DNA of 57,495 nt, the filler included, from Bipalium vagum (Eukaryota): NCBI GenBank assembly GCA_037834085.1. It is 3 parts of 3 records of this genome, joined end to end, with 100 filler letters (N's around TTAATTAATTAA, not from the genome) between each part and the next. Parts side by side here need not be neighbours in the genome. Positions count along the whole stretch, not along the records: positions 37,576 to 57,495 come from JBBMKC010264280.1; 2 more parts are not named here. One strand, 5' to 3'. The stretch's first letter is position 1. The number at the start of each line of letters is the position of its first letter. This document shows, in pieces, positions 1 through 57,495 of this stretch. The notes below the pieces were generated by a model. It searched no databases. It was not told where the DNA came from and was given only the letters and a program-made list of their open reading frames with translations. Position numbers and translations under genes: made by a program.

Positions 1-50
<50 letters not shown>
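1..50. repeat. (TTA)n microsatellite
   Basis: Perfect TTA run at the window start. Confidence 0.95.
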
Positions 51-51
<1 letters not shown>

Positions 52-324
52 TAGCTCTAGTAGAATATTTTGTTGAGAACGTGATGTCACAAACTGTTTT
101 CAATTTTACTTATTGTAATTATTGTATTTTTTTATAATCCTTTCTTTTCCTGCAAAAATTGGATTCAGAAAATTCGTTCTTTTCTTTCAAGCTACAATTC
201 ACAAACAGTTTTACAAGACTTAGTCTTTTTACTCAAATCTTATAAGAACAAAATCTTTTGAGATAGAATAATACCAATTGCAATCTAGGAAAACAGGAAA
301 ACATGCAACAAATAGATTATATTA

Positions 325-740
325 TACAGGGTGTTAGAGATAAATTTGATATTATTAAAAAGGATTGTTTCCAATATTTGTTATGGGTGTTAAATAATAA
401 TAAATTACGCTTGCTGTAAAAGCTTAATTTCTTGTTTATTCAGATACATGTGAATAAGACAATTGATGATTGGAACCAACCTGAATCATGGAAGAGAATA
501 ACTTGTATCATGATGATTCGAGTCGTCTTCCAAATTAAGGAGAATATGATCGCAATTCAATGTTCCCTGAACACTGAAAAAAATTGAACTGGAGAACTTC
601 GATGGAGACTACGAAATTGGACGGGAAGATGGCAACATAACAGACAATCTGATAGTGTTCAGACTGCTGATTTCTTGGATAATCTGCAGAAGAAAGTGTT
701 CGAGGACAATAATCATTAACCAGTTATGAGTCTAATTTGT
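325..740 (+). mobile_element. Degenerate Tc1/mariner-superfamily 5' fragment
   Basis: TA-CAGGGTG terminus typical of these TIRs, followed by decayed transposase-like sequence; no intact ORF. Confidence 0.35.
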
Positions 741-3014
741 CATATTCATTTTTGAGATTTTGGAGTTTTTTCACTTATACGTTGAATTTGCGTTGTTTAA
801 ATCGGCTAATAGACTTTGATGGGTATTACTAGATGAAGGGTGTTTTCTTAAGGTCTTATAGATAAACGATGCACTACCCCTGAAATCTTTACAAGGAAAT
901 AATAAAATGAAAATTTCCTTAACAACTGACATCTAAAAGAATTAGCAACACCCTTTAATGTCAAAACAAAGTATATTGATATTGTAAAAAATGGACCAAA
1001 TTTTTTTTGTAACGGTCGATTACAAAAAATTTCTAACAATAAGAATAGTATTTGCATTGTTCATTTTTGAGATTAATGGACCAATCACAGTGAAGCTAAA
1101 TATAATAAATCAATTAGTCGATTAAAATTAATTCTATTAATCATGATTTATCCAATATTCAGTAAAGTTTTTATGCTAAATTTCGCCTTTCATACTTTTG
1201 ACTGCTCTATTTATTTTTAACTTGTTTTTGTACACTATTTGTAACAATTTATTAATAAGGTTTACTCGGTCATTGTCAAGTCTGATTTTTAATATCTTTC
1301 AAACAATGCAAATTTTATCGAAAATTTACCTCCCCTTACAACACAAGATGATGGTTATCTTTCTTTTATGGTGGTTATCAAAGTGAAGAATATATTTATC
1401 ATTTAATTTCCTCAATGTCAATCAGACGCAAACCATTTCTCAGTACAACAATGAGTTAATGGAGATTTGGTTGGGTAGATAATGGGAGTTTGATTTATAC
1501 CGCTTTGAGTACATTTTTCAAGACAACTGTACATTTGTCACATAAAGTTCCGTTAGCCCTCTTAACATTAAGTCAATATCAATATTAGCTAATTTAATAA
1601 ATGATAACAGCCGTATAAGTAGTAGTGAAAGGTAATACCTAGGTATGTAGTCCAAGAATGTCCAGGATGAAAATTACACAATTCGTTTCTGGATATGAGA
1701 AAGGGTGAAGAAGTTATTCTATTATCAGAGTAAAGGAAACTAAGTGATAATTAATGGAACAGATATGACTAGTAGATCTTCTGGTTCTCTTTAAACTGTA
1801 AGAAAACTTTAGGTACAAGATTTTTACAAATTTATCTAGACAATTAAATATTAATACGAATTTTGAAGTTATACGAGTAGTCTAAGTACCAACACTCAAA
1901 CGATGGTCAAGGTCAAATCAGAAGCATCCAAAACCAGCACACTCTAACTTTAATCTTGTATTCACTTTGTGCATATACTAAAGGTAATATAATATATACA
2001 TAATCTGTTCTTCCTCTTTTTCTTTCAACTATTTTGATTCGCATAATAGTTCTTATACTTTTCTTGCAGTATAGAACAATATCTTCATTATGAAATAAAT
2101 GACGATTCACTGCCCTTTATGGTTTCTAAAATATTGGTATGACTTGAAATCTGACTTCATTTAAACGTAAGGTTTCGTTCAAGCCCGATACCTCTATTAA
2201 ATTTATAATTAATTTAATTAAGTGAAATTTTATTTATTGATATTATTTAAATTACTGGTAAAATACTACGCACATTTGATTATCTTTGAAGTTGTGATTG
2301 GCCTTAATCTAAACAGCTGATATATCAAAAAGATTAAAACGACACTTAATTCTTTATTAATTACGATTAAACAAGTTAGAACTCTGTGCTGGTGAATGTT
2401 AATTTATCAGTGTTCGATGTCAATTATGTTCATTGGAAGTTAAGTGCTAATGAACCACATCCGCTAAGACCTGACTTCAATGGTTGTGTTTGCTAATGTG
2501 CAGCACTCTATTTTGTGCTCTGAAAATAATAAGTTTAAGCATAATCTTCTTAAACTCTATGAGCTACCTGGGCTCAATAATTTCGAAAACTCTTTCTATA
2601 CTAATTTTGATCTGATCAATTTGGTTGTTATCTCCTGAAACTGGTAGCTATTTCCCAGGATAGCTACTAAACCATATTCAAGATGATTTATTACCGATTT
2701 TTTCTGCCTATGTCTAAAATTCACAACCATAAATCAAGCCTCAAATCGGTGTCTAGTAATTATTTACGGACAATAATTGTCGGTGCAAATCAGTTTAGTT
2801 AAATATCAATATTATTATCAATTAATATATTTTTAATTGATTTTAAAATATATATACTTATTTTCAATAAAAATTTACCAATAATTATTTTAATAAATTG
2901 CATGGAAATTATTGCATCTTTTGTTTAATCAATCTAATTTAATCAGATATCCATTTTTGTAGCGCATCATTTAAATAATTCATCAATGATTAATACTTAC
3001 ATTACATGTAGAAA

Positions 3015-3930
3015 TATGACTAGAATAAGAAAAACGCATTTCAACCAACTGTCGGATTTTGAATAGTAATCGAATAGTATGACTTCATGAAGGCAGAATA
3101 AATTTCAAAGAAATCTCAAAACGTTTGGGAAGAAATTATTCAATTATTTTATGTTCATGAGATATGTGGTATGAGGAAATTTAGCGGTGGCAATTGACAA
3201 CATCGAAGCATCAGTGATTATTAAGATAGAAATATTCATCTAATATATTTCAACAATAACAATAAACATCTTATAACTTTTAGGGATAGATTTATACCGA
3301 TCACAAAAATTGACATAAATTAGATCTCAGAAAAAGGTATCCCTTAGCACTATATAACGAAGATTTTTAGTATGTTTATGGGAAAGTATGGATTCTGAGG
3401 ACGAGGCGACACCGTAGTGAATACCAAAATGTTGGGTAAAGGCTATCAAGTCACAAGAGAGTTACACCTGGAATACAAAGCATATGGAGTACAATATGAT
3501 TTGTATTCCGGTCACCTATAATATTAATCAAAGGTAATTTTTATGCTGTTCGATACGTTCATGAAATTCTGAGATCCGTACTACTCCCAATAATGGAGAC
3601 AATTCCAGGCAGTAGTTTTCAGCAAAACAACGTGAGGTCACATACTGCTAGTAAAGAATTATTTTTTGCAAGAATCACAAATAGAAATATTAACTTGGTC
3701 AGCATATCTTATCAGCATACCAGATTTATCTTCTATGTAACATATCTGGGATATCCTTCGTCATCAACTACGGTCTTTTCTTTTTGGTCTTAAAACACCG
3801 GATGAGTTAAAAATCAGCTTAAACATAAATGGAACGATACATCTTAATGGAAAATAAATCTTCCAATTAATTATTTTCCAGGAATCCAATATTGTGTCGC
3901 AAGTTGCGGTTACATGTTTCGCTATTGAAA
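3015..3930 (+). mobile_element. Degenerate Tc1-like transposase
   Basis: N-terminus MTRIRKTHFNQLSDFE resembles the Tc1/Tc3 HTH. FQQNNVRSHTA is a decayed FQQDNARPHTA. Many stops and frameshifts. Confidence 0.7.
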
Positions 3931-4166
3931 TCTTTACATGTTTTCCATATAAATTTATTTATTTCATACAATTTGATCAAATGTATTTGATAATTTTATT
4001 TGTTCAGTTTAAATTTTTTGGTGGTGTGTTTTTATTGAAAATTATATAAATAATTAAACTACAAATCAATTATAAGAAATCATTATCAAAATCAATAAAT
4101 TGACTTAAAATTATTCTATCTTTTTAACTTGAATTTTTTATATTATTAAATTGTTTTACTTTTCAG

Positions 4167-4328
4167 GTACTTGATTCAATCAAAGGAAATGGTCTCACGA
4201 GTTTCGTCCTAATTCGTGGTATTTCCGATTACGTCGATGGAAGCACTGATACCCGTTGGCAGCCGTATGCCTCTTTGGCGGCTGCAGCTTTCATGAAGGC
4301 TTTGATTGCAAAATTGGGAGCAAAATGA
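4167..4328 (+). CDS. Terminal exon of a purine nucleoside phosphorylase/MTA-nucleosidase (PNP_UDP_1-like) domain protein; upstream exons not identified in the window
   Basis: After the ttttcag acceptor it reads VLDSIKGNGLTSFVLIRGISDYVDGSTDTRWQPYASLAAAAFMKALIAKLGAK*. IRGISDYxDG...WQPYAxLAAAA is the C-terminal signature of this domain. AATAAA follows near 4407. Confidence 0.8.
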   Translation, partial: VLDSIKGNGLTSFVLIRGISDYVDGSTDTRWQPYASLAAAAFMKALIAKLGAK

Positions 4329-5507
4329 TGAAGAGAGGGAGATAGAAGAAAGGATTTTTATACGAAATTTGGCTTTTTCTAAATTTTTAGGCTTTCGTTC
4401 AATGAAATAAAAGTTTTGATTCAAAAATATAAGTTCTTTCTTAAAATTTAATCACGGTGTCAAACTTTTCTTTAGGTTTGTTCCTTTTTCATTTATCAAG
4501 ATAACACGACTTTCGAATCATCATTGAACTTTCGACATGAATAGAAAATGCCGCTAGACAATGTACATATCTGCATTAACAGCACTTTATTAATGTATGC
4601 TTTGAAGGAGATACTGAAAGTTGTTATTTCAACTACTGGTTGTTGATCTTCAGTTAATTAATGTTAAATTTGACTTAGGTCAAATGTTTTACCATCGAAA
4701 TACGATAAAAAGTCCAAGATTCACCTGGCTTGTACATGTCATATTATTATTTCAAGATTTTCTCATTGGCCTAACTATAACTTCATTATTTTACTTTAAA
4801 TATTGATAATATTTATATTAACAGTTAGTTCTTCTTTACTACACATTGAAAAGACGTCAGAGTTATAAAAAAAAGTATCTATTTAAACAAAACACGTAGC
4901 TTTAACCAAGCATGCTAATGATATGACTCTAAATCTTATAATTGTAATAGTTAGCACCCTTTTAATACTCAAATAATAATTCTAAATCTTCTATTCAACC
5001 GAAACACAGTAACGTAGCCATAATCTTTCGACTTGTTTGATGAGTGAAATGAATATAAATTATATTATTATATTATTATAACTAAACGTAAATACCTTCT
5101 GAATAATAATTATGCTAAGACTAAACTTTATTGATCTCTTTCCGACGCTCACCCTAAGGGCCTGTCAAATAATTATCAAATAATAATAAAAAAATTCGCA
5201 AAGTTCAGTATTAATGATTGCACTGAAATGATCAATAATAAAAGAAAAAAATAAATCCACATCATTACAATAAAAGTCTAAACTCTTTGTTGTCGACTTC
5301 TTCAAAGTATCCACTGATGACTGTCACTCAGTCGATACCATACAGGTTCTGGATAATTCTTGAGATTAATATCAGGTAACGAACTAAGTTTTTTCGTTTT
5401 TTCAGTTGCTTAAATTTGTTAACCCCTGGGATTCTCATTTATCTACCGATTTAAATCTTTTTGTTTTAGTTTACTACTATGTGAGTTTCAGATTTACTAT
5501 TTAATTA

Positions 5508-6510
5508 ATGTTATTAATCATTATCCTCTGGAATATGTGCTCCAAAAGTTCACTGGACAAATCACAAATTCGAGCAATTATTTATTACGAATGGAAAAAT
5601 AACACAAACACAAATGAAACTTTCTCAAAACTTAACGAAGTGCTTGACAAAGGAACAATGCAACTGAGAGCAGTGCAAAATTGGTTAAAAAAATCTATAG
5701 TGGTGATTTTTCATTGGAAGACAAAGAGATGTCTGGAAGGCCAAAAGAGTTGGAGGATTATTAAATCATGGACCTTCTTGAACAAAACAGATCAATTAGT
5801 GCTAAACAAATCGCTTCTGACTTAAATATAAGCGATACAGTCATAAGAAACCGACTGAAAGTGTTAGGATTCACTTGTAAACTCGATAAATGGGTTCCCC
5901 ACGGACTTGCTGAAAAAAACAAGTTGGGTCGTGTGAGATAAACTGGAAATTAACCGCCCCAAGTCTCTTAATTTGTTCAAGACTTCTCGAAAGAAACCGA
6001 AATGATCCTTTTCTCGACCAGATAGTCACTATCATGACAACATAACCAGTCGAAGATCGTGGTTGTTGAAAGGATTCTCGTGGAATTATTTATAAGGAGT
6101 TTCTCAAATCCGGGGAAATCATTAATTCTGATGCCTATTGCGACATGCTAAGAAGAGTTCATGCCATTGTGAAGGAAAACCGGAGCAGTTTGATAAACCG
6201 AAAACAAGTGATTTTCCACCAAGATAATTCCAAGCCTCACAAATCAATAAAGATATTGAAGGTTATTCAGGAATTGAGCTGGATTCTAATGGAACATCCG
6301 CCATATAGTCCCGATATCGCTCCATCCGAATTTTTATTTATTCCGGATATTACAGAATCAATAATTTAATAATTAATAATTAATTTTAAGAGTTGTGAAG
6401 GTATGAAGAATGGAGTATTTTCTTTCTTTCATCCAAAAGGTCGAGATTTCTTTAATACTGGGATCAATAAACCTCTAAATAGATGGGAGGCAGCTCTCCA
6501 TTTGATGGGA
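5508..6510 (+). mobile_element. Degenerate mariner transposase
   Basis: QIRAIIYYEWK (HTH), WVPHGL, FHQDNSKPH and HPPYSPDIAPS motifs across frameshifts. Confidence 0.9.
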
Positions 6511-6789
6511 TATTAAGAGTGTGATATATTATGAGCTGTTTGAAGTCGGCGATACAGTTATTGCCAGTCGCTACAAAGACCGATTAATCCCGTTGAATCA
6601 ACATATGGAGTTAAAAATTCAGTTTAGTCGGAAAGAAAATCGACCTGTGATATTGTTCCATAACAAAATTAAATAATTTTATATCAATCATAGAAATATA
6701 ATTCAAAGGAAGCATTGGAAAACAATTTCTCGGGAAAATTTTAAAAATTATTTTAAGAAAAGTCGTTGGTAATCTTTTAAAATGCGAAT

Positions 6790-7460
6790 TCAGGAGAACT
6801 GAAAATACTTTTAAGCGAGTTCTTCGTGTGAAAGACGACAGGCCACAGAATGCACTAAAGCATTGAATAGACCAATGAAACCATAATAATCGTCCAATAA
6901 CGGATGCCTTAATCCAATGTAAAACATTAAAATTTGCTACATCTCTCAAAATATCTGATTTTAAAGCCAATAATGGCTGGCTTTCAAAAAAAATTCAAAA
7001 AAGAAACAAAAATAAATCCTATTATCTGAATGGTGAAATCAACCCTCGTGGTATTGAAAGCGAAGTATGGATTATACGCGAGAAATTACATAAATATCAA
7101 GCTGGGGATATTTAAAATCTTGACGAGACAGAATGTTATATCGCTACCCTTTCTATGAGAGCAATATCACGTTAGCCTATGAAAAGCAGTAAAAAAGTAA
7201 AGAAAGAATAACCGTTGTCCTACGCTCGCATGCAGATGGAATTGATAAAAGAAGCCCCCTGGTAATTGGAAAAAGTCTAAATCCAAGATGCTTCAAAATT
7301 TTTAATGTCAAATCTTTTGTTGATTATCAACCCAATGGCAAAGCTTGAAAAACTAACATTGACTTCACAAGTTATGTTCATAAATTTGATACTGAAATGA
7401 ATGCTCAACAACGGAACATTGTGTTAATTTTGAATAATGCTGCAAATCAAAAAAAATAAT
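6790..7460 (+). mobile_element. Degenerate pogo/Tigger transposase (CENP-B HTH plus DDE_1)
   Basis: RPITDALIQCKTLKFATSLKISDFKANNGWL, NLDET, RITVVLRSHADGIDKRSPLVIGKSLNPRCFK, RNIVLILNNAAN. Confidence 0.85.
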
Positions 7461-7710
7461 TAAACAAAATCACAATAAGCATAATGATTGCTCAATTTTA
7501 CTTGCACCTTATGTCTCTCCATTTAATTGTGTTCCACACTTTTATTTTATATTTAAAAAATTAAAAATCATTTTACAAAAAAATTCTCAAAAATTCGATT
7601 GTTTATTTACCATATGTTGGAAAAGAGCACATGTGGATCTCAAAGAAATGTACCATTGTTTCTGGGTATATATACAGATTGTAAAATAATACAAAAATAT
7701 TTATTTTCAA

Positions 7711-8291
7711 ATGAATATCGGATTTTCTTCTTTGTTCCTGTTTGGGATAGCACATGTGTGTTTGGGTTACTTTTTATGTTATATTTTCATGTGCAACATT
7801 CGCTTATGTTTCATTTTAAGCTTCCCTTTCTCCCGAAAATCTTCATGTATTGCCAAAACCGGTCACCTATCAGGCTGCCGTTGACGGTTGCAAGGCACTC
7901 AATATGGATCTTGTTAAGATTGAAAATGAAGAAAAAAATGTAAAATGGGAGACTATTTTATTTATCTCTATACTAAACTCTCCGTTTTTAGAAAATTGTT
8001 CACGATTTTGCTTTAAAGAAAGGATATAGACCATACTGGATAAATGCAAATATTAATAATAAAATAGGACACTGGGTAGATAGTGATGGGGTAGATATTA
8101 CGTACAGGTAAACAATGATTATATGGAAAGCTCTCATGAAATATTTTGATTTTAGTAAGTGGAGTCCTGGGCAGCCCGATAAACTAGATGTACAAAAATG
8201 TGCTGTAGGGTTGTTTTACAGTGAAGGATTTTGGGATAATCAGGATTGTAACACTCTCCTATATGGAATTTGTGCAATGAATGACTGTTAA
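7711..8291 (+). CDS. Secreted single-domain C-type lectin, about 141 aa; exons 7711-7765, 7821-7939, 7992-8107, 8156-8291
   Basis: GT-AG introns of 55, 52 and 48 nt join in frame. Hydrophobic leader MNIGFSSLFLFGIAHVCLA, then TYQAAVDGCKALNMDLVKIENEEKN, YWINA, YSKWSPGQPD..QKC..WDNQDC..GIC. Confidence 0.9.
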
Positions 8292-8389
8292 GACCTGAAG
8301 AAAAGTAGAACATTGGATATTTTGAAAATAAAAATAAATTTTGGTGTCTTGTTTATTGTAATTTAAAAATAATATTTTCTTAATTTTAC

Positions 8390-9433
8390 AGAAAAATTGT
8401 TGAAAAAATGATGCGCTTTGATATTTTCTTCTTTGATATTACACTTCTTGGCTTCGTGAATACTGTAATTATCTAGTGCCATATAGATTTTCGGCTGAAT
8501 ATTTAAATTCATTATTGGCACACAAAATGATCTAATTGTAACAATATATGTATCAGCTTTTGTTTGCCTTCTAGAATTTTCAAACCAATAAGGCTATTGA
8601 CCATAAGCATCCCTAAACCACCAATCTCTCACCTTGATATTGTCACCTTACACGATTGAAATTTATTCTCTTTGGACTATATGTTAACCTAATATAAGGT
8701 ACATTTTATGCATTGTTATTAAACAATTTATTTACTAATTATCGGGACCGTTCAGAGAAAGCAGTTGTTCGGCTGTGAAAACTTTACTTTACCATTGAAT
8801 ATTTTTATGAATTCATGGCGATATCGGCTGAAGTCTTACTTTAATATAGCTATGAGTCAAGTGCATGTTTTGCGCTCCATAATTTTATTTTATAATCATT
8901 TTTCTGTAACCAATTGTTTAATGTTCTCTTTGTAACGTTTAAAAAAATCTCATTTAATATTGCATTCAAGGTCATCTTGACATCTTTAGACTTCTCATGG
9001 CTATCACTGACTTCCGTTTATCTATCAAAGCCTATGATCCATTTTTCTTCATTTTCCTTATTTTATATTTAACAATGCTTTGTAAAGGTGCCCTGGTCAT
9101 ATTAATTCTTTGCTATTGAGCCATATGATTATGAAATGAAACTCAGTTTTTATCAGAAGGACTCTTTACTTAACTTCGAAGTGAAAAATTATTCTTTTTG
9201 ATTAATTAAAGTTATTAAGTTCGTATTTTGTGATATATTGTAGTTGCATTAAAAGATTTGTATTTGTGAATATTATTTGAATCCTTTGGGAATCAGATTC
9301 CAGTTCATATTACAATCCATTATGAAGGTTATCCTTCAATCGATTAGTATAAATAAGCGATAAATAAAATAGCAGTTAATAATAAATTAAGCGCTACTGT
9401 TTGCATACAAGCTAAAGTTGATCGTTTGATACA
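8390..9433 (-). mobile_element. Degenerate Tc1-like element, copy A
   Basis: Long near-identical stretches shared with 15900-16641, which carries DD34E-type motifs. Confidence 0.75.
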
Positions 9434-9690
9434 CATTTATCGATTTTTTAGAACACCGGTAATCTAAGGATAACACTTTACTTCTATTTCATTACTGAAT
9501 CGTTGGAGGTTAACAATATCATTAACCAGTATAAGGTCCAAGTCTAGTTTTACATATCTCTTTCGATTACCTTTATATATAAGCAGACTGTTAACTTTTA
9601 GAATATTGCCAAAAATCTCAATCATAGATTTATAACCTGAAAACCTTTGTTAGTTCAGGATATTTACATAATCGAACGTAACATTAATAG

Positions 9691-9776
9691 ACTTAAATCT
9701 TCTTTTAATTGCATAATAAAAAATTGGATTTCAAAACTATTTGTTTAATATTCAAACAAACAAATCTAATCTAACT
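9691..9776 (-). repeat. 3' LTR (86 bp)
   Basis: Direct repeat of 13967-14052, about 9 mismatches by hand alignment. On the minus strand it is preceded by a short purine-rich tract, AGAAAGGCG. Confidence 0.85.
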
Positions 9777-12700
9777 CGCCTTTCTGAAAAAAGAGGACCA
9801 TCTCTTCAGTCATTCGATTTTTCTCTTCTTGATGCCACCTGGACCTTTTAGTTCCACTTGATAAGAAGACAAGTAACGCAAAATTTCGTAGGCCCTTTCA
9901 TTTTGAAAATCATTCTTGTTCCTCTTGTGTGTTTCTACCCAGACCAACATTGAATCTCCAATCGAGAAAATTCGTTGGCCGCGTTTGCTCCTTTCAAATT
10001 GACCCATTTTGTCTGCAACTGTATCCAAATTTACTTTCGCTTCCTTTGTAATATCCGTCTCAACCCCGATAACCTCATTCAATACCGAATGGATATTCAC
10101 TTTGTGACCGTAGACAATTTCAAACGATGAGAATTTTGTTGAGCTTTGCTGGGTAGCATTAATGCTAAACTCGATCCTCGGTACCAATTCGTACCAGTCT
10201 TGTTCTTCACAACCACTGTTTATTGAATTAGTTATCATGTCTCCAATTTTTCTTATTATCCTCTTGGATTGGTTCTGATAGGGAGCACTAAATTCCTGCT
10301 TGATATTCAAATCTTTCCATTTCTGCTTCAGCATTTCTCAAAATTGTGTCCTCTATCTGTGAGGATACTCTCCGGCCTTCCAAATTTATAAACCCAATTG
10401 TTCATAATTTTTTTGTAGATAGTTCTATCATCTATTTTAGTCAACGCGCTCAAGTTCACCAGCTTACTAAAAACGATTCATAATGACAATAACATATTTT
10501 TAACGAGCTTTCGACCTTTTCATAAAACCAATGTCTACGACAATCAGTTCCAGAAAATGCTCACTATGTCTCGGGATCAAAACCTCTTTGGTGCGTGTTT
10601 GATCTCTTTTCCTTTTCGCACAAATCAGACATGTTTTCAGGAACGTTTTAATGGAGCTGGCAAAAAACAATGGTCCCCGAGATTATGTTATATTTTTTGC
10701 TGCCTAAATGACGGAGTTCTCCGTGGATTGCATGAACAAATTCCGTTAAAAAGCTCTCAGGAATTACTACTTTCTTCCGAATATTCTGACATACAACTAA
10801 TATGTTACCGACGATATAAAAATCATCTTTCACCCAAAAAGACCATTTTCCTTCAAGATGTACAACAGTTCTCGTCTTTCTTCTGTAATATATTTTCTAA
10901 ACTTCACAAACGTTTGGTCACTATCCTGTCTGTGCTGAATTCCCTCGAATCTAGTACTCGTCTCACTCAACACATTAATATAACGGGTTCTAGATTTCTC
11001 GGTCTTTGCCAAATCATGGTGGGTTTGGCATTTACAAACACAAAACCTCCGAAATTCTTGACAAACCGTCCGCATTTCTGTTCTCTTTACTTTTCTTATA
11101 GCTTAACTCAAAATTGAATTCTGCTAAATTCGCCATCAAGATCTGGAATTGAGGACTGATATGTTGTTTGTGTCATTCATAAATACTAAGGCCTTATCGT
11201 CTGTTCGGGCTACAAATCAATTACCATATATTATATTGTTAATAGATATTGTTTAAAATGGAAAACAAATTCATACACCGCAAGAAACTCACACAATAAC
11301 CCTCTTCATGTGCTGACAAATGCCTTGAGCCGTAGTCGATTACCGCTTCAGATCCATCTTCCCGCCATTGAAGCTAGTATCTGTATCTAGCACAAAAGTT
11401 CCGTCTTGTCTAGGATAATCGAGTATTTTGGCATTGCATAATCTACTTTTTAGCTCTTCAAAGCTTTTCTGGCATTCGTTTGACCATTGTAACTGCTTAT
11501 CACCTCCCGATGTCGCGGCATATAATGATGCTACTATCTTTGCATATTTATCAATAAAACGGCGATAATAGTTCGTTAGGCCTATAAATGACCGCAGCTT
11601 CGAGACACATTTCGGCGGTTCCACTTTCAAAATCTCCTGATTCTTCTTTTCATTTCATGAATTCCCGCTGCACTCACTGTATATCCAAGAAATACTATTT
11701 TTTGATTAATTTTACACTTTCCTGGATTTGCCTTTATCCCTGCTACAGAAATTCTTCTTAAAACCTCTTTTAAGACTGGATCATGCTGGCTTTCATAAAC
11801 CTCATATATCATTATATAATCTAGATACACAACGACAACATTGAATATGAAACACTCCAGCAATTCGTGCATGAGTTTCTAGAACGTAGCTGAAGCTGTG
11901 CTAAAAGCCGTAATAATCCGTGATTTTTCTGACTATTCCACCTGGTAGTATGCTTGTCCGAGATCTACAGACGAGAAACAGTTAGAATTGGCCAAATAAT
12001 CCAATAATAACTTCATATCTGGCATTGGGAAAGAACATTTTTCTGAAATTCCGTCTAAAATCGACACATATTCGAATCGTCCTTCTTGTCTTTCTTTCCT
12101 ATCACCGCCAGTGGAGAGTTCCACGGACTCTTGTATTTCCGGATAACATCAGCTGACATGAGTTGCACAATCATATAGTCAATTTTTTATTCGAGATGCA
12201 TAGGCTGCCGCCTTGGATGTTGCAACATTGGACTTGTGTCACTCTTATGTCATGCTCCACCATCTTAATGTGCTCGATGTCAAACGTCGATCACATAAAA
12301 ATTTTTGCATATCTCATTAATAAATCTCGAAATCGCTTCAAAGGTTGTTCTGCACAGAGTTGTTCAATCAACTGCTTGTACTTTTCATTAGTAATTTTCT
12401 TCTTTAGATCCACCTCTTCAATACTGCCGATTTCACAGAATTCGACTCAAACTAATGTCATCAAATTTACACCACCGACAAAACCTGGTTGTATATTCCG
12501 TATTTTTCTTTCCATTTGACACTCACTGACAGGAACCAAGAGGTTTTTCGCCATCTTCCGAAAAAACTCCACTCAACAATAAGTTGCTCTTCATCAACTG
12601 CAGCATATCCACTTTCTTCCAATACTCTTCACTCATCACCGTGACTGAAGCTCATGAGTTCCACAACATTTTCAACTTTATACCATCAACCGTCACTAGG

Positions 12701-13955
12701 CTCCATCGTCGTCCATCTTCTGACAGGAACATCGCGTCTCTGCAGTTCACATTCCGACTTTGAAAACTCTCTAATAATTTGATCCAACCGACGAAATGTA
12801 AGCGATTCATTAAGGTTTTTTCACCTTAAGGTTTTTTCATCTTAAGGTTTTTATCTTTTTCATTAAGGTTTTTTCATCTTCCATTTCCTCATGGATACAC
12901 AATACCAGCCTTCCCTGTCTTCGCGAGATCTCTTCTAAAAGGTGACAATCTTGAAACTGGTGTCCGTATTTTCCACAAATTAAACATCTTCCTTTCAGTG
13001 GTCATTCGAATTTTCTATGATCATTGCCACCACAACAGAAACACTGTCCTGAATTCAACTATATCTCCCTCGCTGCAGGTAAACCTTTTCGTTTGTTGTA
13101 TAAACATCTTGCTACATGTTTCCTTGACACTCTTGGATTGATTCTTCCAGGCTCCGACGTACTTGTGTTATAATTTACAATCGGGGTATCCGCTCTGTCC
13201 CTGCTCCAACCAAATTCGTAGTGTTTTGTGGGCTCCGTAAATGTAGCTCCATACGTCTTTCTTGTATCACCAAGATTACTACAATATTTAATCTCTGAAA
13301 TTTTACCCTTGTAAGATTGTTTATCGTCAGATTCCTTTCTCGTGGCTTCAGCATAACTTTGTTTGCGAACGGAATTTACTAGACAACACTCCTCTTGTTT
13401 TTCCCGGGCTTCGTATAGCTTCGCCAAGTTTCTGATTTCTGTTGTATCAATATTTGGCTCGAAATTAATGCTTCTTTTAACCTCTCACTTCTAGCTCTCT
13501 TTGTTAAGAGATCATTGATCATTTCATCTCTAGTCAAAACCGAGTCTAAGACACTGTTCAGTAGTTCTCGTATTCTAATCTCGAAGGTTGCGAATCTCTC
13601 ATCTTCTTTCTGTTTCATCTCTGTCAACTTCATAATGAGGTTTGTGAAAGATTTCTTGAAGGTAAAGGTATCTAAGAACCATTGTTTAGCACCGGGTACT
13701 ATCGTATCTTCCGATTTAAAATGTTTCCATAAAATAGCGGCTTCATCCGTCAGTAGCAGGTCAAAAACACGAATCAAGCAAAGTTCATTGGTATGCAACT
13801 ACTCTTCGATTTCTATCAGCCATTTCTCAGCGTCATGGGTGCCTAGCCAATCGCATTTACGGATTTGGAATGACAACAATTCTTGTGACGTCTTTAGCAA
13901 AGCCTTTAATAGATTCTCCTTTTCTTATTGTCTTGTAATGACATTAACATTTTCA

Positions 13956-13967
13956 GTGTGGTCGCCA
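13956..13967 (-). promoter_or_regulatory. Primer binding site TGGCGACCAC
   Basis: TGG start complementary to tRNA CCA, abutting the 5' LTR. Confidence 0.75.
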
Positions 13968-14052
13968 ATTAAATCTTCTTTTAATTGCATCATAACAAAT
14001 TGCATTTCAAAACTATTTATTTAAAATTCAAACAAAAAAATTTAGTCTAACT
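13967..14052 (-). repeat. 5' LTR (86 bp)
   Basis: Minus strand reads AGTTA...AATT, immediately followed by GGCGACCAC. Confidence 0.85.
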
Positions 14053-14429
14053 AATAGAATTGTATTCAGGTCATAATTTCACATGGTAGGGGACTCATTT
14101 TACATAAAATCATACTGAAATTATTATATTTAATAAATAAAATATATTCACATTTTAAAATATGTTTTATAACGATGAGCGAAACGTATAATATTTTGTA
14201 TATGTATTTATAGAAAGAGCGAAAATTGTTTAAGTTCACTTAAATAATTTATGTATTCAGGCACAGTCCACTATGAAAGCTGAAAGATAGTCAGTGCTCT
14301 GTATCGTGATTTTATTTTGGAAGAGTCACATAATTCTCCCCCCCCCCCTTTATTTATTTTGTGTACAAATAAATAATCTAAATTTTTAATTATTTTATGT
14401 AACTAATACAGTTGTTTTAATATTTGAAT

Positions 14430-14905
14430 CCGGGAATAATATCTAAATCAATTTTTATCACTTTTTCAAGAAGATCAATTAGAAATGTCCAAAAATTCGT
14501 TCTACCAACGTCTAAAATTGGAACATACAATCTACTTATAATAGAGCATGTCTTTCTTTTTTTAACAGACAGCGTCAAAAATCGTAATGATGAAAAATCA
14601 TAACGGTAGATGAGAAATGGATTCAATATGATTACTCGAAACGTAAAAAGTCAATGGTGTATCCTGGAAAAACATCAACATCGATCGTAAAGTCAAATAG
14701 TTTCGGGAAAAAAATAATGCTTTCCATTTGGAGGGATATTAAGAGTGCTATATATTATGAGCTGTTCGAAGTCGGCGATACAGTTATTGCCAGTCGCTAC
14801 AAAGACCGATTAATCCCGTTTAGTCAACATATGGAGTTAAAACTCCAGTTTAGTGGGAAAGAAAAACGACCTTTGATATTGTTGCATGACAACAAAATTA
14901 AATAA
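14430..14905 (+). mobile_element. Mariner transposase fragment
   Basis: DEKWIQYD...GKKIMLSIW...IYYELFEVGDTV...LILLHDN; its 3' half is duplicated at about 6505-6680. Confidence 0.85.
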
Positions 14906-15215
14906 TTTTATATCAGTCATAGAAATATAACTCAAAGGAAGCATTGGAAAACAATATCTCGGGAAAATTTTAAAAATTATTTAAAGAAAATTATTTTAAA
15001 ATGCGAATTCAGGAGAACTGAAAATACTTTTAAGCGAGTTCTTCCTGTGAAAGACGACAGGCCACAGAATGCACTAAAGCATTGAATAGACCAATGAAAC
15101 CATAATAATCGTCCAATAACGGATGCCTTAATCCAATGTAAAACATTAAAATTTGCTACATCTCTCAAAATATCTGATTGTAAAGCCAGTAATGGTGACT
15201 TGCAAAATTTCAAAA
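14732..15215 (+). repeat. Duplicate of about 6505-6990 (mariner/pogo junction)
   Basis: Long exact stretches shared, including the same junction between two unrelated TE fragments. Confidence 0.9.
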
Positions 15216-15699
15216 AAGAAAAGATATTGAAATCACCTAAAATTAGAAAAATTAAATCATTCATATAAGTGCCGTAAATCAAAAATAAGAGATGCTATGA
15301 GTACTGAGATGAAAATCAAAAATGTATTACATATGAATCGATAATCTTTCAGCGTTACTGTGACAGTTGTAATATAACATGTTTGAAATCGTTAAGAATC
15401 GATATAGTTGCAGAAATATTTTCTCAATCACTTATTATAATTTTTGAAAATCATATTTGTGATGAGATAAATGAGTTTTCATTTATATAAAACAAATATT
15501 TCACCTTTTTGTTAATAAGGAAATATGGGAACTTATTAATACAACAATATATACCTCCTATTTCATATTAAAAATGAAAAATTGTTAAAGTAGATTGGGA
15601 AATGTAAAATTTTTCTAACACAAAAGAAAATTTTATTATATTTAGAGTTTCATTAATTATACAAACCCCATTTTTAATAATCTTTTTGTAAGTCTATCT

Positions 15700-16641
15700 C
15701 TGAAAGTATGATATAGATTTCGTGATATTTCCCGTTTTTTCAGAATTTATCTGGTCAACTGCTTAAAATAATCTTTCCCGTAAACCTTTGCATTTTTAGT
15801 TGATTATTTGAATAAATAATATCTGGCAGAATTTTTCAAACATTTTCCAATAAATCAATATCGATAGATTTGAATGGCCACTCAATTATTTCGAAATCTT
15901 GTGTTTTAAAAACGGCCTTACACTTCCTGGCTACATGAATACTGTAATTATCTAGTACTATATAGATTTTCGGCTGAATATTTAAATTCATTATTGGCAC
16001 ACAAAATGATCTAATTGTAACAATATATGTATCAGCTTTTGTTTGCCTTCTAGAATTTTCAAACCAATAAAGCCATTGGCCATAAGCATCCATAAACCAC
16101 CAATCTCTCACCTTAACATTGTCTCCATACACGATTGAAATTTATTTTCTTTGGACTATATAATATAAGGTACATTTTATGCATTGTTATTACACAATTT
16201 ATTTACCAATTATCAAGACTGTTTAGAGTAAATACTTGTTCGTCTGTAAAAACTTTACTTTCCCATAGAATATGTTTATGAATATATGACGATATCGGCT
16301 GAACTCTTACTTTTCTATAGCTATGAGTCAATTGCACGTTTTATGCTTCTTTTTTATAATCATTTTTCTGTAACCAATTGTGTAAGGTTCTCCTTGAAAC
16401 TTTAAACAAATCTCATATAATATTATATTCGAGATCATCTTGACATCTTTAGAAATCTCACGGATTATATATCTTTTTAATATCAGTGACTTCCGTTTAT
16501 CTGTCAGAGCCTTTGATCCAGTTTTCTTCATTTTCTTTATTTTATATTTAACAATGCTTTGTAAAAGTGCCAAAAATATCGGTTAATCATAAATTAAGCG
16601 CTACTGTTTGCGTACAAGCTAAACTTGATCGTTTGATATAC
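15700..16641 (-). mobile_element. Degenerate Tc1-like DD34E element, copy B
   Basis: VLDNYSIH...WPFKSIDIDLLEN has 34 residues between D and E; HTH-like region at 16328-16573. Confidence 0.8.
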
Positions 16642-17795
16642 CAAGCGTTATCAAGTAAAATACAACTTGAGTCTCAAGTAAACCCTATCAAATGCAAATG
16701 GGACCTCCAAAAGAAAATGATTTAGATTTTTCAAATTTTTTTTTAATTGTGGATTCTAAAATTGATAAACAATTGATAGTTATCACCTGACTACCATCAT
16801 TAGTAGTTGGGATAATCAACAAAGATCAGGAAAACAAACAAGTGTTTTTTTATCACAATACCATGTCAATTAATACACAGTCAGATAACAATGAAATCAA
16901 TCATCAAGTTGTCAATCGATTAGTATTAATTCTGGTAGCAAAATAAAATCTGTACAATTTATATTAAGTCTCGTATCACTTATAATTGACAATTAGAAAT
17001 TTGAACGTTTTTCTTTAAAAAAAGATAAAAATCTGATAATTGAAGATAAAATTTGCGATTTGTTTTGTCACAATATAAAATAGTAGGACACACGGATTTA
17101 ACAATTATTTCTTAAATCTCTTGCTATCATTATTAAAACCGAGACTACCAATGCAGAAAACCATGTGCCAGATAGAGAGCAACTATTCAGTGGAACACAG
17201 AAACAGTTTAATAATTTCACAATTCTCAGAAGTTCCTCATTCTCCTCTATGACAATATCAAACTTCTTCATATAACGGATAAAACGATACATTTTATTTT
17301 TGAGCAGTTAATTCTTTTCTGATATTTTCTTTCTCATCTTAAACATTTGCGATTTTACCTTAAATTCAATTTTTCTTCTCTGATAAAGTGTATTAAAATG
17401 AAATTATTAGAAGCAAATTCACAATTTTTATTAAATTCAATCACAAAACTATGCAAAATTGCATTACACAAAACTAGAATCAAATTCATGTTATCGATAT
17501 ACCAAAATAAAAATTAGAAGGAAATATTCATTTTACAATTATTTCTCAAATCCTTAATAATTATAAAAATAGCCAATAATGCTAATACTAATAAATAATA
17601 TTAAAGATAATTAAAATTGATAATAATAATCAATGATAAAAATCGATAACTATAATCAATAAAATAACAATAATTTTAATAATCGATAAAAATAATATTG
17701 ATAATAATCAATTAAAATAATATAGAGAAATATTATTTGATAAAACCAAGTTAGAGAGCACAAAGAGAAAATTTATTACAAAACAAGAACACCGA

Positions 17796-18434
17796 TCAGT
17801 AGAGATTGGTCTTCTTCATAATTCTCAAGAACTCTTGCTCGTTGATTTCTCCGTCATTGTCGCGATCGGCCTCGTCGATCATTTCCTGGAGCTCTTCGTC
17901 CGTCAAATTCTCTCCGAGCTCTTTGGCAACGCGCTTTAAGTTTTTGAAGGAAATTTTCCCTGTTTCGTCGTCATCAAACAACTTGAATGCTTTCAATATT
18001 TCTTCCTTGGTGTCTTTTTCGGCCATTTTTTGTGTCATCATGCTGAGAAAATCGCTGAATTCAATGGTGCCTGGAAAATTGAAAATTGAGAATGTTTATT
18101 GGTGTCTTTCTTTACCTTTTCCTTCAATATCATAGTCGGCAATTAATTTCCGAACCTCTTCCTTCTTCGGTTCAAAGCCTAAAGCTCGCATTGCGACTTT
18201 CAACTCTTTGATATCGATCGTACCGGATCCATCGGAATCAAACAAATCGAAAGCTTCTCGTACTTCTTGCTTTTGTTCTTCTGTCAACTCTGGCCTATCA
18301 CCAGAACCGCCTTTCTTTTTCTGGTTTATTCCTCCACTTGTTACCTTTTTTAATGATGTCTAAAAATATTTTTACCGGTGAGATTTATTGTTAAGTTATG
18401 TTTTTGTCAGATATTAAGAACACCTTAGAAACAT
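17796..18434 (-). CDS. CETN2: Centrin (centrin-1/2, caltractin type); exons 18116-18359 and 17796-18070, start exon uncertain near 18424-18434
   Basis: [45 protein letters not shown] through [12 protein letters not shown]; four EF-hands; a 45-nt GT-AG intron at 18071-18115 restores the frame. Confidence 0.93.
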
Positions 18435-19741
18435 GATAAACAAATAGCAGTTTTAAACAAAAATTAAAACAACTTCTTAACTTAATAAAAAATTAAATTA
18501 TAAAATTTAAATGAATTTTTCGGGCATCACTTTTTAAAAAATTAATGAATTAGTAATTGCATTTCATAATGCTTAGGAGAATTTTTAATCTTTCTCAAAA
18601 ATTAAAGAAAATTTTTCTAAAAGAATAATTAGCTATAATTACGATCTTCATTTTAAAAAAAACTGAATTTATCTTTAAGTCATATTTTTAAAGATTATAA
18701 ATGAAACAGTATGATAAATGTAAAATATTAAATAAATTGTTTATCAAAGATATTTCTATTAATTAAGATTTTAGTGCACTAGATTTATAAAATCAGAATA
18801 TTTTTGTTTTACGACTAATACAAAAGCCAAACACAATTTTTATAATTAAATCATATATGATGTTTTACTTTATTTTATAGTGTTCTAAGTATAGAGACGC
18901 AACCCCCACAGTCCTAAAAATATGATGGCTCCAATTTAGCCAAAGTAATGAATGAATTTTTAAGGTATATACTCATGTAGAGACTATACACGAATCATTA
19001 AGGATGGTCATGAGAAATTATTTACATAAATTGTGGAGTTCTTCAAGGGAATTACTCATTCTTACCTTTGTATTTCTTCGTTTGCTCCTTCTTGCATAAT
19101 CTCCAGGTAATTTTAATTTGGATACACGCTCCTTTGATTACTATCTTCCTTCCACGCTCATTTCGTTGATGACTATTCTATCTTTGTTCTTCGGAAAATG
19201 TCTCTTTTAAGCCGACAAGTCAAAAATATCTGTCTGGTCTTTCACTGAGACGTTAATGATTAAGTTTCTCTGTACTCCAGCCTTCTCTTGCAATTCTACA
19301 TTTACCTTCACTTTGAAAATACCTATTAAAGTTTTGATTTCATTATATTATTTTATTATACAATGTCGTCCAAAAGTTTTGTCCACCCTGTAAATATCGA
19401 AATAATTGTAGATTACGAATTATATTAAAAGTTTTATGATTAGAACTATGTTAATTTAGAAATATGTTTATGTTAGCTTTTTTTTTAAAATTATTGTAAA
19501 AAATTATTGTATAATTATTAAAATAGATTTGTTATGTTAAGACGTTTTTAAAATTTTTGATGCCATTTAAATATATAAACTAAACTAATAAATATATATA
19601 TTAAGGATAAATTAAATTTTTAAATAAAATCTATATGTAGAACATTTTGCTAATGCCTAAGTATTTTTTTAATTTTAGAAATTCTTTTGTTAAATATGGC
19701 TAAGATATTCATAGATATTCGGAAACTGGTGATTAAGAAAT

Positions 19742-19841
19742 NNNNNNNNNNNNNNNNNNNNNNNNNNNNNNNNNNNNNNNNNNNNTTAATTAATTAANNN
19801 NNNNNNNNNNNNNNNNNNNNNNNNNNNNNNNNNNNNNNNNN
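19742..19841. other. Artificial scaffold-joining spacer
   Basis: 44 N + TTAATTAATTAA (stops in all six frames) + 44 N = exactly 100 bp; identical layout at 37476. Confidence 0.93.
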
Positions 19842-19935
19842 TTTTATCAAGAAACACTGATTTTACTAATGAAATACGACTGTCTATACAAAACAAAGTC
19901 GATTGCATTACTTTTGCAACAACCTAATAGAAATC

Positions 19936-20070
19936 NNNNNNNNNNNNNNNNNNNNNNNNNNNNNNNNNNNNNNNNNNNNNNNNNNNNNNNNNNNNNNNNN
20001 NNNNNNNNNNNNNNNNNNNNNNNNNNNNNNNNNNNNNNNNNNNNNNNNNNNNNNNNNNNNNNNNNNNNNN
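19936..20070. other. Ordinary assembly gap
   Basis: Run of 135 N. Confidence 0.95.
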
Positions 20071-21989
20071 TATTTATAAATATAATGGCGTAGTCTGTTT
20101 TTACCAAGGATGTTTATTGAAAAATGAGAGAAAATCAATAGCAGATGAGCGATATTGAATAATTTTTACTTATTATTTTTTCGCAAATAAATGAATTTTA
20201 TTTCTGTAAGTCCTGATTCCATTTAGAGTATTTTACATATATCAAAATTCGTGAAATAATTGATTTATTGCATTATGCAAGTTCGGTATTAGCATAATTT
20301 GAAAAAAATCCCCATATTTCTTGACCATCACTGTTACATCACTGATATCAAACTCATATCATCCTCTCTGGTATTTTGAAAATGTTGACTAAAACCAAGT
20401 TCAAATACTCAATATTTAACATCTGAAATTTAAATTGGAATTAGTGATGCTGTACAAAGACAGTTTTCTTAGACTCAAACTAATAAAGGGGAAAATCTAT
20501 TTTACATGGTTTGTTCAATGGGTAGATAGGATTACGTGAAGATATTCTATTTCATAAATTTTTATATTTATAAAAAGATGTAAATAAAACTGTTTTAAAT
20601 AATCGTAAATTACAATTGAACTGATACAACATCGAAGTTTGATCTGATTGGTGGTTGTGCAGAACAGGTATTTAAAAGAAAGTTTCGAAACAATGTAATT
20701 TAGTTTTGGAAATGAAGCCCCATAAAACTCAACAGGTAAAATTTAAGTTTGTGAATTTAAAAGGGAAAGACAGTCAGTAATGGGTGAAAAAATCCAAGGT
20801 CGACCTAAACAAATTTCTGACATTCTTTAAAAAAAACCCAATATCACTAGAAAACTGTAGGGTTAACATTAGAATATAAACTGTCCACTGCATTATCCGA
20901 GATCTTGGAGTGCACAGAAATTTCTAGACAATATTTATAAAAAGGTTTTAAACTCACTAAATGTTGAAAAATTATTTAATATAGTGCCGAAAAGAATTTA
21001 TAAACAGTTTGCGGTCATGGTAACAAAATTTTTCAAACACTATTTAACTTTCAAAGTCAAGAAAATCATTTGGAAAGTGGGAAACATTCAGAGTAAATAC
21101 CTTCAAAAATATTGATAAAAAATCATAGGAGGTCAATGATGTTATCAGTATTTTAAGACTTGGATAGAATAAAAATTGAGATTTGCACTGTAACCAATCA
21201 CTTATCAGTGTAACTCATTAATATGTCGAACATAAGCCCAATATAACAATACTATTTATAAGAGAACTAAGATAAATTTTTATTTAAAAAATCGATTTGG
21301 TTTATCAGGACATTTTAGAGCAAAGATGGTAATTGAATTTTTTACATTTAGTTTGTTAAAGAAAAAGTATTTCATTGGTGAAAATCGTTTAAAACAAATT
21401 ACCAATACTTATTTTCACAGAATTTATTAAGAAACCAACTAAATCGATGATGATCAGTATTCTTCCAAAACATTATTTAGCATAATCTGCAACAGTTTCA
21501 GACATCGAATTATAATTGAAAAAGTCACATGATTAATTACTTTCAGTGAGGGCAGTTAATTTTCAGAATGACTGACCACAATCTCCACCACCTTTCTTTA
21601 TCACCACGATAGCAATCATTACCCAATGTCATACATTTTTGCAGGTAGTTGCATTAGTTTTCCGGTTGTCGTTTTCATACAGTTTTCCTTTATACCAGAA
21701 GAATTTCATAACGAAACCATAAAATTCATTGGGGCGACTGGTGAAATTCATTTACTTTTCTTTCCATTTTCATTATCAAATTAATCATTAATGACAATTA
21801 TTTCCTTTATAATTGATTGTCCCTTAACTTTCATCATCAATCATTTTTTTCTCTTCAATTTAATTAATAAATTCAATTATTTATTTATATTTATATTATT
21901 TTTATATTATATTTTATATATTATCTTTAATTTTTAAATGTTTTTCTCCTTTCTGCTGATTTTATTGATTTGCCATAAAATTACTTCAG

Positions 21990-24900
21990 CCGGTATTGTC
22001 ACAAAAATCGACCAGTATCCCAACCTCTGTATCGACCAGCAATGATAGTCTAGCTTCTAAACCCAGCCAGCCACTTGCTTCCAGCTGTTCTTTGGAGGCC
22101 GAAAAGGAGTTGGAAAGCTTACTTCGATCTGAAAATGTGAACTTATGCAAACAATTGGAGAACAGTAATAAAATGGTCGAAGAAATGAAGTTGGTTTTTA
22201 AAATTTAGATTTCTGATAAAAATTGAACTCTTATTCAACATATCAACAAATCAATATTTTTTCTTAATTATCGAATAAAAATATTAATCGATAAGTGAAA
22301 TACAAATTTTACATTATATATGGACCACATAGTTCTAATTAATATTTATGTTATCTCTGTGACCATCACCATCGTGATCATTGTTTCAAAGGACATTTTC
22401 AAAGGTACTATAACCTTAACATCGAATCAGAGAAACATAAACGGATTTGTTTTTGGCTTGGTTATTCTATAATTTTTGTCTGATCAATCTAGTTCTTATG
22501 ACTCACTGAATTATTATAAGTTTTTCTTAATTGATAAATAATTGATAATTTTATGATAGTCTTATCAATGATTATTATTAATGATTTTATCAAATGAAGG
22601 GTTGATTCATTATTTTATTGTTTTGATTGACCAAGTCCAATATGTTCATCATAAAGATTATTTGATCATTTTTTATCGATTTTCTGTGATATGTTTAATT
22701 TCTTTTTCTTAAAGTATCCACAAATAAGGAAGACAAAGATACTTTTTTAAATGTCTGCATTTTGAAATTTTTTAACTCATTATTTTGTAATTAATTATTC
22801 ATTATACTGTATTGATTCTTTTTATTTAGAATCAAGCTAATATTTTTAGCAATCAAAATCAATTGATATTAGGATAATTTTGTAAAGATTTTTTGCGACA
22901 AAAATAATTTTCTTAACTTTTATATATTGATTATTCTAAGATTTTATTACAGTTGAATTTAATAATTGATGAATAATTATACTTTTATTAATTGAATAAA
23001 GATAATTGTTGATTTTATTGTTCTAATTGACTAAGCAAAAACTAACGTCACATTTAAATAGATTTTATCAAAAATCACTTAAATCATTGATTATTTTATT
23101 TTCTTGACATTATTTTTATTGTTTTTAAGAGGATATTATTTATAGAGGTTAAAATAAAATTTTTTCGAAAAATTACAAACCCCAAAAATATTTAAATTAC
23201 ACTTCAATTATTTTTTCAAAATAATTTAAGAGCTTTATCAGCTTTGGTATTAAATTTACGAGGCAATCTTTATAATAATAATAATAACAATAATAATAAT
23301 AAAAATAATCAGTATGTACTTTAAATCTGTGTATTTTATTATTTTGGAATTAATTGAACTACTAAATTCTCTTTCGAATTTCTGTGTCTGAAATTTCACC
23401 GGAAATTCATTTTTTTTTCAATTTTAAAAATATTTATGAATCTGAGCCAGCTATTATTGATTTTTTTGTTGCAATTTTTTATTAAGATATTTCAGCTTGT
23501 TTATTCGATTTTTTTCTTTTCAGAAAATGTGTGGTTGAGTATGAAAAAACGATTCAAGAATTGAAAGAAGTTCAAGACAATAAATGTTTAGAAAAAAATC
23601 AAACCATAAACAATTTAATCTGTGAACGAGATCAAGCGATTCAGGATCTCAGTACCATTGAAAAGGCATTTGGTGATCTGCAACGAAGATTTGAAAAATC
23701 AAAAGAAGTCGTCGAGAGCTTATACAAGGTTTATATTAAAATTAAATGAGAATCGTGTATGATGATAATTGTCTTTTTGTTATACATAGAATGAAGATGT
23801 TCTTAAAAAACACGCTGAAGATTTGAAAGAAGAGCTTCAGAAATCTGAGACCAAATACAACAATTTGAAAATTCTGACGGAACGCCGTATAAAAAAGTTA
23901 GATTTTTCTACAATTTTATAATTTTAATTAAATAATAATTTGAATAATATTGATAATAATAAAAACAATTAAATTCAAAGAAAATTATAAAAGAAGTAAA
24001 AGTAATAATTAAAGAAATAAAAAAATAACGATGAGAATGATATACAAAAATAAAAATTAAAAACATAATGATGAAGATAATAAACAGAAAAATTAAAAAA
24101 TGAAAAATAAAATTTTAATGAAAATAATAAAAATAATAATAAAAAAATTGATAACAATTAAAATATAAAAGGAAACAATAAATTAAGAATTAAAAAAATA
24201 AATAAAAATAATAACAAAAATATTAAAAAATATATAAAGAAAATATCTATGAAAAAAAATAATAGTGAAAAGAAAAGAAAAATATTAATAAATTAATAAT
24301 AAATTAATATAATATAATAATAAATAATAATAATTAAAAAAAATTAATAAATTTAAATAAAAATAATTTTAAAAAAGTAAAAAGGAGATAAAATAAAAAG
24401 AAATTAATGAATAAATTATTTCGGATGAAATCAGAAAATAATTCACGTGAAGTTGTGATCGTAAAATGAAATTGTCCGAAACTAATCAGCTTTGTTGATT
24501 AGTTGTTTTAATCTTTCTCTGGATTGTGCACTGCAGATCAATAATATTTATTTATTATTTTCGACATAATTGTGATTGTTGGAGTCATTTAAAAGAATTT
24601 CTTTCTATTGCTTTTTTATTTTTTTTCGTCCTCATTCAGGGCCAACGACGAGGTCGAAGCCATCAAGCGATCTAATGAATCGGAGATCGCCCGACTACAG
24701 GCTTTCGCTAAAAAGTCCGAGCTGAGAATTAGCAGTCTTGAAAAGCAGCTTAACCAAAAAGTGATTTTTGATCTCTGATTTTGTTTCGTTTTTGGTATTT
24801 AGAAAATTTTTTTAATCTTTCTAATCTGTCTGAACCAGTTTAGAAAAAAATCAAAACTTTCCAACAAAAAATAATTACATTACGTTTTTTATTGAATTAA

Positions 24901-24998
24901 TATCGATTTTTTTGCAGATTGAGGAAAATCACGAATTGACAAAAATATGTGACGAATTGATCTCGACATACAACAATTGTGATTCCACATCCGCTTGA
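21990..24998 (+). CDS. TACC: TACC-family coiled-coil protein, 3' exons: 21990-22189, 23524-23728, 23790-23896, 24640-24760, 24918-24998; 5' part not identified
   Basis: Phase-consistent GT-AG splicing gives MKKCVVEYEKTIQ...ERDQAIQDLSTIEKAFGDLQRRFEKSKEV...KNEDVLKK...ANDEVEAI...LEKQLNQKIEENHELTKICDELI, the TACC C-terminal signature. Confidence 0.9.
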
Positions 24999-25066
24999 TA
25001 TTGATTTTGTCGTTTTCCTTTTTCGCGTTTGTGACCGACCACGCTGCATCATTTTTTTCTTGTCGA

Positions 25067-25071
25067 TAATA

Positions 25072-25134
<63 letters not shown>

Positions 25135-25162
25135 CAATAATAATAATAATAAACAATAATAA
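25067..25162. repeat. (AAT)n microsatellite just downstream of the TACC stop
   Basis: Long AAT run; it explains the poly-I and poly-Y ORFs. Confidence 0.95.
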
Positions 25163-28100
25163 GATGTCAAAGGACATATACGTTGCTTTTGATTGATGGT
25201 TTGAACAGATCTTGGCTCCTTTGTGTAACACAGTTTTAAATGGAAGCACATTTTTTGACATGCTTATTTCAATAATATTTCACTATAAATTATTGATTTT
25301 CTTCACACGCTTTTTTTAAATTGTCCAGTTCGAAATTGAAGGACTTTTCGATCTTGGTAAGTTTGAATGAAATTTTTTTAAAAGAGATCATCAAATAAAA
25401 TTTTTTTATTATCAATTACGTTTTTTGTGTGGGCTTAGAGACTCATTTTTAATAAAGTTGGGATGTTATAAAATCATTTCTAATAATAATATTTAAAAAT
25501 CAAAGTGACTTGGAACAATTTTATTATCTCAAAGATGTTTTCTTACTTCAAAAAGGGAGGATTTAGTACATGTATTTAGTTCAAGAGAAATTAATACATT
25601 TAAGTTTACGTTTTAAATATTTATTAGCAGAAAATTTTCAAAGAATTTTGTAATCATTTTAAAAATGTGAGTATTAATACGAAATAATATTCTGTATTTA
25701 ATATCTAAATTTTCAATTTCTAAACTAATAGCACATTTTTAAGGTTTTCAGACTTATTAGAAGTAATATTTATTAATTGGAGGAGAGAAGGTCATTTTAG
25801 CAGAAAGATTTAATTAAAATGACATTTTTAAAATAAAATAGAAATAAATGTAATTAATAATAATTTTAGAATTATTTGAAGAAAATAATAATGGAAGTGA
25901 TAAAAAAGCACGATAGTTTTAAAAACTAATTAAATAATGGAAAATGTTAAATTTTGGCGATGGTTGGTGTATAAGCTAATGTCACATTGTTTAGTCAAAT
26001 TTCAATCTTAGGTCAGTGAAAATTAAGAACCTAATTGCAATTCATCAGGAAAACCAATGCAACAATTGTTACATTTGACAAAAAAATCACAATAAAGTTA
26101 AAAAATATCATGTCAAGAGTCATCGAAATATAAATGAACTGCCAAAACCAAGTTACAAGTTATTTGATTATGAATTATAAAGTGATGAATGGGTCTTGTG
26201 ATTTATATATATATAGTCGAATTTTCCCATATAGGATTGCTTGGCATCGGATTTTATATTCATCTTAAGCAAGCTATTTAATGTAACCAATTTTTCCTTG
26301 GTGTTAATGATTAAGAATCATATCATGATTGTATGGCATTTCTGAATACATTCTCATTGAGTTCTAAGCTTTTTTCATCTACAAACTCAAGACATAATTA
26401 TATCACAGATGTACTAAGAAAGGTGATCAATTAAGCATGAAAGATAAGATACTGTAAATTATACAGAATAATGTATAGTCTATGTGAAAAGGTTTGATGC
26501 AAATTAATCAATCTATAAAACCGTAATTTCCTAATAATTTTCTGTTGTTCAATTTACTTTTTTCAACTCGAATCAATGTGTATTAGAGAACAAAATTCAA
26601 ACAGAAATTGTTAAGAGTTTCTAAAAATATAATTAAAATATGAAATTAACTTGATAAATATATCTATAAACCTATATCTTATGGTATCAAAATCAAAACT
26701 TTCAAGTTTGAAAGTAGAGGTAGAATCTTTAAAGACGTGGTCATCAATCTTCACATTTAAATAAGGAAAACTCAGACCAAGAAAAAATCAAGAGGAAGTA
26801 ATGTTTGCATGAGAAATTGAGAAACATAATCATGAAAGAATTAAGAAAAAGAAGAAAGACGGCTAGAAAACTAACAAGTTTCAGGAAGAATATTATGATC
26901 TGGTAATTTTGATTACAAGAATTGACAGTTTTTTATTTTGTATGATAAAATATAAGAGCGTTAAAGTGCATGATTTTATAGACAAAACAATATACATATA
27001 TAAGTCAACATTGGCCAATATAAGAATAAAAGAAAAAATTAAAGAGGCGATCAAAAATCTTGAAAACAAACTTAAGTTCCTAAATATGAAAATCTGTTTC
27101 AAGATACATAGGTTAGAATTTGATCAAAGAGCTATGAAGGAATTGCAAGGAAACTGAATGTCAGTATTCATTTTATAGTGCATAGTATCATAATGCGTAT
27201 GGATGTACAATTTGATGAACATAACCTTAAACAAAGGGCTTTATTAAATGGATCAGGAACAAAGTCCTATACAAAAGGAAAGCAAGATACAACACAAACT
27301 TAAAAATCGGGTAAAAAGTTACTAAAATACGAAATGTAAGACAGAAAAGTAAGAGATATGACTTACAGTACGAATTTGCTCAGAAAAGGCATAAGTAAAT
27401 ATGCGTATATAAACGAACATTGAGAAGAAGATTAAAAGAAATGTTGAGAAAATAAAAAATAATTGGGAGAAGGTAAAAGAGAATTGATAATCGTATGGGG
27501 GTAATAATTTAATTTGTTTAAAGCATTTCTTTTTGCTGTTTAATAAATAAAATCATGGGTTTCTTATATCTTGATATTGATACAGATTGAGTTGCGAAAA
27601 TCAAAAAATAATTATCATTATCATTAGAGGACTTTCTCAAGAAAGTCTAATATGAATTCCATAATTCTGACTGTTTCACTTGTTCTAATGTTTAACATGT
27701 TCTTCCGATTTATTTTTATAAATATGATAACTGTAAAGGTTTTATTCATACGAAAATATATTTTCGAAGAAAACAACTAATTATAATTTTTCAATTTATT
27801 TGTTTAATTTAATAAAGTCTTATCATCGCTACTAGATTCTTTCTATTAAATTCACAGTTCATTTACGGCTCACCGAAGCGGACAAATTCCATTTTTAGCT
27901 TAGAGTTGAAACTTTCTATTGAGCATTTCCTCAATAAACAAGAATAATTGAAGGAAATATTAATTCTCATTTTTTATATATATTTTTTACTGATTAGGTA
28001 AAATATAAAAATAAACTCATTGATAAATTGAAAGACATACTCATTATATGATGAAAATAATGTCTAACAGATTTTCTTTTTTCTCTTTGTTTTTGAGTTA

Positions 28101-30129
28101 ATCAATTTTTATTTACTCAAAGAATTTCATGGAAGAATCTATCTTTAGTTGTGTATGAAGATAATTTTTTTAGCAATGTTCTAAATGAACTAATTAAAAT
28201 GTAAACAATATTTTTTATAATTTAAAAATTCAACGAAATCATGTTAGAATCACTTCGAGTCTTAAACGAAGTTTCAAAAAATATTCTTAATTTAACCTTT
28301 TCACACCTTAAAAAGCTTTATATTTTTGCTGTTTTTAAAATAGGTTAGAAGAAATTGCGGTTTTATATCGGTTTAGTATTATTGTTTAAATACATTAATT
28401 GATAAATATTGAATATTATATAAATTAGAAATAAAAATGTCCTCGTTTACCTTATATTTTTTATTAAATTAACCCTTGAATTTCAGCATTATTAATTTAC
28501 TTTTTAAGTTAAATTTTATGATACATTAAATTCAAATTTGTAATACTTAGTACTGGTGAATATTGAAAATAAATTATTTTCTACTAAACGTTTAAACAGT
28601 TATTTAAAAGTTCTAATGTTAATAAACCACATAATTATAAATACAAATAAGATTTGAAAAGTAGAAACAACTAAATTTGTTACAAACCCAACTGAAACAA
28701 TGTCCAAAATGAATGGTGTATTAAGTGAGAATACTACTAATGAACTCGAGCGCGGAGGTTGAGAAGCGCGACAGTTAATCAACAACGACCAATCTAAACT
28801 GATAATCATGTGTGAAATTGACAAGGAACTGCACATTCGTTACATAATATAAAACAGGAAATAATTTGGTTTGTGATTAAATCATGACGAAGCTTTTCTA
28901 AAAGCCAAATTTACAAGAAAAAGAATAACATTGACGATGTAGGGATCGTGAGAACTAAGCACACTAGAGAATTTTATTCTCATTAAAATAATTATTATTT
29001 AATTTATAAAACATTGTTACGTGTATTTGATTGGTTGAATGTAATCTCTGCTGTAATAACCTAATTTGCTTTGTATTTCTATAATTTTCTATTTATTAAC
29101 AAGTTTTATTTATTTAATAATTTCACTTTAGTTATTATTTTTCATAAAAGAAGCCTAGATCACATATCAGGTCTTAAAATTTTAATTTAATCTATTTTTT
29201 TTAATATTAAAAATAAATTAAATATTTTACAAACGAATATTTATATTATTAAAAAATTAGTTCTAACAATTTTTCTTCAAATTTTTCATTAACATTTCTC
29301 TACAAAATTCTCATTGTGATTTTAATTAATTAAATTTCTGTGAAAAATCAAACAAGATCATATAAGCTTACTGAAGTCTTAGATTTTTAAAAAAAGTTTG
29401 TCTAATTAAAATATTTAATTAAGTAATATTTAAGAATAAAAGTTAATCTAACGAAAAACAAAAATAAGAAGATTAAAGCCCTTTTCCAATATTTAACAAT
29501 TTGATAATTTAAAAATGCAATTTTATCTAATTATGTTTCAATTTATTCCAGGGTTGCCTTTCATTCCGTTCGTCTAATAGCTTTAGAATCTTTTTTATAA
29601 CTTTTTTTTTCAGTAATATACTTCAATTAAAATATTTGTTTAATTTTTTAATGTTAACCAACAAGACTTAATCTGAAACAAAAATCTTTTATTTTGGTTA
29701 TGTTCTACAATAATTCAATGGGAAATCAAATAATATCTAACAGCAGTCGTTTTTATTATTTCCCGACAATTACAAGAATAAAAAAATTTCCCAAATACTC
29801 TACAATCGGATTCAAGTTAGTCAACAATTTTCATGCTCCGCTGATATATCGCACGCTCTTCTTACAGAACATTCATTTAATTCTCAAACATAGGCTACTG
29901 ATCGAAGACTAATAAAATAATAACACAACGGTGATAATATTAACCAATTAATAAGACACAAATGAATTTAATGAAATAATAGTAATCAATAAAAAACCAA
30001 AGATAACAATAAGTTCTATTAAAGATAAAAATAGAGCAATAATTAGTTAGAATAGTAAACTATTAGGATAAAAATACTGTATTCCATGTCATGATTTTTA
30101 CAATCTTTATGTCCTTTGAAAAATATAAT

Positions 30130-30660
30130 TATTAACAGTTTTTAATGATATGGCCACTAAAAAGCTTCCAATAACTTATGATGATGAATATTTCTCCAGA
30201 TGAATAAAAGTGATCTCCAATTTTAACTTTTGTTCCATTTCTTGGTTTGATTTTTAATTTAAGAGCACTCCAAGTACCCCAAAATTGATTTGTATGTACC
30301 AGAATTATCTTATTAATTAATTATTGATAAATATTATTTACATCTGCGTTATGAGATCTTTGAATTTTGTTGAGTAAAATATTGATATCCTTTTTCAAAT
30401 AGATTGGCATAATCTCTCCGGATGTGTTATTAATAGTAGAACTATGTTTGAAAAAGCTTAATTACATTTCTTAAGGAATTTGGGTTATGATCTTGAACTT
30501 CTGTTAAAAAAACCTTTCGTTCTTCAATCCGTCCAACGTCACCCACTATCCATGCACCATTAACAAGATTTCCACAATTGCATTTTCTTTGTATTGTACT
30601 TTCGTCTGTGATATCCCGTCCTATTATGTCATCTTCAATCCTCAAGGTTTCTATTAGAAC
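30130..30660 (-). mobile_element. Merlin/ISXO2-like transposase remnant
   Basis: DESTIQRKCNCGNLVNGAWIVGDVGRIEERKVFLTEVQD resembles DESKFGKRKYNRG..WxxGxVER; HTNQ-like motif downstream. Confidence 0.75.
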
Positions 30661-32087
30661 TTGCAGAAACCACGTGTTAGCAGATTGTATTAGTTGCCTA
30701 AAAGAAATCGGGTCTGATCAACTAAGCATTTTCATGGCGAAAACAAATTAAAAATCCTCCAGGGTATGACATTGAAAAACTCATTAGGGAAGAATATTCC
30801 TCCCTTTCATTATTGATAAAATTATTATTATAGATACTAATAAATATTTTATTATCAATATTATGATTTATGTTATTATCATTATTTTACTGTAACCAAA
30901 CAAAATGAATATCAATTTTACTAAGTTTATTTAAAATTTCAACGATGACTTAAAGTCTGAAGTGTTGTTAAAGTTTACTTTTTTTGAATTTCTCTGAATA
31001 TTTTCATCTTTTAAAATTATTTACAAAAAATAAAAGTTGATATTAATAAATCAATATATATTAATAATATATTAATAAGATTGGCGTTATTTAAAAAAGC
31101 ATCTAAAATTATCACAAAAAAAATAATAAAAATTTTAAATTATTAACGAATTTTTTATTTCATCCCGATTGGCTATCATTACAATAAATAATAAAAATAT
31201 TTTATAATTATAAAAAGTATCATTTAAAACAAAACTAAACGAAACTCAAACGATAAATATAGAAAGGAAATGCTTAAATAGAATGTATCAAACTATTTTC
31301 TATTTCCAGGAAATTATTTTAACGTTATTTCGTCAAATGAATAAATATTTATCTAAATTTTCTTTAAGTCAATAAATGTATCAGTAACTGAATGTAAACA
31401 GATAAAAATGACTACTCTCTATATAAAGATTATTTATTCCAAGAATAAAATTTATATTAATTATGTATTAAATTATAAAATTATTTATTAATGTTTAAAA
31501 AATAACTTAAAAATTTTTATAGTTATAAAATAATGATAAATCATTTTAAATTATAATTTTTCTATTGGTGCGTGAAATAATAAATAATTTGATAAACAAA
31601 TTGCTTTTCATACTCTTTCCAATTTTAATTTTTACTTTTCATTCTTAATCTTTGCATGACATGATTAAGTATTTCTGCTCAGTTTTGAGAAAAGTCTCTC
31701 TTTTCTTCAGCCCACTTTATGGAGTTGGCGCTTCGAAAATAAATAAATCATTTCATTAATTATTTATAAACAGGAAGTCGAGAGATTCTCATTTAAGTCC
31801 ATAATTTATTCCCCCATATCTTCAATGAATCTCACTTGTATTTATTATAACCGCTTTCAAATAATTTATTATTATTTCAATCAACTCTCCTTTAAATCAG
31901 GCATATTTTGCGTTTATATAAATGATATTTTTATTGGACTCATAAACTCGAAAGCTCATAAAAGTAAATAGAATAAATTAAAAAACTCAATTCCACATTA
32001 GCGGGACTGTATATATTTATATAAAGTGGAACCAGAGGTTTAAATGTAATGTTTAATTTTTATCTGCTGGATGATTACGTAATTAAC

Positions 32088-32159
32088 ATTGGTAAACCTC
32101 TATTTAACGATAGTTTGGTCGTTCCCGAGAAGTGTCGTTATAAAGAGGTTTAACTGTAT
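32088..32159. mobile_element. Tiny pogo/Tigger-like hairpin MITE
   Basis: taaacctctatttaacga ... tcgttataaagaggtttaactg-ta imperfect inverted repeat. Confidence 0.5.
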
Positions 32160-32259
32160 CAGCAAGATATAAAATTTTTTATTTTAACATGATGATTGTT
32201 AGGAAGGAGCAGTGCGCATCCTGATTATCTCACTAGAAATTGAAAATATGTCTAAATTA

Positions 32260-33240
32260 GGCAGATAACCAACTCATTATCAAGAAGAAAACTAAAACTA
32301 AATGAAATATCTGAAGCAAGTGAACGAGAAATCAATTACACGACATTAGATGATTAGTAAAGTGAAATTGGCCTTTTGTTAAATACTGGGAAAATAATGT
32401 ATCTTGTCGTGCAAAATGTTTTTATAATCATGACTGTTAACATAGAGCAGGTTTGTAATTTGGAGTGCTCACTCCACAACTGCTACTTAATAATGTGAAG
32501 ATTGAAACTTCAAAAATAAAAAATTCTGCACACAATTGGTTTTAAAAAGAAGCCAGGTGAATTGCTCACTTGAATCTCATCTTCCAATCCAACGATTAAG
32601 GAGATTTCGATCTACCAAGTTTCTTATCATATACTAATAGCTTATCTGTGTCCTGTCTTTTTGTAAGTATTTACGATGGGTTCTTTAGGCTCTGAAAAGT
32701 TATTCATTTCAAGGTGTGGTTCACCAATGACCATATCTTCAACAAAGTATGGTCCAATGATACTCTCTGCAGTTGAACCACACAGCATTTAATATTTTCA
32801 AGCTTCGAATTATGAAGAGGAATTCTTTTTTAGGGTTTGAATGAGCCAAACATAAGCAATTACGGTGATTAAGAACTCCACTTAATATCCTATTATTTTT
32901 TTCTGACCATATAATCTTATTAACCAAGTAGGAATCCTTTTCGAATTGCAACATTTGTCACAAAACTCTTCTTTGGTGAGCTTATTTAATGTAGATGGCT
33001 TAAATGACTGGAAGCTTGCTTCTTTAACTGCTTCTTTTCTTGTAACTGTTTCTTGAACTTAGAATATTAGAATATTAGTTACTTTGTCAGTAACCTTAAG
33101 CTTTTACAATATTTTATTTATTTTTTGCCTACATGGGGGTAGAGTGACAAACTCAGCCTTCATTTTTGATAAGGAAAATTCAGGGGTCTTTTTTGGTAAA
33201 GTTTTCCAGTTCAAGATGTCATTGCTTGGATAACGGATAC
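32260..33240 (-). mobile_element. Degenerate Tc3/mariner-like transposase
   Basis: IIWSE...LSGVLNHRNC..AHSNP resembles IIWSDEA..L.G.VNRHNC..W..NP; further decayed motifs downstream. Confidence 0.7.
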
Positions 33241-36099
33241 TTGAAAATCTTGTAAATAAAGAGTGGCAAATCAGAAAAATTTACTCAGAAATTCAAACAA
33301 TTATTATTTTTTTAACGATTAGAAGAAGAGTTTTTACGTTCAAGAAGACAATTTGAATTAGAAATTTTCTGCATTTTAAGTAAATTTTCGCATTAGAAGA
33401 GTAGACGAAGATATTACTGATATTATTCCGAAAGTATCTTTGTTCTACATGCTTTTAAAGCAAATTCAGACAACCATGTGGAGTTCGGTTGTCTTTTGAT
33501 GCTAATTGACAATCCAAAGGTTGGTTGAATTCTTTTGTTAGGAAAAGAGTTAATTGGTATTTTATTCATTCATTTCATTGTATATTATTTATCATTTCTT
33601 CACATTTTAATTATTGATACTAATTTCATTATTTGATTTAACTTAGTGAACTATCGATCCATTCTTATTGTTATTGATCCATATTCGTTTTTGGTATATG
33701 TATATATATAATTAATTAATATATTATATATTATTAATTTTAATTTAATTTTTTTTGTTGTTAATAAAATGTTATTGTTGAACTAATTATTTTCCTTTCA
33801 TCATTAACACCAACCATAAGTGTGCGGAGAGATAACGATTCAAAAGTCAAAACCCCTACTACTAGTCTATTAATATATTTTTTAATTATAACATGGATAT
33901 AATTTTGAAAAATATTATTAATTTTTATTCTTAAAAAAGTTGATCAAGGCAAATGCAAAAATTATATAATTTTAATGACATTTAAAATTTTTTTCTCAAG
34001 TAATGAGGGAAAATTAATAACAATAATAATTTAAAATATTACCGTTACTATAAGTTATTGAAAAGAATAAGCCCATATTTAGTGATTTTTCAATTCGAAG
34101 TATACCAATGTATCATAAAGTAAAATGTTAAGACTATATTTAAAATTTAAACGTTGATAAGGCACACCTTTCGACTTGAAGGCCAGTAAAACAAATGATT
34201 ATTGAAAATCATTTTAGTTAAACAATTAAATGCATTTTTATAATTAATTTGAATAATATTATTTTGTGAATAATTCTTTTCTACATGATCAATTTGTAAA
34301 TTTTAATAAAAATATATTATTATTATTATTAATCTTATATGTGCTGAAACAGTCATAAAATTTTTCTCTTAAAAATTGAATTAAATATTTGATTATTTAA
34401 GAATAAATATTTATTAATAATTTCACATTTGTTGAGAAATATAAACAAAGCGAATAATGGGTGACACTAATGATCTAAATATTAAAATAGAAGACAGCTT
34501 TTGATAAACTCTACTCAAAATATATTAGTATCGGATTTCGTAATTACTTTGGTGAAATAAACGTTAAGAACTTAAAATTGTTTGAAAATGGCAATATAAA
34601 GATGCATTTAAATTATGGACACAAAGAAATAATATTAGAATTAAAATATTTATTTATATAAATTTTAATAACACATTAATTATACGATGATTTCTAAAAA
34701 TAGTCAAAAAATAACATTGAGAATTTTATTATATAATATATATTATATATATTATTATAATAACGGTTCTGTTTATCTTATAGCTCCACATTTTGTTTAA
34801 ATTAATAAATAATAGAAATAAAATAAATAAATAGAAATAAAATAATAAATAACTTAACAAAAAATAAAAATCTTCAAAACAAATAATCAACTTTTTTCTT
34901 TTTCCAGTGTTTCTTTACCTTTATTTATTTTATTAATTACTTTATTAATTAAGTCATGTAACCTGTGTGCTGTTAATCTGGAAATATGTGGTCTTGCTTC
35001 TATAGTGGAATAAAATAATCTCCATTCTATTAACAAGTGCTGGCTGATGACTATGCTGTGATAGATTCATCAGGCAATCATAGTTTTCTTTGGCAAATGC
35101 TTTGACTTGGTACATGTTTCAATTTTTCATCCACATCCAGCCATTGTGTTAATCTTTGCCTATTGCCACATAAAACTAACTTTTCATAATAGGTTACATT
35201 TTTCATCATGTAATTAATTAATTTAATACCAAAAATATATTTTATATATCTTTATGAATTTAAATTATAAAAAAATTTTAAGAAAAGATTTATATATTAA
35301 AAATGAATAATGTAGCATAATAATAAATATCAAAAATATTAAAATGAAGAAAAATTCTAAAATAATGGAAAAGAAATAATTTATATTGACGAATATTATT
35401 TTTAAAAGCTTCATTCCAGACAAAAAAAAATTTGACTTATAAGAAATGAATGGGAATAAAAATAAAATGCGGAATACACTTTGTTGCAGCTCTTAATCAA
35501 TTATTAATTATAATTTTAAGATAAAAGTAGATAATTAAATATAAGGTGCGTTGAATACTGTCAAACTGTCTTATTCAAACAAAATAATGGCAACGTGAAA
35601 TTTATGAAATCAAGTCACTGATCTTTACGAAAGAGAAAATTTAAAGAAGAAAGAGTTTTTAAAAAAACAAGTTATTTATTATTTTTTGAAAAAGTTTTTA
35701 GAAAAATGCTAATTTGTCTCATTTATTGGTGTTTGACTTCTAAATGTGAGGATTAGAATTTGAGTTAGATAGCAACGGAACTTACAAAAGAACTTGATCT
35801 TAGATAGGAATTATTTGCTCGTAACATTAGAGCAAGTTAAGCTTTAAAATATTAAAAATAAATATTTAAAGTAAATCAAAGAATCGAATATAAAAACGCA
35901 GAATCAATAAATGATCAATCATTACATAAATGAAACACTGAATCTATATAAATTGAATAAACTTTTAATGAATCGATTGACTGAGATAAATAGTTTTTTA
36001 CAAAATATTTTTTATAGTATAGATGACCTAAACACTCATTGAAACATAATTTACTTTTCTATTATCGTAAAGGAAAAAATACGCTTTCAAAATATATTT

Positions 36100-37402
36100 T
36101 TAGTGTATGACGAGAATGCATTAATAGAACGCCAATCTCTGGATTGTTCTCAGAAATGCTGAAGGGAGTGACTTTTCACTAAAAGTTAAGCGACGATCTG
36201 ATTGTTCACTAGATGTTAATGATGACGAAATCAAAGACTTAATAAATGAGTATCATTACAAAGTGACATTGTAAGGAAGGAAAAAATCTTCGATGTGAGT
36301 CGATAATACAATCATCAAAAGAATAGAATATTGAACAAGCACAATTCTCTGATCGACTCATCAATGAGTATTGTATATAAAACACAAAAACCATCTTCAA
36401 TCATAGTTTATGCAGAGTTGGCATCAAATGGAAAAAATATCAAGTTTTTGTATTCTTGATGGGGTAAAGATTAATCAATCAACTTATCTGAATATTTTAC
36501 AAGAAAAAGTGTTATCTTGGATCCAATCTCAGTTTCCACAAGTGGAAGTCTGCTTCACACAGAATGGAGCAAAACATATGCTATAGTGATGCAAAGAAAA
36601 TGATCATTTCTAGAACAAAGAGATGTGGCCTCCGTCATCAACAGATATCAATCCTCTGGATTTTGTAATATCAGAATTGCTGAGAAAAACAATAATGCCC
36701 GCCAGAGCCATAATAAGGATGACTTAGTTATAGTCATTTATATTGGATGATTGAATATATCAGAGGATATTGTCCGAGCCAGCTGAGGCTTAATAATCAG
36801 TTGTCTGAACAAGATTATTCGGGTAACATGGTTTCTGGGATCTCCAATTCCAAAAAGAAATATTCATGGTCACAAGGTCCCCATCGCTGTCTAGTGGGAC
36901 ATGCAGGGAGTGTTTTATTATGAACTATTATTACCATCTGAGACTGTTACTGAGGAATTATCGGTCGTCAATTGAGACAGTTGAACAAGCCATTAAATAT
37001 TTTGCAATAAAACAAAATGAAATGAAATTCTGCATGAAAATGACATTACATTAATAACGAAGGAAAATTTGATAGACTTTATATGGGAAGTTCTACCACA
37101 CCTGCCATTCCCCAGATATTGTCTCAACGAATTTTAACTTATTTTCCTTTCCATGCAACATAGTTTCTTCGATATACAATTTAGAAATGTTGAAGAGATA
37201 CAGAAATTCATTGACAATTTTTTTCAACCCAGGCCCAAATACTTTTTCATCCGGGTATTCAACCTTTTCCTGAAAGATGGGAAAAAGTATTTAATAATGA
37301 TAGAAAACATTTTGATTAAATGTACCATGTTACATGGATTTGTTATATATTAATAACAATTCTTTGTCATAAAGCGATGGAAACTTATGCACAACTCTAA
37401 TA
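36100..37402 (+). mobile_element. Nested remnants: mariner interrupted by a DD37D (maT)-like fragment at about 36350-36810
   Basis: Inner: GVKINQSTYLNILQEKVLSWI and MWPPSSTDINPLDF. Outer: WEVLPHLP..PDI, SMQHSF..FRNVEEIQKFIDNFF and TIR-like end aacttatgcacaactctaata. Confidence 0.75.
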
Positions 37403-37475
37403 TCAGGTTGTGTAGTATGAAATTTGTAAAATGAAAAACAAAGTTTATTAATAAATTACAAATAAAAGAAACTAT

Positions 37476-37575
37476 NNNNNNNNNNNNNNNNNNNNNNNNN
37501 NNNNNNNNNNNNNNNNNNNTTAATTAATTAANNNNNNNNNNNNNNNNNNNNNNNNNNNNNNNNNNNNNNNNNNNN
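37476..37575. other. Artificial scaffold-joining spacer
   Basis: 44 N + TTAATTAATTAA + 44 N. Confidence 0.93.
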
Positions 37576-38479
37576 TCTTTATCGAGGACCTCTGAGCCTA
37601 AGAGCGAGAGGATTTTTATAATTAATAAATATAATTAATAAAATCATTTTAATATTGAAAAAGAAAATCGGTCAGAATTGTCTCAATCATTGTAATTTGA
37701 TAACAATTTGAATAAAAGTATTAATTCGAAAATTTGTTTTCTTAGTTAAATTTAATTAAAGTCGAACACGAGCAAAAGCAACCTTCAACCGTTGAGACCT
37801 AAGTCACATATACGCTCCGACCTTTAAATATCCTTTTTATCCATCAACTTAGGATCTTAACAATATAAAAATCCATGAAGGACAATCACTCGTATGTGTA
37901 AAAACCCTTTTTAATATAAAATATAATTTAGAAAAACTTGATTTTGATTTAGTCATTTATATTCAATTTAAACCTTATTATTTTTCACAGCAATAATAAA
38001 ACTAACCTTCGCCGTTAAGACCTAATAAACATTGTTTTGAGCTCCACCTTCTATAACATTAAGATCTTAACAAATGTATTAAAATTTTTATATTCATCTA
38101 AAAAGTATTCATATTCATCTACTAAAATAGAATTCATTTATATTTAAATTAAGCTTTGAAGATATTAGTTCTTCAACTTCATTAAAAACCTCACCTTTAA
38201 TCATAAGGATAAATTCCTTTTTTTATGTTTTAGTTTAAATGATTTTTAAAATTTCGTACTTATTTGATTTACTAACATATTTCGGTGAATTATATGAATT
38301 TAAACTTTTTAAACAAAGATGGTTGCTATGATTTTTATTATTAGAAAATATGTTCATATTTCTACACAATTAAAAACTTATATATATAAAGATTTAAAAA
38401 TATTTATATAAGGTGTATAACTATTAATTACTTTTCTTCACATATCTCTTCTATTATTGAAAAGACAAATAGTGTCGAA

Positions 38480-39060
38480 TGATTTTGTTGACCTTAAAAT
38501 TTATTTATAAATTTGTCCGAATTTTTAGTTGTCATACTTTGCGCGATACCTTATCAATCGCCAGCAAAGAACTTACTGGAACAGTTCAATCCAAAATGAT
38601 AATAACAGAAAAATCTGAAGGAAAAGAGGAAGAATCGACAATTTTGGAATACATTGACTGCCTAAACGGCGGAAAACTGGAAGAGGACCATGCCGTACTT
38701 GGTGGGTTAAATGTTGAAACGCTGCAAAATATTTTGCTTCACTAAAATCCTCTACCCTATTTCATTTAAAAAATCAAATGATCTTCTATTGACAATCAAA
38801 CGAGAAAAAAATAGACTATCTTATCTTCACTTCAAAAGAAAGTAATCTGCTTCCAGCTTAACAAAGGCAACCAAGTGAATTAATGGTACATGTGGAGATC
38901 CTTAGGCACTTATCAAAGTCCAAGAGGAGTAACCAGTTGATAACTAATGGAAAAATTGATTTTTGTGACTGACAATATCTGCTGAACCTTTCCAGTAAGC
39001 ATTATTTAACAACACGATGCCGACTCTGCGACTACAAGTTGGAAATCCAGTCCCAAACTT
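38480..39060 (+). mobile_element. Decayed LTR-retrotransposon RT/RNase H fragment
   Basis: YIDCLNGGKLEEDH resembles YIDD....T.EEH; LCDYKLEIQ resembles the RNase H end. Confidence 0.5.
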
Positions 39061-39787
39061 GTCTGATTTTTTAATAGCATAAAATGTATACAATGTCCCA
39101 AAGAAAATATATTAAACTCAACAGATAAGCTTGTAGGATTCTAAAGAAAAATATCTTAATGAGAAAAACGATCAATTTTTGATGAAAACATAAAACAGAT
39201 CAAGCTCAAATCTTGCATTAATTATTGATTTGTAACCCATTCAATATTTCTAAAATCTTGATTCTTCTAAGATATTCTGTAAATTTATACTTTGAAAAAA
39301 ACATACATATTTTTTCATACACGAAAGTATTTCCTCGTTGATTTAACAATATTAATGTTAACCTGAAGCATATTACATTATAAAAACATCTATGGACCTT
39401 AAGAAACGATTTTTGATTTAATTTCGGTTAAATCCTTAAACAAAAAAATTTTTTTTACATCAAAATCGAAAAAAAATAAAATTTTCCTTTACTTTTCTTT
39501 TGTTAAAAACAGAAGAGGAAGTTGGCATTTTTATTCCCTGCTCTAGCTCACTACACAGTTCCCGTAATCATGACTTGAGCACGTTAACGAAATAAAATAG
39601 ATCAAACGACAATGCACACACGCATTCACAAAAAAATAACAAGATTTAGCTCCCAGTCTTTTTAGTATAAATTAAATCTCTGTTTGACTCTACATGTTTT
39701 ATTCAAGCTCCCAAACAATAATAACACACACACAAACACAAAGACGAAGGATAGGGGAGATAAGCAGAGTTTAGGGACCCGTCAATC

Positions 39788-42049
39788 TTATCGCCTGTCG
39801 TTCTTTCCCACCTTCCTCTTGCCCGAGTTCAAATGTTTCGGTTTCGTGTCTCCGATGTGTCTGTCTGATTCGCCCAGGCGGCCGTGACGATTGTTCACTC
39901 TCTGCGACACCTTGGACATCTTTCTGGTCTTGTCGGCCGCCTTGTCGTCCTTCAGCCCAGCGCGGGATCGCGACCTTGACGGATGGCATCTGGCGATCGA
40001 TTCACTTCGTAACGCCGACACCTCGACCGATTTTCTTCTCGTCGAGCGGCTTCTTGAACGAGCTTGAGCCTTGGCCAGTCCAGTCTGAAACGAAGAGATC
40101 AATGAAAAGTATCGATTACATTATATAATAATAATTTTTAAAAGATTAGAATAAAAAATCGATAAAAATTTTTTATAATCAAGAAATCAAAGATTATCAT
40201 AATCGATAATATTATAAAATAATTTTATCAAAATATTATTATAAAATCAATATAAATATGGATTTTTATATTATTTTTCAAACAAGAATGGATATTAAAT
40301 TAAAAAACATAAATAAAATATCTCAAGTCAATAGAAAAAATAGCCGCCAATCGTACCGCATCGTCCTCGACCTTCACGCCCAACTTCTTCATTCCGCTCT
40401 GGACTTGATCAATGGTGATCTTCTTGTTGACTCGACTAATGGATTTGCGCCCAGTCGTGTTCTTCTTTTCGATGTTGTCCAACTTCTTAAGCTCCTCCGC
40501 CTCCTGGATTGACTTGGCCAACTTTCTAGTGGCCTCTGGCAAAGGCTCATAATCGATCTTGTAGAAGTTGATGTCATCCAGCAGCTTTTCCTCCTTTCGG
40601 AATCGCTCTAGTGTCTCCTCGTCGATGTACCCGAAGTCGGCGATATTGTGTCCATTGTAGATTTCGGGAATTGTGTCGAAACGGTCCTGAGGTTTAGCGC
40701 CGGCCGTCCACTCCTGTCTCACGTTGTACGCAAACCGGTTTCCGGCCTCCTTCTGCACCTCGAACAACGTCTTACGCTTGGTGCTACCCGGGTTCTCCTT
40801 CTCCATAGCATCCTTTTGGCGCAGTCTCTCTAGAATGTCCTCGGGGATGTGCTCCGTCGCTGCCGTTTCCGACCGAACGACCTTATTAGCCACGTATAGT
40901 CGGTTCTTGAGCTCGTGTACATGTGGCCTCTCCAGCTTGCGCTGGACGCGACTTGTCAGAACAAGTTCGCACGCCGCGTTCCGCACCTCCATGACACCCT
41001 GCTCGGTTTTGGTTGACATCTCCATGACTACGACGACCTGTTGGCCGTCCCTGGTCGCCACTCGCTGAATAAGCGCCCTGTCCTCGTCACGAAGTTGGTC
41101 CATTGTCTTGACGTCAACTTTGTTCAGTGCGATGGTCAGCGGCTTGCTGCCAAATAGGGCCCGAATGTTCTCGAGCAGCCCCACTTGCTGCTCTATTGAG
41201 TAGCCGCACTGCTCCGACAGATCAATGACGAACAGCAGTCCAGCCTCCTCTAGCGCATCAAGTGCGGTGATGGCCAACATCTCACTGGTGTTGCACTCCG
41301 GCAGAGGCCGGTCCAACAAACCCGGTGTGTCGATGAACTGCCAACGCAGGTTTTGGTAGTCACAATGCCCCACGAATAGCGACTTGGTCGTGAACGCGTA
41401 CGGCTGAACGTCCACATCCGCCCGACTGATCTTGTTCATGAAACTCGACTTACCCACATTGGGAAACCCGCACAAAATCACCGTCCTTGTGCTTGTGTCT
41501 ATTGTCGGGAATCGGGACAAGTGTTGACGACACTCTTCCAAATACTGCAGACTGGCCTTCGTGACGCTTTTCATGATCAGCTTCGCCATTTTACCCAACG
41601 CCACGCGCTTCAGTGTCTTGCATCGGTAGGCCGAGTCTCCGAATTTGATCAATTTTGTGTGGTCTTTGGCAATACGATCTACTTTCGACTTGATATAATT
41701 GATGTGACTCAGAGCAGACTTGTACTCCTGTTCACCGTACAATGTGTTCATCAGATTGTGGTAGAATTTGTGGAGATTCTAAATACAAACTTTAATAATG
41801 AACAAAATTAATATCATTATTATTATCTACTTTTATGTCGGGAAAATCTTTCAGAATTTTATCCAATTTATCGTGAATATTTTGTTGGCATGTTTTTACT
41901 TTAAGGATATAAAATTTCCTGTGAGTACCTATTTGTGCACTTTTATGAATGACGGTGGCTGTCTTGCGTTGTGTTTTTGATAACACGACATCAAGTAATT
42001 CCTTGCTTGAAGGTACAACTTGAATTGATTTAAAATCGTGAGCAGGCAT
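39788..42049 (-). CDS. GTPBP4: Nucleolar GTP-binding protein 1, about 645 aa; exons 41831-42049, 40357-41778, 39788-40084
   Basis: [54 protein letters not shown]-terminal [18 protein letters not shown]; two phase-0 GT-AG introns. Confidence 0.97.
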
Positions 42050-42806
42050 TTAAATTTCGTTAAAATTGTGAATATTTAAACAAACATTGCGTAGTTATCA
42101 AAACATTTTAAATGACAATTTCTAGTTTTACATTTATCTTGTTCTAAATTTTTAGTTTTTTAGCAATGACCTTTACAATATTTTTTTATTTCTTTGTTTT
42201 ATTAAGATTAAGAGATACAAAAATAAATAATTATGTAAGAATTGATATTAAATTTTGAATTTGCTTTTCATTTTTGAACTAACTTAAAAAAAACTTTACT
42301 TAAATATAAATAAATACTTATGGAGTATTCTCCGTCGCTCTGGTAAAGATCTAATAAAACAAATTTTTTAAAATCCAAAACTCACGTAGTACAATTTTGT
42401 CACCATTTGAGAACTTTCTGGAGGATTATCCAGACTATTTTAAGACAATAATCATGTATTCTGTAAATAAATAAAAAAAAACTTTATTAAATTAAGAAAG
42501 CATCTTAATGATTTTAGTGATTGTAATTTTGATCATCAATATATTCTTTTAAACGCAATCTAATTCTTTTATTCAATTATTTGGAGTTTTGTGTTGATTT
42601 AGAGGAAAGTTATCACATCTATTCTAACTATATCTAATAACTCAACAATTTGTACACTTTACATTTTTATTTAAGGTAAACCATGTAGTAGACAGAAAAT
42701 CTCTACCAAAAATATTTAGATTGAAATTTTACGTCTTCGACTATACTATACAGAAAACTAAAAGAAAAACAGTTAAATTCTATGTCAAATTTTAAATGTT
42801 TTGAGC

Positions 42807-43010
42807 TTATTCTTTCAAAACTTTATCCACTGGTTCTTCAATGGCGTTTTCAGTAGTTAGTTCATCATCTTCAACAGTTGCTTTAAAACCTATCTGTTCG
42901 ACCATTTCCAATACAATTTCAGTTTCTTGAAAGATTTCACTTTCTTCGACTTCTGTCACTTCGACGTTCTCAACGACTTCGGAAACAATTTCAGAAACTT
43001 CGTTAGTCAT
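42807..43010 (-). CDS. Small acidic E/V/T-rich protein, copy 1 (67 aa, divergent C-terminal half)
   Basis: MTNEVSEIVSEVVENVEVTEVEE shared with three paralogues; conserved upstream TATAAATA block; frame stays open despite divergence. Confidence 0.75.
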   Translation of the reverse strand: MTNEVSEIVSEVVENVEVTEVEESEIFQETEIVLEMVEQIGFKATVEDDELTTENAIEEPVDKVLKE

Positions 43011-43092
43011 GTTAAGTTTTGATATTTTTGCAATATCGATTGTGTATTTATACTTGAAAAATGCACACAAGGGACGATGTAATCACGGGTAT
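43011..43092 (-). promoter_or_regulatory. Conserved core promoter of copy 1
   Basis: TACCCGTGATTACAT.GTCCCTTGTGT...AAGTATAAATACACA...AAAACTTAAC-ATG, shared by all four copies. Confidence 0.65.
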
Positions 43093-44089
43093 TAAATCAT
43101 TGTTCATTTTTAAAAAAACAAACTGGTTGATTGTAAAATATTTCTGAAACTTGGCTGTTTCAATTGTAATTATTGGACATTCATAATAGTTGAAAGACTT
43201 TCTATAGAGGACCGTTTGGAAATACTTCATTTATACTTAAATTCAGCACCTTTTTTGATTATATTGAATATTCTGTGGTTTTATTATAGGAAATGAATAT
43301 TTCTTTTTTGGTAAAAATTTTATTAATTCTCATTTATCCTTTCCATATTTTCTTAATATTTAATTATGAAAATATTTTTGGTATTTCTCAAATTTTAAAA
43401 ATATTTTTAGAGGGGTACAATTTATGTCTTAAAAAGCCAACTTAAATCGTTTTAATAATTTTTAGTTGATATATAATCCTTTAAAAATAAATATTTTACA
43501 AAAAAAGCTTTTAAAAGCAAAAAATATTTTTACAATTTTTGAAAACCAAATTTTTAAAATTTAAACCTTTGAAATCACATTTAAAATCAATTTATGGTAT
43601 GTCTTCAAATTTACACTATTTATGACTAGAATGCTTATTGATTGTTTACGTTAACATTGTTTGAATAAAAACAAAATGATACTCAAAATTTAGGTCTCTT
43701 ATATAAAAAACGAAAAACAAATCCAACTAAATTTATTTAAACCAATTTTTCCATTCTTAAAAATATTACTTGTTATATTATTGTCTTAAAACAATTAATT
43801 TTGATTTTCCCGAAAAAGATTTATTTGATTTCATTTGTTAATTTCTTTTCTCTTTCTTTTGCCTTTTGAATTACTTTTCTTTCTCTTGTTAATTTTCATG
43901 TTCCTCTCTTCACAATATTTCTAGATTATCTACTATTTCTTGTTGAAATAAAACTTCATCTTTATTTAAAACCGTAAAGATTTAATCAAAAGATAATATT
44001 AACACAATTGTAATAGGGAAAAGTATTTATACTTATAAACAAAAAAGATAAAACATTAGTATTTTGATTAAAAGAAATGTTTCTTTTTA

Positions 44090-44730
44090 CAGAGAATTTT
44101 TCTGTAATTCTTTCTCATAAAATCACCCAATAATATCTATCTCCCATTGAAATCAATAATTCCATATACAATTGGTTTGAAATAATAAAATTTATTTATA
44201 ATAAATATTTTATTTCTCCATTTTGGTGCATTCTATTTTCAAATTTATTTTTATATTTAAAGTTTCTACTTGGCTTCCTATATGGTATTTGGATTTTTAA
44301 GTTAATTGAGAAAAATTATTATTTTCAGGTTTTCCTTCTTTGTTCTGAATTTCCGATTGATTCTTGAGGAGACATACCAATTGAATTATGAATTTTGTTA
44401 TTATAAAAATTAATGAATTTATGCAATAAATTTATTCTAATCTCCGTTTAATTGCTATGGAATTGTTTTAAATATTTAATTTTTCAAAGTTTTATTAAAT
44501 CTTTCAATGAAAACTGCTTTTCCTTCATTTCTATTTGAGTAAGTTTCTATTTCGTTTCCATCACAAAAATCGTCCAATATTTGATTTTAAAGTTCTGTAT
44601 CTTTATCAAACAAAAGTCTTTCGGATTTTCTTTGACGATAGTCTTTAAATCTATTATCAAAAGAATCTGTTACAGATTTTCCAGTTTTATTTTTGAAATG
44701 AGCAGAAAAAAGAAATCTAGTGTATAGTGG
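44090..44730 (-). pseudogene. Polinton/Maverick integrase remnant
   Basis: KNKTGKSVTDSF..LLFDKDTEL..IETYSNRNEGKAVFIERFNKTLK..YNNKIHNSIGMSP..KPIVY.I.D.NG..FYEKELQK, with stops and frameshifts. Confidence 0.88.
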
Positions 44731-44949
44731 AGATCTGAATATTTTTCCTGAATTGTTTTTATTTTGTAATTTCTTGCTGTGTTTTTATTGTTCTAGATGT
44801 TAATTTAGTCATTAATGATGTTATTTTATCGTTGTTATCATTAATTTTTCGTTTATTTTTTGTGATTATTGTTTCTTCATGATGATATTTTTTCAAGTGT
44901 TTTATTCGGTAATAACTGCCAAAATAATCCAGTTTCAGCGTTATTAAAG

Positions 44950-45638
44950 ACATTATTTGAATCATATTTTTCGCTTGCATCTTGTAGTATGTGCTGCTAC
45001 CACTTATTCGAATTTCTCGAGACATTCATTACTTGCTGTAAATTTATCAATTTTTAAGACATCTGCAAGTTCTCTTGGATTTTCTTGTAGCAACTGACCA
45101 TCGATAGGAACGTTCTGACCTTTGCATTTTTAAAACTATATCAAAACAACCTCGTTCAAGTTTAGAAATTCTAGTCGTTTAATTATGGTACGCTTCATTC
45201 CTTTTCTATTAGCTAATGCAGACCTGATAGGCGATTTAGCTTTTATAATTCCAAGTGCGCTGGTGAACATTAAATCGCTTAGTAATTTCATTGTGACTTG
45301 TATTCATTTCTGTAGGTTGTATGATCGGTTTTCTAATTAAATTGTTATTTTGTCTTTTATCTTTGCTTTGATTGAATATTTGGTTGATTTTGTCGAAAAT
45401 TATTTAATTAACACAGTAATCAATAAAAATTAACGTATTTTCCATTTATATAAGTAGTACAGATTTGGTTTTAAAGTGTGATATTTGAGTGTGATTTTTA
45501 GAAAATAGAAAAATATATTGTTTATTTATAAATGTCATCTTAGAGTAGTGCTTTTACGACAAAATATATTTCTTTTTATCGGTATTTTGATCTCCTGTCA
45601 TCTTGGAGAGAATATTATCTTAGAGAAGTTCGACTGTA
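44950..45638 (-). mobile_element. pogo/Tigger 5' remnant
   Basis: Minus-strand TA-CAGTCGAACTTCTC TIR; NVPIDGQLLQENPRELADVLKIDKFTASNECLEKF resembles a CENP-B-type HTH. Confidence 0.75.
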
Positions 45639-45774
45639 TTTCAGATTGATTAAACATTTCCAAATTATTAAATGTTCTATCATATTCACTTTTGAATAAT
45701 TGCAATTTCTATTAAATAATTAAATCTTTTTTATATGGAAATGGAGCAGTCCGATTAATAATATTATTGGCGAA

Positions 45775-45808
<34 letters not shown>

Positions 45809-46429
45809 CATAACTGTTTAGCGAAAATATATTATTTATCTCTCCTATTTCTTCTTCTGTTAAATAGTTTAAATCAATGGTTTTCTTTAAAAAAGTATTT
45901 AATTAAGATTTCCGATTTCCTCTTTGTATAAATAAATAAAAAGTACCTGTTATTTTTGTAAAATTAAAAAGTTTTTTCAATTTTGTAATTATTTAAAATT
46001 TTATTTATTTTTGAAGAAAATTGACTTTAAACTTTTCTCAACTACACAAAATATACCCTGTTTGTAAATACATCTTTTAAGGTGAGCAGTTTTTGTCTTC
46101 ATTTTTGGGGGAAACAAAAGTTGGGGTACAAACAGAGTACCTTTTGTGTAAGCTCTCTTAGATTGAGAATACCATTCTTTTAGGAGTTACTTTTGTACTC
46201 GGTTTCCCCTAATTATTTAATCCTAAAATTGACACAAATAATTTATCACATCGTCCAATACCATTTCTATGATTATTAAATTATTGACTTTGGCAGTTTA
46301 CTACAAAGTTAAATAATACTTAATGGCATCTGGTATTCTGGGATCTTTTGAAAATTAGTATGATTAATTAGTTAATTAATTAATTAATTAGTCATCTATT
46401 ACAAATGAATCCAATAAGAACACAGCGAT

Positions 46430-47030
46430 TGAGGTTAAAAAATATTTATTATCACAATTACAATTTCTATGAATAACTTTTTTCTTGGTCTTCTATTATT
46501 AAATAATCTTTTTCATGAAGGAGTTCAAAAGTTTTATAAACTCTTCATAAGTTATGTCGAGAATAATGGGACGATATATAAAGACAACACTAGGAAGATT
46601 ACCTTTTCCGATGCTGCCCTGTTGTTCTATCGACTCCTATTCTGACAATAGAATCGTCATTGAACGATAAAAGTAATCATATAACAAAATATCTAATTTT
46701 TATCATCAATCTGCAAAATATCGATTGTCAATAACGAGTGTAGAATCCACGACACTGCATGACACTGTAAACTTTTCGTGTCATGGAGGAAATTATTGAA
46801 TGACGGAATGAATTGCTACTGATCAAATCAATCACATTTGTTGTAGTCGAAGGAACAGGTCATCAGCACTTTCAGGTGGTTTAGGATCGTTCCTTATATT
46901 AGTTTTCATAATGACTCAACAATTTTCAATCTTATTTAAATCTGAACTGTATGGTGGTACATTAAAAACGTGGATATTATTGGCTTGCTACCAATGGTTT
47001 GTAAGTCGAGCATTATGGACCGGACTATTA
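46430..47030 (-). mobile_element. IS630/Tc1-like transposase remnant
   Basis: FNVPPYSSDLNKIEN resembles PPYSPDLNPIE; a decayed DNxPVH lies upstream. Confidence 0.55.
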
Positions 47031-48068
47031 TTTTGTATTTTGGATTATGTGATTTGCATGAAAAAGATTTTTATTTGCGTATTACTCTGATCTTAAATTA
47101 TTTAAGGGAAATTTTTTTTCTGTAAAAAGTACAAAGGTTAATTATTTCTCCTAGAATTATATTACTTTGTTGTGTTACATATTTCTTCGGTATACTTCTA
47201 ATTCGCTCCCTAAGACAATCTGGTGTAAATATACAAATGCTCACTTCCTCCATCGCAGAAATAAACGAAAGTTCAAGTTATACATTCAAAAATAATTTTA
47301 AAAAAGGGTAAATATAAATTTAATATTTAATACTTCAAATAACGAACACGTTAAGCCAATGAATTCAAACCATTTAACAAAAGACAAATTAAAATAATAT
47401 AATAATCTTTTTCATATGATAAATGCTATGGAACACCTAACAACTCAACTAATAATGAAATTCAACTAAAACTTTGTGTGGATCATGGGATACAACTACT
47501 TTTTACTGTGTCTTTTATACCAATGATGCATACAAAATATGAACCATATTCCTTTCCATTATTAATAGCAGCCAAAAGAAGTAATATTATTTATATTTAT
47601 TTATTTCAGTACTCATTTTGAAATTTCGATTTTGGAACTTGGGAGATTAAATAATGAGATTTTGTTGAAAACTGTACAATACATTTTGTGTCAATTTCAT
47701 AAACTGAAAAGATATTCTGGCGTTCCCTTAGCTTAACACCTGCACTCCGTAAAGCAGAAGCCTCACATTTACAACGATTTTGGTATGAAAGATTTAAAGG
47801 TAACGATTTTATACGAGAGGATTCGACATTTCAAAGGACTTGACAAAGGTAATGTCAAATAAAAAGAAATCATTTAATACTTTATAACCAATAGTTAATT
47901 TTTGAAAGAAATCGATTTTGAAACGATAACATTTTTACACTTTATTTAACATAAAACATCTCTTTACCAAGACTAATTAAATGGAATCTTTACGTCTTCG
48001 ACTACTCCACAGAAAACTAGAAAGAAAAAAACAGTTAAATTCTTTGCCAAATTTTATTAAATGTTTTA

Positions 48069-48293
48069 TTAGGCTTGTTCTTCCACAACTTCTTCAACTG
48101 TCTCTGCAGCAGTAACTTCAGTGGTTTCCTCAGTAGCTTCTTCAATAACTTCTTCATTAACTTCTTCAGAAACAGTTTCAGAGACCTCGCTGACTACGTT
48201 CTCAGTTTCTTGAACGATTTCCTTTTCTTCGACTTCAGTCACTTCGACGTTCTCAACGACTTCGGAAACGATTTCAGAAACTTCGTTAGTCAT
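48069..48293 (-). CDS. Small acidic E/V/T-rich protein, copy 2 (74 aa)
   Basis: Intact ORF, synonymous and in-frame differences from paralogues, TATA upstream, AATAAA overlapping the stop. Confidence 0.8.
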   Translation of the reverse strand: MTNEVSEIVSEVVENVEVTEVEEKEIVQETENVVSEVSETVSEEVNEEVIEEATEETTEVTAAETVEEVVEEQA

Positions 48294-48376
48294 GTTAAGT
48301 TTTGATAATTATCGCAATGACGATTGTGTATTTATACTTGAATAGTGCACACAAGGGACAATGTAATCACGGGTAT
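48294..48376 (-). promoter_or_regulatory. Conserved core promoter of copy 2
   Basis: Same ~83-bp block with TATAAATA. Confidence 0.65.
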
Positions 48377-48748
48377 GCAATCATTGTTCATTTTAACAAA
48401 CAGCAGCTGGTTGATTATAAAATATTTCTGAAGCTTGACTATTTCAATTTGAATTATTGGAACATTCATAATAAGTGCAAAACTTTCTTTAGAGGACCGT
48501 TTGTAAATAGTTCATTTATACTTAAATTCAGATTTTTAAATTGAATTATGAACAAAACAATAAATCGTGAAATCAGAATTTATCTCTGACTCAAAAAATG
48601 AGATCTTGACTACATTATTATAAAAATACGGAAGCATCCTAAATTCACTTCACCAATTATTGTCAATTCCTGATTAACACAATCTCTAAATTCTAAAGTT
48701 AGTTTGCAATCGGTTGAGTGAGTGTTTGATGAAACCGACAGTGATATA

Positions 48749-48831
48749 ATACCCGTGATTACATTGTCCCTTGTGTGCATTTTTCAAGTATAAATACACA
48801 GTCGTCATTGCAAACATTATCAAAACTTAAC
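48749..48831 (+). promoter_or_regulatory. Conserved core promoter of copy 3 (TATAAATA at 48789-48796)
   Basis: Same ~83-bp block; TATA starts 43 nt before the ATG. Confidence 0.65.
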
Positions 48832-49056
48832 ATGACTAACGAAGTTTCTGAAATTGTTTCCGAAGTCGTTGAGAACGTCGAAGTGACTGAAGTCGAAGAA
48901 CAAGAAATCGTCCAGGAAACTGAGAATATAGTCAGCGAGGTCTCTGAAACTGTTTCTGAAGAAGTTACTGAAGCAACTGTTGAAGAAACCACTGAAGTTG
49001 CTGCTAAAGAGACAATTGAAGAAGCAGTTGAAGTTGTGGAAGAACAAGCCCAATAA
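48832..49056 (+). CDS. Small acidic E/V/T-rich protein, copy 3 (74 aa)
   Basis: Intact ORF, head-to-head with copy 2; AATAAA overlaps the stop. Confidence 0.8.
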   Translation: MTNEVSEIVSEVVENVEVTEVEEQEIVQETENIVSEVSETVSEEVTEATVEETTEVAAKETIEEAVEVVEEQAQ

Positions 49057-50795
49057 AATATTTAATAAAATTTTGCACATAATTATTTCGCTTTTATTAT
49101 GTTTATTTTGTGATTTTTTAAATTATCAAATAAATATGGCACGGGTAATCGAATCACATTATTTGAATGTGTAAAATATATATTCAAATGATTTTTGAAA
49201 TTGCGCGGTTTTAATGAATGTTGTTTTACTATGTTAAAAATTCTCTGCGAAATAATATTTTCCTGTTTAAAGACATTAGTTTTAAGATAGTGTGTCCGTA
49301 GTTAGGGCATTTGTAAGTTAATAATACAACAATAATAAATGAGCTCACTGACAATGTGTTTATAAAGAAGATACGCTTTCTGTAGCCATGATAAATAGTA
49401 AAGAAATATTTTTTGTAAATTTTTCATTTGAACAATTTTAAATAATATATTTTTATTGGTTATTATGCAAAATATTTTGATAATCATCCAATGTTAGCGG
49501 TTAATTTAAAATACACCAGTTGAAAAAAGTTGATCGAGGATGTAAAATAGCTTCTGCAAATCAAAATTTTACTCTTAGACTTGATGATTCTTTAAATTTT
49601 GCATCGTGTCCATTATAAAAGTACAATTTGGATTTCTATATATAAAAGGATATTTTCCACATTATTTTAATACAACAAAAATCAAGGTTTTACGATATAT
49701 GGTTATGATTAAATGGGTTAAAATCCGTCTTTGAACAATTTGTTTATATGCATCTGGGAGACATTAAATATAGATAAAAGTTTAACACAAATTCTTTTGA
49801 AATCTTTATTTTTCATATAAATAAATATTTATGAAATCTTATTAAAGTATTATTAAGTTATTAAAAATTTTTAATGCATATAAACAAATTGTCCCAAAGA
49901 CGGTTTTAATTAATTAAATTAAATGTATTACAACTGAAAAAATACAAATTATTAAAACTATGACTGATGAAACATTATAAAATAATGAAATTTGTACTTT
50001 TACAAACCAAAGATTTTATTATTTAACAGATGTTATGATTTCAGCTGAGTGTTGTTTAATTTATAGTGATTAATGTTTCAATATACAACAAAATGGTCCT
50101 TTCCAATATATGACAATTGCAAAAATTTGTACAAAGATATTTATGCCAATGATAAATATTAAAATACTTTGAATTCCGAGATACAATAACTTTATATGCG
50201 ATGTATATTCTTATAAATTGGTTAGCATATTTAAGTACAATTAATAATAAGCAAATTCGCGATGCAAAAGGAGGAAAAAGACTTAATATAATAAGTCATA
50301 TAAAGTTGTTATATTTAAAAGTTCAACGATTGTCTTAAACGTTAATAATGAAAAAAAATTTTTCATGAAGCTGAAAACGTTTCTAAACCTGTGTCTGAAA
50401 TTGTCGAACCGCGACGGGTTCTGAAGAAATTGTTGAATATACTGAAGTATTTTCTAAAGACGCCTTTTTATAGATTTTCTCCCAGCCAATAGAAGCTTCT
50501 ACATGCTTATGCTGCCTCGCAAGCATCAGGAATATCATTTTCTCCTTTTTTTCAAAAGATAATGGAGCACTGAGCCTTTTACGATGATCTCATCTCGAAT
50601 GCATTTGATTTAGCTTAATAATTAATTCGCCTTCTTTCATCTAACTTTAACTAATTCTCTCTATACTCCCCTTTTCATTCACTAATGAAGCAATTCTTGT
50701 AATTAACATAACAAAAAACCACACCACTAAAATTTTACTTTGTTTTCACATCATACCACTCGTTGTTATCATTGCCACACTTATTACTCTTATTA

Positions 50796-51019
50796 TTGGG
50801 TTGGCAACTAAGTTTGTGCGCTTTTTAATATAAAAATTTTTCAAACTAATATATTAAAAAATTATATTAAAAATTAAAATATATTAAAAATTTAGTGGAA
50901 AGATGGCAGAAGGTTATTCTTAATAATGGTGAAGATATCATTGATTAAAACTGTTATTATCAATAAAATTTATGGTTCTCATTTCTTCTGAAAAAGCGCA
51001 AACTTAGTTGCCAACCCAA
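50796..51019 (+). mobile_element. Mariner deletion derivative (MITE)
   Basis: TIRs TTGGGTTGGCAACTAAGTTTG / CAAACTTAGTTGCCAACCCAA, TA on both sides, internal NLVERWQKVILNNGEDIID* (transposase end). Confidence 0.9.
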
Positions 51020-51639
51020 TATTCTTTTTTGTTATTGACGATTTCATGTTTAACCAGCAAACTGAGTTTCATAAAAAAAGTGCAGATTATTGCATCATAT
51101 GAATAAATAAACAAATATAATGACAAGAATGAAATATAATAAATTTCGTTAATTTTTTTCCTTTGGTTAGTGGGTACAACAAGGGGTGATTTGTTTAACT
51201 TAACAAATTAAATCATTTTATTTAATTTAATCAATTTATCCAATTTTGTTATAACATTCAATTTTATCACCAATCTTCTTTAGTGTTACGCAATTGTTAT
51301 CATTACTAGAAGTTGATACATTTCATTTCATCAAATCACAACAATTTATCATGAGAATTTCAATTTATTCGTTTTACAAGATTGTAATTAGACTTGAAAA
51401 TAGTGATAATAGCAGATGGCGCTGTAGATCATGTAAAAATGTAGTATATTTAGGCATTCTATTTTCGAACAAACGAAACTAACAATATCTACAAGTCTAA
51501 GTGTTAATCATTATTATTGTGTAGGAACAAAAATTTCTCATATAGCTAACGTATTAATGTTACAAGAAAATTTGTTTCAAAATTTATTAATAAAGTTCAA
51601 TCTCCAGTCGAGTCTTAATTTCTAAGGGAAATTTGCGAA

Positions 51640-52090
51640 ATCAGCAGGTCATTTCATAGATGAAATTGATGAGATCCACTTGATAAGTTTAAGAAATTCT
51701 TGTGGACGAATTTAAAAAGATGCATACCACTGGGTTTTCGGATGTATTGAAAGAAATCCCAGTGAAATTCGATTTCAAATATGTAGAAAAAAGTCCAAAG
51801 AAATTTGTAAGAATTTCATTTTAAATAACATTCATAGTTCAGCCTAATTAATAACAAATTACTGGCATGGTTACAAAGGATTATTTAAATTTCATTATTT
51901 ACAATGCACTGAAAATTATTGATTTAATTTTATTTAATCAAACGAATTTGAGAACAGTTAAAAAGAAAATTCGGAAGACAAATGATTTTGATTTGATTAA
52001 GAGGAATATTAAACGATTTTAACTTTTTCATAATTTTGGTCTCAAAGCACCATCTGAAAAATTTAAAATGTTGATTGAAATTAATAAAAT
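51640..52090 (+). mobile_element. Merlin/ISXO2-like transposase remnant
   Basis: EIDE, HWVFGCIER and ITNYWHGYKGL (resembles ITDxWxGY). Confidence 0.7.
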
Positions 52091-52615
52091 GTATTAGTTA
52101 TTAATTACATAATATTCATGAGTAATAATCAATAATCTTTTTCATATACCATTTTTACTATACTTTTTAACCTTCGTTGTCATAGAAGTACAAATGTTAA
52201 ACAAAATGTCCCATTTCGTACTCGGCTACCACAATTAAACTGAGAAAGGAAATTGTTGACAGTTGATAAATTAAAATCAAAATTATATGAAAATTTGAAT
52301 TAAAATTAAAGAAATAAAAATGAGAAGTTCTGACTGAGAAAATCAAAGAATAAGTAAATTTAAGAAAAAGAATAAAAAAATTCAAATAAAAATATTCAAA
52401 ATTAAACTTGTAACCAGAGCCTATATTCAAATAAAGTTTACACAAAATTCAAAGGAAGTTATAATAAAATAATTGGGAATTTAATTCTTCTTAACACAAC
52501 GACATTAATTCTGAAACAACCACTTTAACAGTCAGAAACATTTTAAATCAACTTTGAAAATTTATCAAAACTCGGTGAAAATATTAACAATAAAAAATGT
52601 AAAGGCATTAAATTT

Positions 52616-52828
52616 TTATTGATCTTGCACTACAACGTTTTCTACTGTCTCTTCAGCAGCAACTTCAGCGGTTTCCTCAACAGTTTCTTCATTAGCTTCT
52701 TCAGAAACAATTTCAGAGACCTCACTGACTACGTTCTCAGTTTCTTGGACGATTTCCTTTGCTTCGACTTCAGTCACTTCGACGTTCTCAACGACTTCGG
52801 AAACAATTTCAGAAACTTCGTTAGTCAT
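52616..52828 (-). CDS. Small acidic E/V/T-rich protein, copy 4 (70 aa)
   Basis: Intact ORF, conserved promoter, AATAAA overlapping the stop. Confidence 0.8.
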   Translation of the reverse strand: MTNEVSEIVSEVVENVEVTEVEAKEIVQETENVVSEVSEIVSEEANEETVEETAEVAAEETVENVVVQDQ

Positions 52829-52911
52829 GTTAAGTTTTGATAATGTTCGCAATGACGATTGTGTATTTATACTTGAATAGTACACACAAGGGACAATGTA
52901 ATCACGGGTAT
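52829..52911 (-). promoter_or_regulatory. Conserved core promoter of copy 4
   Basis: Same ~83-bp block with TATAAATA. Confidence 0.65.
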
Positions 52912-53099
52912 TATATCACTGTCGGTTTCAGCAAACACTCACCCAACCGATTGCAAACTAACTTTAGAATTTAGAGATTGTGTTAATCAGTAATTGACAA
53001 TAATTGGTGAAGTAACCGACATTCTTATTTTGATTTTGGATTTGCTTATTATACTTTTCATAATATTTGCATAATTTGTTCAATAACACCAATGGACCT

Positions 53100-54330
53100 T
53101 AGTCTGCGAATGCTTTAGTATTATTTTTTTCCACAAAAAGATTTATCTTCTAGAATATGTTAAGTTACAACTGCACCATTTAAAGATAAATTTCCTTGTT
53201 GATCTTTGAAATCAAAACAAAATACAGAATATAAATTTTTATAATCTAATAAACTTAGTTAAGGGTTATTATTAAAATATTTATATAATATTAATAATAT
53301 ATATTATAATATTTAATAATTTAAACGCTTTTACATAATTTGAACAAGTTCTATTATTCTCACCCTTTTCAACTTGAATTGGAATTAAAGGTTAATAAGA
53401 ATCATTCACTTGTATTCTTAAAGATTTAATTTTATCTTGAATAAATGAACTATTATTTTTATTAAAATAAAATTATGATTCTCTAAAAGTAATAAAAATA
53501 GAAAATCGTTTATTTGGTACATTGTATAATTGTAAAGTTTGTCTTGTACATTCTGTAAGATTTCTTTCTTCACCATGTGTTGATAAGAAATATATATATA
53601 TATAGTTTTTTCATCATCAGTTCTTGAAAGTAATTCTAGTTCTCTACTCGGGTTTTATTGTAATTATGGAATAAATGGATTTAAATCTATTAATTTTTTT
53701 GTCAAACTAAGTTGTACTAGACTTTGAGATATCTCCTTTTAGTCCATAAAACATTTCTGAATTAATATCAATTTTTCTTGTAATTGTTAATTCTCCTTGC
53801 ATATTATAAACAACTCTTAAAAAATTGTAAAATAACCAAAGATCAATTTTAATGGAAAATCACCTATACATTTATTATTTGAATACAAACTTTTTCTTTC
53901 ATTGAATTTTCTTTAATTTTATCTGGTATCAAACCAAATATTCGTCCATCATTATTTTCATCAATTATTACAAAATTTTTAATAGAATTTGATGGTGCAA
54001 CATTTCAATTGTTTCTACATCAGTTGAACCTAATTTTAAGGATGTATTAGGAAATAAATATAGAAAGAAGTTATTCTATAACATAGTATTTTCATCCGCT
54101 TTTATATCTTTAATTTGAATTTCAGAAACCATAATTTGTTTTGATAAATTTTAGACATTTGCTAATTGTAATAAAGAAAAGTTAGATTTCCATTATTATT
54201 TAAATTGATTGAAGTTATTAAATTTAAAGATATTTCTAAATAAATCACACTTTCTTGATGTCTAGTTTTGAAGATAATAATTTTTATCTATATCTAATTT
54301 TCACATTTTTATTAGAAAAAAATTGAAAAA
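53100..54330 (-). pseudogene. Polinton/Maverick major capsid protein remnant
   Basis: NNFFLYLFPNTSLKLGSTDVETI, FPLKLIFGYF..VVYNMQGELTITR, IQVNDSY*P, DYKNLYSVFCFDFKDQ, in the order expected for a Polinton MCP. Confidence 0.72.
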
Positions 54331-54419
54331 ATAAAAATATATTTTTAAAATACACTTGGTATTATCGGGAAATACAACCTCAGAATGCTGAAGGCACTTT
54401 CTTTATTATTTCTCTGACA

Positions 54420-55580
54420 CAGATGATTTTACCCATACTTCTTCTAAATTAATAAAAAATCCAGGGTTATCCAATAAGGTATGTAGGATGTTTATTTGAA
54501 ATAAAACACACTTTAATTAACAAAGTCAGATAATTTTTATTTAAAAATAAAGTACAATGCTTGGCAATTATACATGAAAAACAATATCGACCAAATGTTC
54601 ACTACGATTCATTTTGCAGGAAATTATTCTTTTGTCTAAATTTACGATTACTCCGGAACATAATTGTGAGTAAATTTCTCGAATTACCCGCCGAATCTCA
54701 GCTTTGAGTACGTCTATTGTTTGCGGATTATTTGTATAAACCTTCCTTTTTAATTGACCTATATCGCATTTATTTTATAAATAAAAAAATCAATAAATTT
54801 ATTAATCATTTGGCTTATATACTTTATAAACATCCTATATACTTTATTGGATAACCCTGTATTTATATTTTTCTCTCATATATAAATTGTATAAATAATC
54901 AAGTTCATATTTTTCCATAAAACTTGTTAACATTTTAGAATATATTTGATTTTGAAATTTTAAATAAAATTAAAACATTGCATTCTTTCTTAAAGATAAA
55001 TTAAAAAATGATTGAGATAAATATATTATAAAATATTTATTGTCTTCCTCTTGTAAAATACATTTCCATAATATGTTGATTTTTTCCATTTATTACATTA
55101 TCAAAAATAATTAAATTTATTTTAGTTTTATCTAATTTATCTGGAGGTTAAATTTCATTAATTTTATCAGATAATGTAAGTTATATTAGACATGGTCTCC
55201 AGGTAGCATCACCCTCATTTCCTTTTGTTTAATCATAATCAATGGCTTTGCCATTAAGATCGTCATAATTTTTATTGTCTTCAAATTTTTGTTTTATTTT
55301 ACTTTTAAAAATTTCATAAACTTCTTTAGATAATCCATGTTCAAAGGAATCTCATATATTTAAATTCTGATTAAGTAAAAGCAGTTTTAGATAAAATTAT
55401 AAGATTATTGTAATGTATATAGTTTTCTTGTAAAAGCATATTATACTATAAATTTGTTTTTCCTTATCCAGAAGGACCAATAAGTAATATTCTAAAATTT
55501 TTGGTAAATTAGGATGATTAAATTTTATTTCACTATAATAAAGATTTACCATATGTTCTGACAACTTTCTCTTATTCCCC
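54420..55580 (-). pseudogene. Polinton packaging ATPase (A32/FtsK-like) remnant, interrupted by a MITE
   Basis: FRILLIGPSG*GKTNL (Walker A), NLIIFDN (Walker B), YFTRGR, IYLSQSFFNL. Confidence 0.85.
54462..54859. mobile_element. Tc1/mariner-type non-autonomous element, about 400 bp
   Basis: TIRs CAGGGTTATCCAATAAGGTATGTAGGATGTTTAT / ATAAACATCCTATATACTTTATTGGATAACCCTG-ta. Confidence 0.85.
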
Positions 55581-56149
55581 ATTTTTTATAAATTTTTTAA
55601 AATCTTCTTTAATAACAATCATTCTTGTCAAAAAAGACAGAACAAGGATAAATATCCGTAAAAGGAAATAGAAATCGAAAACTCCGTCCATTCGTCCAAC
55701 CTTCTAACGAGATCAGTGAAGGAATCAGTGAACCTTCTACGTTTTACAGTAAATTATTAATTGTCATTTTATTTATTATTCTTTTGAGAATTGCTATTTG
55801 ATTTCAAATTGAACAATTCTAAATCTAATTTGATTACAAGTTAGAAACTATTTAAATTAATTAAGTCGAAGTAATTGGATAGATCCCCAATTACTTTCGA
55901 AATTATCAAACAAATTTTATATTTTTGTTTGTTGTTATTTTTTTGCCTTCTCAACGTCAAGTAGGACGGAGAGGCGCTTTTTACTTTTGAGGGCTCTTGA
56001 GGCTAGGATAGCGAAGAGCATAAATAATATCATTCTGATTTTTCTCCGGGATTTACTAGTAAAATTTCGCTTATTTGTTCAATAAAGATTTAGATAAAAT
56101 TTTTAAACTTATAAAAAATTTTGTTTTTGATTTGACTTAGTGAACTTTT

Positions 56150-56790
56150 TATTCATTTTATTTACGAAGGAATTGAAATTGATTAAAAAAAACCATCGAA
56201 ACATTTAACTCTTGAAATTATTCATACAAAGTTGTTGCAATTATCCTAGTCGATTAAAAATCAAACACATTATTTTTCTAAATCTCAAACCGAACGACAC
56301 ACACTCTAAATCCTTCTGATCAATTTTATAATAAACGAGCCACGTTAAGTTTTGGAAAGATATTTAGAAAGATATTAAACTTAACAATATTCTCATTACA
56401 CAGTTTGAAAAAATTTGATTATCATTAATTGTTATATAATACTCTTCTGGTTTTAATGATTCTAATTCTTTTATACTTTTAAGTTCATTCTCAATATATG
56501 CAGATATATCAGAAATGTCATGTTTCAGCAGTTATCTTTATCTTTCGAGATTTTTTTCATTTTGAATCTGTAATAGATACATCTATTCTATTATTTTTTC
56601 AAGTAATATTGAAAATAGATTAATAAGTTGAAAAATAAATTAAAGCTAAATCATAGTTATAATTTGGATCAAGATTTTGTGGTGTTCCCAACTTAAATGT
56701 TTTATCCGAGTTTTTAGTTTTTACAATAAATGATATTGAAAATTTTTTAAATAAAAGATTTGATATCTTTTGTAAAGATGATTTCATTTT
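56150..56790 (-). pseudogene. Polinton minor capsid (penton-like) remnant
   Basis: PQNLDPNYNYDLALIYFSTY*SIFNIT*KNN resembles the penton N-terminal motif; lies next to the ATPase and MCP on the same strand. Confidence 0.6.
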
Positions 56791-56886
56791 TTAAAAATAA
56801 AACATTTTAATTAGAATCTGGATCAAATTTAACTTTTATTTCTTCACAATAATTATTGGTGATACTCTTTTGCTTTTTTAATTTAA

Positions 56887-57495
56887 AGGGTGTATACGAA
56901 AAAAACTGGTCAGCAAAATACAGCTATCAAATCCACATTTATTTAGCTAAACACAAAATTTATGAATATCCAAAAACGTAATAAGAATATATTTACAAAA
57001 AATTACATATTTTATTATATGGCGGTATTGTATGCAAAAGATCGAAGTTTGGAATTCACACTTCGCATTAGGTTCTGCACATCATTTTGAGTAACCTGAG
57101 GTGATATTTTGACGCATTCCTTTTCAAATTCCTTTTCATTTTTCACGTTTTGTTTTGTTAACAATAATTTCTTTTTCATTATAGCCCAATATTTTTCAAT
57201 TGGTCAGAGTTCCGGACAATTGGGAGGATTAGCACTCTTCGGTACAATGTTGATCCCATTCTCATTGTACCAGTCGATGGCCGATTTTCCATAGTGACAT
57301 GTTGCCAAATCAGACCAAAACACAACTGGAACGTAATGAACAAGTAACATAGGAAGAAGTCGTTTCTGCAAGCACTCCTCAACATAAATAAACATAAACA
57401 TTTGATTCATAGTACCAAAGGTTACAAAAACCCTGCTTTTCAAATCACATTTACAAATTGCTTGCCAAACCAAATATTTTTTTGCGAACTTGTCC
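56887..57495 (-). mobile_element. DD37E (ITmD37E-type) transposon, 3' part
   Basis: VWQAIC..YVEECLQKRLLP..FWSDLATCHY..NPPNCPEL*PIE, with 37 residues between D and E. Confidence 0.85.

Follow-up and report, generated by a model that had tools for sequence, protein, structure and literature searches.

A cluster of four short intronless ORFs in Bipalium vagum that probably encodes small polyanionic disordered proteins of a lineage-restricted family

Results

Four short intronless ORFs clustered in the analysed stretch of DNA (57,495 nucleotides, referred to as the window) are best explained as a real protein-coding family of disordered polyanions, a reading to which we give an even chance; the products would probably be small, disordered and polyanionic and form a family restricted to this lineage. 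The ORFs would represent four local duplicates, one pair of them oriented head-to-head, and thereby a small lineage-restricted multigene family. Each unit would be compact, intronless and TATA-driven, with a transcript of roughly 300 nt that would be produced and translated in the sense frame.

Together with their stop codons, the ORFs cover positions 42807-43010 (c1, minus strand, 67 aa, net charge -19), 48069-48293 (c2, minus strand, 74 aa, net charge -26), 48832-49056 (c3, plus strand, 74 aa, net charge -24) and 52616-52828 (c4, minus strand, 70 aa, net charge -22), with c2 and c3 lying head-to-head. An initial annotation of this DNA had described four intronless ORFs of 67-74 aa with an invariant N-terminus of 22 residues and only synonymous differences therein. 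All of this was confirmed: all four copies agree in these 22 residues (MTNEVSEIVSEVVENVEVTEVE), and two synonymous changes, ATT/ATC at codon 8 and ACA/ACT at codon 19, make up the entire nucleotide variation across the respective codons. The most divergent copy is c1, in which the DNA of the C-terminal half is 56-60% identical to that of c2-c4. Similarity reaches beyond the ORFs into the non-coding flanks and is thus due to paralogy and not to chance; the sequence common to the copies is limited to gene units of 0.4-0.6 kb. Local blastn and the tblastn search proposed by the initial annotation, both with filters off, identified exactly four copies and no fragments on the 19.9-kb piece of the window that carries the cluster. 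Comparison of the four copies revealed no terminal repeats bracketing the gene units, and a TE backbone around every copy was not found within the locus, so that the units do not behave as TE cargo there.

The neighboring gene encodes the nucleolar GTP-binding protein 1 (NOG1; 39788-42049, minus strand, three exons), and c1 is located on the same strand, about 760 bp upstream of the NOG1 start codon. With animal and fungal counterparts alike, NOG1 shares about 45% identity; the only close relative (75% identity) is found on a 2,081-nt Logan contig which ends inside NOG1 exon 1. At 57018-57494 a frame-split TE remnant is present whose ESM Atlas features resemble those of a DDE_3 (Tc1/mariner-type) transposase, the similarity being to arthropod-rich DDE_3 clusters. 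The description of the surrounding TE DNA as decayed was checked in part, on this one remnant, and Pfam did not confirm its transposase identity.

Conservation between the copies is concentrated in a block spanning -100 to +93 relative to the ATG, which is 86-97% identical in all six pairs, while identity amounts to 47-85% further upstream and 47-74% downstream. The upstream part of this block (-100 to -1) covers 43011-43110 in c1, 48294-48393 in c2 and 52829-52928 in c4 (all minus strand) and 48732-48831 in c3 (plus strand). In each of the four copies it contains the TATA-box sequence TATAAATA at -43/-42, namely at 43052-43045 (c1), 48336-48329 (c2), 48789-48796 (c3) and 52871-52864 (c4). In all copies the conserved ATG comes first in its frame, and position -3 is an A. 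At the 3' end, an AATAAA overlaps the stop codon in three of the four copies: c2 carries two such signals (48053-48070, minus strand), the second 11 nt after the stop, c3 likewise two (49052-49069, plus strand), the second 8 nt after the stop, and c4 one (52620-52615, minus strand). A canonical AATAAA was not found near the stop of c1, which has AATAAG instead.

The same block could be read as a promoter together with the 5' part of a non-coding transcript in which the ORF is incidental. The upstream 100 nt match the first 31 codons in conservation, and directly 5' of the TATA box lies a near-invariant block of about 31 nt (48376-48346, minus strand, in c2) with two variable positions across all copies; a 31-nt element, a 9-nt gap and a TATA box would be compatible with an snRNA-type promoter layout, and c2-c4 are free of a T4 run until past the stop. 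We nevertheless consider a non-coding transcript quite improbable. There were no Rfam matches at E up to 1, and the RNA fold was no better than that of shuffled sequences (z = -0.18), which does not point to a structured non-coding RNA. Moreover, variation within the block falls mostly on third codon positions, the divergent c1 keeps acidity and frame, and c1 has an internal TTTT (codons GGT TTT AAA), T-runs being missing elsewhere because of the amino acid composition.

The protein-coding reading draws on open frames and on the pattern of substitutions. No frame other than the sense frame is open throughout the four copies; c1 has a broken codon-aligned antisense frame, which c2-c4 keep open, and c2-c4 have two or three open frames each. 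Within codons 1-31, dN is 0.014-0.056 and dS 0.11-0.27, with differences mainly at third positions, and from codon 32 to the end dN/dS is about 1 (0.6-1.5). In neutral AT-biased simulations at the observed divergence, which were post hoc and used non-independent paralogues, an open frame together with the observed acidity was retained in 0.05-0.3% of the runs for c1, diverged by 56-59 substitutions, against c2-c4 (joint P about 0.0005-0.003), and the near-absence of K/R/H/F/Y/W/L/M/C/G/P in c2-c4 was reached in 0.1-0.9% of the runs. Fourfold sites of c2, few in number and likewise inspected post hoc, comprise 22 T, 8 C, 2 G and 3 A, with A equal to T in intergenic DNA, and AAC is used over AAT at 12:3 summed over the four copies. 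Such a skew is a strand-specific synonymous bias, as expected of a transcribed and translated sense strand. Signs of the selection proposed by the initial annotation are thus seen in the low dN/dS of codons 1-31, in the retention of frame and acidity and in the synonymous skew, but not in the C-terminal two thirds, where the dN/dS analysis suggested by the initial annotation gave about 1 and selection would be compositional at best.

This C-terminal part has to be viewed in the light of its repetitive structure. The C-terminal half of the coding sequence is built on a degenerate 12-nt tandem repeat, equivalent to a tetrapeptide, and similarity between the copies forms a mosaic (c1/c2 upstream and in the 3' flank, c3/c4 upstream, c2/c3 in the 3' coding sequence) which indicates putative events of conversion or recombination. 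Since the non-coding promoter region is as conserved as the N-terminal codons, gene conversion is possible, and conversion or a constraint on the promoter could account for the "invariant" N-terminus even if the protein were not under selection. Slippage and conversion can, in the same way, hold composition and frame of the tail without selection. The length differences among the ORFs are all in frame, as had been emphasised as a sign of selection, but they count for less as evidence because slippage of a 12-nt repeat necessarily preserves the frame and because c2-c4 have two or three open frames in any case.

The periodicity, the additional open frames, the tail dN/dS of about 1, the mosaic similarity and the lack of relatives in all searches (see below) would fit a locally amplified, repeat-derived low-complexity segment without protein function. 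A unit of about 0.4-0.6 kb would have been duplicated and partly homogenised by gene conversion, and the ORF would be open only since GAA/GTT-rich 12-nt repeats have few stop-prone codons. We regard this as unlikely. The diverged c1, which has lost repeat purity and the antisense ORF, retains the sense ORF, a near-matching stop position and a charge of -19 at the low joint probability given above; neither the sharp peak of conservation over TATA box, ATG and codons 1-31, where changes are mostly synonymous, nor the excess of T over A at synonymous sites would be expected of junk.

The drop in conservation after codon 31 could also mean that the ORFs are first exons or other parts of larger spliced genes with longer products. 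At this position a GTA occurs in c1 (ATT|GTATTG) and c2 (AAC|GTAGTC) that resembles the NOG1 donors GTAGAT and GTACGA. As c3 reads ATA instead of GTA there, c2-c4 remain 76-90% identical up to near-coincident stops overlapped by AATAAA, and a conserved downstream exon common to the copies is lacking, we hold spliced genes to be very improbable.

The proteins deduced under the protein-coding reading are of unusual composition. According to the initial annotation, c2-c4 consist of about one-third Glu and are free of aromatics, Cys, Gly, Pro, Leu and Arg, which agrees with the values obtained: 31-36% Glu, 23-26% Val, no F, Y, W, C, G, P, L, R or H, a single Lys each, and one D in c4. Their C-termini read EEQA, EEQAQ and VVVQDQ. 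The composition of c1 is less extreme (28% Glu; 3 L, 2 F, 3 K, 1 G, 1 P). Over all four proteins the Glu share is 28-36%, the net charge -19 to -26 (-0.28 to -0.35 per residue), the fraction of charged residues 0.34-0.38 and the computed mass about 7.6-8.2 kDa, and Val plus Ile account for about a quarter of the residues. AlphaFold2 gave a mean pLDDT of 48 for c1 and 55 for c2 and no confident fold, the model of c2 being a single helix of low confidence. Charge and pLDDT thus uphold the designation as disordered polyanions at the level of prediction. A signal peptide had been denied by the initial annotation, and as read from the sequence there is none: six acidic residues are present in the N-terminus MTNEVSEIVSEVVENVE, which lacks a hydrophobic core.

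It is extremely improbable that the inverted c2/c3 pair serves as a source of hairpin RNA or siRNA, or that the proteins are exported as salivary, seminal or mineral-binding components. The inverted arms are 325 nt long, 85% complementary and 320 nt apart, but each of the two genes faces outward from its promoter, so that only read-through from outside could yield a hairpin, and 85% complementarity is low for such an RNA. Secretion of acidic proteins is widespread in saliva and biomineralisation, but an acidic N-terminus without hydrophobic stretch offers no signal peptide for export.

Relatives of the four proteins were searched for in sequence, profile and structure data bases, and the view that they belong to an unrecognised family held throughout. 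Pfam-A at E up to 1 returned only sub-threshold noise for all four proteins, NCBIfam only noise far below the cut-offs, and a PDB profile search no sequence relatives. With c2 as query, a word-indexed search of 5.8 billion proteins gave no match, and an exhaustive profile search of 1.84 billion representatives was likewise empty; ESM Atlas features contained no relative of the acidic proteins, and exact-sequence look-ups for all four were empty. At the DNA level, neither a 23-nt exact pattern nor back-translated patterns matched metagenome and viral contigs. The absence of relatives is weak evidence because the host lineage is badly sampled and because a low-complexity query of 70 aa needs near-identity at E-values scaled to billions. 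Only one public sequencing run contained the locus. It is not recorded as RNA, contains 77% of the sequence words, among them those of promoter and spacer, and is therefore probably of genomic source; it gives no support to the high expression proposed by the initial annotation.

Discussion

Provided that the units encode proteins, the N-terminal 22-31 residues, an amphipathic acidic segment, may act as a specific interaction module, and the Glu/Val/Thr tail would be fast-evolving and constrained in composition only. By analogy with known polyanions, one particular mechanism can be suggested tentatively, although we think it unlikely to be correct as stated: the proteins would act electrostatically, as neutralisers of polycations or as a Hero-like shield. 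In the first case polycationic partners would be bound and neutralised in a fuzzy, prothymosin-alpha-like complex, candidate partners being histones, sperm nuclear basic proteins, ribosomal or RNA-binding proteins, polyamines and divalent cations; in the second case the proteins would form a charged shield against aggregation. The roles of histone or protamine chaperone, cation buffer, stress protectant and nucleic-acid mimic are speculation. Decidedly doubtful is the most specific reading, in which undescribed Glu/Val/Thr polyanions of about 8 kDa combine a strictly conserved N-terminal recognition module of 22-31 residues with a tetrapeptide-repeat tail of rapid turnover and serve either as flexible nucleic-acid competitors or as dedicated chaperones and neutralisers of polycationic proteins, for example histones or sperm nuclear basic proteins.

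If made, the proteins would provide a clean example from nature of a polyanionic disordered protein in minimal form, with four diverging copies in one locus and a fixed short recognition module joined to a tail constrained only in composition. They would then be a system for asking whether selection sees charge density and tetrapeptide pattern or the exact sequence, and would show how tandem-repeat slippage contributes to the origin of orphan genes. Being short, of low complexity and without homologue in the libraries searched, such genes would probably escape automatic annotation; c1-c4 illustrate what kind of content goes missing when genomes from poorly sampled lineages are left unannotated. 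If unexpressed, c1-c4 are an ordinary local repeat.

Among known systems, taxonomically restricted, tandemly duplicated small genes that arose from short tandem repeats or were expanded by them share with c1-c4 the local cluster, the compact TATA promoters, the lack of introns, the internal 12-nt repeat, the fast repeat divergence and the lack of homologues; this is a descriptive category and not a family, and it is silent on function. DSS1/Sem1 resembles c1-c4 in acidity, disorder and a length of about 70 aa; it binds its partners via acidic patches and depends on conserved aromatic residues. Membership was rejected, as there is no Pfam match and c2-c4 are without F, Y and W; furthermore, DSS1 is a universally conserved single-copy gene in contrast to the cluster of four. 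Secreted acidic proteins of saliva and biominerals were discarded on the sequence reading of the N-terminus described above.

DNA-mimic proteins such as Ocr of phage T7 possess a very high carboxylate density and compete for DNA-binding proteins (PMC3439906, PMC7064336). They are folded, with charges in a DNA-like pattern, whereas c1-c4 have no confident predicted fold or PDB relatives; the predicted disorder argues against a rigid DNA mimic, not against a flexible polyanionic competitor. Hero (heat-resistant obscure) proteins are defined by their properties: they are of small to medium size, highly charged, disordered and poorly conserved and shield client proteins (PMC7067378; PMC10052238). 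With the in-silico part of this description c1-c4 agree, and the high net charge and predicted disorder typical of Hero proteins are seen in the charge values and pLDDT. Compared with Hero proteins, the share of Val plus Ile is unusually high for such acidity and the N-terminal module is strictly conserved.

The linker-histone chaperones prothymosin alpha and parathymosin (PMC7661507, PMC10576128) resemble c1-c4 as small, extremely acidic, fully disordered polyanions without signal peptide. The designation as prothymosin-like does not extend to family membership, which was rejected since Pfam-A at E up to 1 lists no prothymosin model. Prothymosin and parathymosin carry a basic C-terminal nuclear localisation cluster, which is absent from c2-c4 with their single Lys and no Arg. 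Unlike prothymosin, a conserved single gene, c1-c4 form a multicopy, fast-evolving cluster, are rich in Glu/Val/Thr with almost no Asp, Gly and Lys, and show a tetrapeptide periodicity. The high-affinity disordered complexes of prothymosin alpha with polycations nonetheless provide, by analogy, a plausible mode of action for c1-c4. If the doubtful reading as chaperones, neutralisers or flexible competitors were true, the prothymosin or Hero solution would have been invented independently in a poorly sampled, fast-evolving eukaryotic lineage.

Four Acidic ORFs and Their Predicted Proteins

The piece from 37576 to 57495 (JBBMKC010264280.1) is AT-rich, with a GC content of 22-31% outside one gene, and its ORF listing contains four paralogous intronless ORFs: c1 (42807-43010 (-), 67 aa), c2 (48069-48293 (-), 74 aa), c3 (48832-49056 (+), 74 aa) and c4 (52616-52828 (-), 70 aa). 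The initial annotation had described them as four intact genes for an unrecognised family of tiny hyper-acidic proteins, and the ORFs themselves are present as described. Local blastn and tblastn with filters off, the latter search having been proposed there, returned exactly four copies and no fragments of the acidic gene within this piece. Residues 1-22, said to be shared, are the same in all four proteins, and the codons for them vary only by ATT/ATC and ACA/ACT, synonymously as claimed; near-identity was seen in 31 of the first 33 columns of the protein alignment. The unusual composition ascribed to copies 2-4 was also found: each protein contains 22-27 Glu and 17-18 Val, residues F, Y, W, C, G, P, L, R and H are completely absent, and the net charge is -22 to -26. 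With one Lys each and no Arg, these copies would give trypsin almost nothing to cleave. c1 is milder, with a net charge of -19 and a few L, F, K, G and P. All four have predicted masses of 7.6-8.2 kDa, a pI of at most 4.05 (the floor of the program) and a net charge per residue of -0.28 to -0.35. Acidic and hydrophobic residues are each periodic at 4.0-4.1 residues, which agrees with a 12-nt tandem periodicity in the coding DNA.

With the four-sequence alignment as input, AlphaFold2 returned mostly coil for c1 (mean pLDDT 48) and a single continuous low-confidence helix for c2 (mean pLDDT 55). By their charge values and pLDDT, c1-c4 are predicted to be strong polyelectrolyte-type disordered proteins without a stable fold. 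Since Val or Ile is spaced among Glu in the N-terminal segment, at positions 5, 8/9, 12/13, 16, 18 and 21, this segment could fold into an acidic amphipathic helix when it binds a partner.

Gene Unit, Promoter and Arrangement

Alignment of the copies with their flanks revealed a sharp conservation peak around each ATG. Pairwise identity is 86-95% from -100 to -1 in six of six pairs and 91-97% over codons 1-31. Further upstream (-250 to -101) it is 47-51% between the groups c1/c2 and c3/c4, and 85% and 78% within them. From codon 32 to the end, c1 is 56-60% identical to the rest and c2-c4 are 76-90% identical to each other, and the first 60 nt 3' of the stop codon reach 47-74%. A TATA box motif, TATAAATA, begins 43 nt 5' of the ATG in c2-c4 and 42 nt in c1, and 9 nt 5' of it all four copies carry a near-invariant block of about 31 nt, ATACCCGTGATTACAT[T/C]GTCCCTTGTGTG[C/T]A (48376-48346 (-) in c2, equivalent positions in c1, c3 and c4); the block is a candidate proximal sequence element or binding site for a transcription factor. 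The start codon is the first in-frame ATG, with A at -3. In c2, c3 and c4 the stop codon is overlapped by AATAAA, with a second AATAAA 8-11 nt further on in c2 and c3; c1 has AATAAG instead. With transcription starting at the usual 25-33 nt from the TATA box, the 5' UTR would measure 10-18 nt and the mRNA about 300 nt. The reading of the ORFs as an exon of a larger gene appears very improbable.

c2 and c3 are arranged head-to-head, their start codons 538 bp apart, as an inverted repeat (325 nt, 85%); that the locus serves as a source of hairpin RNA, or encodes an exported protein, we regard as hardly credible. Recombination or gene conversion has left the copies with a mosaic of similarities: c1 and c2 match in the far upstream region and in the flank 3' of the gene, c3 and c4 in the far upstream region, and c2 and c3 in the 3' coding half. 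Between c1 and c2 the C-terminal coding half is 59% identical (42810-43010 vs 48072-48293) and the non-coding DNA is less diverged than this half, at 85% upstream and 74% downstream, which suggests that the tail is subject to diversifying change or to turnover driven by the repeat.

Coding Potential

Taken together, we lean slightly towards c1-c4 being protein-coding. The pairwise dN/dS comparison suggested with the initial annotation gave a divided answer: over codons 1-31 dN is 0.014-0.056 vs a dS of 0.11-0.27, with differences chiefly at third positions, but from codon 32 to the end dN/dS is about 1 (0.6-1.5), which counts against coding. The length differences are in frame, as had been noted, but slippage of the 12-nt repeat would produce such indels anyway. 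Slippage and the ratio near 1 in the tail both speak for a functionless amplified repeat, an explanation that we consider unlikely in view of the following observations.

A neutral simulation was run with the local AT-biased composition and with the number and regional distribution of differences as observed; like the skew tests below it is post hoc and rests on four non-independent sequences. When c2, c3 or c4 was diverged to the distance of c1, the frame stayed open in 18-20% of runs, a charge of -19 or lower was retained in 0.2-1.2%, and both together in 0.05-0.3%. The paucity of K, R, H, F, Y, W, L, M, C, G and P observed among c2-c4 was reached in 0.1-0.9% of runs. The sense strand shows a strong skew at fourfold sites: those of c2 comprise 22 T, 8 C, 2 G and 3 A, although intergenic A equals T; under parity, a division into 22 T and 3 A has a one-sided probability of about 8e-5. 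AAC and AAT occur in a ratio of 12:3, summed over c1-c4. The signs of constraint at the acidic locus are real.

Because the promoter is conserved as strongly as the N-terminal codons, the invariance of the N-terminus may reflect conversion or regulatory constraint, and the same conservation would suit a unit that is a non-coding promoter or transcript module. However, no Rfam family matched the unit at E up to 1 and its RNA fold is no better than that of shuffled sequences (z = -0.18), and we regard this explanation as improbable.

In c1 the sense frame is the sole open one, which favors coding. The codon-aligned antisense frame is also open in c2-c4, and a second antisense frame in c3 and c4, because the sense sequence of c2-c4 avoids TTA, CTA and TCA. 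An ORF of 80 aa in a shifted frame, Lys/Leu-rich and like a cationic amphipathic peptide, overlaps c3, and Phe/Asn/Ser-rich codon-aligned antisense ORFs overlap c2-c4. These other-frame ORFs (48932-49171 (+), 48039-48302 (+), 48823-49122 (-) and 52547-52837 (+)) follow from the GAA/GTT composition; without a conserved ATG and broken in c1, they are probably incidental.

Neighboring Genes and Search for Relatives

The neighboring NOG1 gene, encoding nucleolar GTP-binding protein 1 (39788-42049 (-)), consists of three exons. The first of them (about 41837-42049) is AT-rich, as are the surroundings and the two introns (of about 55 and 270 nt); exons 2 and 3 have about 55% GC and G/C-ending codons. 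This 5'-to-3' rise in GC is repeated in a 75%-identical relative, the Logan contig L001. A transposase-like remnant divided between two frames lies at 57018-57494 (-); ESM Atlas features placed it with DDE_3 (Tc1/mariner-type) clusters, commonest in arthropods, at scores of 0.93-0.94, and no Pfam match was obtained for it. The sequence at 54571-54774 (-) may resemble this remnant.

The acidic proteins had no relatives in profile searches of Pfam, NCBIfam and PDB, in a word-indexed search of 5.8 billion proteins, or among ESM Atlas features, and none of 1.84 billion representatives matched them at E up to 0.001 in an exhaustive profile search. The four proteins were also looked up as exact sequences, and viral and metagenome contigs were scanned with DNA and back-translated patterns, again with no match. 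The family is therefore unrecognised, as had been claimed. Neither profile nor hallmark residues placed c1-c4 with prothymosin or DSS1.

Only two relatives of NOG1 at 75% identity were found, and all other matches are at about 43-51%, in animals and fungi alike (40303-41751 (-); proteins P0001 and P0002). One relative is L001 (1-2081, run SRR33002330), which is genomic DNA and not a transcript, since both introns are retained at the same positions; it stops within exon 1, so that the upstream region for acidic-gene synteny is missing. The other is the UniParc-only entry UPI0006005A0A. Relatives so few and distant mean that the host is a poorly sampled, long-branch, fast-evolving eukaryote outside the protein collections. 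At E-values scaled to billions of sequences, a low-complexity query of 70 aa can pass only against a near-identical target. c1-c4 are correctly described as "orphan", but given the poor host sampling and the short low-complexity queries this is weak evidence of deep novelty.

Comparison with Known Polyanionic Proteins

c1-c4 are a putative new, sequence-unrelated family within two known kinds, the small polyanionic disordered proteins and the tandemly duplicated repeat-derived orphan genes. The locus is tidy, yet small low-complexity orphan ORFs are common in unannotated genomes. As a possible mode of action, the products of compact TATA-driven genes would be small polyanions of the cytosol or nucleus, with specificity conferred by the invariant N-terminal module and charge density by the tail, whose sequence could vary within a Glu/Val/Thr-rich composition. 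This putative electrostatic mechanism is argued from analogy, and we hold it to be doubtful in its specifics.

Ocr is a rigid DNA mimic (PMC3439906, PMC7064336), whereas c1-c4 are predicted to have no fold, and DNA mimicry of that type appears less likely. Hero proteins shield clients from aggregation by high charge and disorder (PMC7067378, PMC10052238); they are the other analogy, and c1-c4 fit the in-silico part of their description. The best physical analogy for the mode of action of c1-c4 would be prothymosin alpha and histone H1, whose high-affinity polyelectrolyte complex leaves both of them disordered (PMC7661507, PMC10576128).
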